From an uncultured Alphaproteobacteria bacterium (GTDB lineage Bacteria > Pseudomonadota > Alphaproteobacteria > ATCC43930 > CGMCC-115725): a stretch of DNA of 64,000 bases. The stretch covers positions 643,168 through 707,167 of the forward strand of contig CAWCOH010000002.1 in the NCBI GenBank assembly GCA_963797115.1. Direction: 5' to 3'. This document shows positions 1-64,000 of the stretch, one piece after another (the stretch's first letter is position 1; each line of letters starts with the position of its first letter). The translations under genes and the position numbers were made by a program. A model generated the notes under the pieces. It did not search any database. It was not told where the DNA came from and was given only the letters and a program-made list of their open reading frames with translations.

Positions 1-356
1 CTATCATCTTCTCGCAAACGCTTGGCACCGCGCTGGGCGACTGGATGGCTGATACCGGCGGCTTGGGCTACGAGGGCGGTGCGCTTGTATTCGCCGCCGC
101 CCTCGCCACCATCGCTGCGCTTTACCTGTGGGCGAATGTGTCGCAGGTGCTGCTATTCTGGGCCGCCTTCATCCTCACCCGCCCACTCGGCGCGACCGTC
201 GGCGATTTTCTCGACAAGCCGATCAGCCACGGCGGTCTCGGGCTCAGCCGCCCGGTTGCTTCGATTGCCATTGCGGCATTTATTCTGCTCTGCCTGCTTG
301 TTCTGCCCCAACGGGCCGGGCGGCATCCCGGAGCGCCGCGATTGCAAAACTCTTGA
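1..356 (+). CDS. C-terminal part of an integral membrane protein (COG4705-like); 5' end lies outside the window
   Basis: Frame 3 is open from the window edge to the TGA at 354-356. The translation ...LLFWAAFILTRPLGATVGDFLDKPISHGGLGLSRP... is strongly hydrophobic with 2-3 TM segments. The family call rests on my memory of the FW.AFILTRPLGA motif. Confidence 0.55.
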   Translation, partial: IIFSQTLGTALGDWMADTGGLGYEGGALVFAAALATIAALYLWANVSQVLLFWAAFILTRPLGATVGDFLDKPISHGGLGLSRPVASIAIAAFILLCLLVLPQRAGRHPGAPRLQNS

Positions 357-851
357 TTTCTCCAAAGCGTTGGGCGGGCGTCACCGGATGGCGCTCTCTG
401 CGCTTAGCACGCGGCCCCGAAGGGATACACCGAAAGAGTCCGATAACATCGCTTCTGGAAAGTGGCTGAAAGCTCTCGTCAAATGCTTGTCGCGCCGCTG
501 AAACAGAGAGAGATCGGCCGGTCGCGTTCGACTCGCCTTTGGCATCCGCCTGGTGTTGGTAATACTTGACTGGCTGTGCTTTTATTTCGCGCGCTCGGCC
601 ACAAGATGTGAGTTAGCGTGACTTCGTCGGAACGGTTGATGCTCGCCGCGCTCATGCCGCCGGAGATAGGCGGGTCCCTAACTCGGCGCGACGCACTCGA
701 CCCTCTTCGCCCGAGGGGTCCGAGGGGGAGAGGGGGATAATCGTCGCCCCCGACTTGCGCGAAGCAAAACCACATCAGAAAATTGCCAGAATCATATTGC
801 ACACTGGCGGTAGCGGCGGTTCCCCAGGGAGCCGCAAACCAGACCAAGGAC

Positions 852-1388
852 ATGCCGATGACTGATGTGCTTTCGCTAACACCGCGCGGGTTGGTGCGCG
901 GGCGGCCGTTCGCCAAGGGGAACCGCCCCGCCGGGCGCCGGCCCGGTTCGCGCAACAACAAGACGCTCGCCGCGGCGGTATTGCTCGAGGGCGAGGCCGA
1001 GGCCTTGACGCGGCTGGCGGTCGATCGGGCCTTCGCCGGCGATCCGACAGCGATGCGGCTTTGTATCGAACGCATCCTGCCGCCATGCCGCGAGCGGATG
1101 GTCAAGTTCCCCCTGCCGTCGATCGAGAGTGCGGCCGACATCGCACCCACGATGAAGGCGGTCACCTCGGCACTTGCCGGTGGCGTCATCACGCCGGGCG
1201 AGGCGGGGACGATCGCGGCGGTGGTCAACACCTTCGTCCGGGCGATCGAGACGAGCGACTTCGAACGGCGCCTGAAGATCGTCGAGGCCGAGCATGCCGC
1301 GCGCCCCGCAGACGCGCCCGAAATGTTCGACGCCGAGAATGCGGGCAATTCAATTTATTGGCGAGATTTAGCTGCAGATTCACGATAG
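852..1388 (+). CDS. DUF5681-like small protein (phage/plasmid-associated family)
   Basis: ORF 783-1388, with the start moved to ATG 852 (MPMTDV). RGRPFAKGNRPAGRRPGSRNNKTL followed by LLEGEAEALTRLAVDRAFAGD..AMRLCIERILPP matches the DUF5681 pattern as I recall it. The 289-aa minus ORF 479-1348 is its antisense shadow. Confidence 0.6.
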   Translation: MPMTDVLSLTPRGLVRGRPFAKGNRPAGRRPGSRNNKTLAAAVLLEGEAEALTRLAVDRAFAGDPTAMRLCIERILPPCRERMVKFPLPSIESAADIAPTMKAVTSALAGGVITPGEAGTIAAVVNTFVRAIETSDFERRLKIVEAEHAARPADAPEMFDAENAGNSIYWRDLAADSR

Positions 1389-1440
1389 ACTTTGCTCGAG
1401 GGAGAATCCTCATGAAACCTGCGATTGCGGGTACGCAAAG

Positions 1441-1621
1441 ACCCCTCCCCGCCGTTCAGGGGGGAGAGGGAGGGGCCCGCAGATCCCCGGATCTAGTCCG
1501 CGGAGGAGGGTGAGGTGGGCAGAACGAAATCTCAGTCAATCGCCCCCCTCCCCCCGGACGGCCGGCCCTGCGGGCCGTTCCGGGGGCTGCCCTCTCCCCC
1601 CGGCCGGCGGGGGGAGAGGAT
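1441..1621. repeat. REP/RIME-like cluster of GC-rich hairpin units in an intergenic gap
   Basis: Three hairpin units: CCCCTCCCC-n8-GGGGGGAGAGGG (about 1442-1470), CGGACGGCC-n8-GGGCCGTTCCG (about 1555-1582) and CCCTCTCCCCCC-n7-GGGGGGAGAGG (about 1590-1619). No plausible coding frame. Confidence 0.7.
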
Positions 1622-1661
1622 TAATAAGTGTCGTTCGCGCGGGGGCGCGGGTGGCGGCGCC

Positions 1662-2513
1662 TCAGGCGCGACGTTGCGGGCGGCGCAGAAAATCGATGAA
1701 GATCGCCGCGAGCAGGCCTTCCTTGGCGGTCCAATCCTCCAACGCGACGTCGAGGTCGGGGCGATCCTCGGTCACTACCTCGTGATACTCGGCGTTGGGC
1801 ATCAAGCGATGGGCGGCCTGGCCTGCGGCGCGCGGGTGGGTCCGGTCACCGCCGGGGATGATGCAGGCCGGCATCGTCAGCGAGCGCAGCTCGGCCGGGC
1901 TGAGGCCGATGACCGGGTGGTCCGCCCCGTTGTTAAAGCTCTGCCGCCATTCCTCCATGACCACGATGAAGCGGTCCGCATCCATCGACAGCATCCGCCC
2001 CCGGTTGGCCGGGTTGCTCGCAATCACCTCGCCGAAATGCTCGGTGCGGCAGACCGCTTCCATGCCGCCGCGCTCTGCCGCTTCGATGAACTGCGTGTAA
2101 TAGTTCTGGGCCAGGCGCTGGGCAGCAAAAGCACCGCCGGTGACGCGCCACAGCAGCAGCCCGCGCACATCGGCAGGATGGCGCAGTGCAGCGAGCAAGG
2201 CCAGCCGGCAGCCCGACGAGCTGCCGCCGATGAAAGCGGGCGCCGCGTCGAGCTGCAACAGCAGCTCGTGGAGATCGTCGACCCAGACCTCGTTTTCGGA
2301 ATTCCCGCCGTCGAACGAGATGCCGGAGGCGCCGCAATTGCGCCGGTCGTAGACCAGCACCCGATGGCCGGCCTCGGCGATCTTTTCTCCGAGCGGCTTG
2401 ACCCCCTCGAGCCCGCGCCGCCCGCCGGGCTGAAGGGCTACCCACGAGCCCTGCCTGCCGAGCACCTCGTAGTTGATTTCGATACCCCGGACGGTCGCTT
2501 GCGGCATGGCCAT
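1662..2513 (-). CDS. alpha/beta-fold hydrolase
   Basis: 283-aa ORF with a nucleophile elbow GGSSSG and an N-terminal HRVLVYDRRNCGAS (HG-like oxyanion region). Typical abhydrolase length and layout. Confidence 0.85.
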   Translation of the reverse strand: MAMPQATVRGIEINYEVLGRQGSWVALQPGGRRGLEGVKPLGEKIAEAGHRVLVYDRRNCGASGISFDGGNSENEVWVDDLHELLLQLDAAPAFIGGSSSGCRLALLAALRHPADVRGLLLWRVTGGAFAAQRLAQNYYTQFIEAAERGGMEAVCRTEHFGEVIASNPANRGRMLSMDADRFIVVMEEWRQSFNNGADHPVIGLSPAELRSLTMPACIIPGGDRTHPRAAGQAAHRLMPNAEYHEVVTEDRPDLDVALEDWTAKEGLLAAIFIDFLRRPQRRA

Positions 2514-2752
2514 CCTCCACCCTCGGACACTGGCAATTGCGTCATCCTATTCGAGATTACCGAAAATAACATGCCTCAAGCGACAACCGACGATCCTGTC
2601 GATTTCCCCGAAGCCCGGGTTGACGGCTGCTGCGGGCGTCCCCACGCTAAAAAGCTCGCCGAGGACGAGTGCGAGTGGCGGCGCCGAAAACGAACCGCAT
2701 CTTCTCCATGCGCGGCAATCAGGGTGGGACGTAGGGTGAAGGAGAAGCGACG

Positions 2753-4159
2753 ATGAGCCCCACGCGCGTTGAGCACGACAGCCTCGGCCAGGTCGAGGTC
2801 CCCGCCGACAAGCTCTGGGGGGCGCAGACGCAGCGTTCGCTGGAGCATTTCAGCATTGGCAAGGATCTGATCCCGCGAGAGATGGTCACCGCTTACGCCG
2901 TTCTGAAGAGGGCCGCGGCCACTGCGAACCATGCGGAAGGCCGACTGCCGGACCCCGTGTACAAGCTGATCGTTCAAGTGTGCGACGAGATCCTCGCCGG
3001 CCAGCACCACGAAATGTTCCCACTGCATGTGTGGATGACCGGCAGCGGCACGCAGTTCAACATGAACGTCAACGAGGTGATTTCGAACCGCTGCTGCCAA
3101 CTCGCCGGAACCCCTCTCGGCAGCAAGTCGCCGGTTCATCCGAACGACCACGTCAACATGGCCCAGTCGTCCAACGACTCGTTTCCCTCGGCCATGTACA
3201 TCGCCACGGCGGTGAATGCCAAGCAGCGGCTGATCCCCGCGGTGAAGGCCCTCTACGACGCCATCGCGGCGAAGGCCGGAGAATGGAAGGACATCATCAA
3301 GATCGGCCGCACCCACATGCAGGACGCCACGCCGCTCACTCTCGGACAGGAGTGGTCGGGCTATGCAGGTGTGCTCGCCGACAATCTCGACCGGCTCGAG
3401 GGAGCGCTGTCAGGCGTCTATCACCTCGCGCTTGGCGGAACTGCCGTGGGAACCGGCATCAACTCGGCCCCGGGGTTCGCCGACGCCGCCGCCGCGGAGA
3501 TCGCCCGGCTCACCGGACTGCCTTTTGTCAGTGCTCCCAACAAGTTTGCCGTACAGGGCGCCCACGACGCGCTCGTTCAGTTCTCCGGCACGATGCGCAC
3601 GCTGGCCGCGTCGCTTTATAAAATCGGCAACGACATCCGCCTGATGGCGTGTGGCCCGCGGGCCGGATTTGCCGAACTGATCATTCCCGAAAACGAACCA
3701 GGGTCGTCGATCATGCCGGGCAAGGTAAACCCGACCCAGGCCGAGGCTCTGACGATGATCGCCGTACAGGTGATGGCTAACGATGTGGCAGTCGGCTTTG
3801 GCGGTGCCGGTGGTTACCTGGAGATGAACGTCTACAAGCCGCTTATCATCTTCAACATTACTCACTCGATCGCGATCCTGACCGACGGCTGCACGAACTT
3901 CCGTAAGTTCCTGGTCGAAGGAACGAAACCCAATCTGAAGAAGATTGCCGAGTACGTTGACCGCTCGCTGATGCTGGTGACGGCGCTATCCCCGGTCATC
4001 GGCTACGACAAGGCGTCGCAGATCGCGCACTACGCGATGGACAACGACCTGACCTTGAAGGAGGCGGCATTGAAACTCGGCTTCGTAACCGAAGCCGAGT
4101 TCGACCGCGTCGTCGATCCGGCGAAAATGGTCGAGCCCTACGTCGCAACCGATAAATAA
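2753..4159 (+). CDS. fumC: class II fumarate hydratase
   Basis: 468 aa. Carries the [13 protein letters not shown] signature loop, an N-terminal [21 protein letters not shown] and [14 protein letters not shown], all hallmarks of FumC. Confidence 0.97.
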
Positions 4160-4649
4160 GGCACTTCAATTCCAAACTCGAAGCAAACAGCTCAGAAACA
4201 GGAAGGCGGGGGTGGCCAGCGCCAGCGCGAGCAGACATGTTCTTCAACACGGGCAAGGCGGCGCGCGAGGTCAGCCACAGCGTAATGGCACTCGCGAGAT
4301 AAGCCGGAAGCGGTCGTGGCGCCAGCGACCGGTTCGGGCTCTGGAGTTTGCTCCCGCGCGAACTGATCACCTGGCCGGCGACCTCGCGTTGGTGCCGGAA
4401 CGGTCGGAGTCCCAGGCGGGCACAGGCCCAGGTTTGCCGCATCGGCAAGCCGAGCGGTGACGTAATCCTGCCACAAAGCCAAGTAGCGGCAGGCAAGATC
4501 CTCGGCGTACGTCATCTGACCCAGTATATCGCCTGGCACCAATCACGGAACCGGTCATCATCCTGCCGAAGCGACTTTGATGCGGCGCTGCCGCCGAATC
4601 GCTGTATGGTAATCAGAGGGAATTTCCCTTGAGGCTAGACACCGCGCAC

Positions 4650-5261
4650 ATGAGCACCCCGAGCAGCGACACGGCGAGCGACGCAAAACCGGTGGTCGTC
4701 AAAAAATATGCCAACCGCCGTCTCTATAATACGGCTACGAGCACTTATGTCACTCTCGACGATCTCGCAAAGATGATCAAGCAGGGCGGTAATTTCGTCG
4801 CGTATGATGCTAAATCCGGAGAAGACATAACGCGCTCGGTGCTAACTCAGATCATCGTTGAACAAGAGCATAAAGGTCAAAATCTGCTGCCAATTAGTTT
4901 CTTACGCCAGATTATCAGCCTGTATGGCGACAGTATTCAGTTTCTCGTGCCAGGTTATCTTGAGCAAGCGATGGTTGCGTTTGCTCAAAACCAAGAACAG
5001 ATGCGAAAGAACTTGCAAGCTACCTTCGGTATTTTCCGATTTGGCCAGTTCGAAGAGATGGGGAAGCAAAACATGGCCCTTTTCGAGGGCGCCTTGCGGA
5101 TGCTCGCACCCTATAGTCTGGAGGAAAAGCCGGCGCCCGTTGAGGCGGGGACGCCTAAGGCGAGCGGTGAGGATCCTCGCCTGAAGCGGCTCGAAGCGCA
5201 AATCGATGCGTTAACGCGGCAACTCGAAGCATTGGGTCGCGATCGGGGAGGGGTAGAGTAG
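4650..5261 (+). CDS. phaR: polyhydroxyalkanoate synthesis repressor PhaR
   Basis: VVKKYANRRLYNTATSTYVTLDDLAKMIKQGGNFVAYDAKSGEDITRSVLTQII is the canonical PhaR N-terminal DNA-binding region. The start is set at ATG 4650; the track ORF begins at TTG 4629. Confidence 0.93.
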   Translation: MSTPSSDTASDAKPVVVKKYANRRLYNTATSTYVTLDDLAKMIKQGGNFVAYDAKSGEDITRSVLTQIIVEQEHKGQNLLPISFLRQIISLYGDSIQFLVPGYLEQAMVAFAQNQEQMRKNLQATFGIFRFGQFEEMGKQNMALFEGALRMLAPYSLEEKPAPVEAGTPKASGEDPRLKRLEAQIDALTRQLEALGRDRGGVE

Positions 5262-5287
5262 CCATCTGCCTTCGACCCTCCCCGATC
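5241..5287. terminator. candidate bidirectional hairpin between convergent phaR and the EAL gene
   Basis: Perfect 12-bp inverted repeat GATCGGGGAGGG (5241-5252) / CCCTCCCCGATC (5276-5287) spanning the phaR stop codon. There is no U-tract, so it could equally be a REP-like hairpin. Confidence 0.35.
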
Positions 5288-5311
5288 CAACTGCTAGCGC
5301 CTTCTCGGATG

Positions 5312-6121
5312 TTACAGTGCAGTCGGCACGTCGAACCTATCAGCTCGGGCTGCTGTGAGCCAAGCTCGCTCGAGCGAAGGCTGACCGAAATGATAGCCCT
5401 GCAAATATCCTATACCTTCGGAACGCAATAAGGTTGCCTCGTCGGCGGTCTCGACGCATTCCGCTATCGTGCTCAGCCCAAAACCTTTGGCTAGTTGGAG
5501 CAAATGACGAAGGAAGACCCAGCATTGGGACCGCTTCGTCAAATTCCGAACAAGAGAGCCATCGATCTTTACAATGTCGACCGGCAAGATCTGAAGATGC
5601 CGCAGCGAGGTGTGTCCGGCGCCGAAATCATCGAGCGCGACGCGGCAGCCGAGCCCGCGCAGCGTGTCGACAAAGCGCGCCGACTCCTCTATGTCGCGGA
5701 GCGCGGCCGTTTCCGTGATCTCGACGATCAGGCGCCGCGCGAGCTCGGGACGGTGGCGTAACTGCGATATCAGCAACCGCAGCCATGATCGGTCGCAAGC
5801 GGTCAGCCCGGAAATGTTGAAGCCGAGCCTGACGTCGGGATCCGTCGTCAGCTCTTCGAGCGTTGACCCCAGAACGTAACGATCAATCCGGCCGATCAGA
5901 CCGAGTTCCTCGATGACGCCGATGAACTCGCCCGCGGGGAGCACTCTCCCTTGCTCATCGCGCATCCGCAACAGACATTCGAAATAATCGACGGTACCGG
6001 TTGCCGCGCACACCACAGGTTGAAACGCGAGCATCAGGCGGTCCTGGCGTAGCGCCGCCTCTATCGCTGCGACGGCAGACCTACGTCGCTCTTGCAGTGA
6101 TTGATGGTGAATAGGACCCAC
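5312..6121 (-). CDS. stand-alone EAL-domain protein (putative c-di-GMP phosphodiesterase)
   Basis: 269 aa with ECLLRM, EITETAAL, DDFGAGHTSLRHL and KIDGSLV motifs, which together cover the EAL catalytic set. Confidence 0.9.
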   Translation of the reverse strand: MGPIHHQSLQERRRSAVAAIEAALRQDRLMLAFQPVVCAATGTVDYFECLLRMRDEQGRVLPAGEFIGVIEELGLIGRIDRYVLGSTLEELTTDPDVRLGFNISGLTACDRSWLRLLISQLRHRPELARRLIVEITETAALRDIEESARFVDTLRGLGCRVALDDFGAGHTSLRHLQILPVDIVKIDGSLVRNLTKRSQCWVFLRHLLQLAKGFGLSTIAECVETADEATLLRSEGIGYLQGYHFGQPSLERAWLTAARADRFDVPTAL

Positions 6122-6291
6122 CTGCTGGCTGCACCTGTCGCCCTCGCCCTCCGTCCGTTTTCCAGGCGCGGCCGCGAAGGGCCGATGCCGGCGCTGGAGC
6201 TCGTTCGACGCGGGGCTTGCTCGCAGGATAGGAAGGGCTGCCTTAAGTGACTCTTAAGCGCACGCGCTTCTGCGCCCTCCTGCAGCGGCGA

Positions 6292-7092
6292 TCAGGCTGG
6301 CGTGTGCGAGACAAGAAAAGGCAGGACGGCGTTGTTAAACTCCCGCGACTGCACTTGGGCTAGGAAATGACCACCGCGCGGAAAGAGCTTGATCTCTGCC
6401 CCCGGGATCAGACGCGCGAGTTCCTCGGCGAAATAGGCCGGGGTGACGAGATCGTCTTCAGCACCGATGACGAGAGCCGGTGTCTTGATTCGCCGGAGCT
6501 CACTGGTACGGTCAAACGCCAGCATGGCGTCGATCCGGCTCGCAACGATCTCCACCGGCGCAAAGGCTGCGAGGTTCTGAGCCTCGGTTTGGCGCAGCCG
6601 TTCATTGTTGCGACTAATCCACCAACTCGGGTACAGGAACAGCGTCGATGATTGTACATAGGCATTTGCGCCGAGCCGTTGCAGCACCTCCTTGCGAAGC
6701 CCGAACATCCGGCGAAAATAGGCATCAGTCTTCGTCCATGTGGACGAGAGCACAACGCTGGCAAGCCGGGCCGGATGTTCGATCGCCAAGACTTGCGCGA
6801 TTGCCCCGCCTGTCGAATGCCCCACGATGTGCGCGCGCTCGATGTGCAGAGAGTCCATCAAACCGATCACGTCGGCTGCCAAACGCTCGACCAACCACCC
6901 CACCCGTGTTTGATCGCTCTGGCCGATTCCACGGTGATCGAAGGTGATGACTTCGAACCGCCTGGCAAAAGCGCCGACCTGATCCTGCCAAAAGGACGCA
7001 AATCCGGCGAGCCCGGAGACGAACAAGACGGGGAAACCCACGCCACGCCGCTCATAGTAGAGCGAGCAGTCACCGATCGAAATCAGAGGCAT
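6292..7092 (-). CDS. alpha/beta-fold hydrolase (RutD/PcaD-like)
   Basis: 266 aa with VLFVSGLAG, FDHRGIGQSD, a nucleophile elbow GHSTGG and a C-terminal GGHF. Confidence 0.85.
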   Translation of the reverse strand: MPLISIGDCSLYYERRGVGFPVLFVSGLAGFASFWQDQVGAFARRFEVITFDHRGIGQSDQTRVGWLVERLAADVIGLMDSLHIERAHIVGHSTGGAIAQVLAIEHPARLASVVLSSTWTKTDAYFRRMFGLRKEVLQRLGANAYVQSSTLFLYPSWWISRNNERLRQTEAQNLAAFAPVEIVASRIDAMLAFDRTSELRRIKTPALVIGAEDDLVTPAYFAEELARLIPGAEIKLFPRGGHFLAQVQSREFNNAVLPFLVSHTPA

Positions 7093-7318
7093 CGATATGC
7101 TGTTCAGAAGGTAGCGAGGTCGGTATCACCGGCGCGGGTAGCCTGTCAACGTACGCGCCATGCGCGGCACGCAGGTGTGAGCAGCGTCGGTCGCCCGAGG
7201 AGGTTCGATCCTGCCTAAGTTTTGACACATCGCAACCGTTCAATCGGATAACACTAATCGTTGAGCGGGGAGCCTCGATTTAGCGGGAACCGCTTGTCGA
7301 AGCGTGTAGTGTCACTCT

Positions 7319-7819
7319 GTGACGATCAGGAGACCGGAAAGCGAGCCGACCAGGATGAGAGAACAGGAGCGGATCACTATGGCACGTGGTAACGATGGAC
7401 GTCGATCGAGTTCCAGCAGCACCGAGACGGTGCTGCTGAGCGCAGCGCCACCGTCCCGTCGTTCGACCGGCCGAACCCAAGATATCGATCGGCACGTCGG
7501 CGCTCGCATTCGCGAGCGGCGGATCATGCTTGGTTTGACCCAGCAGCAGCTGGCCGATCTGATCGGAGTCACCTATCAACAGGCGCACAAATACGAGCGG
7601 GGCATCAACCGCGTTTCGGCCGGCCGTCTGTTCGAGGTCGCGCAGGTACTCAGCGTGCCAGTCAGCCACTTCTTCGACGGGCTTGAACAAGAAAGCGGGC
7701 GCGGGATCAGTCCTCGCGAGCGGATGTGTCTCGAACTCGCCCGCAATTTCGCTCAAATCCCGAACGAACGCCATCAGGAGGCGCTGAGTCAGCTTGCCCG
7801 AGCGTTGGCGTCAGAATGA
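7319..7819 (+). CDS. XRE-family helix-turn-helix transcriptional regulator
   Basis: HVGARIRERRIMLGLTQQQLADLIGVTYQQAHKYERGINRVSAGRLFEVAQVL is a classic Cro/C1 HTH. The true start may be ATG 7379 (MARGNDG). Confidence 0.85.
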   Translation: MTIRRPESEPTRMREQERITMARGNDGRRSSSSSTETVLLSAAPPSRRSTGRTQDIDRHVGARIRERRIMLGLTQQQLADLIGVTYQQAHKYERGINRVSAGRLFEVAQVLSVPVSHFFDGLEQESGRGISPRERMCLELARNFAQIPNERHQEALSQLARALASE

Positions 7820-7820
7820 A

Positions 7821-7857
7821 GAAGGGCCGAATCGGACCCGGCCCTTCTGTTTTTTTG
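7821..7857 (+). terminator. intrinsic terminator of the XRE gene
   Basis: 9-bp stem GAAGGGCCG (7821-7829) / CGGCCCTTC (7839-7847) with a 9-nt loop, then TGTTTTTTT. It starts 2 nt after the stop codon. Confidence 0.8.
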
Positions 7858-7875
7858 CCCTGAACGGCCAAACAT

Positions 7876-8052
7876 CTAGATTGGCGGGCTTCTCCTGCCC
7901 CTCAGCCCCGTCAACAGCATCACGACGAAAACGACCAGGAAGAGGAAGAACAAGATTTTTGCAATTCCCGCGGCAGCGAACGCCACCCCTCCGAAGCCTA
8001 AGAAGCCGGCGATAATCGCGATTGCTAGAAACACCAGCGCCCAATAAAGCAT
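7876..8052 (-). CDS. DUF1328 (UPF0391) small membrane protein
   Basis: Internal start [47 protein letters not shown]. This 58-aa two-TM protein matches the family consensus as I recall it. Confidence 0.8.
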
Positions 8053-8211
8053 ATTCTCCTCCGTCGGCGGACCGCTCGGGGATGATGCCCCTTGCGTTCG
8101 GTCTGCATTCGGAAACAAGAGTACGTTCGATCCGGTTCCCAAAGCTCTAGGAGAAGTTTTCTTCTGTTGGTTAGAATGATCAAGGTCGATCTCAGCGCTC
8201 GATTTGGGGGT

Positions 8212-10152
8212 TTACACCGCCGGGCGCGAAATCACCGCGTTCGCCGGCGCGTCGATCCACATGCGAAACCACAGCTCGAGCATCAAAAGAGCCCACAACT
8301 GGGTATGGTGATCGCGGGTAGCGCTGCAGTGTTCGTCGAGCAAAAGACGGACGTAGTCCGCGCGGAAGACGCCACGCTCGCGCGCGCTCTGCGAGAGCAA
8401 CGTATCGTAAGCAAGTTCCTTGAGCTCGCCGCGGAACCAGTGGTCGACCGGACAGCTAAATCCCATCTTGGGCCGGTAAAGCAGCCCAGCCGGCAAATAT
8501 GGCTGCATCGCTGATTTGAACAGGGATTTGGTGACGCCGCGGTACATCTTGGGGATGCGCGGTATACCCACTGCCCACTCCATCAGAACATGGTCGAGAA
8601 GCGGCGAGCGGGCTTCGAGCCCGTGCGCCATGCTGGCGACATCCACCTTGACCATCAGGTCATCGGGCAGATAGGTGTGAATGTCGGCTCGATTCGCAGC
8701 GGTCACAAGGTCGTCAGCTTCATCAAAGTAGGGATCGAGGAGATCCAGCGTGGAGCCCCTCGATCGCTCGCGCATCGCCTCGCAGTATCCCTCTTCCTTG
8801 TCCCGATCGGCGAATGAAACAAACGTCGATGCGTAGCGTTGCGCCGGAAACTCCTCTGGGACCTGCAAGACACCTCGGATCCGAGGGATCCTCAACCGAC
8901 GCTGCGCCGAGGCCGGTGCCAGAGCGAGAAATCGATCTATTCCGGCCCGGCTCCAGCGCGGCGTTCTGTCGAGCCGTGACAGATAATACAGCGCCTTATA
9001 CCGGTTATAGCCGAGAAAGCACTCATCCCCACCATCCCCATTCAGCGCGACGGTCACCTTGCGACGGGCCATTTCAGAGATGTAATAGGTCGGGATCGCG
9101 GACGGATCAGCGAAGGGCTCGCCATAATGCCAGACAAGACGTGGCAGTACGCTTACCGCGTCGGGGTGGACGACCAGCTCTTCGTGGTCTGTCCCATAGC
9201 GTTTCGCTACCATGCGAGCGTACCGAGTCTCGTCATATTCCTTTGCCGAAAACCCGATCGAGAAGGTCTTGACCTTGCCGCCGCCGGCGCGCGCCATCAT
9301 CGCAACAACGGCAGAAGAATCGACCCCGCCCGACAGAAAAGCGCCGAGCGGCACGTCCGATACGAGACGGAGGCGTACGGCCTCCTCGAGCCGATCGACC
9401 AGCTCGTGCCGTAGCTCGGCGACTGTTCGATGGCGGCGCGCGGAGCGCGGCTCGGGTAAACGCCAGTAACGGATGAGTTCGGGCTCGGTCAACTCTCCTC
9501 CCGGGCGTGCATCGATAACCACATAATGTGCCGCCGGAAGTTTGCAGACGCCGGCAAAGGCGGTGTGCGGTGCCGGCACGTAGCCCAAAGTCAGATAATG
9601 GTCTATGGCGGTTAGTTCCGGCGCGCGCGCCAGACTTGGCCAAGTGAGCAATGCTTTGATTTCCGACGCGAACAGGAAGCCCGCTGCAAACCGGGCGTAA
9701 TAGAGCGGCTTCTTGCCGATCCGATCACGCGCAAGAACCAGGCGATGCGATCGCCGGTCCCAGATCGCCAGCGCGAACATGCCGTGCAATCGGGGGATGA
9801 TCCTTGGCCCCCAGGCCTGCCAGCCGTTAACGATGACCTCGGTATCGCTGCGGCTGCGGAAGCTATAGCCTGCGGCTTCGAGCTCCCGTCTTATCTCTGC
9901 GAAATTGTAGATCTCGCCGTTATAGGTGATCCAAGCAGTCTCGTCCGCGCTTGCCATTGGCTGATGCCCGGCAGGCGACAAGTCGATGATCGACAACCGC
10001 GTATGAGCGAGACCAGCCTGGCGATCGGTCCAGACGCCTTCGTCATCCGGCCCGCGATGCCGCAGCATCGCGATCATCGCCCAGAGGCGGGCCTCGAGAT
10101 CACGATTGGACGCATCTGCCTGGGACAGGAGAAAACCGCTGATGCCGCACAT
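8212..10152 (-). CDS. AsnB-family glutamine-dependent amidotransferase (paralogue 1)
   Basis: 646 aa. N-terminal nucleophile MCGISG, the glutaminase block RLSIIDLS..GHQPM and the PP-loop motif FLSGGVDSS. Confidence 0.93.
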   Translation of the reverse strand: MCGISGFLLSQADASNRDLEARLWAMIAMLRHRGPDDEGVWTDRQAGLAHTRLSIIDLSPAGHQPMASADETAWITYNGEIYNFAEIRRELEAAGYSFRSRSDTEVIVNGWQAWGPRIIPRLHGMFALAIWDRRSHRLVLARDRIGKKPLYYARFAAGFLFASEIKALLTWPSLARAPELTAIDHYLTLGYVPAPHTAFAGVCKLPAAHYVVIDARPGGELTEPELIRYWRLPEPRSARRHRTVAELRHELVDRLEEAVRLRLVSDVPLGAFLSGGVDSSAVVAMMARAGGGKVKTFSIGFSAKEYDETRYARMVAKRYGTDHEELVVHPDAVSVLPRLVWHYGEPFADPSAIPTYYISEMARRKVTVALNGDGGDECFLGYNRYKALYYLSRLDRTPRWSRAGIDRFLALAPASAQRRLRIPRIRGVLQVPEEFPAQRYASTFVSFADRDKEEGYCEAMRERSRGSTLDLLDPYFDEADDLVTAANRADIHTYLPDDLMVKVDVASMAHGLEARSPLLDHVLMEWAVGIPRIPKMYRGVTKSLFKSAMQPYLPAGLLYRPKMGFSCPVDHWFRGELKELAYDTLLSQSARERGVFRADYVRLLLDEHCSATRDHHTQLWALLMLELWFRMWIDAPANAVISRPAV

Positions 10153-10235
10153 TCGTTATAGTCCGATATCGGACGATCGTTCGCCGCCCGGTTGCCGAGA
10201 CGTCCAGCGGGCGCGGAACTCTGAGTTGCGCGGGA

Positions 10236-11447
10236 TCACCTCACGGACACCATCTGATGAAGGGCTGCAAGCCGATGATGGTAGGCATGCCGTTCGCGGA
10301 TCAAATCGTAAGCTGCATCAGCTACCCGGCCGCGCTCCGCCGGATCGCGAAAACGCTCGATTACTTCCCTTATATTGCCGAGATCCGAGTCGAGTGCAAT
10401 GTAGTGCCGGTCAGCCTCTAAAATATCGTTATACCGTCCCCTTAATAAAATCTGGCAAGTTCCTGTCCCAGCTGCGTCGAAATGGCGCGACGAAATGCAC
10501 TTCGAGTAATTGGGACAACGCTCTCGGTTAATAAAGAACCGCGCCTCAATTTCCTCAAAACTCACTAAATTGTCGTGCATTGCCTCGTGCTGTATGGGCA
10601 ACGCCTTCAGCAGGGCCTTTAGCCACTCCTTCATAACATACGGAAGGCGCCGGCTCGCCGCATGGATCAGTCCATCGGCGCGAAGCGTCCCGGCGCCACC
10701 TTTGGATCTGATGTATTCACGGATCTCGAGCGCCGTCCGGTCGTCGCGCTCAAGATACCACGACCCGGCCTCGGTTCCGATCGTCCCCCGGCAATCGTTG
10801 AGAAACGCAGCCCAGCCCGTTCGATCCAATCGGCCACCGTTGTCGATATCTACGCACAATCTGGCTTGGAGCGGGATCTGCGCAAATGCATCATAGACGC
10901 GGTTGCGTTCGTCGTCACCGAGGAAGACTGGATACCGCGCGCTGCGTCCGCCGATATCGATCGACCGCAAAACATCCGCCTTGTCTTTGCGAAACACCTC
11001 GCTATTCAAGGCGTGCGGCAGCGAAAGAACGCAGGCGCCGCTACCCTCATAGAGCCAACGTCCTGTATCCAACGGCAGCTGGGTCCCGACCCATTCGGCG
11101 TTCACCTTTTGCAAAAAGGCGCGCTTTTCGGCGATCGGCGCCCAGGGCAGATTGTATTCGTTGGCAACGAACATCAGGAACCGGCCCCGCCGAGCTTCGA
11201 GAGCCGTGACGAGCGGCTTGATATAATCGAGCGTATCGGCCGAACATGCGTGCAGGGCAATTACCAGCTCCGCCCGTTCAACGGCCCGTCGGGCAGCTTG
11301 ACGCTGATTCCGACTGAAGAGGTTGAAACACGTCACCGCGAAGTGCGGCGAGCGTGCGAATGCGTCGGCCCAATCGAGATAATAGGATGACCGGGTGCTG
11401 TACTGGACGGTCAGCAGGACGGTTTGGATTCGACTTTCGTCGGGCAT
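10236..11447 (-). CDS. CgeB-like glycosyltransferase-fold protein (module 1)
   Basis: 403 aa. The C-terminal block ISSRHFDAAGTGTCQILLRGRYNDILEADRHYIALDSDLGNIREVIERF is shared with 27333-28535, with the N-terminus of the 988-aa protein and with the pseudogene. This pattern fits the Glyco_trans_1_2 / CgeB family. Confidence 0.75.
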   Translation of the reverse strand: MPDESRIQTVLLTVQYSTRSSYYLDWADAFARSPHFAVTCFNLFSRNQRQAARRAVERAELVIALHACSADTLDYIKPLVTALEARRGRFLMFVANEYNLPWAPIAEKRAFLQKVNAEWVGTQLPLDTGRWLYEGSGACVLSLPHALNSEVFRKDKADVLRSIDIGGRSARYPVFLGDDERNRVYDAFAQIPLQARLCVDIDNGGRLDRTGWAAFLNDCRGTIGTEAGSWYLERDDRTALEIREYIRSKGGAGTLRADGLIHAASRRLPYVMKEWLKALLKALPIQHEAMHDNLVSFEEIEARFFINRERCPNYSKCISSRHFDAAGTGTCQILLRGRYNDILEADRHYIALDSDLGNIREVIERFRDPAERGRVADAAYDLIRERHAYHHRLAALHQMVSVR

Positions 11448-12490
11448 CTCAAATAGTCGACAATGACCTGCACCGCTTTGTCCGCTGCATGTCCGTCTCC
11501 AAAAGCGTTGACGTCACGCCGCGGTGCGTAGCCCGGCCCCTTCCATAAGCGGTTCCACCCTGCCGACACCGTCTCCACCCACTCCGTCTCACTCCGCATG
11601 GTGACGCAAGGTATCCGATGGAAATAGGCTTCCTTCTGCAATCCGCCGGAATCGGTGAAGACGGTCTTCGCCGACTGCACCAGCCGATGCATGTCGAGAT
11701 AGCCGAGGGGATCGCAGACGATGATTTCGCCGAGATCGAGCCTCCATTCTGCAATCCGGTTGCGCGTTCGCGGATGCACCGGAAACACCACGACGTGCTC
11801 GCGCGTCAGCGCCTTAAGATAGGCGATTGCCTCGCTTAATGCCTGACGGTCGTCAGTGGTTTCGGCACGGTGCAGAGTGGCGACGACATAGGAACGCGCG
11901 CCGATACCGAACCGATCCAGCACGTCAGATCGATCAAAGTTGACGGCAGCAAACCGGACGGTGTCGTACATCACATCACCGACATGATGCACCCCGTTGA
12001 TAATTCCTTCCCGGCGCAGATTTTCCACCGCGGTTTCGGTGGGGCAGAGCAGGAGAGTGCTGACATGGTCAGCCAACACTCGGTTGATCTCTTCGGGCAT
12101 GCGGCGATTGAAAGACCGCAGCCCCGCTTCGAGGTGGGCGATTGGGAGATGCAGCTTCGCGGCGGCCAATGCGCCGGCGAGCGTCGATGTCGTATCGCCG
12201 GGCACGACCACGAGGTCGGGCGCCTCGGTTACCATGATTTTCTCGAGAGCCTCGATCATCCGACCGGTCATCTTGCCGTGGCTGCCACTGTGGATCCCGA
12301 GGTTCACATTCGGCTCGGAAATCTGCAGCTCGTCAAAAAAGATACGCGATAGGCTCGGATCGAAATGCTGGCCAGTATGGACGAGTATCTCGGTGATACC
12401 GCCATGGGCGGCTATCGCCCGCGACATGGCGGCGGCTTTGACGAATTGCGGCCGTGCACCGACGACCGTGAGGATACGCCACGTCGTCAC
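11411..12490 (-). CDS. wecB: UDP-N-acetylglucosamine (or UDP-GlcNAc3NAcA) 2-epimerase, non-hydrolysing
   Basis: 359 aa with ILTVVGARPQFVKAAAM, HTGQHFD and HLEAGLRSF motifs. Its 4-nt ATGA overlap with the upstream SDR gene suggests translational coupling. Confidence 0.92.
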   Translation of the reverse strand: MTTWRILTVVGARPQFVKAAAMSRAIAAHGGITEILVHTGQHFDPSLSRIFFDELQISEPNVNLGIHSGSHGKMTGRMIEALEKIMVTEAPDLVVVPGDTTSTLAGALAAAKLHLPIAHLEAGLRSFNRRMPEEINRVLADHVSTLLLCPTETAVENLRREGIINGVHHVGDVMYDTVRFAAVNFDRSDVLDRFGIGARSYVVATLHRAETTDDRQALSEAIAYLKALTREHVVVFPVHPRTRNRIAEWRLDLGEIIVCDPLGYLDMHRLVQSAKTVFTDSGGLQKEAYFHRIPCVTMRSETEWVETVSAGWNRLWKGPGYAPRRDVNAFGDGHAADKAVQVIVDYLRCPTKVESKPSC

Positions 12491-13575
12491 GGGTAGACTG
12501 CGCGCAGCTCGGGCAAAAAGCCGGAGTGCTGCAGCATGCAGCGCCGGATCGTCTCTCGATTATCGCGCGTCCAGTCGATAGTGCGCTGAAGGCCCTCGGC
12601 CAGGAGCGTGAGGACGGCAAATTGCAATCTGTCACGAGCCTTGTCCGTCGCGCCGAAGCGTCTGCCCGAGCGGTCCCAGTCGCGGGCCCCGGCAATCGCC
12701 AAGGGAGTGTGATTACTTGTCAAGCGATTGATTAGGCCTGCCAAGTCGAGAATCGACGTCTCCACCCCGGAGGCAAGATTGTAGACCTCGCCAGGCTCGC
12801 CGTTTGCCGCGCAAGCAAGAAGGCCACGCACGATGTCGCCGACAAAAATAAAATCGCGCGTAGCGACTCCGCCGTTTTCAATCGGCAGCGCCTCATCGTG
12901 CAGCGCCTTCCAGATGAAAGTCGGTATGACGTTTCGCCACACCGTATGTGGCGTGCCGCGCCACCGTCCGGCACCAAGGATCTCGCCCGGCCCATAGACG
13001 TTTTGGAACCGCGCCTTCACAACAGGCAGGCCATAGCGTACGAAGTAATAATTACCGTACATCTCGCCAACGAGCTTTGAAATGCTATAGGGGCTATCAT
13101 GGTACAGCGAGACCGGCATGTCTTCGGTCGTGGCACTCGCCTCGTCGAAGGTCTTGATTGCGGCCGCACAGCCGGCAGAAGCATAAACTACCTTCTGCAG
13201 CGAGCGGATACCTTTCAAGCGGTCGAACAGCTTCAGCGTCGTCAAGGTATTGTTGGCGTGATCGGCAAGGGGGTCGTGGATGGATGACTGGTTGCCGTGA
13301 TAGCAGGCAAGGTGAAAGACGAAATCGAGATCATTCGGCAGTGATTTGAGCACTGCGTCGTCAGCGATCGAGCCAAGGATAAATTCAACAGCGGAATGCT
13401 TCGGCACGTTCGCGATATCGGCCGACACCAGATTGTCGACGATAAAGAGGAGTTGCGGACCTTGCGAGAGCAACTGGCGCACAAGGTTTCCACCGACAAA
13501 CCCCGCGCCACCGACCACGAGGATTGCGCTACCCCTTATGCCCGAACCCATCACGACGGCGACTGCGCGGCCCAC
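12487..13575 (-). CDS. NAD-dependent sugar-nucleotide epimerase/dehydratase (extended SDR)
   Basis: Rossmann motif VVGGAGFVGGNL and catalytic YSISK. An alternative start at ATG 13551 would overlap the upstream stop by 1 nt. Confidence 0.85.
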   Translation of the reverse strand: MGRAVAVVMGSGIRGSAILVVGGAGFVGGNLVRQLLSQGPQLLFIVDNLVSADIANVPKHSAVEFILGSIADDAVLKSLPNDLDFVFHLACYHGNQSSIHDPLADHANNTLTTLKLFDRLKGIRSLQKVVYASAGCAAAIKTFDEASATTEDMPVSLYHDSPYSISKLVGEMYGNYYFVRYGLPVVKARFQNVYGPGEILGAGRWRGTPHTVWRNVIPTFIWKALHDEALPIENGGVATRDFIFVGDIVRGLLACAANGEPGEVYNLASGVETSILDLAGLINRLTSNHTPLAIAGARDWDRSGRRFGATDKARDRLQFAVLTLLAEGLQRTIDWTRDNRETIRRCMLQHSGFLPELRAVYP

Positions 13576-14495
13576 GGCTTCAGATGGCTAAAGGTCGCCG
13601 AAACGCCATGCGCGTCGTACCAACAAAGGACGCGTCTGATCGTCTCGGCGAAATCAACCTTGGCCTTCCAGCCAAGCAGCGCGAAGGTGTAGGCGGGATC
13701 GAGCACCACGGCAGCGATGTCATCGGCAGCCACTGGAACCACCTGAACCGGTGTAGCCGTATCGACACCGAGATGCGCCGCTACCTCCTCGAAAACCTCC
13801 TTGATCGAGTGCCCGAGCCCGGTCGACACGTTGAAGATGCCTGTCGGTGCGTCCTCGCGCAGGACTATATCCATCAGATCGATAAAATCGGCCATGTCGA
13901 GGAAGTCGCGCACCGCATCGCTGCAGAAGCATTTCTGGCCGGCCTTGAGCCGCTGATAGAAGGCCGGGATCGGTCCGATCGCAAGACGCGGCCCGCAAAT
14001 GTTGGCAAGACGCAGAGACACCCAGGAGAGCTCGCTCTGGGCGACGTAGGCTTCTCCGGCGGTCTTGCTAATGCCATAGCTAGTAATCGGCCGGGTCGGA
14101 TGATCGGCCGGGATCGGCACACGCTCCGGCCGGCCATAGCACAACGCCGTCTGGAAATTGACGAATCGCTTGACGCCAGCGCGCCTTGCCGCCTCTAGCA
14201 CGTTGATAGTGCCGACCACATTGGTACCCGCGTCCTCGCGCCAGTTCCCTGGATCCTTGTAGGCGGCGGCGCTGTGAATGACATGCGTGGGTGCAAAGCA
14301 GGCAAAGACTTCGTCGACGAAATCACGATCGGCAATCGTCCCGCAACCAGCCGAAAGGCCCGGAACATCGGGCAGAGCTTCGCGTCGACCGGTGGCAAAG
14401 TTGTCGATCGCGAGGATTTCGTGGCCGCGGGGCAGGTAAGTCTCGATCAGGTTCGAGCCGAGACAGCCCGCGCCGCCGGTGATCAGAACCCTCAC
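13551..14495 (-). CDS. NAD-dependent epimerase/dehydratase (extended SDR), tandem paralogue A
   Basis: MRVLITGGAGCLGSNL, IDNFATGRRE and catalytic YGISK. It is a paralogue of the next gene. Confidence 0.88.
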   Translation of the reverse strand: MRVLITGGAGCLGSNLIETYLPRGHEILAIDNFATGRREALPDVPGLSAGCGTIADRDFVDEVFACFAPTHVIHSAAAYKDPGNWREDAGTNVVGTINVLEAARRAGVKRFVNFQTALCYGRPERVPIPADHPTRPITSYGISKTAGEAYVAQSELSWVSLRLANICGPRLAIGPIPAFYQRLKAGQKCFCSDAVRDFLDMADFIDLMDIVLREDAPTGIFNVSTGLGHSIKEVFEEVAAHLGVDTATPVQVVPVAADDIAAVVLDPAYTFALLGWKAKVDFAETIRRVLCWYDAHGVSATFSHLKPWAAQSPS

Positions 14496-15430
14496 GAATT
14501 CCCCTCGAAGCGGAGATGCGTGTAGCCGCCCTGGACCCCTCGGTCCCGGTAATAGGCGACGGTCTCTTCGACAATATCGTCAAGCGGCGTAAAGGTCATC
14601 TCCCCGAAATCGCGTATGGTGCGCGCCGGGTCGAGCAGGATGGTGGGCGCATCGTCGGCTGCAAGCGGCCGGATTTCTGGAGCCGGGTATTCGTTGAGCT
14701 TCATCGCCCGGACCACCGCGTCGTAGAGATCTTTGATCGCAACATCCCGGCCGGAAGAGAAATGGTAGGTGCCGTTCCCGATGCCGTCGGCAGCGCTCAA
14801 TACAATGCGCGCGAGATCCTGCACAAAGACGAAATCGCGCCGCGCCTCGGTGACAAAACAGCGCTTTCCCTGCGACAGCCTCTCGAAAAAAATCGGCAAT
14901 GGGCCGCTGACGTTGCGCGGCCCAATCACATTAGCGAGACGAAAGGTGATCCAGTCGACCCCGCTCATTTCGATGTAGCGCTCGCCGGCTGTTTTGGAGA
15001 TCGCATAGCTGTTGCCCGCCGGATTGACCGGGTGATCCAGCGTGATCGGCTGTTCGAGCGGGTTGGTACCGTAGCACAAGGCGGTCTGAAAGTAGATCAG
15101 CCGGCCGACCTTGTGGCCCTTGCAGGCGCCCGCGACGTTGGCGCTGCCGACGCAGTTGGTCAGGGCATCCGATTCCCAGTCGTCCGGGTCCTTGTAGGAG
15201 GCGGCGGTGTGGACGACCACATCGGGACGAAAATCGCCGACCAGACCGTCGACGATCCGCGCGTCGGCGATGCTCTCCTCGACCAAGCGGAGGCGCGGGT
15301 GCGGCGACAGGTTGTCTCGCCGGCCAGTCGCAAAATTATCGATCGCGACCACCTCGTCGCCGCGGGCGAGCAGCAAGTCGCTGACCGTGGAGCCGACCAG
15401 CCCGGAGCCGCCGGTCACAAGCACCTTCAT
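14492..15430 (-). CDS. NAD-dependent epimerase/dehydratase (extended SDR), tandem paralogue B
   Basis: Start set at MKVLVTGGSGLVGS (ATG 15430). Carries IDNFATGRRD and catalytic YAISK. 4-nt overlap with the downstream gene. Confidence 0.88.
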   Translation of the reverse strand: MKVLVTGGSGLVGSTVSDLLLARGDEVVAIDNFATGRRDNLSPHPRLRLVEESIADARIVDGLVGDFRPDVVVHTAASYKDPDDWESDALTNCVGSANVAGACKGHKVGRLIYFQTALCYGTNPLEQPITLDHPVNPAGNSYAISKTAGERYIEMSGVDWITFRLANVIGPRNVSGPLPIFFERLSQGKRCFVTEARRDFVFVQDLARIVLSAADGIGNGTYHFSSGRDVAIKDLYDAVVRAMKLNEYPAPEIRPLAADDAPTILLDPARTIRDFGEMTFTPLDDIVEETVAYYRDRGVQGGYTHLRFEGNS

Positions 15431-15473
15431 CTCAGTCGCTCTTACCCTGGGTTTCGGACCGGGCACACATCGG

Positions 15474-17291
15474 CTAATCGACGCATCTGTGAGCACTCAT
15501 TTCGAGCAGCAGCAATTCAAAGAACGGAATATCCGAAGACATCCCCGATTGGACTTTGTACCGGTCGATAGCCGTCTTCCTCGCTTCTCGGCCGCACGAT
15601 TCTTCATGGCAGCGAACCAATTCGGCAAGGGCATCCTCACCCGCGCCGGTCCTGATCTCCGCGCGCACTTGGTCCGGCGGCAAGTTCAGTTCTTCTGCAA
15701 TCGCAGACAACGACAAGAAGCCGTCGGGTCCACGGCGAAGATCGAGCTTGTGCAATTGGACCAGAGCCTGGTCTTCGATCTCGTCATACGGAGTTAATCC
15801 CCTTCGGTGGTCGAGTCCGGTGGCCGTCGCGAGTGCGGGTCCTGGAAGATCGACCTTTGCGAAGCAGTTCGCTTGTCCTTGGGTGACATAGAGCGCGTAG
15901 GGCGCGCTCGGCGAGCTCAGCACTACGCCTCTCATTACGGTGTGTGCTTCAATAAAATACATCAGCGCGCCAAACAGCCGCAATGTATCATTTTTCAGCA
16001 ACAGAAGCCCATCGGTCTTCAGCGCCTGACCAAGTTTGACCTTCACCAGCGTGCCGTATGACGGCACTGCGAGAAAGCCATCAATCGACACCGGTACCGT
16101 CGCCAGATGGACATGGCCGTTCCACCCGATCCCGAGCGACAACGATCGATCACGATCGGGAAGCGGCTCGGCTTGATGCGCGTGTTGCACGATCAGCGCC
16201 TTAATCGATCGTTCGGCGCTCGACGGCGAGGGATCGATGATCACCACCTTGGGCGAAAATGTGGACAATATGGCTAGGTCGGTGCCGACGGGTATTGTCG
16301 AATACGGCATCTGGAGCCCTGCCGGACCCGGGGTTGTCCCCCCGACGACGTCGAGCAGTTTGCCAACCCGACCAGCGAAAGCGATACGGTAGATCCCTCC
16401 GGTATGGGCATCGGTAATCGTAAGGATATTGTTTTCGTCGACTGCTATCCCCGTCGGCCACAGAAACTCCAGGCAGCTCGCGTTCCACCCGGGCCGGCCA
16501 AAGGAGCCTATTTTTTGGCCGGTGCTCAGATCCAAGACGAAGATCTGTCTCAGTTCCAGGGACGAAACGAACACCAAATCACCGAGGATCGCGACGCCAT
16601 GGGCGAAGGTGATGTCCGTCTTCCATTTCTCTACATATTGGCCGCCGGCTCGTGCGAAGGCTGTTGCGCTGTTGCCGTCGAAATTCGCGGATACGACCCA
16701 CGACTCATTCGGCGTGATTGCAATATTTTCAGGAGAAATCAGCCCATCACCGGTAAGCGCTTGCTCAAAGACTATCCGGGCTCCAGCAATACTTCCAATC
16801 AGTATATTGTCGGCCTCATAGTTGGCCAGAAACACCTTGCCCGTCTCAGGACCGATCGCGATGCCGGTAGGTACGTATTTCTTGTTGTTGAGATTGCCGA
16901 GGTCGGCATCTAGCCTTGCAACCTCTCCGGTCCGAATATTCAGAGACCGAATATCGAGGTAGGTGGCGATCAATAAAGTTTGCCGATCGGCCGTCAAAGC
17001 ACCGGCAGCCAGCAGGCCGTCGAGCTGCGGCCGCACCATCGTTATAGCGTCAGCTGCGACATGCAGCGGTGCGGGAGCAAAACGGGGATCGCCGACGCGG
17101 TCGATAAAAGGATAAGTAGATTCCACGGCGCGGGTCTCGGCCCGGCATTCGGAGGGAACCTCGACCCGGATCGCATCGGCGGCCGCCGCGGAGCCGAGCG
17201 CAAAAACTGATACACCGGCGATCTGCAGGAGCCACGCTTCAGCTCGCCGAAGCACCGCGCCGGCAGCAGTCAAAAAGGTCGCGCCTGGCAT
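15474..17291 (-). CDS. exported beta-propeller-repeat protein of unknown function
   Basis: 605 aa. The N-terminus has RR plus a hydrophobic stretch AWLLQIAGVSVFALGSAAAA (signal peptide or anchor). Four or more repeats of the P.GIA(I/V) type (PTGIAIGPETGKVFLANY, PENIAITPNESWVVSANF, AHGVAILGDLVFVSS, PTGIAVDENNILTITD) fit NHL/YVTN-like blades. I do not recognise the C-terminal ~250 aa. Confidence 0.7.
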   Translation of the reverse strand: MPGATFLTAAGAVLRRAEAWLLQIAGVSVFALGSAAAADAIRVEVPSECRAETRAVESTYPFIDRVGDPRFAPAPLHVAADAITMVRPQLDGLLAAGALTADRQTLLIATYLDIRSLNIRTGEVARLDADLGNLNNKKYVPTGIAIGPETGKVFLANYEADNILIGSIAGARIVFEQALTGDGLISPENIAITPNESWVVSANFDGNSATAFARAGGQYVEKWKTDITFAHGVAILGDLVFVSSLELRQIFVLDLSTGQKIGSFGRPGWNASCLEFLWPTGIAVDENNILTITDAHTGGIYRIAFAGRVGKLLDVVGGTTPGPAGLQMPYSTIPVGTDLAILSTFSPKVVIIDPSPSSAERSIKALIVQHAHQAEPLPDRDRSLSLGIGWNGHVHLATVPVSIDGFLAVPSYGTLVKVKLGQALKTDGLLLLKNDTLRLFGALMYFIEAHTVMRGVVLSSPSAPYALYVTQGQANCFAKVDLPGPALATATGLDHRRGLTPYDEIEDQALVQLHKLDLRRGPDGFLSLSAIAEELNLPPDQVRAEIRTGAGEDALAELVRCHEESCGREARKTAIDRYKVQSGMSSDIPFFELLLLEMSAHRCVD

Positions 17292-17331
17292 ATAGTCGTC
17301 TGCGCGTAGCTCTTATAGCGGTGGGTATAGT

Positions 17332-19146
17332 TCAACAGGCAGAAGCTTCCACGTTATCCGGGCTGAGCCCCGCACGCGAAACCAGTTCGGCGGCCTTTTC
17401 CGGCGCGACGCAGTTTGTCGTCAGCCAATGGCGCAGTTTTCCAGCCACTTCGTCGTCGGACACTGTCGCGGGGTCCGCGCCACCCATCGCCTGCATGATA
17501 TCGGCGTCCTCATCGGCTCGCTCGCTCGCTATGAAAATCGGCATGGATATGGTGCCTTCGGTCTTCTGATTCTTCAGCTGTTGCTCAGCCGTCGTGTAAC
17601 GCCGCCACCGAATTGCCGTGGTGTAGAACTTGGGATCCTTCGTTATGCGCCATAGTTCTGTGACCAGCTTGGTGTGCCATTCGTGATAGAGTCCATTGAT
17701 CTGCGACCACTGGTTGATGGTGTTAGGCAGAGGGAAATGAGCGACACATTCCGTTTCGGTGCTACCATGATCGCTTGGGAATATCTCCATATAACCTTTG
17801 CTACTCGCCCGGTAATCATAGGTGGCGAGAGTAGGGACAGCACATTCGGGCGATCTATAGTGCACGTTGATATCCATTCCAGCAACGTTTACCGGATCAT
17901 GATCTATTGTCAGCCGTCCCGGCAGCAATCGCACCTTTCCCATGCCGTTCAGCTTACGCCCCCACGCGGAGACATCCTTCCAACCCTCTCCCCACGCTTG
18001 GTTGCCAGCATAGGTTGAGGTCTCCTTTTCCCCCAGCCGCAGCACGCTGGGCTCACTTACGGTCGAGGTTACCGACACCTCGCGAATTTCAGCACCGGGA
18101 ACTGTTGAGACTAAGGTCAGCATAACATCCAGAGCACGCGGTCGCGCCTGATATATCGACCAGTAGCCAGTATCAAAACGCAACAGCATGCGTTTGGCAC
18201 TCGCCACACCTTCTCTGAAGGCGTCGCCCACCCGCTCGTCACCGGTCAATTTGTACAGATGATAGAGCATCACCGTCGAATATAAGTGGCCATTCAAGAT
18301 CATAGGGGCGAAACCATACGGTACAGGAATTTCTTCGAACCAAGGAACACCACCGACCTCACATCGAATGCCCCCACGCTCGCAAGGAACTGTGAACGCG
18401 ACACCCGCGTGCAACGCCAAGTCTGAGTAAGAGCCATCGAGGCTCTTGCGATACGCAAGGATAAGAGACTTGATAACATCGGCCTGAGCGAATGCCGACG
18501 GCCACCCGCTCTTAATGACGATATTGTTAAACGTATGATCGAATGTATAATGCCAGACTGTCGCGTCTCCATCGATCTTGACTTGATTTTCTATTAGCCA
18601 ATCGATCGCTACCTTTTCCAACCGAGAAAGCGAAGGTTCACGTTTTAATGCCTCCTCCAAATCAAGGTCAACGAAATCGATACCGCTTGCTTGGGCTGAG
18701 ATGTTCGCTATGTGTCTTTTTACGCCGCCAGCTATGTGGACGGCCCTGACATCGTGTTCGTCCAAGAACGACGAAAATTGCGGTGTCCGCTCGGGCAGGT
18801 TCAGCTGACCATCGGGACCTGGCTCGATGACGTCGAACGACACAACAGGGGAGCTGCTGCTGACATGCACCGAAGCTGCGCTGTCGTCCGCCGAGCTGCT
18901 ATTCGTAAACGCCGCACCGAAGACACAGATCACAGCAGCACAGAGCTTGGTCTTGTCTGCAACTCGACAATTATGGGCAAGTAGGCAGGAGCCGCTCACG
19001 TTTCGGCTCCATAATCTACCGTGCAAGAAGAAAATCCCTCTTTCGGAGGCGCAGATGGAGCGATCAGCACCCGTCCCCGGCGGCCATCGCGGTCTCCTCG
19101 CCAGCCGCCTCGGCCAACATCCGGCGGTATTGGGCGGCGCGGTCAT
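17332..19146 (-). CDS. exported D-glucuronyl C5-epimerase-like protein (GLCE C-terminal domain homologue)
   Basis: GWPSAFAQADVIKSLILAY, WFEEIP...MILNGHLYSTVMLYHLYKLTGDE, RMLLRFDTGYWSIYQ and LYHEWHTKLVTELWRITKDPKFYTTAIRWRRY align motif for motif with the human GLCE C-terminal domain as I recall it. A signal-peptide-like DKTKLCAAVICVFGAAFTNSSSA is present. The true start may be GTG near 18999, because the ATG at 19146 overlaps the upstream gene by 83 nt. Confidence 0.75.
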   Translation of the reverse strand: MTAPPNTAGCWPRRLARRPRWPPGTGADRSICASERGIFFLHGRLWSRNVSGSCLLAHNCRVADKTKLCAAVICVFGAAFTNSSSADDSAASVHVSSSSPVVSFDVIEPGPDGQLNLPERTPQFSSFLDEHDVRAVHIAGGVKRHIANISAQASGIDFVDLDLEEALKREPSLSRLEKVAIDWLIENQVKIDGDATVWHYTFDHTFNNIVIKSGWPSAFAQADVIKSLILAYRKSLDGSYSDLALHAGVAFTVPCERGGIRCEVGGVPWFEEIPVPYGFAPMILNGHLYSTVMLYHLYKLTGDERVGDAFREGVASAKRMLLRFDTGYWSIYQARPRALDVMLTLVSTVPGAEIREVSVTSTVSEPSVLRLGEKETSTYAGNQAWGEGWKDVSAWGRKLNGMGKVRLLPGRLTIDHDPVNVAGMDINVHYRSPECAVPTLATYDYRASSKGYMEIFPSDHGSTETECVAHFPLPNTINQWSQINGLYHEWHTKLVTELWRITKDPKFYTTAIRWRRYTTAEQQLKNQKTEGTISMPIFIASERADEDADIMQAMGGADPATVSDDEVAGKLRHWLTTNCVAPEKAAELVSRAGLSPDNVEASAC

Positions 19147-21022
19147 GGAAGATCTGGTACCACAATTCGAGGCTCAACAGACCCCAGGTTTTGCGCGAAA
19201 AACGGCTGGCGCTCTCGAAATTGGCGAGAACCGCATTAGCGTTTAGATAGGGGCGCTGGCGCGCATTGCGGCTGCGGAAGGTGTCCTGCACGAGGTCGTG
19301 CAACTCGCCTGAAAACCACTCCTTCAGCGGAACCGGAAAGCCCATCTTGTCACGGCGTGCCGCGATTGGCTCCGGCAGCTCACCCTCGTAGGCGAGCTTC
19401 AGCAAATGCTTCATTTGGCCGCCTCGGAACTTGACGTCGGCCGGCACGGTGGCGGCAAATTCGATCAACGGGTGGTCGAGCAAGGGCACTCGGCTCTCCA
19501 GCCCATGCGCCATGCTCATCCGGTCCTCGACCTGGAGCAAGGCCGGCAGCAGGCATTTGAAATCAAAATGAGTCATCTTGTCGAAATAGGCCTCTTTATG
19601 GACGTTGCTCTGACTATTGAAGATTGCAAGGAAGCTTTCTAGTACCCGATCCCGATCGAGCGATGACCAGTCGACTTCCTGCTCCATATCGGTGGAGCGG
19701 TCGACGAGCCGGAAATAGCGCTGGTCGAGCCCGCCGAAGAGGCCTTCTCGCCAAAACTCGGTCATTAACGGTTTGTACTCGCGCAATAGCCCAAGGTTAG
19801 GTACAATCGATTCTATGGTGACGACAAAGTTGCCGTTCTTGTACGTGCCATCGAGTGCTGCTTTGATGCATTGCTCGAAGTAGGCAAGCAGGTAACGGGC
19901 ATAGCCGCCGAAGATCTCGTCGCCACCCTGACCTCCGAGGACCACCTTCAAATGGCGTGCGGCGAGTTGCGAGACCATGAACTGTGGGAACGAGCCGGGC
20001 CCGGCCACCGGAAAATCGAGGTGGTACAGCACATCTGCGATGTGGTCGCGAAAGTGCTGGGCAGTGATGTCTATGACGTGGAGACGGGCGCCAGCCTCTG
20101 CGACCGCAGTCGCCGCGTAATCGCTCTCGTCGTAGCCCTGGAATTGGGTAAAGCGGCCGTGGAAGCAGTTGGCGATGCCGCGATCGGTTTTGCCGGCGAG
20201 GATCGCGATCAGGCTCGAATCCACCCCCCCGGAGACATAGGCGCCGACTGGCACATCGCTGCGCAGGTGCATCCGTATCGAGTTGTCCAGCAGCTCGACC
20301 AGACGCTTCTCGAAAAATCGTGCGCTATGGTCGTAATCTATCTCGTAACGGACGTCCCAATAGCGCCAAACGCGGACCACGCCGTTCTCGACGGCCAGCG
20401 CATGACCCGGCAAAAGTTGTTTGACGCCTCGGAACAGGGTGGCCTCGCCGATCGTGTACTGGAAAGTCAGATATTCGGCGAGCGCGTCGGGATCGCTTTC
20501 GATCGAGGGCAGGAAAGGAAGTAGTGCTTTTGCCTCCGAGGCGAACACGAACTGATTTCCGACAACAGCATAATAGAACGGTTTGATGCCGAAGCGGTCA
20601 CGTGCGCAGAATAGGCGCTTGCGCCGGTCGTCCCAGATCGCAAAGGCGAACATGCCGCGCAGCCGGTCGAGACAGCCGGATTCGTAACGGTCATAGGCGG
20701 CGAGGAGGCATTCGGTGTCCGAAGTCGAGCGAAAATCCCAGCCGGGCGACAGCGCGTCACGAAGCTCCAGATAGTTGTAGACCTCACCATTGTAGGTGAT
20801 CGCCGTTGGTCCCGGCGCGACCATCGGCTGGCGCGCGGCATCGCTCAGATCGATGATCGCGAGCCGGCGGTGGACGAGCCCGGCGCAACGCGATCCGGCT
20901 ATCCAGGCGCCGTCGCCGTCCGGCCCGCGATGCGCAACCATGGTTCCGAGCAGATCGAGCGCGGCGCCGAGCCGGACAACCGGCGACCCGTCCGTCGAAA
21001 CGATACCCGCGATCCCGCACAT
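19064..21022 (-). CDS. AsnB-family glutamine-dependent amidotransferase (paralogue 2)
   Basis: Start set at MCGIAG (ATG 21022). Carries RLAIIDLS..ARQPM and the PP-loop YVSGGVDSS. Confidence 0.93.
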   Translation of the reverse strand: MCGIAGIVSTDGSPVVRLGAALDLLGTMVAHRGPDGDGAWIAGSRCAGLVHRRLAIIDLSDAARQPMVAPGPTAITYNGEVYNYLELRDALSPGWDFRSTSDTECLLAAYDRYESGCLDRLRGMFAFAIWDDRRKRLFCARDRFGIKPFYYAVVGNQFVFASEAKALLPFLPSIESDPDALAEYLTFQYTIGEATLFRGVKQLLPGHALAVENGVVRVWRYWDVRYEIDYDHSARFFEKRLVELLDNSIRMHLRSDVPVGAYVSGGVDSSLIAILAGKTDRGIANCFHGRFTQFQGYDESDYAATAVAEAGARLHVIDITAQHFRDHIADVLYHLDFPVAGPGSFPQFMVSQLAARHLKVVLGGQGGDEIFGGYARYLLAYFEQCIKAALDGTYKNGNFVVTIESIVPNLGLLREYKPLMTEFWREGLFGGLDQRYFRLVDRSTDMEQEVDWSSLDRDRVLESFLAIFNSQSNVHKEAYFDKMTHFDFKCLLPALLQVEDRMSMAHGLESRVPLLDHPLIEFAATVPADVKFRGGQMKHLLKLAYEGELPEPIAARRDKMGFPVPLKEWFSGELHDLVQDTFRSRNARQRPYLNANAVLANFESASRFSRKTWGLLSLELWYQIFHDRAAQYRRMLAEAAGEETAMAAGDGC

Positions 21023-21476
21023 AGCTGCTCGCCTAAAAACTAAGACCATTGTGGCCGGGTTGGGTCCAGCGACCCCACACGGCAGCTCGAGCTGCGAAAC
21101 CCCTGCGTGGCGGCCGGTTCACTCCCGGCTTAACGGGAAAAGTCGATATTTCGCCATCTCGCGGTATAAGACCGCACAGGGTGGTGATCTGGTCTGACCA
21201 GAACGGCCTAGGCGGGTTGCGACTCGGCATTCCTAAAATTGCCCAATTTGTGCGATATCTCTGCCAATGCTCAGGTGGCCCAGGCAAACCACCCGTTGAG
21301 CCGGCCCACGATCTCGGCGCACTCGAGCTCTACAACCTGAAGACGATCTCCCGCTGCAGACCCGCTGCAGGTGCAGCGGTCTGTCATATATGAGACAACC
21401 ACAAGTAGGAGGGTGTTCGAGCCGGCATCAGACCGTTACCGCTACCCTGCCGCCGACATATGGCGGCGCTCTCCGG

Positions 21477-22940
21477 TCACTCAGCAGCCCGCACAGCTGC
21501 CATTTCTACCACTCCCTCGTCGACATCGTCGGCCGTGCGATAGAGCGCGTAGAGGGTCTTGGCCTGGACTTGCCAATTGAAGCGTTCGCGAGCGAACCGC
21601 ATGGCATTCTCGCGACTGTGTTTGAGCAATTCAGGATCGCCGACCACACGGTGGACCGCCGCGGCAAGGGTGTCGAGGTCGGCAGAATCGTAGAAGACCC
21701 CAGCCTCCGCCTCGATCAGTACCGACTTTACGTAGGGAAGATCGTTGGCGATCACCGTCAGCCCCGCATGCAGATATTGCGACAGCTTGTTGGGGCAGGA
21801 GAGCCGATCGTTGATGATCAACGGCTTATAGGGAATGATGCCAATTTCGGCCTCGGCGGCCGCCGCAACCAATTGGTCTTCCTTAACTGCGTCCAGGAAG
21901 TAAACGCTGCGGTCGAGCAGTCCGAGGCGCGCGGCGAGCGCCATTGCAGCTTGGCGCCACATGTTGTCGGGTCCGCGCAAGAAGAGGGCGGCCCGGCCGC
22001 CGTCGATCCTTGCCCAACCTTCGATCAACTCGTCAATTCCCCGGCCGCGGGTAAATCGCCCCTGGAAGAGGCACCTGGTTCGGCCCGCTGCGAGCCGCTC
22101 CATCTCAGAACCCTTGGCCGGTTTCGGCCGGGTCTCGACCCACGGCTCGGCATTAGGCACGGCATAGACGCGTTCGAGCCCATAGGCGTCCCGCATCGCC
22201 GCGGCGAGAGCCGGGTTGACGGTAATGACAGCGTCAGCCTTGTGGATAAGGTATCGTTCCAGCATCGAGAAGAAGGTGACGTCGATCCACCGTCCGTCCG
22301 GATCGCTGTGCGGATAGAACTCGTGGGCATCGAATATTAGACGGCATCCATAATGCTGCTTCGCTAGCGCTCCGACCAAGAGGGTATCGAGATCGTTGCA
22401 GTGGACTACATCAGGTTTCTCCGGCAAATCGCGTACGTAGTTCCAGAAGAGCGATGTCGCGGTGGCGAACTGTACCCGGAGAACAGCCAAAATGAACTGC
22501 AGTCTGGCGATGGATCGGCTGCGGACGAGACCCAGAGGCGTCGAGAAGCGAATCGCCTTGAGGAACAGCGAAACGGTCACCAGCCGCAACACCAAACGCG
22601 CCATTCCACTCAACAGGCGGAGCAATATCTCCGCCAAGACCATGAACGGCAAGATCAGCACAACCAGGATCCCTAGGAGAACGCGAATCGGGCTCGGGAC
22701 AAGGTCCTTCAGCCGCCACAGATAATAGGCCGCGCTCACCTGGTTCGGCCGCAACCGCACCAGCCGGTAGCCGTCCACGCTCTCCACTCCGGGCAGTGAT
22801 CCGTCATCCCGGTTGAAGCCGAGCACCGACACAACAAAGCGGTGAGCCGCTCCTTCGGCTTCCCAGCGGATGCGGGGATCGAGAGTCGGCTCGTGCGCAC
22901 AGATCATCAGAACTCTGAGGGGTCTGGTCGCAGAGATCAC
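21477..22940 (-). CDS. GT4-type (GT-B) glycosyltransferase with an inserted hydrophobic segment
   Basis: 487 aa with LRVLMICAHEPTLDPR, the hydrophobic stretch VLLGILVVLILPFMVLAEILL, FDAHEFYP, and CPNKLSQYLHAGL in the C-terminal GT1 domain. Its architecture parallels the middle module of the 988-aa protein (GHEPTMDPR, YDAHEFWP, SPNKLSQYMAAGV). Confidence 0.85.
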   Translation of the reverse strand: MISATRPLRVLMICAHEPTLDPRIRWEAEGAAHRFVVSVLGFNRDDGSLPGVESVDGYRLVRLRPNQVSAAYYLWRLKDLVPSPIRVLLGILVVLILPFMVLAEILLRLLSGMARLVLRLVTVSLFLKAIRFSTPLGLVRSRSIARLQFILAVLRVQFATATSLFWNYVRDLPEKPDVVHCNDLDTLLVGALAKQHYGCRLIFDAHEFYPHSDPDGRWIDVTFFSMLERYLIHKADAVITVNPALAAAMRDAYGLERVYAVPNAEPWVETRPKPAKGSEMERLAAGRTRCLFQGRFTRGRGIDELIEGWARIDGGRAALFLRGPDNMWRQAAMALAARLGLLDRSVYFLDAVKEDQLVAAAAEAEIGIIPYKPLIINDRLSCPNKLSQYLHAGLTVIANDLPYVKSVLIEAEAGVFYDSADLDTLAAAVHRVVGDPELLKHSRENAMRFARERFNWQVQAKTLYALYRTADDVDEGVVEMAAVRAAE

Positions 22941-23044
22941 GGCTGGCCTCTTGCGAAGGATTCTCGTGAAATCGTGTAGCCGGCCTTAGCGGTCATTCCT
23001 GACAAATAGTCTTTGGAACAACAAGACGGAGCCATGGGCTCTAG

Positions 23045-24373
23045 CTAAGCCGAGGAGATTTCCCGGCCACTTTTGTTGGCTCCGATCCTTACGCCGCGAT
23101 AGGACCGCCATGCGGCGAGCAATCCCGAGGAGCGGACCAATTGAGGACGGATGGTCCCGGCCAGCTCTTGATAACGGCGCTCCACGCGACGCGCCTGCTC
23201 GTCGAGGTCGCCTTCGCGACGTACGATGTCGAGCGCGTTTCTGGCGAGCTTTGCCCGTAGGCAAGGGTCCTCCAGCAAGCACGTAATCCCATCGGCGATC
23301 GCTTCGGGGGTAGCTTCGACGAAATAGGCACTCTCTTTATGCCGCACGATCTCTTCGTATCGCGCCAGCTTGCTGAGCACGTTGGGGGTCTCGCACGCCA
23401 TGCTCTCGAGGAGGGTCTGGGGCAGCCCGTCCGAGGAGGGCACCGCAACGGCGATCTCCGCCAGACTATAATACCGTGGCATCTCGGCGTGATCGATACG
23501 CCCGCAGAGCAAGACATGCTGGCCAAGGCCCAACCCCTCGATAAGTCGGGTGATCTCGGACCTGTAGTTGGGATCGGGCGAATATTCGGTCACTAGGAGG
23601 ATCGCCTCGGGAAATATCCGGCTTACCGTTGCCATCGCCTTGACGACGAGGTGGACACGATAGAGCGGCCGCAAGATTTTAGGGCTGAGAATCACCCGCC
23701 GATGCGAAGCGAGCCGTAGGGATCGCCGCAACTCTGAAGCCTCAACGCGTCGAAATTTGGCGACCGGGACGCCCCAAATGATACGCTCGGCTTTGCCCCC
23801 GAACCCCCCCAGTTGGTCGAGCACGTCGCTCAAGTAGTTCGATTTCGAGGTGATGTAGTCGGCCTTTCGCAACAATTCGAGCGTCAACCATTTCCCCACC
23901 GGGGTTGGGCTCCCCTGCTCCTCGAACAACACGTCCCCGCCCATAACGGTCACAACCAGGGGACGGCAACTCAGCACACCGGCGAGCCAGCCATAGTAGC
24001 TGTAGGCGAAATGGACGTGCACGATATCGGGGCGGCACCGACGCAACAGCCGGATAAAGGTGATCACCCGCCACGCGTCGTCGACCTTCCTCCCGCCGAT
24101 CCTGCGGGAGCCCCACAAGATCAACCGAAACCAGAACCTTCGCGCGAACTCAGGGTCGAGGGCCGGCACCAATTGAGTGACGCCCTCAATCCCGGCGGAG
24201 CTTGCGGTCTCGGTAATGAGGTAGACCCGGTGACCCATTTCGGCGAAACAGCGTGCACGCGCCGCAACGTGGGTGCTCTCGGCGGCGCCGATCAGGCAGA
24301 GAGTGAGCTTCCTGCTCGTCGGAGGCGCAATTGGCCCGGGCTCGACCCGGGCCAAATCCGCAAGTGCGCTCAC
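23045..24373 (-). CDS. GT4-type glycosyltransferase
   Basis: 442 aa with an N-terminal Rossmann LTLCLIGAAESTHV, VHVHFAYSY and the E..E-type C-terminal block SDGLPQTLLESMACETP. 4-nt overlap with the upstream AsnB gene. Confidence 0.85.
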   Translation of the reverse strand: MSALADLARVEPGPIAPPTSRKLTLCLIGAAESTHVAARARCFAEMGHRVYLITETASSAGIEGVTQLVPALDPEFARRFWFRLILWGSRRIGGRKVDDAWRVITFIRLLRRCRPDIVHVHFAYSYYGWLAGVLSCRPLVVTVMGGDVLFEEQGSPTPVGKWLTLELLRKADYITSKSNYLSDVLDQLGGFGGKAERIIWGVPVAKFRRVEASELRRSLRLASHRRVILSPKILRPLYRVHLVVKAMATVSRIFPEAILLVTEYSPDPNYRSEITRLIEGLGLGQHVLLCGRIDHAEMPRYYSLAEIAVAVPSSDGLPQTLLESMACETPNVLSKLARYEEIVRHKESAYFVEATPEAIADGITCLLEDPCLRAKLARNALDIVRREGDLDEQARRVERRYQELAGTIRPQLVRSSGLLAAWRSYRGVRIGANKSGREISSA

Positions 24374-26298
24374 CCCGGCAACCCCGGCTCGACTGCCGGC
24401 GTCGGCATCGGAGCGAGGCAGTCGCGCCGATCGACGAATTTTTGGTACCAGAGCTCCAACATCAACAGCGCGAAGATCTTGTTCGAAGCATCCACCCGCC
24501 CCGAGAAGTGGTCATCGAGCAACGCTGTCACCCGCTGGGCGCGGTAGAGGCCACGCCCGCTGAATTGTGCACTCGCGAAACTGTCGCGCACGAAATCCTT
24601 CAATTGCGCCCGCATCCACAGCTTCATCGGGACGTTGAAGCCTTGTTTCGGCCGATAGAGAATCGGCTTAGGGAGGTGAGCCTCCATCGCCTTCTTGACG
24701 AGATACTTGCCTTCGACGCCCCGTAGCTTGTGCCGGGAAGGCACCCTGAACGCCCACTCAACCAGATGGTGGTCGAGGAAGGGCACGCGCGCCTCTAGCC
24801 CGTGCGCCATCGTCATCCGGTCCACCTTCGTCAACATCTCGCTGACAAGCGTCGTCTTGATGTCGGTATAGAGCTTGCGCTGAAGCTGATCCGTTCCGGG
24901 CGCGTCGTCGAGACAACGTTGCACGACGTTGTCGTCCAGCGCGTCCAGAATCGGTCTGGCGAAATCGGGCTCCAGGAGTTCGGCCAAATCCTCGCGGTGG
25001 AAGCATGCAAAAGACCGAAGATAGCGTCCGTCTCGAGGCGAAATAGACCGGCGCCGCCGCCGCAGGGTTGCGGGCACGAGGCCGGCCAGCGCCCCGATCG
25101 CGCGCAATGCGGGCGCGAAGCCATTCGCCACGGCCCCGGCCACGCCCGAGATCGGCGGGAAATCCGCGTGGCGCCAGACATAGCCTGCGAAGACCTCGTC
25201 GCCACCATCGCCACTGAGCGTCACCTTGACGTGCCGCCGTGCAAGTTGTGCCAAAAAGTATAGCGCGAAGGCTGAGGAGATGGCGAAGGGCTCATCGGAA
25301 TGCCAGACGACCCGAGAGAGACCATCGACCAGATCCGGGGTGAGGTTGAATTCGTGGTGACGGGTGTTGCAATGTCCAGCGACGGCGGCAGCATAGTGGC
25401 TCTCGTCAAATTCGGCCAAGCCTGAGAAAGTGATGCTGAAGGTTTCGATCGGCGTCCGTGCCATCTGCGCCCCGACGGACACAATCGCGCTCGAATCGAC
25501 ACCCCCGCTCAGGAACGCTCCGACCGGCACGTCGGCAACCATGTGCGATCGCACCGCCGTTGCGAAACGCGCCTCGAACTCTCCGCATGCCGCCTCTAGG
25601 GATAGGCAGGGGTCCGAATCGATCGTGAGATCCCAGTAACGACGCCGTTCGATGCCGCGGCGGGTGACCTTCAGGTAGTAGCCGGGCGGCAATTTTTTTA
25701 CCCCTTTGAGAATGCAGCGCGCGTCGGGAATGCTAAGGAGCTGTAAGTACTCGGCGAGTGCGGTGTCATCGATCTCGCTTGCCACTCGTGGGTCGGCCAA
25801 AAGCCCCTTCATCTCGGAGGCGAACAGAAAATGCCTTTCGTCAGCGAAATAATAGAGTGGTTTGATGCCTAGGCGGTCGCGCGCGAGGAGTAGGCGTCGC
25901 TGGCGCGCGTCCCAGATTGCAAGCGCAAACATGCCGTCGACTTCGTCGAGAAAGCTCTCGCCCCGCTCTTGGTAGAGCCGGAGGATAACTTCGGTATCCG
26001 ATGTCGAGCGAAACCGATGGCCGCGGTGCCGCAAGCCCTCGGCCAGCTCGCCATAATTGTAGCACTCGCCATTGTAGGTGATCCAGATCGCACCGTCGTC
26101 GCTACCCATCGGCTGGTGGCCGCCGGGCGAAAGGTCGATGATCGACAATCTCCGATGACCGAGGCCGATATTCCCCGAAAGCCAATGGCCGCTGTCGTCC
26201 GGGCCGCGATGCGCAATAAGATCCGTCATCCGTTGGAGCAAATGCGGGTCGACGCGCGCCGCCGGATCAAACTCGAAGATCCCGGCAATACCGCACAT
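24370..26298 (-). CDS. AsnB-family glutamine-dependent amidotransferase (paralogue 3)
   Basis: 642 aa with MCGIAG, RLSIIDLSPGGHQPM and the PP-loop FLSGGVDSS. Confidence 0.93.
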   Translation of the reverse strand: MCGIAGIFEFDPAARVDPHLLQRMTDLIAHRGPDDSGHWLSGNIGLGHRRLSIIDLSPGGHQPMGSDDGAIWITYNGECYNYGELAEGLRHRGHRFRSTSDTEVILRLYQERGESFLDEVDGMFALAIWDARQRRLLLARDRLGIKPLYYFADERHFLFASEMKGLLADPRVASEIDDTALAEYLQLLSIPDARCILKGVKKLPPGYYLKVTRRGIERRRYWDLTIDSDPCLSLEAACGEFEARFATAVRSHMVADVPVGAFLSGGVDSSAIVSVGAQMARTPIETFSITFSGLAEFDESHYAAAVAGHCNTRHHEFNLTPDLVDGLSRVVWHSDEPFAISSAFALYFLAQLARRHVKVTLSGDGGDEVFAGYVWRHADFPPISGVAGAVANGFAPALRAIGALAGLVPATLRRRRRSISPRDGRYLRSFACFHREDLAELLEPDFARPILDALDDNVVQRCLDDAPGTDQLQRKLYTDIKTTLVSEMLTKVDRMTMAHGLEARVPFLDHHLVEWAFRVPSRHKLRGVEGKYLVKKAMEAHLPKPILYRPKQGFNVPMKLWMRAQLKDFVRDSFASAQFSGRGLYRAQRVTALLDDHFSGRVDASNKIFALLMLELWYQKFVDRRDCLAPMPTPAVEPGLPG

Positions 26299-26307
26299 CA
26301 GAGAAGC

Positions 26308-27318
26308 TTATGGCCCCGCAGGCTTTATCGCCCGCGCCTCGACGCCGTTGCCGCCATAGCTCGCCTCTATATTCTGGAGGCCGAGGCGCTGAAGGAGGAC
26401 GGCGATTTGCTCCACAGTACGCTTGTGCTTGTAAAAGTCGGTCAGTGCGTCATGAGTATCGAGAGCGGCCCACGCGTATAGGAGGCGGGGCCCGAGCCGG
26501 CTGTAATAATCGTGATAGTCCAGTACGGGCGAGAGCTGAAGCCAGCGTCTACGCCCGGCAGCGATCCAGCGATAATCGGACAGGCGCCACAACAGCCGAT
26601 GCGTTGGCCACAGGATCGTCACGATGGCCCGAACGAGGGCCAGCGCAAATCGAGGACTCCTGCGAATCAGAAATGCCCGCAAAAGTTGACGAACCCGCGT
26701 CATGTCGCTCGCGTCGTATCGATAGTGGTCAATGATAAGCGAACCTCCCGGCTTGACGAAATCACAGAGAACCGTGATCGTTTCTTCGGGATCGGGTGTG
26801 TGTTAAATCACGCCGAGGCAAATCACGAAATCGAACGCTTCCCGGCGCGCCGGAAGCTCGCGCAGATCGGCTTGACAGACAAAATAACCCGCCGCTCCAC
26901 GGCAATTGTCATAATTGGCTTCGACCGCCGCGGACAGGTCGCTTGCAAACACCCGGGCTCCGTGTTTAAGCAACAACTCGGTGAAACGACCCGCGCCACA
27001 TCCCACCTCCAGCACATTCTTGTCGCGAACCACGGCCAACGACCCGCCGAGGCAGCGTGTCAGGCGATCTCGTGAAATCGCGGTACCGGTAGAAGAATCG
27101 AGCTGCGTGCGTCGGTATCTCTTCCATTGCTCGCCGAAGCCGGCAGCATAACCGTCCCAACCGACAAATCGCGGGACACTGCGTACGACAGGGATGCGGC
27201 ACCCGGATCGGCAGACGATTGTTCGGGTCAAGGGCGTTATATCTATGGCGCCCTCTTCGCTCAAGAGTGGAAAGCCGTGTGTGAGGCAACACAGTTCTTC
27301 GGGCAGGCGCATTGGCAA
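26308..27318 (-). pseudogene. class I SAM-dependent methyltransferase interrupted by one in-frame TAA
   Basis: ORFs 26803-27318 and 26308-26703 lie in the same frame. Read-through gives ...VLEVGCGAGRFTELL...FDFVICLGVI*HTPDPEETITVLCDFVKPGGSLIIDHY..., a complete methyltransferase fold. The stop (minus strand, 26803-26805) sits where Q or E is expected before the conserved H. Confidence 0.8.
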
Positions 27319-27332
27319 TCAGCAAACTCGAC

Positions 27333-28535
27333 CTACGTCCGCGCGGTGGCAGTTACGGTCTTGAGCAGATGCTCGACCCGGTGGGCATAAGTGTGCTGGG
27401 TCATCACGTAATCGTAAGTCTCCTCTACCATACGCCGTCTGTAATCATCGTCGCGGAACCGCTCTAATGCTTCATCTATATTTCCGAAATCTTTGCGAAG
27501 GGCGATGTAATGCCGGTCGGCTTCGATGATGCCGTTGTACTGCCCGGTGATTAAGATCTGGCAGGTCTTGGTACCGACGGGTTCGAAATGTCGAGACGAT
27601 ATGCTCTTGCCAAATATTTCGCGGGACTGGCACCGGTAGAACTTATCGAATACTTCGTCGAAACTTGCCTCACGATTTTCGGAGAGATTATAGGCCCGCG
27701 CCCGCTCTAGCAACTTGCCGCGCTCATTGAGATAATAACTGCCGGATTCGGCGCCGATGGTAGCCCTGCAGCCGTTCAGGAAGTGTCTCCATTCCTGACG
27801 GCCGAGCCGCTGTCTGCGAATATCACAATGCAGGCCGCGCTTGGCGCCGTGCCGCTCGAACCACTCGATCAAATCCGTTCTTTCGCGGTCGCCGACAAAA
27901 GGCCAATAAATTTCCCCGACAAAGCCGATATCGATGGCGCGCGGTATTGCGGATTCGGGGAAGTAGGCCCTTGGGTTGAGGGCATGTGGCATCTCGACAA
28001 TGCGGCTCCTTTCGCATTCTTGGTACAGATAGCCGGCGGTCGCCAACGGGAGCTGAGTGCAGATGAATTCGGCTTCGGTCTCGCGGAGAAAAGCGATCTT
28101 GTCGTCCAAAATATCGTACTCGTTGCCGATGAATACGACCAGCGGCGCCCGCCGCCGGTCGAACCACCGTGCCGCGCGCCGCAACACGGTCAAGTCATCA
28201 CCGGCGGCAACATGCGACACCACAATCAGATCGTATTTCTGCAGCCGCAATAGACAGCGCCCGAAATGGACCAGGTTGTTGATGTTGCACACCTCGACAC
28301 TCAGATCGGGGGCGTCCAGGAAGGCCTCGCGCCAATCAGCAGCGTAGGACAATTGGGCGTAGACATCGCGCAATTCGGAGAACAGGGTATTGATCCACCG
28401 ATAGCGCTGCAGCAGTACGGGCGGGCGGTCGCCATTCCGATAGCCGAGCATCTGGCGCAGCACCGTGTCGACAACGAGCATTTGCGATCCGACCCCATTC
28501 GCGTCGAGATATAGGGTGTGCAGGCGATCCGTCAT
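27333..28535 (-). CDS. CgeB-like glycosyltransferase-fold protein (module 2)
   Basis: Paralogue of 10236-11447 (ISSRHFEPVGTKTCQILITGQYNGIIEADRHYIALRKDFGNIDEALERF; FIGNEYDIL versus FVANEYNLP). The start is set at ATG 28535 (MTDRLHTLYLD) to match the paralogue length; the open frame continues to 28691. Confidence 0.75.
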   Translation of the reverse strand: MTDRLHTLYLDANGVGSQMLVVDTVLRQMLGYRNGDRPPVLLQRYRWINTLFSELRDVYAQLSYAADWREAFLDAPDLSVEVCNINNLVHFGRCLLRLQKYDLIVVSHVAAGDDLTVLRRAARWFDRRRAPLVVFIGNEYDILDDKIAFLRETEAEFICTQLPLATAGYLYQECERSRIVEMPHALNPRAYFPESAIPRAIDIGFVGEIYWPFVGDRERTDLIEWFERHGAKRGLHCDIRRQRLGRQEWRHFLNGCRATIGAESGSYYLNERGKLLERARAYNLSENREASFDEVFDKFYRCQSREIFGKSISSRHFEPVGTKTCQILITGQYNGIIEADRHYIALRKDFGNIDEALERFRDDDYRRRMVEETYDYVMTQHTYAHRVEHLLKTVTATART

Positions 28536-28703
28536 GTAGGGTCCAAGAGAGCCCGCTGTCGGGGCAGCGGTCACGCGGCTACTGGGCGCGACTATGGCAA
28601 TCGGGCGAACCCGATACCGCAAACAATCAATCGGCGTGTACTGGCGACAGCGGCCGCAATAGCAGGCATAATTTCGCGAGCGTGCGAGCAAATCACTCGT
28701 CGT

Positions 28704-31670
28704 TCACTGTGATTGCGCACCTCGGAAGCGGCGTCGAAAATTGGTCCTGATATATCTTAGCGGCAATAACATTGGCGTCGGCAAAGACTTAATGGCGATA
28801 ATGACGCGCGCTCTAATACAAAGCAAAAGCAACTGCCCGATGGACGCAGCCTGGAGCCGGTTGACCTCACGGGCAAGCCGCGCGGTCTCGCTGGCGAGTT
28901 CTGATCGCACGAACTCCACTTCGTTGATGAGGCGGCTCGTTTCGCTGGCGAACTCGGAGCGCAGATAGTCGACTTCCTGGGTCAGGCGTTTGATCTCGGC
29001 GCCAGCAAAAAGAGGCACGGCGTCGTCCAATTTTTCCGTTAGCTTTGGCCGCATCTCACGGCCATGCTTTATCCACGAAAAATCGAGATCGGTTCGCGCC
29101 GAAATCGCCCTAATCCGGACGGCGGCACCGAGCTTGGCATACATGTCGCGGCTGACCGTCTTCCAATTGAAATTTTCTTCGAAACACCGGTAAGATCGGC
29201 GCGACATTTCGAGTATCTGGTTCTTGGATGCAACTAGGTCGTTAAGGACTCTCGCAAGTGTATCATGGTCGTGAAAGTCGACTGCGAGGCCAATTTTATT
29301 TTCTACCACGACACTCTTCACGAACTCTAATTCACTGTTGCAGATGATGGGCACGCCAGCCGCCATGTATTGCGAGAGCTTATTGGGACTACAATACCGA
29401 TTGTTGAGCGAACTCGCGGCATAGGGGATGATGCCGATGTCGGCTTGCCGCGCCGCTCTCACGAGTTCGCTCGTCTCGACGGCGGGCGGGAAGAAGATGC
29501 GATCGCCGAGCAGCTCTCGGCTACGCGCCAGCTCGATCATCTCCGTCTTGAAGGGACCGTCTGGTCCCTGCAACAAGAGACGCGCTCTCTTATCGACATG
29601 GTGCCATGCGGTAATCAGATCCTCGAGGCCGCGCCCTGCAACAAATCCTCCAAGAAAGATAAAATCGACCTTATCCCGTGCCAGCAAGCGATCGATCGCC
29701 CGATCGATGTCGACGGGATGGACCGAATCGTCGATCGCGCAGTTTGGCACCGTCAGAAAATTGCAGCCATATTCTTTCGACATCAGAGCTGCTAGTTGCG
29801 GCGATACCGTAACCCGCAAGTCAGCGCGCGGCGCCAGATTTCGCTCGAACACCGACCAGAACTCGATTTCCCAATGCCGGTACTCCATAAATGCGTACGG
29901 CCAAAACTCGTGCGCATCATAAAGCACCGTCGCACCGTTCTCCTCGGCCAGGGCAAGAGCCGCGGGCAGTGTATTGAGGTCGGTGGCGACTATTGCATCG
30001 AATTCGCCGATCAACCGTCCGGCTTGAAGAAGTGCGCTGTTGGTGTGGAGAAAGTGGCGGGTGGCCCAGCGAAACCGGAAAAGATCCTCCTCGGTCGCAT
30101 CCAGGGCACCGACAGCGCGCCCGAGCGCTTTCGCAGGCAACTCCGCAAGGACATATAGGAGCATGAGATGTTGAAGAGCGATTGAATTTCCACTCGCCAA
30201 TCCCGCAATGTCGGGGATTAGGTCGCAGTCATGATGCTGGCGCCCGACCCGCAGTCGTGTCCTGCGCTCGGACAACCGCTCACAGCTCGGACTGGCGCCA
30301 TCGTCACCGTCGCAGGTCCCCAGTTCGCACACCTCGAAATCGTTCGACAGACCCTCGGCCATCCAATCAACGCGCGGGTCCATTGTCGGCTCATGACCCG
30401 CCAACAGCAATGCGCGCCGACCTCCTGGTGCCGGCACGGCGACATGACCGGCCGCGGCGCGCCGGCCCTTGCGGGCGAACACCCGGTCGACCGCGGCGTC
30501 GACTTGTTCGACGAAGGTCTCATAATGATATTTCCGGTTGAGGATAATTTCTTCGAAAGTGCGGTCCGCCATTTCGGACAATTGCTTTTGGTCGGCAACG
30601 AAATCGACGACCTCTTCAAAGTTCGTCAGATCCCGCTTTAGCGGAAAGTAGTGACGGTGAGAAAAAAATATTCCGGAATAATACCCCTCGTAAAGTATTT
30701 GTGCGGATCGCGTAGCAGCGGCTTCGAGGTGGCGTGGCGAGATCTGCGCATAATTGACGTTACCCTCAAATTTATGAAGATAGATCCGGTGCGCCTCGTT
30801 ATAAAACTCCTCCCCTAGTTGGTCTGTGCCCGAATGGCTGTTCTCGAACTCGCGACACCAACCCTCAACCTGGCCGTCGAAGTCAAAAAGGTTCGTGCCT
30901 GATTCGACGCCGAGAACGGCCTTGGAACTGCCGAGAAAGTCAAACCATGCCGTGCCGCCGATGCGATCCTCCCGATTGCTCGAAATGTTAACGTTGAGCG
31001 GATATCCGCGCGCCGCGTGGGCGACGTCGTAGCCGATTTTTCGCTTCTCGAAACCCAAGCGTCCGAAAGACAGCGGCTGGATCGAGCCGCGATAGGTGAT
31101 ATGGAACGGACGATCGACAATCCCGCCAAAAGCGAGCGACAGCATGAATGGCGATACGTATCCGGTGAACGCTTGGACAAATTCGACATTTCCCACGACA
31201 TCCGGCGGATAAACTTTGCCTCGCTCTTCAGGCGAGACACATGTAATGACGAGATCGAATTTCTTCTCACCGATAAATGTGGAAAAGCGGCTTGTGTGCC
31301 AGTGCTCGTCCTGCTTCATCAGGATCTTGACGCCGTCATATTGCTCGAACGGTCGGCCCAGCCCTCGATCCAGGGAATAGAGGTTGTCAGGATGGTAAGA
31401 AGTTGTGCAATGAACAATTAAGCCAGCGTAATCATCGAGATCTACTGTACTTGGTATTGTGAGAAAATCCGCACGAGTGGGCCAAAGGTTAAGAACCTCA
31501 ATTCCATATCGACTGAATTTCTGCCACAGTGCAATGTTCTCATAGATCGTCGCAATCCCCGTCGGATCGAAGAAGCACACCAACAATAATCGATCATCCG
31601 CCCTCCGATAGGGGCGACGACCGAGCTTTGGTCTCAGATCCAAGGAATTAATCACTCCGTCCAACATCAA
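28704..31670 (-). CDS. 988-aa multidomain glycosyltransferase: CgeB-like module + GT4 module + C-terminal coiled coil and basic/hydrophobic tail
   Basis: Residues ~1-400 carry the CgeB-like block ISPRHLEAAATRSAQILYEGYYSGIFFSHRHYFPLKRDLTNFEEV. Residues ~410-830 are GT4-like (GHEPTMDPR, YDAHEFWPY, SPNKLSQYMAAGVPIICN). The C-terminus has a heptad-like duplicated segment EVDYLRSEFASETSRLINEV / EFVRSELASETARLAREV, then IGQLLLLCIRARVIIAI and RTNFRRRFRGAQSQ. Confidence 0.85.
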   Translation of the reverse strand: MMLDGVINSLDLRPKLGRRPYRRADDRLLLVCFFDPTGIATIYENIALWQKFSRYGIEVLNLWPTRADFLTIPSTVDLDDYAGLIVHCTTSYHPDNLYSLDRGLGRPFEQYDGVKILMKQDEHWHTSRFSTFIGEKKFDLVITCVSPEERGKVYPPDVVGNVEFVQAFTGYVSPFMLSLAFGGIVDRPFHITYRGSIQPLSFGRLGFEKRKIGYDVAHAARGYPLNVNISSNREDRIGGTAWFDFLGSSKAVLGVESGTNLFDFDGQVEGWCREFENSHSGTDQLGEEFYNEAHRIYLHKFEGNVNYAQISPRHLEAAATRSAQILYEGYYSGIFFSHRHYFPLKRDLTNFEEVVDFVADQKQLSEMADRTFEEIILNRKYHYETFVEQVDAAVDRVFARKGRRAAAGHVAVPAPGGRRALLLAGHEPTMDPRVDWMAEGLSNDFEVCELGTCDGDDGASPSCERLSERRTRLRVGRQHHDCDLIPDIAGLASGNSIALQHLMLLYVLAELPAKALGRAVGALDATEEDLFRFRWATRHFLHTNSALLQAGRLIGEFDAIVATDLNTLPAALALAEENGATVLYDAHEFWPYAFMEYRHWEIEFWSVFERNLAPRADLRVTVSPQLAALMSKEYGCNFLTVPNCAIDDSVHPVDIDRAIDRLLARDKVDFIFLGGFVAGRGLEDLITAWHHVDKRARLLLQGPDGPFKTEMIELARSRELLGDRIFFPPAVETSELVRAARQADIGIIPYAASSLNNRYCSPNKLSQYMAAGVPIICNSELEFVKSVVVENKIGLAVDFHDHDTLARVLNDLVASKNQILEMSRRSYRCFEENFNWKTVSRDMYAKLGAAVRIRAISARTDLDFSWIKHGREMRPKLTEKLDDAVPLFAGAEIKRLTQEVDYLRSEFASETSRLINEVEFVRSELASETARLAREVNRLQAASIGQLLLLCIRARVIIAIKSLPTPMLLPLRYIRTNFRRRFRGAQSQ

Positions 31671-31730
31671 AAGCCGCGAAGCAGGATAGCCCGTGCCGCG
31701 ATGTCGCGGCGGTCGGCTGATATCGAGTGT

Positions 31731-33312
31731 TCACTGCGTTTGCACACCGCGGAAGTGGCGGCGAAAGCTTGTCCGCATCCGTCGGAGTGGCGATAATAGC
31801 CGAGACGGGAAAACCTGAGAGAGCCGTACCTGGATCCGAAACAGCGCGAATTTCACTATGGACCTTGACTGGGAGTGGTCCATCTCGCCGACAAGTGGAC
31901 TGGTCTCCCTGATAAATTCAGATTGCACATAACTAAGCTCGCGGGCGAGACGCCCTGTCTCATTGATAAATTCCGATCTTTCAGAGCAGAGTTCGCGGTT
32001 AAGTCGACAGGTTCGTCGGCAAATCTGGATCGCAGACAGTTGAGGTCATGCTTCAGCGCGTCGTTCTCGGCAGAAAGTTGCCGGTACTGATAAAAGATTA
32101 CATCCCGAGGAACTGGCGTCGGCTCCTCCATTACAGTCGGCGACGAGGCGAGAAGCGTCTGACACACTGGTAATGGTACCGCTTGAGGTACGCAGAGCGA
32201 CTGTGTTGCGGCCAACTCCTCACGCTTGCGCCCGATCGCGTCATCGATGGTCGCGACAAAACGATGATAATCGTAATCGGAGGCAACGAGATGGTCGTAG
32301 GCGCGATCCGCCAATGCGTTCAGCCCGTCGATATTGTCGATTTGATCGAGAACGTGATCGACGTTCGAGAAATCTTTTCTCAGTTCGATATAATGCTTGC
32401 CGGATTCCATTATTCCGGAGTAGCGCCCACTGATCAGCACCATCGGCGTTCCCGTTGCCAGCGCCTCGAACGCCCTCGGGGATATTTGGCCCATTTCGAT
32501 GTCATTTTCACGAGGGTCGGCATAATGCCGAAACTCCTCATAGGTTGGTGCGCTACCCTTTTTTAGTTCGAGTTCGTTGTACTTAGGCCGCAGGCTGCCG
32601 TCGAAGTCGAAGATATTCGAACCGCTCTCGGTTCCGAGAGCGGTTCGGCAGCGCCCCAGGAAATCGTACCAAGCCTTGCCATAAAAGCGGCTTATCTCGT
32701 CGGTTTTAATGTCACAATCGATACTTCGCGCCGCACTTATCTCACGCATGCGTCGGCCAATCTCGTATTTGTCGAAGCCTAAGCGCCCGTAATGACCGCG
32801 AATTTGACGTCCCCGATTAGCCGATCGCGATCGGCCTTTGGGCTAATGGTATCCGAGTCCGCCAGCTGACCTTCAGCACCGACGGCACGTAACCGGTCAA
32901 CACGGTGATGAATTCCGTTTCGGGAAACATTCGGCTCGGATAGACAAACTCGTGCGACTGCGACGGCACGCAGGTGAAGACTAGGTGGAAACCGATCTCC
33001 CGAATGGCCTCACGCAGAGCGTTGGTCCGATCGTACTCGTCCTGAACGGCGATTAGGCGAACGCCGCGAAAGCTTTTTGAGAGCGTCGATATATGATCGA
33101 CTTACGTGACCGAAAATACACAGTCTTGCACAATAGCTGTTAAGAACGGCATCGAATTGGTTTAGATCAAAATCGACTTCTACGCCCTGCGTTACATGCA
33201 CGTAGCTGACATCGTATGAGGAGTAACGCTTTATACTCGAAAGATACTGCATGGTCGTCGCCACATGCGTCGCCGCGTTCGAATAGGCGACGAGCAGCCT
33301 GCCGCCTGTCAT
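31731..33312 (-). pseudogene. decayed paralogue of the CgeB-like module and coiled-coil tail of the 988-aa glycosyltransferase
   Basis: Homology to the 988-aa protein continues across at least three frame breaks. (1) 33010-33312 (LLVAYSN...VEVDFDLNQFDAVL) shifts frame near 33080 into FRGVRLIAVQDEYDRTNALREAIREIGFHLVFTCV. (2) A 1-nt insertion gives RPIAIG-TAA at 32817-32819, where IGYRGRQIRGHYGRLGF is expected. (3) The coiled-coil tail RSEFINETGRLARELSYVQSEFIRETS...RTSFRRHFRGVQTQ lies in another frame (31731 to about 31990). Confidence 0.78.
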
Positions 33313-33352
33313 AACCCAAGCTCGTCACTGCGCCTTTGCGCGGCCGACAGCG

Positions 33353-35269
33353 TCAGGCGGCGGCCGCGCCGCCGGTTTCCGCCATCGGCGCCGCGATTTC
33401 AGCCGCGGCGCGATCACCGGGAGCATCAGTAAGACCGCGGATGACGACAGCCACCGGTAACTCTACTAATCCCAGTGCGATCGAGCCGCTGTAATCTTCA
33501 TTCACCTTAAAGTAGATACATCGATCCCAGTGACACAAGAAAGGAATTCGATGTGAGTGGGGCCAATGATAGTCGAACATCGGAAGCAGTTCGAAGCTTC
33601 CGACGTATTCTCCCTGGCGTATATTGGGCCGGTCGAGACGAAAGAGAACTTCGGTCTTTCCAAGTGCAAGGCCAGCCTCGAACTTGTGAACGCCGAGAAA
33701 CACACGATTGCCTTGGGCGTCGAAGATAATCCCAGCAAGCCAGCAAATCGGAAGCCGAACTCGAATTTCGATCGTAATCTTGAACGTGATCGCGTCCCCC
33801 AGCCCAAAGATATGCCGGTCTGCCGCGCCGGTGGCCTCGCAAGTGGAAATGCGCAGAAAGCGGGCTTCCTCAGTTTCCCACTTGTCCCGTGGGGCATCGA
33901 GTGGACCGCCATCTGATGGCGCGACATCATTACCCATCGTCGAGCACACATCTGCGACGCCAGTGTCGCCGACGAAAACATCCGGGGCGGTAGGGGCGAT
34001 CGCCACCTCATCAATTCGCCAAACCCGCGTCCTGTCGTTCTGGGTCAGAAGACCGAGGCGTCGAAAACCACCCGGTTCGTGGAGTTCGATTGCGATTTCT
34101 TCCCCCGGCGCGGCATCGTGCTCGATTTCGAACAACCTCGCTGAGCCAGCTAAGTCCGCAGGAACGCGAAAAAATATTGGGGCATGTGCATAAATGCCAC
34201 CAGTGTCTTCCAGACAACGCACGCGGCGCCCAGCGGTGAGGGTAGGCCGGCTCCAGATCATTAAACTGGGGTCAGTTTGGATATAACCCGGCTGCGTTAC
34301 GTCATTGTCCATTGGTTCGCCCAGCCACACCTCAAACCGTTTGCCACCGTCAAAAACAAGCGCCAAGCGATGCACTGCATGGCTGAGCGTGGGCAGACCC
34401 CCGTCCGCTACAACCAAACGAAACAACATTTCTTGCTCGTCGCTGCAACCTTCATCGGAGCCGTCGCGGCGCCGCATGCGTGAGACTGCCTGGCTGGTTT
34501 GGGCCCGCAGCCGCGCCTCCTCGCGTTCGATGACCGAGGCATAATAGGCTTTACTGATGTCGAGCGTCGGTCCTTCCGCCTTGATCCGGCCGCGGTCGAG
34601 CCAGATCGCCCGCTCGCACAACCTCTGCACACTTGAGATGTCGTGACTGACGAACAGGACCGTGGCGCCGGTTTCCTTAGTCAGGCGTCGCATCCGCTCG
34701 GTACACTTGCCCGCGAAATAAGCGTCGCCCGCCCCTAGTATCTCGTCGATGATGAGCACCTCGGGAACAATCGCAGTGGAGGTCGAAAATGCCAGCCGCG
34801 CATACATCCCGGTCGAATAAGTCTTGACTGGCTGGTCGATGAATTCGGCGAGTTCGGAAAAATCGACGATCTCCTCGAAGCGCTCGGCCGCATCGCGCCC
34901 GGTGATCCCTTGATAGGCGAGTGCGGAGTAGATGTTTTGCCGGCCGGTAAACTCAGGGTGGAAGCCGGTACCGAGATCCATCAGCGCCTGGATCGCGCCT
35001 CGGACCCGGACCGAGCCGGAGCTCGGCTGCAACCGTCCGCAGATGATGCTCAGAAGCGTTGATTTGCCGGCCCCGTTTTGACCGATAATGGCGAGGCTTT
35101 CGCCCCGCCGAATCTCAAGTGAAATCCCGCGCAACGCCCAGAACTCGTCGCAAGCATTTTTCGGCAGTGGTAAACCAAGGGCCTCGAACACCCGGTAACG
35201 CGGATGCCGGTAACGCTTGAACACCCGCGAAACGTCGTGCACCGCTATCGCGGTATTCTCCTCAGACAT
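33353..35269 (-). CDS. wzt: polysaccharide ABC-exporter ATP-binding protein Wzt with a long two-part C-terminal extension
   Basis: Walker A GQNGAGKSTLL, the signature region YSTGMYARLAFS and Walker B LIIDEILGAGD. About 390 extra residues follow. The last ~150 (FLRISTCEATG...ITFKITIEI...GIIFDAQGNRVFLGVHKF...LRLDRPNIRQGEYVGSFEL) look like a Wzt_C beta-sandwich carbohydrate-binding module. Confidence 0.9.
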   Translation of the reverse strand: MSEENTAIAVHDVSRVFKRYRHPRYRVFEALGLPLPKNACDEFWALRGISLEIRRGESLAIIGQNGAGKSTLLSIICGRLQPSSGSVRVRGAIQALMDLGTGFHPEFTGRQNIYSALAYQGITGRDAAERFEEIVDFSELAEFIDQPVKTYSTGMYARLAFSTSTAIVPEVLIIDEILGAGDAYFAGKCTERMRRLTKETGATVLFVSHDISSVQRLCERAIWLDRGRIKAEGPTLDISKAYYASVIEREEARLRAQTSQAVSRMRRRDGSDEGCSDEQEMLFRLVVADGGLPTLSHAVHRLALVFDGGKRFEVWLGEPMDNDVTQPGYIQTDPSLMIWSRPTLTAGRRVRCLEDTGGIYAHAPIFFRVPADLAGSARLFEIEHDAAPGEEIAIELHEPGGFRRLGLLTQNDRTRVWRIDEVAIAPTAPDVFVGDTGVADVCSTMGNDVAPSDGGPLDAPRDKWETEEARFLRISTCEATGAADRHIFGLGDAITFKITIEIRVRLPICWLAGIIFDAQGNRVFLGVHKFEAGLALGKTEVLFRLDRPNIRQGEYVGSFELLPMFDYHWPHSHRIPFLCHWDRCIYFKVNEDYSGSIALGLVELPVAVVIRGLTDAPGDRAAAEIAAPMAETGGAAAA

Positions 35270-36047
35270 ATTCGGCGAACACCGGTTTCAGGCGTCGAAA
35301 CAATTCGAAGCCGAGCCAAAATGTGCTGAAGGCAATGACCGTAAAGAACAGCCAGAACCGTGGTGAAAATACTCCGAAGATCAGCACCTGCCGATAAAGT
35401 TCGATTATATAAAATAATGGGTTGAGATAACCGATCGCCAGCAGCTGATGAGGAATCATCTCGCGCGTGTATCCGATTGGAGAGACGATCATCAAGAACA
35501 GCACGAATATGCCGATGGCCTGCGCTGTATCGCGCAAGAAGACGTTCATCGCAGATAAGATCCAACCGACCCCAATCGAAAATATTATCTGCAGCAACAG
35601 CAATGGGATGATCAGGACCTGGGTGAAATGAAACTCCCCGCGGCTCCACAGCGCAAAAAGCAAGCCGACGAGACCGATCGTCATTGATAAAGAGCTAGAC
35701 ATCACAGATTTAACTGGTACTAGCTCGATTGGAAACATCGTGTTCTTGATAAGATGTTTGTTGCTGACTACCGAGCTTACAGAGCTGCCCAACACTTCGG
35801 CGAATCCGATAAATGGTATCAGCCCCGCGAATATAATGAGGATGTATTCGATCGGGGAGTAACTTTGTAGCTGTACTCGTAAAATCAGTGCGTAAATGCT
35901 AGCATAAAGTCCGAGAAAAAGAAACGGATAGAGAATCGCCCAGCTCAAACCGAAGGCGGTCCCGACGTAGCGGGAGCGTATTTCCACGAGGGTTGTGGCA
36001 TACAGGATCCGCCGCGATCGAAACAACAGTCGCAGGGCACTGATCAA
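35262..36047 (-). CDS. wzm: ABC-2 type polysaccharide exporter permease Wzm
   Basis: 261 aa with six hydrophobic segments. It is AT-richer than its surroundings, overlaps wzt by 8 nt and has the typical N-terminal LF.SRR....T..EIR.RY..T.LG..W. Confidence 0.88.
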   Translation of the reverse strand: MISALRLLFRSRRILYATTLVEIRSRYVGTAFGLSWAILYPFLFLGLYASIYALILRVQLQSYSPIEYILIIFAGLIPFIGFAEVLGSSVSSVVSNKHLIKNTMFPIELVPVKSVMSSSLSMTIGLVGLLFALWSRGEFHFTQVLIIPLLLLQIIFSIGVGWILSAMNVFLRDTAQAIGIFVLFLMIVSPIGYTREMIPHQLLAIGYLNPLFYIIELYRQVLIFGVFSPRFWLFFTVIAFSTFWLGFELFRRLKPVFAEYV

Positions 36048-36085
36048 GGCTATAACTCGGGGGTCGACCTTGCGCGACCTGCGCC

Positions 36086-37252
36086 TCAGATAAGCGCCTC
36101 GCGCAGCGCGGAAGCGATGAGGTTCTGGATCGACGCGTCAAGATACGGGTGCATCGGTAGACTGAGCACCTCAGCCGCCAGGCGCTCCGATATCGGCAGG
36201 CCATTGCCTGCAGAGGGATAATGGCGATAGGCGGTCTGTTGGTGCAGCGGTTTCGCATAATAGACCGCCGTCGGTATGCCCTGCGCCTTTAGCTTGGCCG
36301 CTACCCCGTCTCGGTTCGCGCCGTCCGGTACACGCACCGTATATTGCGCCCACACGCTGGTGAGACCCGGCGGTGCAGTCGGTACTCGCACGACTTTTCC
36401 GAGCAATTCGCGGTAGATTACAGCCGCCCGGTCACGCGCCGCGATCTCGTCTGCGAAGATCCCCAGCTTCTCGCGGAGCACCGCCGCCTGGATTGTGTCG
36501 AGGCGGGCATTCATCCCGATGCGCACATTGTCGTATTTGTCAGTGCCCTGGCCGTGCACCCGCAGGCTCTTCAACACGGCAGCGGTATCGTCATCGTCGG
36601 TGAAGATTGCACCGCCATCACCGTAACAGCCAAGCGGCTTTGCTGGAAAGAAGCTTGTCGTCGCGATGTCGCCAATGGTTCCGACGTTGCGGCCCTTATA
36701 GACCGCACCCAAACTCTGCGCCGCGTCGCAAACGACCCACAGCCGGTGCGCCGTCGCGATAGCCATGATCTCGTCGTAGTAGGCCGGCAATCCGAAAAGG
36801 TCGACCGGGATGACACCGACCGGTTCGAGCCCGGCTCGCTTGGCCGTGGCGATGCCGGCTTCGAGGCTACCCGGGTCCATGTTGAACGTCTCTTCCTGCA
36901 CATCGACGAAGACCGGGACCGCATCGAACCAGGCCACCACCTCGGCGGTGGCGGCGAAAGTGAAGGAGGGCACCAGTACCGCCTGGCCGGGTTTGAGCCC
37001 TTTGGCAATCAGCGCGAGCCCCAGCGCGTCGGTGCCATTGGCGCAGCTCACCACGTGCTTGGTGCCGCAGAAAGCGCCGAGCTCTTTCTCAAAATCGGCA
37101 ACCTCGGGGCCCATGATGTATTTGCCGTGGTCGACGACGCGTAGGATGGCCTCGTCCATCCGCCTACCGATACGCCGGCGTTGAGCGGCAAGATCGATAA
37201 ACTCGATTGACAGTGCATCCGGTGCTGGAATGGCTGCAGTATCGGGCATCAA
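36086..37252 (-). CDS. DegT/DnrJ/EryC1/StrS-family PLP-dependent sugar aminotransferase (WbpE-like)
   Basis: 388 aa with [24 protein letters not shown] and the [19 protein letters not shown] block that carries the PLP lysine. Confidence 0.92.
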
Positions 37253-38865
37253 ACAATCTCCTCGATCCCATCGGGACCGATCTCGCGATAGCGGCGGCCG
37301 GAGCGTGGACAGACCAGATCGGGCCCGAGCCGCTCGCCTTCATGGCTCATCCAACCGATCCGCCGCGCCGGCACGCCGGCCACCAGGGCAAAGGCAGGTA
37401 CGTCCTTAGTCACCACCGCGCCCGCCGCGATAAAAGCGTACTCTCCGACCGTGTGACCGCAGATGATGGAGGCGTTTGCGCCGATGCTCGCGCCGCGCTT
37501 GACCAAAGTGGCGCGGAACTCGTCTTTACGCTCGATCTCCGCGCGCGGGTTGTTGACATTCGTAAAAACACAAGAGGGGCCGCAGAAAACTCCATCCTCG
37601 AGGGTGACGCCCTTGTAGATCGAGACGTTGTTCTGGATCTTGCAGCCATCGCCAATGATCACGTTGGGACCCACCATCACGTTCTGTCCGAGCGAGCAAT
37701 TACGCCCGATCCGAGTGTGCGGGAGGATATGGACGAAGTGCCAGACGCGGGTCCCCGCTCCGATTTCGCAGGGCTCGTCGATAAAGGCCAATTCATGGAT
37801 TTGCACATCGGAAGCTCGGCACGCCCTGTGCGCCGGCCGCATTGTCGAACGCCCCCGTAGTGCCTCACTCGCGCGCGACAGAACGCCCAGTACGCGCACT
37901 CCCTCGCGGCCGTCGGTGCGCGGTCTGCTGCCGGTTATCACACAATCCAAAAAATGCCGGCATTCGAGGTTCAACGGTTCACCTTCTTCGAGCGGAACCG
38001 GATCGGCCTCGGCCCGCTGCGGCACCGGCAGCGCTTCGCGCCACTCGATCTGGTGCGGATAGAGTAACAGCTTCCGGCTCCAAGGCTGCCCGTCATCGAA
38101 GACCGCCATCGCCCGGTCGCCGATCACAACGAGCTTCTGTTCTTTGAACGGATGCAGCCACGACACAAAGACATGGGCGTGCTCTCCTCCGGGGAACGCC
38201 ATGTGGGTCGTGGTGACGTCTGCAATGGTCTTATGCAAATAATAGCCGCCATGTGCGGTCACCTCGGCAGGCTCCTGTCCGATAAGCGACAGGATCATGG
38301 ATAGGTCGTGCGGCGCGAAGGACCACAGGATGTCCTCCTCGCGTCTTACCTTTCCGAGGTTCAGCCGATTCGAATAGATGTATTCCAGGCGACCGAGCGC
38401 GCCCCGACGCACCAGCGCGCGCAATTTGGTAAAGCCGGGATGGTATTGCATCAAATGGCCGACCATTAGGCGCCGATCCTGGCGCTCTGCGAGAGCACAG
38501 AGCTGTTCGGCCTCGGCAAGGGTCAATGCCAGCGGCTTCTCGACAAAAACATGCTTGCCCGCCTCGATAGCGCGACGCGCGAGCTCGGCATGCACAGGCG
38601 CAGGTGCTGCGATCGCCACGGCGGCGATCGTGGGATCGTGCAGCACTGCCGCGAATTCGACCACCGGGGTATGGTAACGATCGGCGAGCTCGTTTGCCTC
38701 GGCGCGGTTTGGATCGCAGATCGCAGCGAGCGCGCCAAGCTCGGCGAAATTCCGGACCAGGTTCTTGCCCCAATAGCCGCAGCCAATTGCGGCCACCCGC
38801 ACGGGGCGACGCGATTCGCGCCTCGGGATCAACGCCATGCGATTGTCCAAGAGAAATGTCCCCAT
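37249..38865 (-). CDS. fusion protein: Gfo/Idh/MocA sugar-nucleotide 3-dehydrogenase (WbpB-like) + left-handed beta-helix N-acetyltransferase (WbpD-like)
   Basis: The N-terminal ~330 aa carry [17 protein letters not shown] and VFVEKPLA. The C-terminal ~200 aa are hexapeptide repeats ([49 protein letters not shown]...[11 protein letters not shown]). 4-nt overlap with the aminotransferase gene. Confidence 0.88.
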
Positions 38866-38943
38866 GCTACCGCAGTCCGGGTGACGGCAGTGTCACCGGA
38901 GCAGACTGATCTACTAAGGCCGGTGCCGTGGTCGCCCCACGGC
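38863..38943 (-). promoter_or_regulatory. leader between the NusG paralogue and the first biosynthetic gene: two hairpins plus an ops-like motif
   Basis: On the minus strand: hairpin GCCGTGG-n5-CCACGGC (38925-38943) starts 8 nt after the NusG-paralogue stop; hairpin GGTGAC-n6-GTCACC lies within 38877-38899; TGCGGTAGCATG (38863-38874) matches the enterobacterial ops GGCGGTAGCGTG at 10 of 12 positions but includes the start codon of the next gene. Confidence 0.25.
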
Positions 38944-38950
38944 CCGGAGC

Positions 38951-39451
38951 TCAAGCTGCTTCCACCGCCTCCGCGTGGAGCTGAGCACGCACGACCCGTC
39001 CGAGCAATTCGAGCAGCACAACGACGCGATCCTGATCGCGCAACTCGACCAGCCTGCCGACCATGTCCTCAAGCGCCCCTGCGGTCACCCGAACGAGGTC
39101 ACCGAGCCGCAACGATTTGCTCGGATCGAGTTGGTCGAAACCGCCAGCCTTCTCCCGTTCCCGTATCGCGGTCACGATCTCAGATGGCACTGGGGCGGGC
39201 TCATCCCCGGCGCGGATAATATCGGCGACTCCAACCGTCGAAAGGATGGGGCGCCAGCGCATCGACGCCCGATCGATGCCGGCGAAGAGGTAGCGCGGAA
39301 ACAGTGGACGCAGCACCATCTGGTGACGTCGCGCGTGACTGATCCGCTTACGATAGCACGGAAGATAGGCTGAATAACCCTGCCGCAGCAGGTGCTGAAC
39401 CGCCTTGGTCTCGTCACGCGGCCGCGTGTGGACGGCGTACCAGCGCATCAC
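38951..39451 (-). CDS. specialised NusG paralogue (RfaH/LoaP-like transcription antiterminator)
   Basis: 166 aa. NGN domain WYAVHTRPRDETKAVQHLLRQGYSAYLP...LFPRYLF and a KOW-like GDLVRVTAGALEDMVGRLVEL. It lies at the head of the glycan locus and overlaps the MarR gene by 4 nt. Confidence 0.85.
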   Translation of the reverse strand: MMRWYAVHTRPRDETKAVQHLLRQGYSAYLPCYRKRISHARRHQMVLRPLFPRYLFAGIDRASMRWRPILSTVGVADIIRAGDEPAPVPSEIVTAIREREKAGGFDQLDPSKSLRLGDLVRVTAGALEDMVGRLVELRDQDRVVVLLELLGRVVRAQLHAEAVEAA

Positions 39452-40146
39452 CGCGCTGTTTCCTCGACGTGGTCCGTCGATTTCGGCGAAATGCGCAACA
39501 GGGTTGGCGCGACGACGCAGCCGCTTGGCAAGCCGCTCAGCTCAGCCGCTGATAACAAGCGCTCAAAATTGGCTTGTGGTGCTTGCGTATCGGTCACGAT
39601 GATCCCATCGAGCCTGCGGGGACCGGAAAGCGTTAGCGCCGTGTCAACGTCGGCGACCACCGGGAGGCCGCCGCAACGCCGTCCTGCCCGCTCCCGATCG
39701 ACGACGCAGAGTACTTCGATAGCGGTCTCGCCGGCGCTGAGAATTGCGATCTCTGCGAGGTCGCCTGCACCGTAAAGAGCGACCCTGCGCCAGCCGCGGG
39801 CCTCGCATTGCCGAAACAAGGCCGCACAGTCGGTGCGCGCACGGCGAAAGAAATCAAACGACACAGCGAGGTATTCGGTGGTCAGCCGGCTCTTCTCAGC
39901 GAGGCCCTGGGGCGTCAGATAATAAGAATAGCGGTTGATGGGTACCTGGCTCATCTTGATCAGGCCTTTGCGGACGCAGCGGCGCAAATACGCGTTTGCG
40001 AGTCCAACCGCAATGCCTAGGTCGTGCGCCAGCTTGCGCTGGGTGATCGCGCTGTTGCGCTCGATCGATGTGAGCACGCTCAGCACAATGCTCGGGTTGC
40101 CGCCCTCTTCGACTTGACTTTGCTCCCCCACCCCGACCGTCCTCAT
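39448..40146 (-). CDS. winged-helix (MarR-type, EPS-associated) transcriptional regulator with a C-terminal Rossmann-like domain
   Basis: ITQRKLAHDLGIAVGLANAYLRRCVRKGLIKMSQVPINRYSYYLTPQGLAEKSRL is a wHTH. The C-terminal RRVALYGAGDLAEIAIL resembles a nucleotide- or CoA-binding fold. It is the first gene of the co-directional block. Confidence 0.8.
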   Translation of the reverse strand: MRTVGVGEQSQVEEGGNPSIVLSVLTSIERNSAITQRKLAHDLGIAVGLANAYLRRCVRKGLIKMSQVPINRYSYYLTPQGLAEKSRLTTEYLAVSFDFFRRARTDCAALFRQCEARGWRRVALYGAGDLAEIAILSAGETAIEVLCVVDRERAGRRCGGLPVVADVDTALTLSGPRRLDGIIVTDTQAPQANFERLLSAAELSGLPSGCVVAPTLLRISPKSTDHVEETAR

Positions 40147-40276
40147 CGCATGATGGCGTAGTCTAGCGCGTTCACGGGGTGAACGTCAAGCTCCTCGGTC
40201 TGTCCCTAATCCCGGCTAGCGGGTCGGGATTCGGGCAATTCTGCAAGGAAGTGATGGAGTCTGCTTTTGTTCTGAC

Positions 40277-40726
40277 GTGATGGTAGGTTTCACCCGCTGG
40301 TTGCGGGGGAACGGGGATAGGGATCGACTGGATTTTGAGATCGATGTTGAGCTGGAAACGGGGCTGATCACGGGGCATGCGGGAGTGCCCGGGTTGATCG
40401 AAGCGTTTCGCCAGACCGGGACAGCGGCGGTGATCGATCGAGAGATCACACTGAAACGTCGCAAACGTGGCCTGAGCGCATCAGAGATGGTCGAGAGCCT
40501 ATCAGCGATGTGGGCGGCGGGCGGCGAGCGGGCTGAGGATCTCGATCAGTTCCGCCAAGACAAAGCGCTGGCGTTGTTGCTGGGGCACGACCTGCCGGCG
40601 GCGCAGACGGCGCGCGGTTTCCTGACGCAACTTCATGCCGAGGATCTGCCGCTGCTGCAGGAGGGCAAATCATTGTGCGTAGATTTGTGGGTCAATTGGA
40701 CGGACAATAGCGAGAACCAACGATAA
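40277..40726 (+). pseudogene. 5' fragment of an IS1380-family-like transposase gene
   Basis: LITGHAGVPGLIEAFRQTG...GLSASEMVESLSAMWAAGGERAEDLDQFRQDKALALLLG..LPAAQTARGFL resembles IS1380 transposase N-termini as I recall them. Only ~130 of the expected ~450 residues are present before unrelated sequence and a stop. Confidence 0.5.
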
Positions 40727-40766
40727 ACGATCTCTCTAAGGTCGTGGATGAGGCCGAGGAAAGATC

Positions 40767-41915
40767 ATGGCTCGTGCGTCAAGCAAGCTCTCCGCGGTCG
40801 GGGTCAAGGGCATCGACCAGAAAGGGATGTACCACGATGGCGGCGGGCTTTATCTCCAGGTGAGCGCCGGCGAGGCCAAATCGTGAATTTTTAGGTTCAC
40901 GCCCGACGGCCGTTCCCGCGAGATGGGCTTGGGACCCGTCCGTGCCATTCCCCTCGAGTGCCCCAGGGTGCGTGTCGACGGGATCGACCTGATCGAGGTG
41001 CAGAGGGCGGAGCGCGAGCAGAAGAGCCTCGATGCGGCCAAATCGATGACCTTCGGCGCATGCGCCGCGGTCTATATCGATGCGCATAAGGCCGGCTGGC
41101 GGAATGCAAAGCATATCGATCAATGGTCCAACACACTTTCCACCTATGCGAGCCCGGTCTTCGGTTCCTTGCCTATGCAGGCCGTCGATGTCGGGCTCGC
41201 GATGAAGGCCCTCGAGCCGATTTGGCAGACGAAGTCGGAGACAGCGAGCCGGCTGCGGGGACGGATCGAGGCGGCCCTCGCGACAAGCTCCTCCCAGCGC
41301 GCAACAAGGTTCGCAAAGTAGAGCACATCCTCGCCTGCCTCACGACGAGCTTGCCGATTTCATCGCAGTGCTGCGCAGCCAAGAAGGGATCGCGGCGCGG
41401 GCGTTGGAATTTCTGATCCTGACCGCAACTTGCACCGGCCAGGTGATCGGCGCTCGGTGGGACGAGGTCGATCTCGGTCAGAAGATTTGGGTCGCACCGG
41501 CGGCACGGATGAAAGCGGGCCGGGAGCACCGGGTCCGGCTCTCTCTGGGTCGGCCGGGGCCACCCTCGAAGAGATGAAGAAGATCCGCGAGAGCGACTTC
41601 ATCTTTCCCGGCGGCAAAAGGGGCAAGCCGCTTTCGAAAATGGCGATGCTGGCCGTTGTCAAGCGCATCGCTAGAAGCGACGTCACGAACTACGGGTTCC
41701 GATCGAGCTTTCGCGATTGGGCGGCGGAGCGAACGAACTTCCCGCGCGAGATCGCCTATGTGGCGCTGACGCACACGGTCGGCGACAAGGTCGAAGCCGC
41801 CTATCGCTGAGGAGACCTGTTTCAGAAACGGCAGCAGATGATGGATGCCTAGGCGAAATACTGCGGGACCACTGGGCCGCAGGCGGAGGTTGTTCGGATC
41901 AGCAGCCGTGCCTGA
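40767..41915 (+). pseudogene. P4-type tyrosine integrase (DUF4102 N-terminus), heavily decayed
   Basis: ATG 40767: MARASSKLSAVGVKGIDQKGMYHDGGGLYLQVSAGEAKS-TGA(40884-40886)-IFRFTPDGRSREMGLG, with the stop where W is expected. There is a deletion or frameshift after RGRIEAAL, then further shifts into LPHDELADFIAVLRSQEGIAARALEFLILTA...RMKAGREHRV and FIFPGGKRGKPLSKMAMLAV...YGFRSSFRDWAAE...HTVGDKVEAAYR-TGA-GDLFQKRQQMMDA-TAG-AKYC. Confidence 0.88.
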
Positions 41916-42564
41916 GCTTGATATTCGACCCGGAGGGGCGGGCGAGACGAGCCGGTAACGTTGGAGGGTTATCTCCGCCCTGATCCGCGCTCTAGCATTC
42001 CCATCGCTGTCTTGCGACGCTGCGGCCGACGTCACGCTGCCGGGAGGGTTCCTATCGGGATTGTCGCGTCAGCGGTGTGCGTAGCGCGGCGTGATTGCCG
42101 CGCCAAGGACATGAATTCATCCGGCCAGCGGCGCCCCAACCGGTAAGCCACGCACCTCCCGCCCCGGGAACGCCCCCGGAACTCGGCCTGCAACCTAATC
42201 GCGGTGAGCACAGCGTCCGTTCCGCCGAGCGGCCAGCACCCTATCCCGCGCAACGTTAGATAAGCCTGTTACCAAGTGTCTTGGGCGGAAGTGGCGTAAT
42301 TTGAAAGATTCACCACGCCAGACGCCGGGATACTCGCGGGTGTTGAGGCAGATTGGGATAGGTTGGGGCGCGGCAGCGAACTACCATTCATGGAAGCGGC
42401 GCAGCACGGCTGGTGTCGAGTAGGCGTGGTATTGCGCGCATTGCAGGAACCCGTCCACACCCCTTGGCCGCGCGCATGTTAGCGCCGCTGTAATTCTGAC
42501 CCAGGTCGCCGACTGAAAGCTGACCCACTGGCTAGGCTGGTTCCCTCGATGTGGAGGGGGCCGG

Positions 42565-44390
<1,826 letters not shown>

Positions 44391-45390
44391 CCTCCCGCGC
44401 TGCGCTACGTCGGACTCATGGCGGTCACTTCGCTACGCGCGGGTCCCTCCTGTGGACTACCGGGACAAGCCCTCGAGCAACGAGACTGGGTCAAGGTTCA
44501 ATCGGCGATATCGAGCAAAGTGGGTCAGGATTCAACCGGCGTTGACACGCATACATGCCCGGGAACTTGCCGAGCTGGGCCGGACTGATCTTGCTGAGCT
44601 CAGAGAGCTTGGCCCCGGCCGGGAGGATCGGCAGGATGCAATTCTGCAGGGCGGTGCCGATGTACTTCAGGAGATCTGAGAAGGTGACTTCCATATCCAT
44701 CACGCATCCTCCGAGTGCGGCACCGGGGCAGCCCCTGAGATCGCCGATTGACCTCGGAATCGGTCCAAGCTGTTGAGGGATTTTCCTCAGTCATGCGCCG
44801 CCCAAGCCAACTCGGCGGCGTTGATCGCGGCGAGCGTTGCTGACATCGAGTAACGTGAGACAAGATGCCGGATCGCGTAGGGTTGTGCCTCAAGCGGGTT
44901 CCCGCTATCCTGGTCTTCGTCGATAGCCCTATCGATATTTCCTTCGGGCGTCGTTTGGGTAGCAGCCTGACGGAGCACTCTGGGGTGTTCCATCGCGCTG
45001 CTGAGAATCGCCCGGGCCGGCTATGCCCGAACTCGTACATGGCCGTCTCCATTTGAGTTGCCTATCTCCCGGGCGGCATGCAGGGATCGAAGCCCCGTCG
45101 ACCTTTGCAAACCGCGCCGTCCTCCGCCAGGATGTCCGTATCGGCCATATCGATGGACCTCGTTCGGTGCGCCTGCGCATCACTACTGCTCCCCCTCAAA
45201 ACGTCGATATGGAAACAGCTTCGGCGTTCATTTCCTGTCTCCACGTTGATCCAGGCCGGGCTCGGGTCATCGGTCTGTGTTCGACATCGACACCCAGAGT
45301 GTGGTGATCGCGGCATGGTTCAGGAGCAAGGTGGATGCCGTTCTGGGTGTGTCGCCCGTGGTGCGCCGGCGAGACGCCAACGACACGCGC

Positions 45391-45850
45391 ATGGTGCAGT
45401 TCTTCAAGCACAAGGACCACAGCCCTTGGATCCAAGGGCTCCTTCAACCTCCTCGTCCAGCCCGAGCATCTTGCGGACCGGTTCAAGGACGCGATTCTGC
45501 CGGCCGGTGTTGGCCAGCCCCGTGATGATCATGATCATGGAAAACGCCGCCCTCAACGCCATTAGGGCGTATCTCGATCCCGGCGAGAGCGCAGTCGGCA
45601 CGACCGTCAACGTGCGCCATCCCGCGGCGACGCCGGTTGGACGCCTGGTTTCCGGGGAGGCGAGGTGACGAAGGTCGGCGGGCGGCAAATCGAGTTCACC
45701 GTCCGGGCAACCGAGGCCGCCAAGGAGATCGGGGCCGGCTCGCATTACCGGGTCGTCATCGACATGGATAGGTTCATGCGACGGCTCGAAGGAGCAACGG
45801 TTAGCCCGGTTTCGACCACAATCGGCGCGGCGGATAAAGTTCGGCCCTGA
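45391..45850 (+). pseudogene. decayed hotdog-fold thioesterase (COG5496/FlK-like)
   Basis: The pieces lie in three frames: MVQFFKHKDHSPWIQG / SFNLLVQPEHLADRFKDAILP / PVLASPVMIMIMENAALNAIRAYLDPGESAVGTTVNVRHPAATPVGRLVSGEAR / VTKVGGRQIEFTVRATEAAKEIGAGSHYRVVIDMDRF. Joined, they reproduce the family pattern (ATP.MI..ME.AA...L..GE..VGT.V.V.H.AATPVG) as I recall it. Confidence 0.5.
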
Positions 45851-45854
45851 ATTG

Positions 45855-46365
45855 ACGTTGACGGTCCTGGCTCCGCCTGGAGTCAGCCTCTCGATGTCGT
45901 CACGCCGCTCATCCTCCCGTGACGCACGGACGAACTGCCGTGAAATCAATACCTCGGAGCGGTGATCGGCTCCGTCCATGGTTCGCGCTCGATCGCGAAA
46001 CCTTTTACGACGAGACCCCGGTAGCGATCGCGCCGATGGGCTTTTGCTATCCCGGCCGCGACGGCAAAGGTGGAGATCTGCCGCCGCGCCGCTAATGTAC
46101 ACCGCGGTGGCATGCGCGATTGTTCGCCTTCTTCCCGGAGGTCGAGCTCACCCTGCTGGTCGGCAGCTATAGATCAACTACTCGTCCCAGGCGCCCGAGC
46201 AGGATCGATGACCGGAGCGATCTAGCGCTGGCGCGACTTCCCGCAGGAGCTCTCCGTTTTTCTCGCACACTTGGGCTGGCGCACCACGCGCCGGCTGCGC
46301 GACGACCCGTGGTTCGAGCGCGAGGCCTTGCTGGAGCCGCGAGCCTGCGCAGCGGTGGCGATCAA
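45855..46365 (+). pseudogene. decayed uracil-DNA glycosylase-superfamily gene
   Basis: SGDRLRPWFALDRETFYDETPVAIAPMGFCYPGRDGKGGDLPPRR-TAA-CTPRWH..FFPEVELTLLVGSY, followed by frame-shifted ...DDPWFEREALLEP. Stops and shifts interrupt an otherwise recognisable UDG-family order of motifs. Confidence 0.45.
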
Positions 46366-46754
46366 TCCGCCTTCTCGATCCGCGCCATGTCCTCGTCGCT
46401 GAACCCGAAATGGTGGCCGATTTCGTGGATCAGTACGTGGCGCACTAGGCAGGCAAGGTCCTCGCCAGTCTCGCACCAATAATCGAGGATCGGCCGCCGG
46501 TACAAAAACACCATGTCGAGATCCGGCCCCGAATCGCTGACGCTTTTATGCGGCAACGCTACGCCACGATAAAGACCGAGAATATCGAACGGGCTGTCGA
46601 GACCCATGGCCTCCTCGGTCTCTTCGTCGGGAAATTCCTCGACCCGGATCACGACCGGGTTCAAATGAACCTTCAGCCGTCGCGGAATGACGGCGAGAGC
46701 GCACCGTGCCAGTTCCTCGATATCAGCGGGCGATGGCGGCAGGTGTTCCGTCAT
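46362..46754 (-). CDS. zincin-like metallopeptidase-fold protein (DUF1025)
   Basis: 130 aa with [14 protein letters not shown] (HExxH) and an upstream FDILGLYRG. The size and motifs are typical of the family. Confidence 0.85.
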
Positions 46755-46783
46755 GGTATCAATGCCTCAACCTGGAGGGTTAC

Positions 46784-47101
46784 ATGGTCGAGAAGCTTGT
46801 CGGAGCCGCTCGGCACGCGGCATTGCAGGAAATCCACGGCTGGGCAGAGGTCGAAGATCGTGACGCTATCCGCAAAAGCTATCATTTCAGCGACTTCTCC
46901 GAGGCCTGGGGGTTCATGTCGCGAATGGCGCTCCTAGCCGAAAAAATGGACCACCACCCCGAGCTCTTCAACGTCTACAACCGCGTAGAGGTAGTTCTCT
47001 CGACTCACGACGCGGGCGGGCTGAGCGAACTCGACATTCGTCTCGCGCACGCGATCGACGAGATCGCACCCGAGCGTGATCGGCGGCCGCCTCTGCCGTA
47101 A
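46784..47101 (+). CDS. phhB: 4a-hydroxytetrahydrobiopterin dehydratase (pterin-4-alpha-carbinolamine dehydratase)
   Basis: Starts at ATG 46784 behind GGAGGG. Carries [54 protein letters not shown]. Confidence 0.9.
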
Positions 47102-47113
47102 TCGCAGCAAGCC

Positions 47114-47896
47114 TCACCGCGAGGCCATGCGCAATGCCCCGTCGAGGCGGACCACTTCGCCGTTGATCATCGTGTTCCGGCACAAGTGCAGCACGAGTGC
47201 GGCATATTCCTCGGGACGGCCCAGCCGGCGCGGAAACGGAACGCTCGCGGCAAGGCTGTCCTGGACGTTCTGCGCTAGACCCTCCAACATCGGCGTCGCA
47301 AAGATGCCGGGAGCGATCGCCACGACCCTCACCCCGTAGCGCGCCAGTTCGCGTGCCGCCGGTAAGGTGAGAGCGACGACGCCGCCCTTCGAGGCGCTAT
47401 AGGCGGCTTGGCCGATCTGTCCCTCATACGCAGCAACCGAGGCAGTGGAAATGATGATGCCGCGTTCGCCGTCCGCCAGTGGGTCGAGCGTGCTCATCTC
47501 CACTGCCGCGAGCCGCATGACGTTGAAGCTGCCGACCAGGTTCACTTCGATCACTCGCCGGAACGCATCGAGCGGCAGCGGGCCCTCGCGCCCAACGATG
47601 CGCCCGGCGGTCCCGATCCCAGCACAGTTGACGGCAATGCGCGCGGGGCCGTGCTGCTCGCGTGCCGTGACAAAGGCTTCCTCCAACGACTTAGCGTCAG
47701 CGACATCGGAGCCGATCGCCAATCCGCCCGTCTCTTGCGCCGCCGCATCTGCAGCCGCCTTGTTGATGTCGAGGATAGTGACCTTGACCCCGGACGCCGC
47801 GAGCACCCGAGCTGTCGCTCGGCCCAACCCGGACCCGCCCCCGCTGACGATTGCCGCCTGACCCTCTATCTGCATAGCCTCTCTCCTCTCGGTCAC
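47114..47896 (-). CDS. classical SDR oxidoreductase (3-hydroxyacyl-CoA dehydrogenase type 2-like)
   Basis: 260 aa with AIVSGGGSGLGRATA (TGxxxGxG), NCAG and catalytic YSASKGGV. Confidence 0.9.
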   Translation of the reverse strand: MTERREAMQIEGQAAIVSGGGSGLGRATARVLAASGVKVTILDINKAAADAAAQETGGLAIGSDVADAKSLEEAFVTAREQHGPARIAVNCAGIGTAGRIVGREGPLPLDAFRRVIEVNLVGSFNVMRLAAVEMSTLDPLADGERGIIISTASVAAYEGQIGQAAYSASKGGVVALTLPAARELARYGVRVVAIAPGIFATPMLEGLAQNVQDSLAASVPFPRRLGRPEEYAALVLHLCRNTMINGEVVRLDGALRMASR

Positions 47897-48843
47897 TTAT
47901 GTCGCCGGGGACGAGCCGGTTCACCCGAGCAGCTGCGGTCCTTCGGGGATCCCGACGCATCGGCGTCCTCGGGGTGCGGGGCGGTCGGGACCGCCGTCAA
48001 GGCGGCACGGTTTAAGCGCGACAGCTGCGCCTCGCGATGAGCGACATAGATTGACGAGCCGGCGATGATCGCTGCACCCACCCAGGTCCACGCATCGGTC
48101 ACTTCGCCAAACCATAGGAAGCCGATCAGTGCCGCGAACGGCAGGCGGGCAAACTCGAACGGGGCGCAGGCGCTGGCGTCGGCCGCGGCGTAGGCCCGGG
48201 CAACCGAGATGTGGGCGATCGTCCCGAGGCAACCAAGGCCGACAAGGGCCCCGAAAGTGGACAGATCCGGCATGCGCCAGACAAACAAGGCCGGAACAAG
48301 AGACAACGGTGTCAGATAAATCATGAAGAAGGCGACGATCGTGCTCGGCCGTTCGGTGCGCGCCAGAAATTTGACGGTGATGTTGTTCATCGCCCCGGTC
48401 GCGGCCGACAGCAACAGGATCAGCAGGTTCGCATCAAGCCGCTCGTTGCCCGGCCGCATGATTACGAGGACCCCGACAAAGCCGAGCACGACTGCGCTCC
48501 AACGGCGGAAGCGGACGACTTCGTGGAGGACGAGGACGGCCGCCAGGGTCGCAAAGAGCGGCCCGGTAAAGGCGACGGCAGTCGCCGTCGCCAGCGGCAC
48601 CACGGTGATCCCGTAGAACCAAGTCACCATCGATACCAGGCCGATCGCCGCCCGTAGCAGGTAGAAGCCCATTCTGCGGGGACGCAACTGGGCCGCGCGG
48701 CCCTTGACGACCCACGGGAGCACGAAGAGCAGCCCGAACAGGCAGCGAAAAAACGCCACCTCGAAGGGGTGCATCTGCTGCGCCGCGATGCGGATCAGCA
48801 CGTTCATCATCACCGCGCAGGCCCCGCTGAGCAGAATCCACAA
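47893..48843 (-). CDS. DMT-superfamily (EamA) transporter
   Basis: 316 aa with about 10 hydrophobic segments in two EamA-like halves. 4-nt overlap with the downstream SDR gene. Confidence 0.85.
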   Translation of the reverse strand: MWILLSGACAVMMNVLIRIAAQQMHPFEVAFFRCLFGLLFVLPWVVKGRAAQLRPRRMGFYLLRAAIGLVSMVTWFYGITVVPLATATAVAFTGPLFATLAAVLVLHEVVRFRRWSAVVLGFVGVLVIMRPGNERLDANLLILLLSAATGAMNNITVKFLARTERPSTIVAFFMIYLTPLSLVPALFVWRMPDLSTFGALVGLGCLGTIAHISVARAYAAADASACAPFEFARLPFAALIGFLWFGEVTDAWTWVGAAIIAGSSIYVAHREAQLSRLNRAALTAVPTAPHPEDADASGSPKDRSCSGEPARPRRHK

Positions 48844-48965
48844 GCCGGCGCGGGTGATCGGCGAGAGCGGTGTCGCAGTTAGAGCGAGGAGCGGTATCCG
48901 GTTGGCCAGCGGCGAGCATCCCCCTGGATCGGCCCGCCGGCGGAGCCAAGTCGTCGGGGTCTCGG

Positions 48966-49502
48966 TCAGTGAAACGGAACCGTCAGGACAAAGGTCGCAA
49001 ATTCTGCGCCGGGGTCGTGCTTGCCGATGCCGGCATTCGATATGTGATAGAGGCCGACCCCGACACGGTTCATGTTCTCAAACCGGTAGGCAAATTCCGC
49101 ACCGCTGCGAAACTCGCAATTCGCATCGAGATTAATCCCGCTGCCGCGACTGAAATACCCGACCGCGGTGCTCGGCGTCACGACAAATCCTTGGCCGATA
49201 TTGATGTCGAAACCGATGCCGCCATAGCCGTAGAAGGCGCCTTGACCGGTCCCCAAAACGCCAAGGAACGGGGCCACGATCCACACCGCGTCACCAAAGC
49301 GGAACTCGCTCAGCGCCAAACCCGTCGGCCTGCTGCCCGATTGGCCGCTGTTGGGAATCACGTCGAACGCGCCGCCGCCGATTGCGATCCGTGGGGGATC
49401 GGCCGGCGAGCCAAAGGTGACTTGCGCGGCAGCAGAATGAGCCATCGCAGAAGCTAACGCGATCAGGATGCCGATCCCGGCGCGATTGGGGGATCGTTCC
49501 AT
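48966..49502 (-). CDS. outer-membrane acyloxyacyl hydrolase (PagL-like lipid A deacylase family)
   Basis: 178 aa with a signal peptide IGILIALASAMAHSAAA, beta-barrel-like alternating pattern, LYHISNAG (the HxSN catalytic motif) and a C-terminal aromatic residue. Confidence 0.72.
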   Translation of the reverse strand: MERSPNRAGIGILIALASAMAHSAAAQVTFGSPADPPRIAIGGGAFDVIPNSGQSGSRPTGLALSEFRFGDAVWIVAPFLGVLGTGQGAFYGYGGIGFDINIGQGFVVTPSTAVGYFSRGSGINLDANCEFRSGAEFAYRFENMNRVGVGLYHISNAGIGKHDPGAEFATFVLTVPFH

Positions 49503-49603
49503 GCTCCACGTTCCTTTCCTCTTTGGCGCACATCCATCGGCCCCGGTCGCGTATCATCCTAAAGTCGTATAACCTCGTGCAAGTAAAACTGCTCGTGCCA
49601 ACA

Positions 49604-50569
49604 TCAGGCGATCTTCATGCGCTCGGTCGCCAGCACCAGTTGCTCGCGGATGCCGGGCTCCATCGCCGAGTGGCCGGCATTCGGAACAACTACATACTGC
49701 GCCTCCGGCCAAGCGCGGGCGAGCTCGTCGGCGCTGCGAATGGGGCAGACCATGTCGTAGCGCCCTTGCACAATGACCGCAGGGAGCTGGCGAAGATGCC
49801 TGGCCCGAGCGATCAGATCGTGCTCGCCGGAAAGCAGATGATGGCTGAAGAAGTGCGCCTCGATTCGCGCCAAGCCTAACGCCAGCCTGTCCTCACCGAA
49901 GGCGGCCACCGTTTCCGGGTTTGGCAGCAACGTCGAGCAGGCTCCTTCATAGGTGCTCCAGGCGCGCGCTGCCGGCATGTGGATGTGGGGGTCGGGGTCG
50001 AGCAGTCGACGATAGTAGGCGGCGAGGATGTCGCCGCGTTCGCCCTCGGGAAGAAATTCCGAGAAAGTGCGCCAAGCCTCCGGAAAAACCCTTTGCACGC
50101 CATAGAGGAACCATTCGATCTCCTCGCTGCGGCAGAGAAAAATTCCACGCAGGATGAGCCCGGTGCAGCGGGAGGGATAGGAGGCGGCATAGTCGAGCGC
50201 CAAGGTCGAACCCCACGAGCCGCCAAACACGAGCCAAGTCTCGATTTCGAGCGCGGTGCGCAGCCGCTCGATGTCGGCGACGAGGTGCGCCGGGCTGTTG
50301 TCGGTGATCTCGCCGAGCGGGGTCGACCGGCCAGCGCCGCGCTGATCGAAGATCACGATCCGCCAGTAGACGGGATCGAAAAACCGGCGGTGCACCGCTG
50401 TGGCCCCGGCGCCGGGACCGCCATGCAGGAATAGCACCGGGGCGCCGCGCGGGTTACCCGACTGCTCCCAGTACATCACATGCCGGGCGTCGAGCCGCAG
50501 GCTGCCCGTCCGGTAAGGATCGATCGGCGGAAAGAGGTCGCGGCGGTTCGTCATCATGAGGCAGTCCAA
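49604..50569 (-). CDS. pip: prolyl aminopeptidase (proline iminopeptidase)
   Basis: PYRTGSLRLD..HVMYWEQSGNPRGAPVLFLHGGPGAG and the nucleophile elbow GGSWGSTLAL are the canonical Pip pattern. Confidence 0.92.
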   Translation of the reverse strand: MDCLMMTNRRDLFPPIDPYRTGSLRLDARHVMYWEQSGNPRGAPVLFLHGGPGAGATAVHRRFFDPVYWRIVIFDQRGAGRSTPLGEITDNSPAHLVADIERLRTALEIETWLVFGGSWGSTLALDYAASYPSRCTGLILRGIFLCRSEEIEWFLYGVQRVFPEAWRTFSEFLPEGERGDILAAYYRRLLDPDPHIHMPAARAWSTYEGACSTLLPNPETVAAFGEDRLALGLARIEAHFFSHHLLSGEHDLIARARHLRQLPAVIVQGRYDMVCPIRSADELARAWPEAQYVVVPNAGHSAMEPGIREQLVLATERMKIA

Positions 50570-50732
50570 AAGGCCGGGACCGATTATGTCCTGCGGCTCG
50601 CCGCGGGTCGACCGCTACCGCGCCGGCACAGAACCGCGGGGGCTGCCTTCTGGAGGCGGCGTACTCGCTGTTTTGCTGTTATTTACAGGAAATTATCAGC
50701 GATCAATCACACCCACCATGGCCGTGCGCTGG

Positions 50733-50972
50733 CTACGGGACATCGTCTCCAAGCCACAGCGGGAAGCATCCGCTTTTGCCGCGCACCCAATCAGCCCGAT
50801 TGCTGATAGCGTTATTCTGCTTCGCACGGATCGCGTTCCGTCCCCGCTCGGCATATTCCGCCCATTTCATGTTGCGGCGACCTCGGCTCAACAGCCGCCG
50901 CTTGACGACCTCCAGCGGGATCGGCGTCATGGCAATGCGATGCCGAGCCTGAGCGTACGTTTCGCTCATCAC
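50733..50972 (-). CDS. hypothetical small protein
   Basis: 79-aa ORF with coding-like third-position GC. No recognisable motif, and a plus-strand ORF overlaps it. Confidence 0.3.
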   Translation of the reverse strand: MMSETYAQARHRIAMTPIPLEVVKRRLLSRGRRNMKWAEYAERGRNAIRAKQNNAISNRADWVRGKSGCFPLWLGDDVP

Positions 50973-51328
50973 GCGGCTACCCCTCGCGCCACCTGAAAAT
51001 ACAGGTGGGATTCAGGCTCGACCCAACCCAGAGTTCACTGGTCTGCATCATAATCCAGACCCGGAAGCGCCAAACCATCCGCAATCGCGTGCATCACGTC
51101 TCACGTCATCCCATTGAGTAAAAATCGGCAGAAATACCGAGCAGCCCTCCCAGCTGTGGAGCGGAATTCGCAACGTAGCATATCATTATGGTATTGTCAA
51201 CAAGGTGACCCTGACCTACGGCGAGTTGGCCATCGCAGCAGGAACTTGCGCACAGCCCTTGCGCGCCTCCGGACGTCTGCTATATTCTATCGTTCGATGG
51301 ATTGATCAAATCACTTGGTTCGGCATCA

Positions 51329-51700
51329 ATGCACGGCGGGCATCAGTCGCGTCCTCCGGTTCGCCTTCCGCCGCGGGCACAGATCGAGGCCGCCGCCGAG
51401 ATGTTCCGCGCGCTCGGCGATCCCGAACGGCTCCAGCTTCTGGTGCGGCTCGGCGCGGGCGAAGCTTGCGTGTCGGAGCTGGCCGAGGACGAGGGCGAGA
51501 AGATCACAACCGTATCCGCCCGCCTGAAGACGTTGTTCACGGCGCGGCTGGTCATACGGCGGCGTGAGGCGAAGCACGTCTTCTACGCCCTCGCCGACGA
51601 GCATTTGCCGCCAATGCTGAGCAACGCCATCGACCACGCGGCTGAGGGCCGCACCGCAGTGTCCGCGGGTCCCGGACATAGAAAGGATATTACCCCATGA
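51329..51700 (+). CDS. ArsR/SmtB-family metalloregulator
   Basis: AAAEMFRALGDPERLQLLVRLGAGEACVSELAEDEGEKITTVSARLKTLFTARLVIRRREAKHVFYAL is the ArsR wHTH with a CVSEL metal or HTH element. The start is set at ATG 51329. Its stop overlaps the next start (ATGA). Confidence 0.9.
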   Translation: MHGGHQSRPPVRLPPRAQIEAAAEMFRALGDPERLQLLVRLGAGEACVSELAEDEGEKITTVSARLKTLFTARLVIRRREAKHVFYALADEHLPPMLSNAIDHAAEGRTAVSAGPGHRKDITP

Positions 51701-52050
51701 CGACCTGCTCCGAGCCGACCCATCCCGACCATGCCCACCAGCACGGACCGAGTTGTGGCCACCCTGCCGTCCGCCACAGCGGCCACGTTGATTATTTGCA
51801 TGACGGTCACCTCCACCATCCGCACGAAGGCCATGTCGATGAGCACGTGATCGAGGTCTCCGGCGAGAACCCCGACATGTGCACGTCCGACCATCGTTGC
51901 GGCGGGCACGATGCGGGCCATGTCCACGGGCCCGGCTGCGGACATGAAGCGGTGCCGCACGGTGATCACACCGACTACCATGTCAGCGGCCACCTTCATC
52001 ATCCGCATGGCGGCCACTGCGACGACCATGGCCCATTGACGGCCGCCTGA
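51697..52050 (+). CDS. His/Cys-rich putative metal-binding protein with an internal duplication
   Basis: 117 aa, roughly a quarter His. Two copies of HGP(S/G)CGH.AV.H..H.DY...GHLHHPH.GH.D(E/D)H. Translationally coupled to the ArsR gene. Confidence 0.75.
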   Translation: MTTCSEPTHPDHAHQHGPSCGHPAVRHSGHVDYLHDGHLHHPHEGHVDEHVIEVSGENPDMCTSDHRCGGHDAGHVHGPGCGHEAVPHGDHTDYHVSGHLHHPHGGHCDDHGPLTAA

Positions 52051-52179
52051 GGTCGGGGAGCGCTCACGGGGGGCGCCGCCGCGCGAGGCCATTGTCATCC
52101 CCCATGTCCAGGATGGCGGACAGGCGTGCTGTAGCCCTGATCCCGGCTATTCGAGGCTGTAAGGACATCCGAAATACTT

Positions 52180-52219
52180 GTCATTCCGGGCTTGGTCCTG
52201 CGGACCATTCCGGAATGAC
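52180..52219. repeat. REP-like palindromic element
   Basis: GTCATTCCGG (52180-52189) and CCGGAATGAC (52210-52219) form 10-bp perfect arms with a 20-nt spacer, in an intergenic position. Confidence 0.7.
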
Positions 52220-52382
52220 CAAGAAGTCAGGCGTTCACCCAGGGCATTTCCTGATTTCGTCTGGTGGACGCTCCTAGCGGTACAAACCTAACATTTGGAA
52301 CCGGAGGCCCCTCCCCAGCTCTCGTCATCCCGGCGCAGGAGGATGTAACCGAATTCCGAAATCTGGCGCTCTCCCTTCATGC

Positions 52383-52459
52383 TCGTCATTCCCGCGAAAG
52401 CGGTAACCCAGGGATTTCAGCCGCTTGCTCCTGGGTCCCCGCTTTCGCGGGGACGACGA
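52383..52459. repeat. REP-like long imperfect palindrome
   Basis: TCGTCATTCCCGCGAAAGCGG...ACCCAGG (left arm) pairs with CCTGGGT...CCGCTTTCGCGGGGACGACGA (right arm). The GTCATTCCCGCGAAAGCGG unit is a widespread proteobacterial REP motif. Confidence 0.7.
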
Positions 52460-52539
52460 ATTTGGCTGTCCGCAGGATTTCCTGACAGCCTCCTTCGCCG
52501 GTGTGACGGATCTGGGTATCATCCGTCAGAATTGCTCCA

Positions 52540-52824
52540 CTAGCGACCCACTATGACCGGGCAACCGCAAACCGGACACGTGGCCGTCAGTGAGTTCGCG
52601 GAGGGGTCTCTCGCGAGCTGCGCCTGCAATTGAGCAACCAAGGCCGCGTGGTCCGAAGGACCGGCACAACGGTTGGCATAGGCCAAACCAAGCGGGCTCT
52701 TGGGGTCCATCTCCTCGACCTGCCATGCACCGGCGGGTCGTGTAGCTGCCAAGGCGACCACGCCCTCGAGCCATGCCGCGGCATAGCGAAACAGGTCGCG
52801 GCGTCCTCGCAGGAATTCATTCAA
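52540..52824 (-). CDS. small Tat-signal protein with a C-terminal Cys cluster
   Basis: 94 aa. RGRRDLFRYAAAWLEGVVALAAT resembles a twin-arginine signal. There are four Cys (NRCAGP and TATCPVCGCP). The start overlaps the DUF1194 gene stop by 8 nt. Confidence 0.55.
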   Translation of the reverse strand: MNEFLRGRRDLFRYAAAWLEGVVALAATRPAGAWQVEEMDPKSPLGLAYANRCAGPSDHAALVAQLQAQLARDPSANSLTATCPVCGCPVIVGR

Positions 52825-53611
52825 TTTCCGATCCCCTTGGCTCCAGTGTTGTTAAGGTAATTGACCGAGATGTAGCCAGGACATTCGGCCTCCTGGCGGC
52901 GCCGCCGGCGACGTCAATTTCCTTGGCGAGCTTGTTGGCCATCGCGTCGGCAAAGGAATTGAAATCCTTGACGACGATGAGGAAGGCGTTGGGTCCGCCG
53001 ATCACGTTCTGTTTGTAATACAAGGGCAAGCCGCCGGGCGGCTGGGTGTGGGCGGAATAGCCCAGGTTGGGGCGGTCGTTGACGATCGCCAGCCCGTTAA
53101 TCGTAATGCCGCTTGCAACTGCCTGATCGCGCGCATCGGTGACGGGGCGTCCTGAATTGTTCGTCCCGTCGCCGGAGACGTCGATGATGCGCCGGGCGGC
53201 CTGCCACTTGGCTGCGGCGAAGCGCGTCATCGAGAAGTCGATCGCGGCGCCGATCGAAGTTCGCCCCATGAACGAGCGCGGGGCAGCGAGGATGGCCGCG
53301 GCGACGGTGGCCGCACCCTCCTCGTCGCGGATCTCGGTCCAGTCGACCACAACCTGCTGCTCCTCCTCGCCCGACCATTCGACGAAGCACACCCCGAGCA
53401 CTCCCTTCGCCCGGCCTTGGATCGCCGTCAAGACCCGCGGATCGGTCAGCGCCGCGGCGTAGCCTTTGCGCTGCAGATCGAATTCCGGGTCATCGATGCT
53501 GCGCGAAACATCGGCAGCGAGAACGATCTGAAGATCTGCATCGGCGGCCAGCGGCTTGCCGGAATAGGCGAAGCACGCCAGCAGCGCGGCAGCGGCGAGG
53601 GCGGATTTCAT
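52817..53611 (-). CDS. DUF1194 (vWA-fold) exported protein
   Basis: 264 aa with a signal peptide MKSALAAAALLACFAYS. DLQIVLAADVSRSID (MIDAS DxSxS), IDVSGDGTNN, ITINGLAI and NFADAMANKL fit DUF1194. Confidence 0.88.
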   Translation of the reverse strand: MKSALAAAALLACFAYSGKPLAADADLQIVLAADVSRSIDDPEFDLQRKGYAAALTDPRVLTAIQGRAKGVLGVCFVEWSGEEEQQVVVDWTEIRDEEGAATVAAAILAAPRSFMGRTSIGAAIDFSMTRFAAAKWQAARRIIDVSGDGTNNSGRPVTDARDQAVASGITINGLAIVNDRPNLGYSAHTQPPGGLPLYYKQNVIGGPNAFLIVVKDFNSFADAMANKLAKEIDVAGGAARRPNVLATSRSITLTTLEPRGSEIE

Positions 53612-53743
53612 CGGAGTTCCTCCCGTTCAATGATCTCAGAATAGGACAGGGACCGGAAGCGCGAAAGGGGCGAACATCCCAAGGGCTTCCACTTGGTCGG
53701 ATGAGTGCGTAGGAAGACAACCACCAAACACCGGTGGGTATCG

Positions 53744-54379
53744 ATGGCGCATTACCAAAAATCCCTGGCGGCCGCGGTCGTGCTCAACACGGCGATTTCT
53801 GCTGTGGAAGCCGTGAGCGGGTTCGAGTCCGGCAGCGTGAGCCTGATGATGGACGCCGCCCACAACTTGTCCGACGAGATGGCGCTGATTTTCTTGTACC
53901 TCGCTTTCATCCTAGCCCAGGGAGTGTCGCGGAACCTGCTGCGCACCGCCAACCTGTTCAACTCGCTTGGGCTGATCACGATCAGCGGTGTTCTGGTGTG
54001 GCAGGCCGTTGAGCGATTTCTGTATCCCGCTCCCGTCCAGGGGGCGATCCCGATCGTGGTGGGATCTGCCGCAGCCGTAGCGAATTGGGGGGTAGCGCGG
54101 TTGCTGTGGCAGCCGGGGCGGAACAACGCGGCAATCCGCCTGGCCTATATCCACAATATCGGTGACGTGTACGTCTCGCTCGCTCCTGTGCTAGCCGGGT
54201 TCCTGGTGATCTTTACCGAGCGACCGGTCTTCGATCCAATCATCGCAAGCGCTATAGCCCTCTGGATCATCGTCTCAACTGTGCGCGAGGTGTTGGGATC
54301 TCGCGAAGAGCTGATATGGCCCGAGAAAATAGTGTGCGGCCACCCCGGTCACGATCGACCTGGACTTGCCGCGGGGTAG
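53744..54379 (+). CDS. cation diffusion facilitator-family transporter, membrane domain only
   Basis: Starts MAHYQKSL (ATG 53744). TM2 HNLSD and TM5 HNIGD metal-site motifs and six hydrophobic segments are present. The protein ends ~25 aa after TM6, so there is no cytoplasmic C-terminal domain. Confidence 0.82.
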   Translation: MAHYQKSLAAAVVLNTAISAVEAVSGFESGSVSLMMDAAHNLSDEMALIFLYLAFILAQGVSRNLLRTANLFNSLGLITISGVLVWQAVERFLYPAPVQGAIPIVVGSAAAVANWGVARLLWQPGRNNAAIRLAYIHNIGDVYVSLAPVLAGFLVIFTERPVFDPIIASAIALWIIVSTVREVLGSREELIWPEKIVCGHPGHDRPGLAAG

Positions 54380-54561
54380 AGTTGGAAAATGATGCTCGCC
54401 GCAGCGAGCTCTCCTAACTCGATATAACCCACTACCGGAAAGGGCTTTGCTCCGCGGGAAATAGTGTTACACTGTATCGTTGGCCCGACGATGTGACCGG
54501 GGGGGGTTGGACTGACGTGCGTTTGCGTTTTGCGGCGGGGCTTCGAACAGACCAGCTGAAG

Positions 54562-54897
54562 ATGCCGACCCGGCGATGCGGGGCCGCGCTGCTCGGTATT
54601 TTTGCCATCCTCCTCCAGGCGATGCTGTTCGGCGGGCACCACCACTCGCCGCTGGTCTCTTTGCCAGGCGTGCCCGCCAACCTGGCGACCCCGGCAACCG
54701 GCCATGACGCTCCCGCACTGGCCGACAACGATTGCCAGATCTGCTTCGCGCTCGGCCATCACAGCGCCGCCCCTGTCGGCTTTGTTGCGGCGCCCCTCCC
54801 CGCTCATGTGACGTTGCGCACATCAGCGTTCGGCGCGGTCGTCTATCCCGGCGCGCCCTATCTTCTCTTCCGTTCCCGCGCACCTCCTCGCGCTTGA
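54562..54897 (+). CDS. DUF2946-like small membrane/periplasmic protein
   Basis: Start set at MPTRRCGAALLGIFAILLQAMLF (N-terminal TM). Carries HHH and CQIC motifs and sits immediately upstream of a TonB-dependent receptor, the usual DUF2946 context. Confidence 0.6.
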   Translation: MPTRRCGAALLGIFAILLQAMLFGGHHHSPLVSLPGVPANLATPATGHDAPALADNDCQICFALGHHSAAPVGFVAAPLPAHVTLRTSAFGAVVYPGAPYLLFRSRAPPRA

Positions 54898-54965
54898 GGT
54901 CGGCTTTATCCACCTGACCGAGCGCCGCGGCATCGCTACGGCGCATCTTCGACGCGAGGAGCCCG

Positions 54966-57113
54966 ATGACGAACCCGATAAGAGCGGGGGCGCGATGCGT
55001 CTCCGTGATGCCTTCTATTGCTGCTGCCCTTCTGGCTGCCGCCGCGGCCACGGCACAGGAAACTTCGCCCGCCCCCGGCAGCGTCTCGTTCGACCTCGAC
55101 GTCGTCGCCAAGCAGCTCGACATCGCGCGCACCGAGATCCAACCGAGCCTCGGCGCGACGGTCTATCAATTTGGCCGGCAGGCGATCGAAACCCAGCCGC
55201 AGGGCGACAACCAACCCTTCAATCAACTGCTGCTGCAGGCGCCGGGGGTCGCTCAGGATTCGTTCGGTCAGCTGCATATCCGCGGCGACCATGCCAATAT
55301 CCAATTCCGCGTCAATGGCGTTCAGCTGCCGGAGGGGATCAATGTCTTTGGACAGTCGCTGCAGACCCGGCTCGCCAATTCGGTGGCGCTGATCACCGGC
55401 GCGCTGCCGGCGCAATATGGGCTGCGCACCGCGGGCGTCATCGACATCCAGACCAAGACAGGAACGCTCAATCCGGGCGGTTCGCTGACGATGTATGGCG
55501 GGTCGCAGTCGACGATCTACCCGAGTGCGGAATGGGGCGGCCGGGTCGGCCAGATCGATTACTACGCAACCGCCGAATATTTGCAAAATGCGCTAGGAAT
55601 CGAGAACCCAGCACCGACCTTCAACGCGATCCACGACAACTCCCAGCAGCCCAAAGGGTTCGCCTACGTTTCCGGCATCATCGATCCGACCTCGCGACTG
55701 ACCGCCATTCTCGGCGCCTCGCGCGGCCAGTTCCAGGTCCCGCAGGTCGGCGGCCAGACCCCGGCCCTGGGGCTGACCGTCAACGGCATTAGCGACTTTC
55801 CCTCGGGGCTGATCAACGAGAACCAGCGCCAGATCAATAATTTCGGGATTCTCGCCTGGCAGAAGCGGGTCGGCGATTTCGATTTCCAGGTCGCCGGATA
55901 CTCCCGCTACAGCGACGTCTATTTCTCTCCGGGCAACCCGGTCGGCGACCTACTGTTCAACGGCATCGCCCAGACCGCCTACCGCCAGAGCTGGGCGAGC
56001 GGCGTACAGGGCGACGGCGCCTGGCGCGTCAATCCCGAGCACACGGTACGCAGCGGCTTTCTGGTGCAGCGCGAGCGCTCACCGTTCAGCACCACGTCAA
56101 GTGTCCTGCCGGTCGACCAAGACGGCACGCAAACCAGCGACGAGCCGCTCTCGCTCTTCGATTCGGGCAGCAAGACCGGATGGCTCTACAGCTACTACCT
56201 GCAGGACGAATGGAAGATCTTGCCCGGGGTCACTCTCAACTACGGCGCCCGCTACGACCAGTACGCCCAATTCGACAGCGAGCGCCAATTGAGCCCGCGG
56301 GTCAACGTGGTATGGCAACCGACGGATACGACGACATTGACGGCGGGCTATTCGCGTTACTTCGTGCCGCCCCCTTTCGAGCTCATCGCAAATACGACGG
56401 TCGATCGCTTCGCCAACACCACCGGCGCACCGCCCGGCACTCTGAACAGCGTCGCCAAGGCCGAGCGCAGCCACTACTTCGATGTCGGCGTCTCGCAGAT
56501 CATCCTGCCGGGGCTCAAGGCCGGGATCGACGCCTACTACAAGATCGCCAGCAACCTGCTCGATGAAGGGCAGTTCGGTGCCCCGATCGTGTTGACGCCG
56601 TTCAACTACCAGAAGGGGCTGGTCCGCGGTGTCGAGCTGACGCTCAGCTACGACATCGAGAACTGGTCGTTCTACGGCAACTTCGCGGCATCGAAAGCGC
56701 AGGGAAAAAACATCACGTCGGCGCAATTCAACTTTTCGCAGGACGACCTGGATTATATCGCCGGTCACTATATCCATCTGGATCACGACCAGACCTACAC
56801 CTCCTCGGCCGGCATCAAATACACGTGGCCCGTCTGGAGCACCCGGTTTGCGGTCGATTTGATCGCCGGCAGCGGCCTCAGAACCGACAGCACGGTTCCG
56901 AACGGCGCCAGCCTGCCCGGCTATCAGCAGGTCAATCTCAGCATCGTCCAGCAGATCCCCACCGGCTTTATGAAAGGCATGGAGTTTCGCTTCGACATCG
57001 TCAACCTGTTCGACCAGATCTATCAGATCCGTACCGGCGAGGGGCTCGGCGTCTTTGCGTCGCAATTCGGCCCGCGCCGGACTTTTCTCGCCGGACTGAC
57101 GCAGCGCTTCTGA
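54966..57113 (+). CDS. TonB-dependent outer-membrane receptor
   Basis: 715 aa with a signal peptide IAAALLAAAAATAQE and plug motifs (LLLQAPGV, FGQLHIRG, NGVQL). The long beta-barrel ends in the C-terminal GLTQRF. Confidence 0.93.
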   Translation: MTNPIRAGARCVSVMPSIAAALLAAAAATAQETSPAPGSVSFDLDVVAKQLDIARTEIQPSLGATVYQFGRQAIETQPQGDNQPFNQLLLQAPGVAQDSFGQLHIRGDHANIQFRVNGVQLPEGINVFGQSLQTRLANSVALITGALPAQYGLRTAGVIDIQTKTGTLNPGGSLTMYGGSQSTIYPSAEWGGRVGQIDYYATAEYLQNALGIENPAPTFNAIHDNSQQPKGFAYVSGIIDPTSRLTAILGASRGQFQVPQVGGQTPALGLTVNGISDFPSGLINENQRQINNFGILAWQKRVGDFDFQVAGYSRYSDVYFSPGNPVGDLLFNGIAQTAYRQSWASGVQGDGAWRVNPEHTVRSGFLVQRERSPFSTTSSVLPVDQDGTQTSDEPLSLFDSGSKTGWLYSYYLQDEWKILPGVTLNYGARYDQYAQFDSERQLSPRVNVVWQPTDTTTLTAGYSRYFVPPPFELIANTTVDRFANTTGAPPGTLNSVAKAERSHYFDVGVSQIILPGLKAGIDAYYKIASNLLDEGQFGAPIVLTPFNYQKGLVRGVELTLSYDIENWSFYGNFAASKAQGKNITSAQFNFSQDDLDYIAGHYIHLDHDQTYTSSAGIKYTWPVWSTRFAVDLIAGSGLRTDSTVPNGASLPGYQQVNLSIVQQIPTGFMKGMEFRFDIVNLFDQIYQIRTGEGLGVFASQFGPRRTFLAGLTQRF

Positions 57114-57211
57114 GGCGACGACATTCTCCACGAAATCGCCACGATCGCTCTCTCGTGTTCCAGGCTGCCGGTGCGCATTATTCTGCGCGTCATGGGCTTT
57201 CGATATGAAAT

Positions 57212-57904
57212 TTGCAGAGGCTTTTCGTGAACGATCCGGCGGCGTCTCTCTCGATTGTCACCCTGTTTCTCAACGCCGACCCGGTCGTCAAGGGAGTGCT
57301 GGCGTTGCTGCTCGCGGCCTCGGTGTGGAGCTGGGCGGTGATCATCGACAAGCTGTGGCGTCTCCGGGCTGCCAGCCGCTCGGCCCGCGGCCACGAGGCG
57401 CGGGCGGCGGCGGCGCAGTCGGCGCAGGAGCTGCCGCCGCCCGAACCCCGTGCCGGCGATGCGGCGGGCTTGATGCTGTCGGCCGGATGGGCCGAGAGTG
57501 CCGCTGAGCTGGCACCCAGGGCCGAGACTTTTGCCGAACGGCGAGACCGCATCGAACGCGCGATGCGGCTCGCGCTGAACGCCGAACTGCGGCGGCTCGA
57601 ATTGCGTTTGCCGTTTCTGGCGACGCTTGGTTCGGCGGCGCCGTTCATCGGTCTCTTCGGGACAGTTTGGGGAATTATGCGCAGCTTCGAAGGGATCGCC
57701 GCGGCGCACAATACCAGCCTCGCCGTCGTCGCACCCGGAATAGCCGAGGCCCTGTTCGCCACCGCGATGGGTCTCGCAGCGGCGATCCCGGCGGTGGTGG
57801 CCTATAACAAGATCACGGTTGATCTCGGCCGTTTTGCCGGGCGCATGCAGGGCCTGATCGGAAAATCGGCCGGGCTGTTGTCGAGAACCTCCTTGGAGAC
57901 TTGA
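57212..57904 (+). CDS. exbB: MotA/TolQ/ExbB proton-channel protein
   Basis: 230 aa with LATLGSAAPFIGLFGTVWGIM and PGIAEALFATAMGLAAAIPAVVAYN, the ExbB/TolQ signature helices. Confidence 0.9.
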   Translation: MQRLFVNDPAASLSIVTLFLNADPVVKGVLALLLAASVWSWAVIIDKLWRLRAASRSARGHEARAAAAQSAQELPPPEPRAGDAAGLMLSAGWAESAAELAPRAETFAERRDRIERAMRLALNAELRRLELRLPFLATLGSAAPFIGLFGTVWGIMRSFEGIAAAHNTSLAVVAPGIAEALFATAMGLAAAIPAVVAYNKITVDLGRFAGRMQGLIGKSAGLLSRTSLET

Positions 57905-57906
57905 GC

Positions 57907-58341
57907 ATGGCCGTCTCTTTGCCGCCTTCGGGCGAGGTGGGCGAAGACCGCTATCAGCCGCTTGCCGAGATCAACGTGACGCCGATGGTCGATGTCATGC
58001 TGGTGCTGCTGGTGATCTTTATGGTCACCGCCCCCCTGCTCACGGTCGGCGTGCCGCTCGATCTGCCGAAGACCCAGGCGGCGGCCCTGACCGAGCCGAA
58101 ACCCCCGGTTGTCCTGAGCTTGAACCGCAATGGCGAGCTCTTCATCGGCGACGAGCAGGTCGAACCCGGCGACCTCGAAGGCCGGCTTGCCGGGCTGGTT
58201 GCCGAAGATCCGAGCCGCATCGTTTATGTGCGGGGCGATCAGACGATCAGCTACGCGCAGCTGATGGACCTGCTCAGCATCGTCAACCGCGCCGGTTTCG
58301 CCAAAGTCTCGCTGGTCGCCGAGGCCGCCGGTACGAAGTGA
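57907..58341 (+). CDS. exbD: ExbD/TolR biopolymer transport protein
   Basis: INVTPMVDVMLVLLVIFMVTAP plus a periplasmic domain (VVLSLNRNGELFIG...VYVRGD). The ATG lies 2 nt after the exbB stop. Confidence 0.9.
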   Translation: MAVSLPPSGEVGEDRYQPLAEINVTPMVDVMLVLLVIFMVTAPLLTVGVPLDLPKTQAAALTEPKPPVVLSLNRNGELFIGDEQVEPGDLEGRLAGLVAEDPSRIVYVRGDQTISYAQLMDLLSIVNRAGFAKVSLVAEAAGTK

Positions 58342-59165
58342 GAGAGATAAGCTTTCCACTCGCTTTGTCGGTCGCTGGGCACGCCGCTTGCCTGGCGCTC
58401 CTGATCCTGCTGCTGCCGGCGACGACCCCGCCGCTGTCGGAGCCGCTCGCCCCGCGCGGGATCGCGGTGGCCTTCGAGCCCTCGTTGCCGAAGCCCGAGC
58501 AGCCGGTGGCTCCTGCGGCAGTGCCGACACCGGCCGCGCCGCCGGCCGAGGCCGAACCGCCGCCGCCCGAGCCGGAGCCCGCACCGACCCCGCCGCCCGA
58601 GCCTGAACCTGTACCGCCGCCACAGACCGAGCCGGTCGTTGCAACCGAGCCCCCGCCTCCGGCACCCGAGACCCCGATGCCGGCAGCCGAACCGCCACCG
58701 CCTCCCCCGCCCAAGCCCGCGGTCGAGCCGCCGCCAAAACCTGTTCGCCGCCGTCTGGCGAAGCCGCGACCCGGCCCGTCCAGCGAGCCCCGTGAACCAT
58801 CACCGTCCGCGATCGCGGCACAGCCGCCGCAGACCGCATACGTCCCCGCCCCGGCCCCGGCGCCGGCGCCGGCCGAGGTCAGCCCGGGCTACCGCAAGCT
58901 GCTGAGCGCCTGGCTCGAGAACCACAAACGCTATCCGGACGCGTCCCGCCAGCGCGGCGAGGAGGGGCGCGCCGTCCTGCGCTTTGCCCTCGACCGCAGC
59001 GGTCGCGTGCTCGACTTCGCTCTTGCCCAAAGCACGGGCTATCCCGACCTCGATGCCTCGCTCGAGCAAATGATGCGGGGTGCGGTGCTGCCGCCCTTTC
59101 CGGCTACCATGACCCAGCCCCGCATCGACGTGGCGGTGACGATCCGCTTCAGTCTCGCGCGGTGA
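58338..59165 (+). CDS. tonB: energy transducer TonB
   Basis: N-terminal TM, a long Pro-rich spacer (PPPEPEPAPTPPPEPEPVPPP) and a C-terminal YP..SRQRGEEGRAVLRFALDRSGRV...S.GYPDLD domain. Confidence 0.88.
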   Translation: MREISFPLALSVAGHAACLALLILLLPATTPPLSEPLAPRGIAVAFEPSLPKPEQPVAPAAVPTPAAPPAEAEPPPPEPEPAPTPPPEPEPVPPPQTEPVVATEPPPPAPETPMPAAEPPPPPPPKPAVEPPPKPVRRRLAKPRPGPSSEPREPSPSAIAAQPPQTAYVPAPAPAPAPAEVSPGYRKLLSAWLENHKRYPDASRQRGEEGRAVLRFALDRSGRVLDFALAQSTGYPDLDASLEQMMRGAVLPPFPATMTQPRIDVAVTIRFSLAR

Positions 59166-59180
59166 GAGGCAAAATGGGCG

Positions 59181-59519
59181 CTACAGCGTCAAATCCAGGA
59201 TCCTCCCCGGCACCAGAAAACCTCTGTCCCATCTCGACCATCGTCCGGGCACCGGCCGACCGGGATTGCGATCGCGACGCCAGCAGACATCGGCACCGGG
59301 CGGCACATCGATGAACTTGGTCGCATTGTTAGGCATCGTGAATGCGAGGGTCGAGACGTAGCCGCCATCGCGCGCCTCGCAGTCCGGGTTCGCCGTGATC
59401 ACCGCCTCGACGTTGACCAGCGGAAAGTCGGGGTTGCTGAGCAATAGCCATCCCGGCCCCGGGGCCTCCTGGGCGCAGGAGGCGCAGAGCAGCACGATGG
59501 GCAAAAATCTCGGTCGCAA
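59181..59519 (-). CDS. hypothetical exported/lipoprotein-like small protein
   Basis: 112 aa with an N-terminal MRPRFLPIVLLCASCAQ (signal or lipobox-like). No recognisable domain. Confidence 0.5.
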   Translation of the reverse strand: MRPRFLPIVLLCASCAQEAPGPGWLLLSNPDFPLVNVEAVITANPDCEARDGGYVSTLAFTMPNNATKFIDVPPGADVCWRRDRNPGRPVPGRWSRWDRGFLVPGRILDLTL

Positions 59520-59650
59520 GGCGTGGCTCTCTTGGTCGAGTGCGTGTCAGCCGACAATCTATACGCGGGTTTCCGACCACAGCGATTGCCGGCTGCGCTA
59601 TATAGCGGCTGCCGCGTCCGGATCAAATACCCCTCGGCTCCGCTCCTACG

Positions 59651-60838
59651 TCAATCGAACAGTGCGAGGTCGATCGCGTCGCCCATCTTGTAGTAGCCGG
59701 CGTCGCTCGGGTGCAGACCGTCGCCGCAATCGTCGCTCGGCCGCATCTGCGTCGGATGTTCGGGGTCGCGCAACGCCTGATCGAAATCGGCGACCCCGTC
59801 GAACGCCCCGCCGTCGCGGATCCAGCCATTGACCGCCACGCGGACCTCCTCGCGCTGCGGGTTCCAGGCATTGGCCATGTAGGTCTCGTTGCCGAACGGG
59901 GTCAGCGTGGCGCCGATGATCTTGATGCCGCGGCTGTGGGCGCGCAGCGCCATCTGCTTGAGACCGGCGATCATCTGCGCCGCGGTGGGCTCCTCCTCGG
60001 GCTTCTTCCAGCGGTTGCGCAGATCGTTGGTGCCGAGCATCACGGCGACGTGGGTGACCCCGGGCTGGGATAGAACATCGCGGTCGAAGCGGCGCAGCCC
60101 GCTGTCGCCGCGGATATCGAAGAGAATGCGGTTGCCGCCGAGCCCCTGGTTCATCACCGCCATCGGCCGGCCGCGAGGGCGCGCCATCAGGCGGCGCGCG
60201 AGCTGGTCGGGCCAGCGGCAGAAGGCGTCCATCGTCGAGATGTTGCCGTCGGTCAGCGAGTCGCCGAGTGTCACGATGCCGCCGGTCTCGGCGCCGGCGA
60301 GCACATCGACGCCGCAGACGAAGAACCAGTCGCTGGTCAGGCTGGCGATCGGCATCACATTGGCTGCGGTGAAATCGCCCGGCGGCGAGATGTAGTTGGT
60401 CTGCCGCGCATAACGGCCGGTGATCTGAAAATCGTTCAGGACCTCGCCGGGCAGATAGAGGCTGACCGCGAGATCGGCGAGCGGCGCCAGACCGAGTGCG
60501 ACCGGATCGCTGAAGAGGACCGCACCCGCGGCGATCGTCGCCGTGTTCTCACCGCCGAAGGCTAGCTTGCGGTCGGACCCCGGGACGATGCCGGGACCCT
60601 CATCGCGCAGTGCGATATGCGCGCCGCCGATGTCGAGCGGACGCCGGCCATAGGCGTTCGAGATCCGCACCCGCACGGTATCGCCGCCGAGGCTGGCGCG
60701 CATCGTCATGCGCAGGGTCTGGTTGGTGAAAGCGCCGGTTTCGGCGGGTGCCGGAGCCGTCGTCCAGGTGCCGACCCAATGCTGGTTGTCAGGCATAGCG
60801 TCTCTCCCGATCTCGCGAGGTTGTGATGGGCTCGGCAA
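59651..60838 (-). CDS. SGNH/GDSL-family hydrolase with an N-terminal beta-sandwich extension
   Basis: Block I TLGDSLTDG, block III MLGTNDL and block V DGLHP. The start is uncertain; MPDNQHWVGTW is an alternative. Confidence 0.88.
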   Translation of the reverse strand: MPSPSQPREIGRDAMPDNQHWVGTWTTAPAPAETGAFTNQTLRMTMRASLGGDTVRVRISNAYGRRPLDIGGAHIALRDEGPGIVPGSDRKLAFGGENTATIAAGAVLFSDPVALGLAPLADLAVSLYLPGEVLNDFQITGRYARQTNYISPPGDFTAANVMPIASLTSDWFFVCGVDVLAGAETGGIVTLGDSLTDGNISTMDAFCRWPDQLARRLMARPRGRPMAVMNQGLGGNRILFDIRGDSGLRRFDRDVLSQPGVTHVAVMLGTNDLRNRWKKPEEEPTAAQMIAGLKQMALRAHSRGIKIIGATLTPFGNETYMANAWNPQREEVRVAVNGWIRDGGAFDGVADFDQALRDPEHPTQMRPSDDCGDGLHPSDAGYYKMGDAIDLALFD

Positions 60839-61113
60839 ATCTTATGCCCGAGGCCATCCCTTCGCCATCGCAAAGCGCAGGCGGTCCCACACTCCTGTTC
60901 CCCCTGTTTTATCAGGTCGAGATCAGGCATCGCCAACTCCTGCAACGACAATCCCACACCCGCTCAGGGTGCCGATGCCGAGTAGATATAGTGCGTTTAT
61001 GGCAACTCGATGGTTGTCGCTATCGAAGCTCGCGGGCATCGGACTTCGGCGTTGCGGAGTTTCCTCATTCTGAGAGCTTGTGAAAGTGTTGAACTGTCGG
61101 CTGCGCGGCGATC

Positions 61114-61230
61114 GTGCGTCCTTCGAGACGGCCGCCTTGCGGCCTCCTCAGGATGAGGCAGGTCTTTGATGACATTAAGAAAATTCCTCATCCTGAGGAA
61201 GCTGCGAAGCAGCTGTCTCGAAGGACGCAG
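61114..61230. repeat. inverted pair of ~45-bp REP units
   Basis: GTGCGTCCTTCGAGACGGCCGCCTTGCGGCCTCCTCAGGATGAGG (61114-61158) faces CCTCATCCTGAGGAAGCTGCGAAGCAGCTGTCTCGAAGGACGCAG (61186-61230). Partial copies lie near 61065-61080 and 61300-61340. These units generate the PHPEEAA..SRRT pseudo-peptides seen in ORFs on both strands. Confidence 0.8.
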
Positions 61231-61617
61231 TACGCCGATCAGCAGACCTTCGATTCTTTCATACGCTCTGACGAAGCCGCCGCGGGTCCGCGCGTCGCGT
61301 GGCTCGAGGACAGGCTCCGCGGCTGTCTCGAAGAACGCACAGCGCTGACCCAGCCGGGGATCGCATGGTCGCGGGCTGCGCCCACACCGGCAGTTTCCCG
61401 AAATCCCATCCGCCCTCCATTCCGGAGACCAGTTTGGATCCGATTATCCCCCGCAAAGTTGGCAATTCAGCGGAGGATCGAAGCCTTTGGATCTCCCGCC
61501 GGGCGTCGCCACTACCGCAGCCCGGTCAATAGCTTGTGTCGCCATGCACTCAGTAAAGACGCAACCGTCCAAGTGTTTGTGACCCCGATAGGATCCAAGA
61601 TAGGAGAGTGTATATCC

Positions 61618-62316
61618 GTGAGGACGCTGTTGGCGGAATTTGGGCCAGGCATTTGGCTCGGCGAGGGGCCTATCGTGCCATTCTACGGGTTCGCTTATCC
61701 AACCCGGATGGCCGTGATCCGCTTGCAGGATGGCAGCTTATTCGTGTGGTCGCCGATTGCCCTCTCTTCTGACCTGATGCAGGAGGTTGATGCGTTAGGA
61801 ACCGTTCGCCATCTCGTCTCGCCCAATTTGTTGCACCACCTCTTTCTGGGCGAATGGAAATCCGCTTACCCGCATGCTCGGCTCTACGCCTCGCCCGGCC
61901 TGCATAGGCGAAGGAAGCAGCTGCCCTTTGACGCGGACTTAAGTGACAAACCCGATCTCGCATGGGCCATGGACATTGACCAAGTCCTCATGCGCGGCAC
62001 CTTCCTCTTGACGGAAGCTGTGTTCTTTCACCGCCCCAGCCACACGGCGATCTTCGCAGACCTGATCGAAAATTTCCCACGCGACTGGTTCAAGGGCTGG
62101 CGTGGCCTTGTCGCGCGGCTTGATGGGATCGTTGCACCCAATCCCGGCGCACCGCGCGAACTGCGGGCGTCCTTCCTGAACCGCCGTGCGGCATGTGCCT
62201 CGCTCCAGCGCATTCTGGCTTGGCCGATCGAGCAGGTGCTGATGGCTCACGGCGAACCGGTCACCTCGGGCGGAGCGGCCTTCGTGCGCGCTGCCTTCAA
62301 GTGGTTGCACGTATAA
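61618..62316 (+). CDS. DUF4336-family protein (metallo-beta-lactamase-like fold)
   Basis: GTG 61618 lies behind TAGGAGAG. The sequence is VRTLLAEFGPGIWLGEGPIV...LFVWSPIALSSDL..EVDALGTVRHLVSPNLLHHLFLGEWKSAYPHARLYASPGL. The 168 upstream codons of track ORF 61114-62316 are REP-derived. Confidence 0.78.
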   Translation: MRTLLAEFGPGIWLGEGPIVPFYGFAYPTRMAVIRLQDGSLFVWSPIALSSDLMQEVDALGTVRHLVSPNLLHHLFLGEWKSAYPHARLYASPGLHRRRKQLPFDADLSDKPDLAWAMDIDQVLMRGTFLLTEAVFFHRPSHTAIFADLIENFPRDWFKGWRGLVARLDGIVAPNPGAPRELRASFLNRRAACASLQRILAWPIEQVLMAHGEPVTSGGAAFVRAAFKWLHV

Positions 62317-62454
62317 CGGCGCCGATGCCGGCCTTGCACTGGTAGCAAATATCAAGACTTATGGTGCGCCTGCACACCAGCTATTGAATGCAGGGTGAGC
62401 CTCGTCGCACTGCAAGGCGAATATCGGGACTGGCGGACTGGCTCGATGTGACCG

Positions 62455-63246
62455 CTAGGCCGTTGCGCTCGGGCGTTTGGAGACGGCCTCGTACCACCGA
62501 TGGGTGTTCAGGTGCTGTGGGGGCACCTTCTCCTCGACCCATCCCGCGAAGTCGACCACGGACAGCGCGGTGATGTCGGCGATGCTGAACTGGTCACCGG
62601 CGACGAACTGGTGTTGACCGAGATACGAATTCAGCCGCTCGAAGAATCGAGCGATCCCGGCGCGTCCTCGATCGACAAGCTGGGGGATGGCGGGAACCGC
62701 ACTGATGCCGGGAAGGCCGCGGTCGCTGAAGGCCGGGTGCGAGTTCCGGAAGATCTCGGCAACAGACATCAAGCCATCGATTTCCATGTGACGGTTACGC
62801 GACTCGATGAACGCTTTATTGCGGGCGTTCGTCCCCATCAGCGGCGGATCGGGATAGGTCTCTTCGATCCATCGAGAGATCGCCACGACTTCGTCGAGTG
62901 CCGTGCCGTCGTCGAGAATAAGCGTCGGGACAAGGCCACGAGGGTTGATCGCGAGGAAATCGGGCTTGAGGTTGTCCCCCTCTACCAGGTTCAACTCGAC
63001 CCGCTCAATCTCGACGCCCTTCTCGGCGAGGAAGATGCGGAGCCGACGAGGTTCGGTGCCATCTGGCAATCGTATAATTTCATGGCTTCTCCTCCCTTTT
63101 GCCGCGAACAGGCTTGTACCGTTGGTGAGAGTGTGACTTGAGACCGGAGCGGCTTCTTTGGCAAGGCCTCGGATACCTACGTTCCTTCCGACCAGAAATG
63201 GAGTGGGGGACCCTCGTCGATGGCATGTGAGTCCGGCAGTGCGCAA
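62455..63246 (-). CDS. glutathione S-transferase (start region anomalous, possible frameshift)
   Basis: GST N- and C-domain pattern RLRIFLAEKGVEIERVELNLVEGDNLKPDFLAINPRGLVPTLILDDGTALDEVVAISRWIEE. Homology begins only near 63075, and the upstream 56 codons do not resemble GST. A strong SD (GGGAGGAG) with ATG at 63083 is one base out of frame. Confidence 0.75.
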   Translation of the reverse strand: MRTAGLTCHRRGSPTPFLVGRNVGIRGLAKEAAPVSSHTLTNGTSLFAAKGRRSHEIIRLPDGTEPRRLRIFLAEKGVEIERVELNLVEGDNLKPDFLAINPRGLVPTLILDDGTALDEVVAISRWIEETYPDPPLMGTNARNKAFIESRNRHMEIDGLMSVAEIFRNSHPAFSDRGLPGISAVPAIPQLVDRGRAGIARFFERLNSYLGQHQFVAGDQFSIADITALSVVDFAGWVEEKVPPQHLNTHRWYEAVSKRPSATA

Positions 63247-63308
63247 TTCAAGAAGTTCGGGAAATTTGCTTGGACCCGCCTGATCAGGGGTTACACTTCC
63301 CGTAACTT

Positions 63309-63875
63309 ATGACCAAAACTCACCCGCAAAACCACCCTCTCGGCTATGCCCGCGTCAGCACCTACGGGCAGACGCTCGACAGCCAGCTTGAACAGCTACG
63401 CGCCGCTGGATGCACCGCCAAGATTTACCGCGAGAAGGTGACCGGCGCGGACAACGACCGGCGCGAACTTCTCAAAATGTTGAAGGCCCTCGCCCCCGGT
63501 GACGTGGTGACAGTGACGCGCATCGACCGGCTGGCGCGCAGCACGTTCGACCTGTTCGCCATCGTCAAGCAGATCGTGGACGCCAAGGCGCAGTTCCGTT
63601 CGCTTGCCGAGCCGTGGGCCGACACCGGCACCAGCACCGGGCGCTTGATGATTGCTGTATTGGGCGGCTTGGCGGACGTGGAGCGCGACCTTATCCGCAC
63701 CCGCACCGCCGAGGGCCGCAGCCGGGCGCAGAAGCGCGGGCAGCACATGGGCCGACCGCCGAAATTGACCCCGGCGCAACAGGCCGAGGCCCGGCGACGA
63801 CGGGCGCAGGGCGCGACCCTTGCCGAACTCGCGCGCAGCTACGGCGTGGGAAAGAGTACGATTTCGCGACTGTGA
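63309..63875 (+). CDS. serine recombinase (resolvase/invertase family)
   Basis: 188 aa with YARVSTYGQTLDSQ (catalytic Ser), VTRIDRLARS, a GRLMIAVLGGLADVERDLIRTRT core and a C-terminal HTH ATLAELARSYGVGKSTISRL. Confidence 0.93.
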   Translation: MTKTHPQNHPLGYARVSTYGQTLDSQLEQLRAAGCTAKIYREKVTGADNDRRELLKMLKALAPGDVVTVTRIDRLARSTFDLFAIVKQIVDAKAQFRSLAEPWADTGTSTGRLMIAVLGGLADVERDLIRTRTAEGRSRAQKRGQHMGRPPKLTPAQQAEARRRRAQGATLAELARSYGVGKSTISRL

Positions 63876-63910
63876 CCCAGCGCCATCTAGGGCCATCTAG
63901 GAGGGGCTTC

Positions 63911-64000
63911 GTGAAAGGAAACGACGTATTCGACGCACTGAAAAGCATGGGAGCGACCTCACTGTACCATGCTAATTCGGTCGCCACGTGCGCCACGTTT
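63911..64000 (+). CDS. 5' end of an unidentified gene running off the window
   Basis: GTG 63911 lies behind TAGGAGGGG. The frame is open to the window edge (VKGNDVFDALKSMGATSLYHANSVATCATF). That is too short to classify. Confidence 0.35.
   Translation, partial: MKGNDVFDALKSMGATSLYHANSVATCATF

Follow-up and report, generated by a model that had tools for sequence, protein, structure and literature searches.

The single in-frame TAA that interrupts a methyltransferase gene in a polysaccharide locus of this uncultured alphaproteobacterium very likely arose as a miscalled base in the consensus of a metagenome assembled from long (Nanopore-type) reads, at a GANTC motif presumed to be methylated, and the gene is probably intact. 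The window, meaning the whole stretch of 64,000 nucleotides that was analysed, lies on contig 2 of a genome with 7 contigs, 6.75 Mb, 63% G+C, a completeness of 96%, and a contamination of 4.9%. We infer the sequencing platform of this genome, the methylation, and the true base at the site. The true sequence would read GTG ATT CAA CAC, containing GATTC; the base beside the methylated adenine on the other strand would have been called A for G, giving T for C on the coding strand. The corrected gene would encode an intact class I SAM-dependent methyltransferase of 334 residues.

An interrupted class I methyltransferase gene

The features of the interrupted gene are as follows:

26308..27312, minus strand: full methyltransferase frame, 334 residues with read-through, delimited by Pfam, alignment, and AF2 model
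26803..26805, minus strand: in-frame TAA, codon 170 from the ATG at 27312, in the column of an invariant Gln
26805..26809, plus strand: suspect site AAATC (GATTT on the coding strand), one transition from GAATC/GATTC, with 26805 as the suspect base (position 669972 of contig C2, plus strand)
26308..26703, minus strand: downstream open reading frame at an internal ATG, a Met codon of the intact gene and no separate gene

On the minus strand, the sequence around the stop reads GGC GTG ATT TAA CAC ACA CCC GAT, and the open reading frames 26803-27318 and 26308-26703 share a common frame. The sequence-only reading had proposed that one TAA splits a single class I methyltransferase, and the profile match bears this out. 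In the read-through frame, Pfam Methyltransf_11 (PF08241) covers residues 103-196 with E=8e-18 and 65.3 bits against a cut-off of 21.2, and the match runs continuously over the stop. By itself, the upstream half covers profile positions 1-69 of 95, and a Pfam search of the C-terminal half alone gave no match. The start is probably the ATG at 27312, two codons 3' of the previously proposed TTG at 27318, because homologues begin MRLP.

The stop occupies the column of a Gln present in 23/23 aligned homologues (55-81% identity), within an invariant Q-H-T-P block; the earlier statement that it replaces the Q or E ahead of the conserved His thus holds, with Q as the residue. All 90 of the other residues invariant in these homologues are kept in the window protein, 40 of them 3' of the stop, and the stop is the only lesion found in the gene. 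Identity to the closest syntenic orthologue is 74%, and the intact neighbour genes score 60-82%. When the 23-homologue alignment was used as a test for a true pseudogene, it revealed no further lesions and no relaxed constraint. A single lesion in a gene whose remainder is conserved must therefore be either very young or unreal. Among the best 120 of thousands of homologues, those with full query coverage are unbroken single proteins of 324-376 residues, with the closest at 81% identity. Intact orthologues are present in two genomes of the same genus, and a homologue with 60% identity occurs in the culturable Bradyrhizobium pachyrhizi PAC 48.

The gene product is a class I SAM-dependent methyltransferase by profile, SAM motif, and fold. 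The glycine-rich SAM loop after β1 (E104-x-G106-C-G108-A-G110) and the acidic residue after β2 (D127) are invariant in 24 sequences. The AF2 model of the read-through protein (pLDDT 90, pTM 0.88) has a seven-stranded Rossmann-like fold; the protein consists of an N-terminal Cys-rich β ribbon, a class I Rossmann-type core, a helical insertion, and a final β hairpin. In this model the stop falls past β4 (162-168) and ahead of helix 177-185 and β5 (188-199), and the C-terminus goes back to the core β sheet. The top Foldseek matches of the model are all class I methyltransferases; as a source of clues to the substrate, the Foldseek search returned generic class I matches only.

A stop that is decoded, whether by a suppressor tRNA, codon reassignment, or programmed read-through, or a gene naturally split into working halves, is so improbable that it can practically be set aside. 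The fourth base is C, and in E. coli termination at TAA-C is relatively inefficient; a near-cognate tRNA-Gln would also restore the wild-type residue. However, suppressor tRNAs, raised as a possibility by the sequence-only reading, did not materialize: ARAGORN found no tRNA with anticodon UUA, and the only stop reader is a tRNA-Sec for UGA. Recoding is dismissed because there is no UAA-reading tRNA and the terminator of the gene itself is likewise TAA. The suggestions that the two halves could still function and that orthologues might be naturally split at the same point fare no better, as the homologues listed at 55-81% identity are all unbroken. The downstream open reading frame starts 33 codons past the stop, at a Met present in most homologues. 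A two-piece enzyme is dismissed because this frame is missing 31 residues, including β5 and the invariant H-T-P and D-H-Y blocks, and with them nine invariant residues.

GANTC-linked discrepancies are strongly over-represented in the assembly

In Alphaproteobacteria, cell-cycle adenine methylation acts on GANTC, and the stop lies one transition from this motif. GATT precedes the T of the TAA, and a C in its place yields both CAA (Gln) and GATTC; the change is thus the transition GATT[C>T], or [G>A]AATC on the opposite strand. Whether one base change suffices, as was first claimed, depends on the ancestral codon: it does for CAA but not for CAG, which is used by nine of ten orthologues, the tenth having CAA (orthologue L015 reads GTG ATT CAG). 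A consensus error would take CAA as the codon of this lineage, although 9/10 of the orthologues compared have CAG. Of all CAA, CAG, and CGA codons in the genome, only 0.33% have GANT directly 5'. An artefact is favoured because a random nonsense mutation would land on a GANTC-forming site in about 0.3% of cases, while assembly errors there are tens of times more frequent.

Published comparisons show that methylated motifs attract the single-base errors of Nanopore assemblies, and GANTC is one of these motifs in both agrobacteria (PMC12710330) and Brucella (PMC12392509). These published errors at GATC, CCWGG, and GANTC share with the window site the G/A and C/T transitions in or next to the motif. 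They fall mostly in coding sequence, where they create false pseudogenes, and they arise with methylation-unaware basecalling and polishing models, as for the Microflora Danica MAGs. Three genomes of the same genus are uncultured alphaproteobacterial MAGs labelled 'MFD' (Microflora Danica), a collection produced from Nanopore reads with Guppy super-accurate basecalling, Flye, and one Medaka round (PMC12313526). Unlike in the published cases, CcrM is absent from the window assembly and apparently from the genus core, and methylation here is deduced from motif avoidance and the error pattern only.

GANTC-linked discrepancies are strongly over-represented in the assembly by four independent lines. 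The paralogue census compared all long open reading frames with the whole genome by tblastn and used a six-frame filter to remove antisense shadow frames, to which 549 of the 586 apparent stop sites with paralogue support belonged. After filtering, the 2.57 Mb of paralogue-covered DNA contained 15 isolated in-frame stops, two of which are of the GANT/T type (binomial P=0.001 against the 0.33% background). An unfiltered genome-wide scan for stops between coding-like frames showed no enrichment of GANT followed by a stop, and antisense shadows predominated in it. Non-shadow stops flanked on both sides by 80 or more open codons number 567, and 13 of them lie in GANT context. Besides the methyltransferase, Pfam domains span four of the 12 GANT/T stops:

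CcmF-like gene: GANT/T stop at C3:173647, with Pfam Cytochrom_C_asm across it
Monomeric isocitrate dehydrogenase: GANT/T stop at C6:116587, with the Pfam domain across it at E=3e-193
KdpD: GANT/T stop at C2:594782, with the Usp domain across it
ThuA: GANT/T stop at C5:989709, with Pfam ThuA across it

The remaining eight comprise six that are ordinary gene ends or were judged so by eye and two ambiguous ones, in a TPR regulator and a BNR protein. The proportion of domain-spanning stops (4/12, versus 1/10 control stops) is not significant alone. PF03971, the monomeric isocitrate dehydrogenase family, has one match in the genome, with one TGA inside, and the two genes of the Iso_dh family are LeuB and tartrate dehydrogenase by NCBIfam cut-offs. 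The genome encodes no isocitrate dehydrogenase other than this interrupted one, whose loss is unlikely in a free-living soil bacterium.

The rRNA operon is present in two copies:

C1:289851-295931: rRNA operon copy
C6:97289-103373: rRNA operon copy

Nine positions differ inside the rRNA genes of the two copies, and four of these lie on the operon's six GANTC sites, which account for 30 of about 5,800 bases. Two of the four are G-to-A changes of the first motif base at conserved positions, one in 16S rRNA (CCCA[G>A]ACTCCTACGGGAGGCAGC, in the stretch CCCAGACTCCTACGGGAGGCAGC) and one in 23S rRNA (GCGAAAGC[G>A]AGTCTGAA, in the stretch GCGAAAGCGAGTCTGAA); the other two are one-base indels within the motif. 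The suspect rRNA sites lie at C6:102868-102892 and C6:100188-100211; C1:2114112 is a further suspect site in the assembly. The 16S A-variant also occurs in eight other genomes of the genus, in one of two copies in seven of them, and the 23S A-variant occurs in one other. Genomes of other orders and classes have G in every rRNA copy found at both positions. This copy-specific recurrence at conserved rRNA positions fits stochastic consensus error at a difficult motif, not evolution.

GANTC sites that coincide with the first base of a Gln or Arg codon are intact in about 250 cases and affected in about six. The apparent error rate is thus near 2% per GANTC site, or some 200 wrong bases genome-wide, which is realistic for such an assembly. 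Within the window's own locus, a check of suspect missense-type sites gave no clear excess at GANTT/AANTC beyond the methyltransferase site (3/102 versus 9/501 for controls).

GANTC is strongly avoided in the genus, with an observed/expected ratio of 0.45-0.55 compared to 0.73 in a relative with CcrM. The motif is therefore biologically 'seen'. Depletion of GANTC and excess of GANTT were considered as a sign of error in their own right and rejected; the GANTT excess is natural, because the complete genome of a relative from another family shows the same k-mer pattern.

A true in-vivo mutational hot spot at GANTC, such as deamination of a modified cytosine, would make the GANT/T stops real and recurrent, and this is highly improbable. 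GANTC depletion and GANTT/AANTC excess are seen here and in every relative that was sampled, one of them a complete genome encoding canonical CcrM, and stops are enriched at GANT/T sites. Yet a hot spot would have to break the sole isocitrate dehydrogenase at the same time as it altered conserved positions of 16S and 23S rRNA in one operon copy of the two, and the rRNA changes must have arisen independently in sister MAGs. Deamination also leaves unexplained the clustering of rRNA-operon indels at GANTC, and no cytosine methylase was recognised in the assembly.

The methylase responsible for GANTC recognition was sought by HMM search, motif scan, and tblastn with CcrM of relatives, and neither CcrM nor any PF01555 methyltransferase is present in the assembly by these searches. 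CcrM was rejected as the responsible enzyme on this ground. Genomes of other orders contain canonical CcrM (E ~1e-67), whereas same-genus genomes have weaker PF01555-type matches only. The N6_N4 methylases of relatives, examined at three loci, lie in islands without synteny to the window genome. The assembly does contain several gamma-class N6 methylases. Among the points that count against a consensus error are that no CcrM was found, that the locus sites beyond the methyltransferase are unremarkable, that most orthologues have CAG, and that a C-to-T hot spot would give a similar pattern in protein genes.

The polysaccharide locus and the case for a real mutation

The methyltransferase gene belongs to an operon on the minus strand. 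At the operon head are a wHTH regulator, a NusG paralogue, a WbpB-WbpD fusion, and a WbpE-like aminotransferase, followed by Wzm and Wzt. After Wzt come a remnant of a glycosyltransferase paralogue, a 988-residue glycosyltransferase, a glycosyltransferase-like protein, and the methyltransferase. Next comes the first of the locus's three AsnB-type amidotransferases, and after it further glycosyltransferases and a C5-epimerase. Three epimerase/dehydratases and a UDP-GlcNAc 2-epimerase follow. The features that bear on the argument are:

38951..39451, minus strand: NusG paralogue at the operon head, Pfam NusG E=2.7e-20
35262..36047, minus strand: Wzm ABC-2 permease
33353..35269, minus strand: Wzt ATPase of 638 residues, with a nucleotide-binding domain at residues 8-248 and a two-module C-terminal extension
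33500..33883, minus strand: Wzt_C-like carbohydrate-binding module, approximately residues 463-590, by Pfam and Foldseek
24370..26298, minus strand: AsnB-type glutamine amidotransferase, starting 9 nt past the methyltransferase stop, the conserved partner

The remnant at 31734-33077 is a paralogue of the 988-residue glycosyltransferase and contains frame changes and a stop, none of them at GANTC. Besides the interrupted gene, the scan of the locus genes recognised no methyltransferase, which agrees with the sequence-only reading in this respect.

Wzt has the C-terminal extension that had been described for it. Residues 8-248 match the Aquifex aeolicus Wzt structure 8DKU (E=7.9e-62), and the 390-residue extension consists of an extra β-rich module of about 150 residues between the ATPase and the binding domain, followed by a last module with the fold of Wzt binding domains. 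Pfam Wzt_C matches the window Wzt with E=8e-5 and 23.1 bits, under the 30.4-bit cut-off, and PF14524 is precomputed in 13/22 Wzt homologues. A sequence profile search of the Wzt tail against the PDB gave no match. The AlphaFold model of the tail has a mean pLDDT of 71, with 76-90 over most of the last module. The top Foldseek match of this module is 8DKY (E=2.7e-6), followed by 5HNO (3e-4) and 2R5O (9e-4). The last Wzt module is thus predicted to fold like known Wzt carbohydrate-binding domains. Its target TM-scores against the Aquifex (8DKY/6O14), K. pneumoniae O12 (5HNO), and E. coli O9a (2R5O) domains are 0.55-0.70; identity to these solved domains is 14-20%, and the Pfam Wzt_C match is below cut-off. 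8DKY is the A. aeolicus Wzt binding domain with bound 3-O-methyl-mannose, a methylated terminal sugar.

A real, recent nonsense mutation or major strain allele that inactivates the methyltransferase is unlikely, although the TAA is what the consensus contains. True decay does occur in the locus, as in the glycosyltransferase remnant with its lesions off GANTC, and about 13 of the 15 isolated stops of the census have no GANTC link and may be true pseudogenes. On the other hand, random nonsense mutations would rarely hit a GANTC-forming site, where assembly errors concentrate; the methyltransferase lacks a second lesion and keeps all conserved residues; and every other locus gene scanned is intact. 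Of the three options first put forward for the stop (inactivation, sequencing error, or functional halves), the GANTC evidence thus favours a sequencing or assembly error, and the functional halves are rejected. Were the stop real, the NusG paralogue should lessen its polar effects on genes further along the operon.

Role of the methyltransferase and its meaning

The functional reading of the methyltransferase is drawn from gene neighbourhood only, as seen in 14 independent loci with a homologue from Bradyrhizobium, Geobacter, Acidobacteriota, Nitrospiraceae, Gammaproteobacteria, and others. An AsnB-like gene adjoins the homologue in about 11 of these loci, and eight of the 14 have Wzm and a Wzt of at least 400 residues within 10 kb. 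One of them (L029) has the order Wzm, Wzt with Wzt_C, methyltransferase, AsnB, and glycosyltransferase. Wzm, a Wzt with a carbohydrate-binding tail, the methyltransferase, an AsnB-like amidotransferase, and a glycosyltransferase thus form a recurrent cross-phylum module, and the enzyme probably methylates the glycan. It may do so at the non-reducing end read by Wzt, or it may act on a uronic or amino sugar jointly with the amidotransferase.

The sequence-only reading had cast the enzyme as the chain terminator read by the Wzt binding module. A capping role is plausible but unproven, and it is a fair hypothesis because the gene order mirrors the 'transport-elongation-termination' (TET) operon of P. 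syringae. The link to the amidotransferase is tighter, however, and a modified uronic or amino sugar would account for it just as well. In the P. syringae TET operon for CPA, the order is wzm-wzt-methyltransferase-glycosyltransferase, and insertions in the methyltransferase result in rough LPS (PMC7820976). This likeness is one of gene order: it is mirrored in the distant loci L028 and L029 and more loosely in the window. The glycan pathway of the window makes a 2,3-diacetamido-uronic acid, whereas that of P. syringae makes a rhamnan, and an amidotransferase is inserted beside the window methyltransferase.

WbdD of E. coli O8/O9a and Klebsiella O3/O5, a chain-terminating methyltransferase or kinase-methyltransferase, is a model for the chain-terminator proposal, with a class I SAM methyltransferase, an ABC-dependent O-antigen locus, and a Wzt with a carbohydrate-binding module in common. 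The homology it would predict was not found: WbdD is absent among the PDB sequence matches (25 by phmmer and the 60 listed of 84 by profile) and the top 50 Foldseek matches. In contrast to WbdD, the window enzyme contains no kinase domain, its 334 residues having only methyltransferase domains by Pfam, and no long C-terminal coiled-coil ruler or membrane anchor. Instead it carries a Cys-rich ribbon at its N-terminus and a helical insertion, and its family is consistently paired with an AsnB-like amidotransferase. Judged by sequence and predicted fold, the methyltransferase is not WbdD-like. The chain-terminator proposal therefore keeps its support from the neighbourhoods and the P. syringae precedent and loses its tie to WbdD.

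RfbT/WbeT, which adds the terminal 2-O-methyl group in V. cholerae O1, is likened to the window enzyme by role, as it is also a methyltransferase of an ABC-transporter-dependent O antigen. Its natural nonsense and frameshift alleles change the antigen, and their loss of function is real and tolerated, whereas the window stop is probably an artefact. These systems supply the precedents for a real mutation. Mutations in rfbT/wbeT convert V. cholerae from Ogawa to Inaba with the O antigen retained (PMC9929944), and in P. syringae Tn5 insertions in the methyltransferase gene beside wzt cause rough LPS (PMC7820976). A real stop could have effects anywhere between a block in export, the WbdD outcome in O9a, and antigenic change only, the rfbT outcome in V. 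cholerae (PMC9929944). An enzyme that caps the chain for Wzt would leave the glycan uncapped and poorly exported, and one that merely decorates it would leave an antigenic variant without the methyl group.

A more specific version, in which the stop is real, the methyltransferase and its AsnB-like partner make a non-reducing-end cap read by Wzt, and the organism is a natural capping-deficient variant, is quite improbable. If true, it would define a chain-terminator family distinct from WbdD and spread over Alphaproteobacteria, Acidobacteriota, Geobacter, and other lineages.

With the stop read instead as a consensus error, a GANTT/AANTC in-frame stop or an odd rRNA base in this genome should be distrusted before a pseudogene is called, and the same apparently applies to its sister long-read MAGs. 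Apart from the methyltransferase, the affected sequences seen include the sole isocitrate dehydrogenase of the genome, KdpD, ThuA, the CcmF-like gene, and the 16S and 23S rRNAs. Two leads follow for the biology of these bacteria. One is the set of indirect signs that GANTC is methylated in a genus where no CcrM is recognisable. The other is the methyltransferase-amidotransferase pair, which travels with Wzm and a binding-module-bearing Wzt across phyla.

Stops at GANT followed by T outside the window

The in-frame TAA in the window's methyltransferase (26803-26805, minus strand) is a probable consensus error at a site where C in place of T would restore GANTC, the candidate methylation motif. 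Elsewhere in the same genome (contigs of the assembly are numbered C1, C2 and so on), five genes are each cut by one in-frame stop in this context, and these are probably consensus errors of the same class.

Genes cut by a single in-frame stop whose T follows GANT (stop position, stop codon, gene)
C6:116587, TGA, isocitrate dehydrogenase, the genome's only one (gene C6:115448-117658)
C2:594782, TGA, KdpD
C5:989709, TAG, ThuA-like gene
C3:173647, TAG, CcmF-like gene
C1:2114112, TAG, uncharacterised secreted protein

GANTC sites, candidate methylases and rRNA operons

GANTC is strongly avoided in this genome and in three others of the genus (G011, G012 and G013), with observed/expected ratios of 0.45-0.55. 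Neither CcrM, the GANTC adenine methylase of Alphaproteobacteria, nor any other PF01555 methylase is found in the assembly, and there seems to be no core methylase of this kind in the genus. An unrecognised GANTC methyltransferase may be present; gamma-class N6 methylases with lengths of 611, 761 and 1167 aa are the candidates.

The genome's two rRNA operons, C1:289851-295931 and C6:97289-103373, differ at nine positions inside the rRNA genes, four of which lie in GANTC sites. The C6 operon has A rather than G within conserved parts of the 16S and 23S genes. The same A variants recur in sister MAGs of the genus, and 16S sequences derived from these MAGs may therefore include this error.

Interruptions in other contexts

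On the plus strand of C1, an in-frame TGA near 1857473 falls exactly at the end of a match to Pfam GRDB, the glycine/sarcosine/betaine reductase selenoprotein B (context ...AILVAN-TGA-PVCHQT...). The genome contains a tRNA-Sec gene, and this TGA is therefore probably a selenocysteine codon and not a lesion. Near 3366349 on the same strand, a gene with a Piwi domain, resembling prokaryotic Argonaute, is interrupted by a TAG; the surrounding sequence, GACTAT TAG GATCTC, does not give a GANTC context. For C1:2783758-2783832, ARAGORN reports a tRNA whose identity is not called and whose anticodon is given as four bases, 'ctcg'; its anticodon loop may be enlarged, or the sequence may contain an indel error.

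Within the window, 31734-33077 (minus strand) holds a decayed paralogue of the 988-aa glycosyltransferase, matching its N-terminal module and basic tail. It has two frame changes and one in-frame stop; because none of these lesions involves a GANTC site, it looks like a true pseudogene.

Wzt, a relative's locus and the methyltransferase module

In the predicted structure of Wzt, the ABC-transporter ATPase (33353-35269, minus strand), a second beta-rich module at residues about 278-423 separates the ATPase from the Wzt_C-like module and is modelled confidently (pLDDT 80-95).

In a relative with 76% identity (L027; ENA ERZ25039468 contig_83613), the syntenic locus has many genes in two or three pieces, including DegT, two AsnB genes and epimerases. 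Such splits are what indel errors typically produce in long-read contigs of low coverage, and they are a reminder of the range of quality in this data source.

Across the homologous loci in other genomes (L013-L029), spanning at least five phyla, an AsnB-type amidotransferase nearly always adjoins the methyltransferase family found in the window, often accompanied by FnlA/B/C-like epimerases and a UDP-GlcNAc 2-epimerase. The methyltransferase and the AsnB-type amidotransferase form a conserved module.

Follow-up and report, generated by a model that had tools for sequence, protein, structure and literature searches.

The gene at positions 28704-31670 of the analysed window, a stretch of 64,000 nucleotides from an uncultured alphaproteobacterium, can on balance be expected to encode an enzyme of the cytoplasm that binds the membrane peripherally and has two GT-B glycosyltransferase modules. 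It would most likely be the chain-extending glycosyltransferase (polymerase) in the synthesis of an ABC-transporter-dependent O-polysaccharide. The product would be a polymer of the Bordetella wbm type, composed of 2,3-diacetamido-2,3-dideoxy-hexuronic acids and their amides. The polymerase role fits because the protein family is constantly associated with wzm/wzt and with sugar-precursor genes; it is based on this gene association, and other glycosyltransferase-like genes of the cluster could share the role or take it over. The C-terminal 100 residues would constitute a two-part tether, the first part of which would be a helical stalk that is built from 18-residue units and is about 55 residues long. 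The tail is best read as an element that would oligomerise through the stalk and bind the membrane peripherally through its end.

That the open reading frame encodes one polypeptide of 988 residues, in which two modules are fused to a tail, had been stated in the preliminary description and is confirmed here for the reverse strand, with modules at residues 1-410 and 418-860 (Table 1). Codon 1 of the frame is TTG and codon 2 is ATG, while the public gene call is 960 residues long (P0001). Since homologues conserve an 'RPxLG' motif upstream of the annotated start of P0001, a start at or near codons 1-10 is likelier than the annotated one. The AF2 monomer model of the whole protein has a pLDDT of 89.2 and a pTM of 0.82, and residues that are invariant in 95 aligned homologues are present in both modules. 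By structure, both modules match retaining GT-B glycosyltransferases. Two glycosyltransferase modules in one chain, encoded within a wzm/wzt cluster, is the combination that characterises the WbdA type.

Table 1. Features of the 988-residue protein and of its gene cluster, in window positions; aa, residues of the 988-residue protein.
Feature	Position	Strand	aa	Basis or sequence
Whole ORF, dual GT-B glycosyltransferase with C-terminal stalk and anchor	28704..31670	-	1-988	988 codons + stop, single open frame
N-terminal module, divergent GT-B, best conserved part of family	30441..31670	-	1-410	AF2, Foldseek, alignment
Second module, GT4-like GT-B glycosyltransferase	29091..30419	-	418-860	Pfam, Foldseek
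'DFSWI' motif, end of conserved core, variable tail downstream	29070..29084	-	863-867	family alignment
Helical stalk with 18-residue repeats	28842..29006	-	889-943	repeat statistics, AF2, hydrophobic periodicity
Stalk unit 1	28935-28988	-	895-912	RLTQEVDYLRSEFASETS
Stalk unit 2	28881-28934	-	913-930	RLINEVEFVRSELASETA
Stalk unit 3, partial	28827-28880	-	931-948	
Hydrophobic-basic end, candidate peripheral membrane anchor	28707..28841	-	944-988	IGQLLLLCIRARVIIAI, then KSLPTPMLLPLRYIRTNFRRRFRGAQSQ
Adjacent paralogue: N-type module, same-type 18-residue stalk, same basic end	31731..33312	-		...PLRRMRTSFRRHFRGVQTQ
ABC exporter, Wzt + Wzm	33353..36047	-		
Wzt, 638 aa, long C-terminal extension	33353-35269	-		weak Wzt_C match, Wzt aa 463-590
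Wzm	35262-36047	-		
SAM-dependent methyltransferase, frameshift-split (26803-27318 + 26308-26703)	26308..27318	-		frameshift read from assembly
N-type paralogue, intact, 452 aa, without stalk or anchor	27333..28691	-		
Three WbmF/G/H-like SDR enzymes	12487..15496	-		
Fourth N-type paralogue, 403 aa	10236..11447	-		PF13524, 39.5 bits

The first module had been called CgeB-like. Its match to PF13524 (Glyco_trans_1_2), the family meant by that name, is weak, 17.3 bits, and falls below the cut-off of 25, but the module folds confidently as a GT-B in the AF2 model (pLDDT 94.5), and two paralogues encoded in the cluster, to which it is related at E-values of 1e-13 to 3e-18, do pass PF13524 (28.2 bits for the 452-residue protein and 39.5 bits for the 403-residue one). 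In Foldseek the best PDB neighbours are GT4-type enzymes, with an E-value of about 4e-7 and a TM score of about 0.5, and a sequence search of the PDB with the module gave nothing useful, the single match having an E-value of 0.35. Among the residues invariant in the 95 aligned sequences are H87, D101, K115, K119, E122, Y193-R194-G195-S196, S311, R313, H314 and E316.

The assignment of the second module to GT4 is borne out both by Pfam and by the fold. Residues 533-824 match Glyco_transf_4 / Glycos_transf_1 (PF00534 with 49.1 bits against a curated cut-off of 26.4, PF13692 with 45.4 and PF13579 with 31.8 bits), and the two-Rossmann GT-B fold is matched in Foldseek by GlgM, MshA, sucrose-phosphate synthase and BshA at E-values of 4e-14 to 1e-12. 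However, in the alignment to 6KIH the canonical EX7E motif is absent; 'EPFGLvaIE' of that structure aligns with 'SPNKL--SQ' here, that is, with S761-P-N-K-L-S-Q767. Within the family, P762 and S766 never vary, and conservation is at least 90% at N763, K764, L765 and Q767. Because the canonical motif is missing, the activity of this module should not be assumed.

The cluster extends over about 8212-38865, roughly 31 kb, is of the wzm/wzt type and resembles the Bordetella wbm locus. It encodes Wzm and Wzt, a WbpB/D-like fusion, a WbpE-like aminotransferase, a WbpI-like 2-epimerase, the WbmF/G/H trio, three AsnB-like amidotransferases and more glycosyltransferases, four or five other genes being glycosyltransferase-like; our gene is located three genes from wzm/wzt. 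The SDR enzyme encoded at 14492-15496 has a match to Bordetella WbmH (PDB 2Q1W) with an E-value of 8e-144, and WbmF/G/H make UDP-L-GalNAc3NAcA (PMC2279256). The split methyltransferase gene is possibly a decayed chain-capping enzyme.

The same context is found for the family in Alpha-, Beta- and Gammaproteobacteria, where its genes adjoin wzm/wzt, an amidotransferase and WbmF/G/H homologues. Examples are Bordetella pseudohinzii, Burkholderia multivorans, Bradyrhizobium, a metagenome-assembled genome (MAG) of Legionella and several further MAGs. Owing to this conservation with the diacetamido-uronic acid pathway, the family offers a promising candidate for the polymerase still missing from the synthesis of Bordetella-type O-antigens.

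We now turn to the tail, for which the preliminary description had noted a duplicated amphipathic segment. The duplication proves to be a significant repeat of 18 residues: the self-similarity score of the tail is 78, compared to 21.7 +/- 4.1 in shuffled sequences, none of 2000 of which scored as high, and to 14-28 elsewhere in the protein. Units 1 and 2 are identical at 11 of 18 amino acids and at 36 of 54 nucleotides. Tandem Repeats Finder detected no repeat in the DNA of 28600-29200, so the duplication, which is seen at the protein level only, must be old. A home-made window score for 'coil-like' character was discarded, as it bars any window with a proline and gave the query tail no higher value than the catalytic core, and self-similarity was used in its place. 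With Pfam, the tail alone gives sub-threshold coiled-coil families only (e.g. Fzo_mitofusin and Rootletin, E-values of 0.014-0.1).

In the AF2 monomer model, residues 889-960 form a single helix, with pLDDT values of 78-88 for residues 891-930 and below 50 after about residue 941, and it is preceded by a hinge of low confidence at residues 879-888. The part ahead of the hydrophobic end is about 55 residues, or about 8 nm (about 80 Å), long. The stalk probably serves to associate the protein with itself or with a partner.

Rather than associating, the tail could be a passive spacer or an amphipathic helix lying on the membrane, in which case the repeats would neither oligomerise nor measure. 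We find this rather unlikely, although several observations speak for it. The hydrophobic periodicity of the stalk peaks at 3.6-3.67 residues, not at 3.5; the 11-residue unit of many homologues begins with Tyr-Pro, which fits poorly with a rigid, uninterrupted coiled coil; and homologues replace the stalk by Pro/Ala-rich or short linkers of 28-248 residues in total. Lipid-binding helices with 11-residue repeats are well known from apolipoproteins, perilipins and synuclein. However, the hydrophobic residues here align as a straight narrow seam of about 4 positions per 18 residues, and the polar face is rich in Glu, Arg and Ser and has a net charge close to zero or a little below it, unlike a lipid-binding face. 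This reading is also at odds with the straight helix that AF2 predicts with fair confidence. Furthermore, since adjacent paralogues have repeats of the same type, the stalk appears to be selected for a specific interaction.

The distribution of the stalk in the family bears on its function. When a repeated tail is defined by a self-similarity score of at least 60, it is found in about 19 of the 95 aligned members, 17 of which have helix-type units. The remaining members have a Pro/Ala-rich or short linker, most homologues keeping only the basic C-terminal anchor, and no stalk is present in the beta- and gammaproteobacterial members. In the clade of the query, the stalks consist of 11- or 18-residue units and span 30-147 residues. 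The cores of the homologues P0015 and P0016 are 73% identical, but the repeats of the former cover 52 residues and those of the latter 104.

It had also been proposed that the protein is a self-contained polymerase and ruler with the same architecture as WbdD and WbbB. While the polymerase part is supported by the gene association, the ruler as it was formulated is not. In the known rulers, a terminating enzyme stands at one end of the coil and the polymerase, or the site where it docks, at the other (PMC11231755), whereas here both modules come before the helix, which is followed by nothing but the anchor. The proposal fails because the helix separates the modules from the anchor, not a terminator from the polymerase. 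C-terminal to the helix there is only the basic end of 45 residues, with nothing catalytic, and Pfam, NCBIfam and structure searches found no kinase, methyltransferase or Kdo-transferase domain in the 988-residue protein.

A ruler of a more WbdD-like kind was therefore considered separately, namely that the stalk fixes the distance of the catalytic body from the membrane and that one of the modules caps the chain once the chain reaches it. The stalk length would then set the modal length, and other glycosyltransferases of the cluster would extend the chain near the membrane. The order of catalytic part, helix and putative membrane-binding end is indeed that of WbdD (PMC11231755; PMC6286764), and Bordetella-type O chains finish in a special capping sugar (PMC2615507). 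The C-terminal extension of the Wzt encoded in the window is long and matches Wzt_C weakly (21.8 bits, below the cut-off of 30.4), and the Wzt orthologue in locus L001 has the binding domain on record. The stepwise variation of the stalk over 30-147 residues, by whole units within the clade of the query as in the pair P0015 and P0016, would be expected if length mattered and thus favours such a ruler.

We nevertheless judge this explanation unlikely. The stalk of about 8 nm compares with about 20 nm in WbdD (PMC6286764), a terminator function cannot be assigned to either module, and the low-confidence hinge lies just ahead of the helix. The family is kept together with the precursor pathway even in members without a stalk, which makes length-gated capping an improbable conserved function. 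A co-occurrence of the stalk with the carbohydrate-binding domain of Wzt was sought across the family loci, leaving out L021, whose assembly appears frameshifted, and none was found: L003 has a long stalk alongside a Wzt of 252 residues without the binding domain, while in L005, L010, L024 and L050 the Wzt does have a binding domain and the family member has either a Pro/Ala linker or no stalk at all. A stalk or anchor like that of WbdD was also sought on the methyltransferases of L003 and L005, and none is present.

The tether reading, by contrast with a ruler inside one protein, takes into account the neighbouring glycosyltransferases. Among the tails compared, that of the adjacent paralogue is the closest to the tail of the query (42.6% identity over 94 residues, E-value 4e-19), ahead of all 119 tails of homologues, and in loci L001, L003 and L008 neighbouring glycosyltransferases also bear stalks of similar type. 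A shared cassette of stalk and anchor would thus gather the glycosyltransferases of the cluster into one membrane-bound complex; multiprotein polymerase complexes exist in the ABC-dependent O-antigen pathway (PMC11231755). In the assembly sequence, the adjacent paralogue is broken into at least 4 reading-frame pieces and is probably a pseudogene, and an intact orthologue of 515 residues is found in L003. A look for public sequencing runs that cover the region found none. Heteromeric pairing would accordingly be lost in this genome, since the only partner with the same cassette is frameshifted.

One can speculate further that in this alphaproteobacterial clade the stalk, with its 11- and 18-residue units, is adjustable and sits on the chain-builder itself instead of on a separate terminator like WbdD, that the matched stalks of the paralogues pair, and that the number of units sets the geometry of the complex and thereby the chain length. 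We regard this as a long shot. If true, the ruler would be built into the polymerase complex and would work also in clusters whose Wzt lacks a domain that reads the cap.

The end of the protein contains both of the elements previously claimed for it, a hydrophobic stretch, which is interrupted by arginines, and a basic tail, the last 18 residues having a net charge of +6. Nearly all homologues finish in a basic amphipathic segment with a charge of +5 to +11 over the last 35 residues, and their C-termini carry a basic W[RK]xLP...R segment. Of 115 family ORFs, 25 have the pattern W[RKH]x[LIMVF]P within their last 70 residues, compared to 5 of 1189 other ORFs. From these sequence features, the basic end probably binds the membrane peripherally. 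The protein could instead be a tail-anchored integral membrane protein, with residues 944-960 as a single transmembrane helix, given that its highest Kyte-Doolittle window of 19 residues is located there (942-960, 1.9), but we rejected this as very improbable, because R953 and R955 are in the middle of the stretch, the +6 end of a cytoplasmic enzyme would come to lie in the periplasm, contrary to the established positive-inside rule, and the equivalent stretch of homologues is plainly amphipathic and basic (e.g. 'IGQLLLRAALLAGRVARLLRGPGR' in P0046).

To our knowledge, length control of ABC-dependent O-antigens is described for a handful of enterobacterial systems, in which the coiled coil is always on the terminating protein. 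The family discussed here is an uncharacterised two-module enzyme that is tied to the Bordetella-type diacetamido-uronic acid pathway, including in Bordetella, Burkholderia and Legionella, and its natural series of stalks of 30-147 residues, together with the short C-terminal anchor motif that several glycosyltransferases of the same clusters have in common, offers a ready test of the role of stalk length in a polymerase and of gathering at the membrane. If the stalk is merely a tether, the result is an ordinary though useful annotation.

Among the known systems, WbdD of E. coli O9a and Klebsiella O3 has a catalytic region, an extended helix and a C-terminal amphipathic membrane region in the order in which the catalytic modules, the predicted helix and the candidate anchor follow each other in the present protein, and it likewise belongs to a wzm/wzt pathway (PMC11231755; PMC6286764). 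However, WbdD has kinase and methyltransferase domains in place of glycosyltransferases, the coil of WbdD is trimeric and about 200 Å long (PMC6286764) compared to a helix of about 80 Å here, and no sequence similarity between the two proteins was seen. The membrane-proximal end of WbdD recruits a separate polymerase, WbdA, and the terminator domain is absent from the 988-residue protein. In WbbB of Klebsiella O12 / Raoultella terrigena and in ORF6 of Klebsiella O7, glycosyltransferase modules are combined with a coiled coil, to which the predicted helix would correspond here, in one polypeptide of an ABC-dependent system (PMC11231755). There, a terminator (Kdo transferase or methyltransferase-kinase) is N-terminal to the coil and the polymerase modules are C-terminal to it, whereas here both modules precede the helix.

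WbdA, which extends the chain in a wzm/wzt O-antigen system as is proposed for the present protein, resembles the latter in having two GT-B/GT4-type modules in one polypeptide (PMC11231755). It has no stalk of its own and is bound to the membrane through WbdD (PMC11231755), while the present protein bears its own stalk and candidate anchor, and its N-terminal module is a far more divergent GT-B. The Bordetella wbm locus has in common with the cluster the WbmF/G/H trio, several AsnB-like amidotransferases and wzm/wzt, and the corresponding locus of B. pseudohinzii holds a family member with 40% identity. That member, however, lacks the helical stalk, and nothing but a short Pro-rich linker precedes its basic end. 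Finally, animal LARGE1, which polymerises matriglycan, combines two glycosyltransferase domains with a coiled-coil stem and a membrane anchor, comparable to the predicted stalk and candidate anchor here, and the arrangement of its dimer is dictated by the stem (PMC9746966). It differs in being eukaryotic, in having GT-A folds and an N-terminal anchor and stem, and in residing in the Golgi lumen, and should be taken as an analogy of design, not as a relative.

The reading frame of the 988-aa glycosyltransferase opens with the codons TTG-ATG, and its product in the public collection (P0001; P numbers denote homologous proteins) has 960 aa. Since an 'RPxLG' motif upstream of the 960-aa start is kept in 94 homologues, the 988-codon form is the likelier one, and the true start is, on this conservation, more likely upstream of the public call. 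The Pfam matches to Glyco_transf_4 and Glycos_transf_1 (49 bits) cover residues 533-824, in the second, GT4-like module (418-860). The N-terminal module (1-410) reaches 17.3 bits against PF13524, below the cut-off of 25, and two of its three paralogues in the cluster exceed that cut-off. Modelled by AlphaFold2 on an alignment of 95 sequences, the whole protein has pLDDT 89.2 and pTM 0.82; the N-terminal module, modelled on its own, has pLDDT 94.5. Both predicted modules fall among the GT-B retaining glycosyltransferases when compared with the PDB by Foldseek (E about 1e-13 for the second module; E about 4e-7 and TM about 0.5 for the N-terminal one). Alignment to 6KIH shows that the canonical EX7E is absent from the second module, with S761-P-N-K-L-S-Q767, conserved across the family, in its place.

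A word-indexed search returned 188 relatives; they are typically 900-1100 aa long and span about 87% of the query. Scanning one genome per species gave 65 family loci (L numbers), both alphaproteobacterial (including Microvirga, Bradyrhizobium, Bosea, Rhizobium, Aureimonas, Hyphobacterium and Rickettsiales) and from other groups, among them Bordetella pseudohinzii, Burkholderia multivorans, Trinickia, Acidovorax, Legionella and Coxiella; none in these genomes exceeds 65% identity to the 988-aa protein. The family gene adjoins wzm/wzt and an AsnB-like amidotransferase in every inspected locus with enough flanking DNA, and in most of the inspected loci also the WbmF/G/H trio. L004 is the exception; its contig stops a short way downstream of the gene, and on the upstream side there is a phage-like region. 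Because of this constant association with exporter and precursor genes, the 988-aa protein is taken as the likely chain-extending enzyme. In some members the C-terminus holds a carbohydrate-binding domain of the discoidin / F5-F8 type C kind, replacing or preceding the anchor (P0086, P0088, P0090-P0092, P0096, P0097, P0102, P0106, P0108; L015, L035); in one, P0008 (1411 aa), the fusion partner is a C5-epimerase-like domain.

Features of the probable O-polysaccharide-type cluster and its surroundings in the window
Feature	Position	Strand	Remarks
O-polysaccharide-type cluster	about 8212-38865	-	roughly 31 kb
988-aa glycosyltransferase gene	31670 to 28704	-	single open frame, 988 codons
W[RKH]x[LIMVF]P-type basic end of 988-aa protein	28707-28790		
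Paralogue of N-terminal module	33312 to 31731	-	between wzt and 988-aa gene; N-type module, 18-residue stalk, basic end
Wzm	35262-36047	-	ABC exporter
Wzt, 638 aa	33353-35269	-	ABC exporter; weak Wzt_C match
WbpB/WbpD-like fusion and WbpE-like aminotransferase			
WbpI-like 2-epimerase			
Three SDR enzyme genes			in succession
WbmH-like SDR (one of the three)	14492-15496		
Three AsnB-like amidotransferases			
Two more GT4 genes and one C5-epimerase-like gene			
605-aa protein	15474-17291	-	
Methyltransferase	26308-27318	-	SAM-dependent, Cys-rich N-terminus
IS21-type element	42565-44390	+	near cluster end

The cluster resembles the Bordetella wbm O-antigen locus in its WbmF/G/H trio, its three amidotransferases and its WbpB/D-, WbpE- and WbpI-like genes. 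One SDR matches Bordetella WbmH (2Q1W) with E 8e-144, and WbmG and WbmF are matched too. The WbmF/G/H enzymes produce UDP-L-GalNAc3NAcA for the Bordetella O chain (PMC2279256), which is partly amidated, follows an ABC-transporter pathway and bears a capping sugar at its end (PMC2615507). From these matches and this chemistry, the product is very probably a related diacetamido-uronic acid or amide polymer. The Wzt_C (carbohydrate-binding) match of the cluster's Wzt has 21.8 bits against a cut-off of 30.4, and the cluster holds four paralogous N-type glycosyltransferase modules. At about 16-20 kb and 26-36 kb the G+C content falls to 55-58%, from 62-69% in the flanks, which suggests a horizontal origin. 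The 605-aa protein, without Pfam family, has homologues in the related clusters L005 (537 bits) and L019 (125 bits) and is, by sequence, a conserved component of the pathway. In the IS21-type element, a 339-aa integrase-core ORF is followed by an IstB-like ORF whose 395-aa frame shares about 380 bases with it, so that a frameshift in the transposase gene is possible.

The paralogue just upstream of the 988-aa gene is split among at least four frame pieces (33010-33312, 32817-32969, 31856-32749 and 31731-31928). All other large cluster genes are intact (14 to 18, depending on the cluster ends chosen), which makes genuine decay a likelier cause than a sequencing error. The methyltransferase is frameshifted between 26803 and 26703, and its counterparts in L003 and L005 are intact. 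Possibly this is the remnant of an enzyme that capped the chain, and the two broken genes together hint that termination is possibly impaired in this strain. Like the 988-aa protein, the paralogue carries 18-residue-type units and a basic end '...PLRRMRTSFRRHFRGVQTQ'; the two tails share 42.6% over 94 residues (E 4e-19), a match exceeding those to all 119 homologue tails. In L003 an intact 515-aa orthologue of the paralogue, with module, stalk and anchor, adjoins P0006, the stalks being of similar type, and L001 and L008 show the same pattern. Such matching between the stalks of adjacent enzymes suggests that they pair or, failing this, that they evolve in concert.

We now turn to the tail itself, in which AlphaFold2 places a low-confidence hinge (879-888) after the conserved 'DFSWI' (863-867), and then a single helix (889-960). 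The duplicated segment reported in the preliminary description is indeed there, as an 18-residue unit at 895-912 and 913-930 with 11 of 18 residues identical, with a third, incomplete copy behind them at 931-948. The segment scores 78 for self-similarity, compared with 21.7 +/- 4.1 for shuffles (0 of 2000 as high) and 14-28 for the rest of the protein; at the DNA level the duplication is not detectable as a repeat. Hydrophobic residues occupy positions 2, 6, 9 and 13 of each unit (periodicity 3.6-3.67, not 3.5), a spacing that would line them up in a narrow, straight seam, interrupted by one polar gap per unit. By eye, each unit seems to combine a piece of 11 residues, ASETSRLINEV, akin to the 'Y[SPT]xEIxRLNxV' repeats seen in homologues, with a piece of 7 residues. 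The basic tail described earlier is also present (+6 in the last 18 residues), as is the hydrophobic stretch: residues 942-960 form the protein's top hydropathy window (1.9), but contain two arginines. A membrane-spanning helix here would put the +6 end in the periplasm, contrary to the positive-inside rule, and the homologues' counterparts are plainly amphipathic and basic; this option was therefore dropped, and the C-terminal end is read as a putative peripheral membrane anchor.

Across the family, 28 to 248 residues follow 'DFxWI', and almost every tail closes with an amphipathic, basic segment (+5 to +11 in the last 35 residues), often 'W[RK]xLPxxxR...'. Within the final 70 residues, the motif W[RKH]x[LIMVF]P is present in 25 of 115 family ORFs versus 5 of 1189 others, three of these five being other glycosyltransferase-sized proteins of the same clusters; some tails have it in duplicate (L024, P0081). 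In the L001-L070 clusters many different glycosyltransferases terminate in this short motif and an Arg/Lys-rich amphipathic sequence behind it, and the motif looks like an anchoring or docking signal that they have in common.

About 19 of the 95 tails classified are repetitive (self-similarity score of 60 or more): ten have 11-residue units, four 18-residue and three longer, 25-36-residue units, and the remaining ones are P0081 (duplicated anchor) and P0117 (Pro/Glu-rich repeat). Five are Pro/Ala-rich, the others short or unclassified. Repeated stalks are concentrated in one smaller group and in the query's part of the distance tree, where they span 30 to 147 residues; P0015 and P0016, with 73% core identity, have spans of 52 and 104. 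The beta- and gammaproteobacterial members examined lack a stalk. The stalks of P0015, P0016, P0018, P0026, P0039, P0042 and L021 consist of 11-residue units of the type 'Y[PST]xEIxRLNxV', about 9 at the most; many units begin with Tyr-Pro, odd for a continuous coiled coil, and their [ST]xxE pattern resembles a helix N-cap. Stalk presence does not track the Wzt binding domain across the loci compared: L003 has a long stalk and a Wzt of 252 aa, L005 a Pro/Ala linker and a Wzt with Wzt_C, and L010, L024, L050 and others a long Wzt and no stalk.

On balance, we lean towards the 988-aa protein being a polymerase whose tail acts as an oligomerising tether and peripheral anchor, in which the stalk-anchor cassette would assemble the cluster's enzymes at the membrane. 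A WbdD-like arrangement, with one of the glycosyltransferase modules capping the chain, is considerably less probable, although it is kept alive by the stepwise variation in stalk length. In the systems characterised so far it is the terminating protein that bears the coiled coil, with the terminator at the coil end far from the polymerase (PMC11231755), and the WbdD coil, whose length sets the chain length, measures about 200 Å (PMC6286764). The 988-aa protein shares with WbdD the order of catalytic part, helix and membrane end; however, its helix is only about 80 Å long and preceded by a flexible hinge, no terminator domain was found in it, both glycosyltransferase modules lie on one side of the helix, unlike in the characterised rulers, and most family members do without the helix. 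For the same reasons, the self-contained polymerase plus ruler proposed in the preliminary description is not supported. For the oligomerising tether, a design precedent is offered by the coiled-coil stem of the dual glycosyltransferase LARGE1 (PMC9746966).

Follow-up and report, generated by a model that had tools for sequence, protein, structure and literature searches.

The window analysed here, a stretch of 64,000 nucleotides from an uncultured alphaproteobacterium, carries an operon in which the gene of an ArsR/SmtB-family repressor overlaps that of a small His/Cys-rich protein, which we call hc. We lean towards reading it as an operon derepressed by zinc, whose product would be a cytosolic zinc buffer or relay with several sites. 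Judged from its sequence, the operon is best read as a two-gene, self-repressed metal-response unit. A preliminary description of the locus had proposed a metal-inducible cytoplasmic buffer or chaperone, and this idea is still the best reading for hc, because comparative evidence ties the predicted protein to metal homeostasis, mostly that of zinc: an alpha5 ArsR lies upstream, hc is fused to ArsR, ZnuB and CDF proteins, and Zur, Znu and COG0523 genes are among its neighbours. The choice of metal, originally given as Zn, Ni, Co or Cu, narrows towards Zn but is not settled; Ni/Co sensors can have the alpha5 ligands too, so that these do not prove zinc.

The elements of the locus are listed by their positions in the window.

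51259-51286, forward strand: possible sigma-70-type promoter, assigned by eye, with TTGCGC at 51259-51264, a 16-nt spacer and TATATT at 51281-51286
51284-51303, no strand assigned: candidate ArsR operator, an imperfect 7-6-7 inverted repeat ATTCTAT-N6-ATGGATT that overlaps the putative -10 element
51302-51309, no strand assigned: 8-bp palindrome TTGATCAA, probably not functional by itself
51329-51700, forward strand: ArsR/SmtB-family repressor, 123 aa, alpha5 ligands D90, H92, H103 and E106
51681-51687, forward strand: Shine-Dalgarno-like GAAAGGA, 9 nt ahead of the hc start codon and still within the ArsR gene, at its end
51697-52050, forward strand: hc, a His/Cys-rich protein of an unnamed family, 117 aa, without signal peptide
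51727-51846, forward strand: N-terminal module of hc, residues 11-50
51847-51909, forward strand: linker of hc, residues 51-71, with N58, P59, C62, H66, C68 and H71 conserved in the alignment columns of 202 family members
51910-52029, forward strand: C-terminal module of hc, residues 72-111

Most of what had been said about the two genes was borne out. The forward-strand reading frame 51697-52050 is present and encodes 117 aa, with 28 His, 6 Cys and 11 Asp, and its ATG (51697-51699) shares the letters ATGA with the TGA of the ArsR gene (51698-51700), as the proposed overlap required. The duplication described in the product is real, because residues 11-50 and 72-111 align without gaps at 25 of 40 identical positions (E 1e-5); the same internal repeat is visible in the DNA with a spacing of 183 nt, and the CTSDHRCGGHD segment said to link the two copies occupies residues 62-72. 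The neighbouring CDF transporter (PF01545, E 5e-21) and DUF1194 protein (E 8e-69) were likewise recovered. Only the supposed pair of DUF2946 and TonB-dependent receptor genes stood in part: the receptor is clear (PF00593, E 6e-31), whereas the DUF2946 match is sub-threshold (E 0.016; 16.4 bits, cut-off 23.7). For the regulator, ATG 51329 is the most likely start codon, giving 123 aa, rather than TTG 51302, because this ATG and the codons that follow align with G019 and a 12-nt indel lies upstream. The Shine-Dalgarno-like element ahead of hc is invariant across a four-genome DNA alignment, decayed copies included. An antisense frame at 51583-52098 (171 aa), with an apparent family of 74 loci, was discarded as a shadow of the conserved hc frame.

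The protein hc is the product of a real gene under strong purifying selection, with dN/dS values of 0.036-0.122 (5 of 10 pairs with unsaturated dS). It has 3758 near-length homologues at E≤1e-3, which fall into 920 clusters at 50% identity, and the window protein is 65-87% identical to homologues across phyla. Across 202 aligned family members, conservation reaches at least 90% at 33 residues, of which 23 are His, Cys, Asp or Glu, and the window protein has every one of these positions. Conserved residues of ligand type amount overall to some 27 His, 5-6 Cys and 7 Asp/Glu. Each module follows the pattern H..C-G-H, H-x2-H-x-D-Y, G-H-L-H-H-x-H, H-x-D-x-H-G, which the window protein fits. Single-module proteins of this type also exist (P0455, P0427, P0423); the 30-36-aa apparent homologues beginning VPHGDH are internal GTG miscalls. 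One homologue, P0105, sits in clusters labelled 'putative Threonine dehydratase'.

As the preliminary description had suspected, hc lies outside any named family, being without a Pfam, NCBIfam or PDB match. Sequence and profile searches of the PDB returned nothing real for it, the sole match, a pantothenate synthetase at E 0.69, being noise; the Pfam DNA_ligase_ZBD match (E 0.0046, below cut-off) is a chance Cys/His match. Literature searches, at abstract level at most, found no paper on the family. A family of this size and conservation still has neither a Pfam/NCBIfam model nor a solved structure.

The identity of the upstream gene as an ArsR/SmtB metalloregulator was confirmed by NF033788 (71.6 bits, cut-off 55) and by its best solved relative, SmtB (E 1.9e-16, residues 19-107 ungapped), which is one of 20 PDB ArsR-family chains matching at E≤1e-3; Pfam HTH_5 scores 21.1 bits, slightly below its cut-off of 22. 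The regulator has an ArsR-type winged helix-turn-helix, and its D90, H92, H103 and E106 align with the corresponding SmtB residues, so that the general alpha5 pattern DxHx10Hx2(H/E) is present in the full form DxHx10Hx2E. One publication (PMC11672702) gives this form as the canonical Zn-sensor alpha5 motif. All four ligand positions are kept in 41 of 41 hc-linked ArsRs, and the site is complete in 86 of 95 ArsRs that are fused to hc.

Where might such a repressor bind? The palindrome TTGATCAA had been put forward as part of the operator, and it does lie at 51302-51309, 19 nt ahead of ATG 51329. Its occurrence is at chance level, however, with one copy in the window against 0.73 expected and at least one copy in 48 of 100 shuffles, and its position is unconserved in the closest relatives, L001 and L003, and in G019. 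The element conserved across ArsR-linked loci is instead the adjacent 7-6-7 repeat, whose right arm takes in the first 2 nt of the palindrome and which is likely, on the comparison of sequences, to be the operator. This predicted repeat has the inverted-repeat form of ArsR/SmtB-family operators, departs from the consensus ATTCCAT-N6-ATGGAAT at 2 of its 14 positions, and is the sole window match to a degenerate operator pattern for which 0.03 matches are expected by chance. The whole genome holds one other match, inside a glgB-like coding sequence, which we take as a coding coincidence, and no other intergenic one. The strict pattern matched just 5 of 41 loci, and a mismatch-tolerant count (≤2) was used instead: sites of this kind precede 17 of the 41 ArsR-linked loci, whereas none occurs in the 39 regions upstream of ArsR-less hc genes or in 41 control regions, and shuffles average 0.15. 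The possible promoter that the repeat overlaps recurs as a comparable TTGCxC / TAyATT layout at the same place in L001 and L003; the promoter call is weak, because a consensus promoter scan, at its thresholds, found none.

The association between hc and metal sensing extends well beyond this genome. In 41 of 80 hc genome loci, from many phyla, hc is immediately preceded by an alpha5 ArsR gene of the same strand (counted by tblastn; greedy ORF picking with Pfam under-counts, at 26). In 25 of these 41 the two genes either overlap or have no more than 20 nt between stop and start; eight share the same 4-nt overlap, and three are in-frame ArsR-hc fusions. The other 39 loci have no ArsR neighbour, and hc is thus independent of this regulator. 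On the hc tree, ArsR linkage changes 18 times, fewer than in any of 500 shuffles (mean 27.3); the tree is poorly resolved (5 starred branches of 78) and served solely for this count. Among the 120 longer homologues listed, 95 join ArsR to hc, 6 an ABC-3 (ZnuB-type) permease and 2 a CDF protein, and 5 consist of hc in tandem; in the ABC-3 permease and CDF fusions hc forms the C-terminal tail. Two homologues are fused to Cpn10, and in the Amoebozoa Physarum and Nematostelium the domain comes after C2H2 zinc fingers. These fusions to sensor and transporters suit a relay or regulatory role equally to that of a passive sink.

Zinc genes also recur nearby: 18 of 80 hc loci have COG0523, Fur/Zur-like, ZnuA or ZnuB genes no further than 3.5 kb away, and the hc gene of Paraburkholderia sprentiae adjoins one for a GTP-binding protein and what is annotated as a zinc ABC importer. 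Cultivable carriers include Pantoea ananatis, which has a plasmid copy, and Paracoccus versutus. As a hint of possible MerR control of ArsR-less copies, a promoter-like site whose spacer is 19 nt long was recognised by eye in L010 and L019, but a motif search found a MerR-like gene within 3.5 kb of just one of 80 loci (L020).

How might the operon work? SmtB/CzrA-type sensors bind Zn(II) in inter-subunit alpha5 sites, whereupon the repressor leaves DNA. We envision that, when there is no surplus metal, the ArsR/SmtB dimer would occupy the 7-6-7 repeat at 51284-51303, and because this repeat overlaps the likely -10 region, transcription would be blocked. A rise in free cytosolic Zn(II) would then fill the alpha5 sites, with D90/H92 contributed by one subunit and H103/E106 by the other, and by analogy with SmtB/CzrA-type sensors the zinc-filled repressor would release the DNA. 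A single mRNA would be made, on which the ATGA overlap and the internal Shine-Dalgarno element probably couple translation of hc to that of ArsR. The resulting hc is presumably a compact two-module cytosolic protein, with conserved ligands enough for several tetrahedral sites, that would bind surplus zinc and probably exchange it with sensors and transporters. Once zinc falls, the repressor would return to the DNA.

Might hc do something other than hold surplus zinc? It could dock onto partners or relay zinc: as a zinc-binding domain in contact with the ArsR sensor, and elsewhere with ZnuB or CDF transporters, it would either tune the set-point of the sensor or pass zinc between the cytosol and partner proteins. 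The single-chain ArsR+hc proteins (95 of the 120 listed longer homologues, in addition to in-frame fusions at 3 of 41 loci), the six ABC-3 permease and two CDF exporter fusions and the domain behind C2H2 zinc fingers in Physarum and Nematostelium all speak for such contacts, and the close ATGA coupling would suit a fixed stoichiometry. Yet 39 of 80 hc loci have no ArsR neighbour, and the ArsRs have their own complete alpha5 site, stand-alone (41 of 41) or fused (86 of 95), so that an outside sensor is unneeded; we hold this reading to be rather unlikely. Somewhat unlikely, in our judgement, is that hc is an unrecognised, autonomously folding multi-site zinc domain, a plug-in relay spread over many bacterial phyla and Amoebozoa. 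Docked or fused to an alpha5 ArsR, it would buffer the sensed pool and so determine the zinc set-point of the cell; ZnuB and CDF fusions would give it the same role at import and export gates; and amoebal C2H2 transcription factors would be made zinc-responsive by it.

Two further alternatives concern the signal itself, and we consider each of them improbable. According to one, the operon handles Ni, Co, Cd or Cu, and hc is a His-rich store of the Hpn/HspA kind. The His-dominated composition (28 of 117 residues), the use of alpha5-type sites by Ni/Co sensors (NmtR is among the PDB matches, E 4.4e-10), a NicO gene adjoining one hc locus, the two Cpn10 fusions, which recall the His-rich tail of Helicobacter HspA, and the DUF2946, PCu(A)C and TonB-receptor genes close to some copies are in line with this. 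The best match, however, is the Zn sensor SmtB, whose D/H/H/E ligand set the regulator shares, the recurring neighbours and fusion partners are the zinc genes ZnuA, ZnuB, Zur-like, COG0523 and CDF, and hc is strongly conserved and non-repetitive, unlike Hpn-type proteins. According to the other, hc is a reserve or holder used in zinc shortage, part of a Zur response with ZnuABC and COG0523, the ArsR link being secondary. At 11 of 80 loci there are indeed Zur-box-like TGTTAT-N3-ATAACA sites no further than 3.5 kb away, some of them upstream of ArsR-less hc genes (L037 at -231, L071 at -272, L032 at -721); these would mean induction by zinc shortage and count against the surplus reading. ZnuABC and COG0523 neighbours and the C-terminal fusions to ZnuB importer permeases also fit a shortage role. 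Against a shortage response, a derepression-type sensor precedes hc here and at 41 of 80 loci, the 150 nt around each hc start are free of Zur-like sites at all 80 loci, and in L005, L020 and L022 the Zur-like box lies past the ArsR operator and faces divergent genes.

Whatever its exact role, the locus is dispensable within its genus, since it is carried by just 3 of 24 other genomes and is decayed in two. Sequencing runs contain at most 6% of sampled words, so that no run carries the organism, and we claim neither a habitat nor an expression level. Soil RNA libraries yielded contigs of relatives that are about 86-90% identical over both genes, among them one 370-nt contig spanning the ArsR-hc junction; this is weak evidence, because DNA carry-over is possible, and locus parts left uncovered by these contigs carry no meaning.

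To our knowledge, most bacteria have no known metallothionein, and cytosolic zinc buffering in them is an open question. The hc family is large, reaches many phyla and is linked or fused, time and again, to sensors, importers and exporters of zinc. If hc binds several zinc ions, it would stand for a new, His-based class of zinc buffers or relays, and the locus would join sensor, operator and binding protein in a compact genetic part of 800 bp. The ArsR-hc fusions offer a direct route to asking how buffer and sensor communicate.

Among known systems, the closest analogue is SmtB-SmtA of Synechococcus PCC 7942, with its relatives AzuR-NmtA and BxmR-BmtA, in which an alpha5 ArsR/SmtB sensor controls a small protein that binds metal in the cytosol, as predicted here. 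Of all solved structures, that of SmtB is the one most similar to the regulator, and the four alpha5 ligands are common to both. SmtA, by contrast, is about half the length of hc, and hc is dissimilar to bacterial metallothioneins: it is His-based, with 28 His against 6 Cys, where SmtA and BmtA have a Cys-dominated metal cluster, and it gives no match to PF02069 (Metallothio_Pro) at E≤1. The whole genome has no SmtA-type metallothionein above cut-off, which we count in favour of the buffer reading. The genes smtA and smtB are divergently arranged, whereas those of the window are co-directional and overlapping, and the 7-6-7 repeat proposed as operator differs in sequence from theirs. One hc locus, the cyanobacterial L072, does have a divergent ArsR, with a long palindrome between the genes.

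Helicobacter Hpn, Hpn-like and the tail of HspA are small cytosolic His/Cys-rich proteins or segments thought to store or buffer metal, and hc resembles them in size, composition and its two Cpn10 fusions. It differs in not being of low complexity, since its two 40-residue modules are ordered and keep Gly, Pro, Tyr and Leu at conserved positions, and its context is zinc, not nickel. The module core HGDHxDY also resembles the HGDHYHY motif of streptococcal histidine-triad (Pht) proteins, and both are repeated zinc-linked modules. Homology was nonetheless not found with the PF04270 model (Strep_his_triad), which misses hc, the best match in the genome lying elsewhere (E 0.28), and has no match at E≤10 in 10 divergent family members, exported ones included; moreover, Pht proteins are found at the cell surface, whereas the window hc has no signal peptide. 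Genes of COG0523 zinc chaperones adjoin hc genes, yet hc is without a GTPase domain. Like the His-rich loops and tails of CDF and ZnuB/ZIP transporters, hc also occurs as the C-terminal tail of CDF proteins and ABC-3 permeases, but it is a separate conserved domain and mostly a free protein.

Two overlapping genes lie on the plus strand, and because the stop codon of the first (TGA, 51698-51700) follows immediately on the A at 51697 that opens the ATG of the second, the junction reads ATGA:

51284-51303: inverted repeat ATTCTAT-N6-ATGGATT, candidate operator, immediately upstream of TTGATCAA
51329-51700 (+): ArsR/SmtB-family regulator gene
9 nt 5' of the hc ATG (+): GAAAGGA, at the Shine-Dalgarno position
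51697-52050 (+): hc, encoding the His/Cys-rich protein

The hc product, 117 residues with 28 His, 6 Cys, 11 Asp and 6 Glu, lacks an N-terminal hydrophobic stretch. Residues 11-50 and 72-111 align without gaps at 25 of 40 identical positions (E 1e-5), and the same repeat is visible in the DNA at a spacing of 183 nt. The linker between the modules and the palindrome TTGATCAA (51302-51309), both reported in the preliminary description, were found in place. An opposite-strand ORF of 171 aa (51583-52098) was rejected as a gene; it is a shadow of the hc frame. Downstream, the intergenic stretch 52100-52530 holds palindromic repeat elements and a weak terminator-like site at 52240-52253, and no strong intrinsic terminator.

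Model searches returned neither a Pfam nor an NCBIfam family for hc, so that the description of a small protein without a named family stands; sequence and profile searches gave no PDB relative, and we found no paper on the family. Its database labels are wrong or empty: the UniRef name 'Threonine dehydratase' carried by some members has no support, and 'LpxH' is wrong on 30-36-aa entries of the P0456-P0493 type, which are internal GTG miscalls. Nonetheless, there are 3758 homologues of near length, which fall into 920 clusters at 50% identity; in one-per-species genomes, hc is present on at least 594 stretches. Among the matches listed, carriers belong to the Alpha-, Beta- and Gammaproteobacteria, Myxococcota, Planctomycetota, Acidobacteriota, Spirochaetota, Cyanobacteriota, Verrucomicrobiota and Actinomycetota, with proteins 62-85% identical to ours. 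The dN/dS of the window protein against five relatives is 0.036-0.122 (dS was saturated in five further pairs), and its conservation therefore reflects constraint rather than recent copying. Conservation across 202 members reaches at least 90% at 33 positions, and 23 of these are His, Cys, Asp or Glu; a threshold of 75% gives about 27 His, 5 Cys and 7 Asp/Glu, which, we infer, would suffice for several tetrahedral sites. Proteins with a single module exist (P0455, P0427, P0423, P0412), and whole hc copies also occur in arrays of two or three; the module thus behaves as a unit. To judge by eye, the N-terminus of some members resembles a signal peptide or lipobox, and several of the Cys are absent from these proteins.

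That the upstream gene is an ArsR/SmtB metalloregulator, as first described, was borne out by the NCBIfam model (71.6 bits, cut-off 55). Its start is best placed at ATG 51329 and not at TTG 51302, because this ATG and the codons after it align with the relative G019, and the stretch upstream contains a 12-nt indel. The nearest solved structure is SmtB (E 1.9e-16), followed by an unnamed ArsR, CzrA and NmtR. In an ungapped alignment D90, H92, H103 and E106 (numbered from ATG 51329) sit on the Asp, His, His and Glu of the SmtB C-terminal helix, and C47 lies opposite the SmtB helix-3 Cys. The four residues are spaced DxHx10Hx2E, given in a 2024 review (PMC11672702) as the motif of a canonical Zn(II) sensor at alpha5, the C-terminal-helix metal site.

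Is this pairing a general property of the family? Among 80 hc loci, a same-strand ArsR gene lies directly upstream in 41, each with all four alpha5 ligands; stop and start overlap or lie within 20 nt in 25 of the 41, eight having the same 4-nt overlap and three an in-frame fusion. No other neighbour recurs on either side in the 80 loci. On a poorly resolved hc tree the linkage has changed at least 18 times, yet it is clustered (none of 500 shuffles as low as 18). Among the 120 longer homologues listed, 95 join ArsR to hc (86 of these sensors with complete alpha5 ligands), six join an ABC-3 permease to hc, two a CDF to hc and two hc to Cpn10; five are tandem hc arrays. In Physarum polycephalum and Nematostelium gracile the hc domain is C-terminal to C2H2 zinc fingers; in an amoebozoan set made up of these genera and unnamed metagenome or transcriptome records, the two-module domain follows 2-4 fingers (P0193, P0226, P0185, P0192, P0235). 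A gene for a COG0523 GTPase, a Fur/Zur-like regulator, ZnuA or ZnuB (labels checked with Pfam) lies within 3.5 kb at 18 of the 80 loci, and in Paraburkholderia sprentiae hc has an annotated zinc ABC importer and a GTP-binding protein to one side of it and DUF2946 and PCu(A)C genes to the other.

The proposal that TTGATCAA is part of the operator did not hold: it occurs once, against 0.73 expected, and is not conserved in the related loci L001 and L003 or in G019. A better candidate is the inverted repeat beside it. Searched as ATTCCAT-N6-ATGGAAT with up to 2 mismatches of 14, such sites lie upstream of 17 of 41 ArsR-linked loci, 0 of 39 ArsR-less hc genes and 0 of 41 control regions (shuffles, mean 0.15); in other phyla this position is taken by different strong palindromes. 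In the window the pattern occurs here only (0.03 expected), where it overlaps a possible -10, TATATT (51281-51286), that a promoter scan did not call. The whole genome holds one further site, the perfect palindrome ATTCCATATCGATGGAAT (contig 1; L083, 1500-1517), which encodes FHIDG within a glgB-like gene and is probably coincidence as a second operator; thus, the repressor probably controls only its own operon. Separately, ArsR-less copies in Achromobacter and Burkholderia (L010, L019) share TTGAC...19 nt...AAAT and a dyad about 60-100 nt 5' of hc, which resembles a promoter of the MerR type (ZntR/CadR-like); within 3.5 kb there is no MerR gene. The string GAAATAGTATATC is common to L015 and L037 upstream of hc.

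The gene is sparse in distribution: this genome has a single copy, and hc turned up in 3 of 24 further genomes from the genus, in none of 16 more distant relatives and in 9 of a sample of 400 other genomes from across the phylum. Compared with window 51280-52060, two genus copies (L091 in G016, L092 in G011) sit at the same place, adjoining the DUF1194 gene (in G016 an aminopeptidase-like gene also matches). Their ArsR gene is missing or reduced to its 3' end, and deletions of 1-2 nt shift the reading frame of hc; these copies are therefore decaying. The third, in G019, is intact, with ArsR, at a different place, and L002 (85% identical to the window protein) has lost ArsR and kept hc intact. 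Some copies are plasmid-borne, and a conjugative plasmid of Pantoea ananatis carries one together with its ArsR gene. The window organism was in no sequencing run searched; in two soil RNA libraries, contigs of relatives about 86-90% identical cover both genes, one of 370 nt spanning the junction, which hints at expression of the pair, weakly so because RNA libraries may contain DNA.

Several nearby features deserve mention. A 94-aa ORF (52540-52824, minus) without Pfam or NCBIfam match has a twin-arginine-like N-terminus (RRDLF) and a C-terminal CPVCGC, and shares 8 nt with the end of the DUF1194 gene (52817-53611, minus). The CDF transporter (53705-54379, plus) seems to be missing the usual cytosolic C-terminal domain, because it has 224 aa, with Cation_efflux over residues 22-203 and no ZT_dimer by Pfam; full-length CDFs with hc as a tail occur (P0309, P0345). 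A near-palindrome, AAATAGTGTTACACTGTAT (54455-54481), precedes a DUF2946-like ORF and a TonB-dependent receptor (54966-57113), the latter 46% identical to a Paraburkholderia franconis receptor (L032) that adjoins a Zur-box-like site, a broken COG0523 gene and hc.

An operon derepressed by zinc, with a product that would bind zinc in the cytosol, is supported by the type of regulator, its conserved coupling to hc, the fusions and the neighbouring genes. How might hc act on this metal? Both a sink and a relay are conceivable. We argue that hc may do more than soak up metal, because of its many fusions to sensors and transporters and the Zur-box-like sites near some ArsR-less copies. By model search hc is neither a metallothionein nor a Pht repeat, and it is not of the low-complexity His-rich kind; but the logic of the operon would be that of SmtB-SmtA. 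A cyanobacterial locus (L072) has the smtB-smtA layout itself, with a divergent ArsR gene 267 nt upstream, a long palindrome TGAATACTTG...CAAGTATTCA in between, and hc in the place of smtA.
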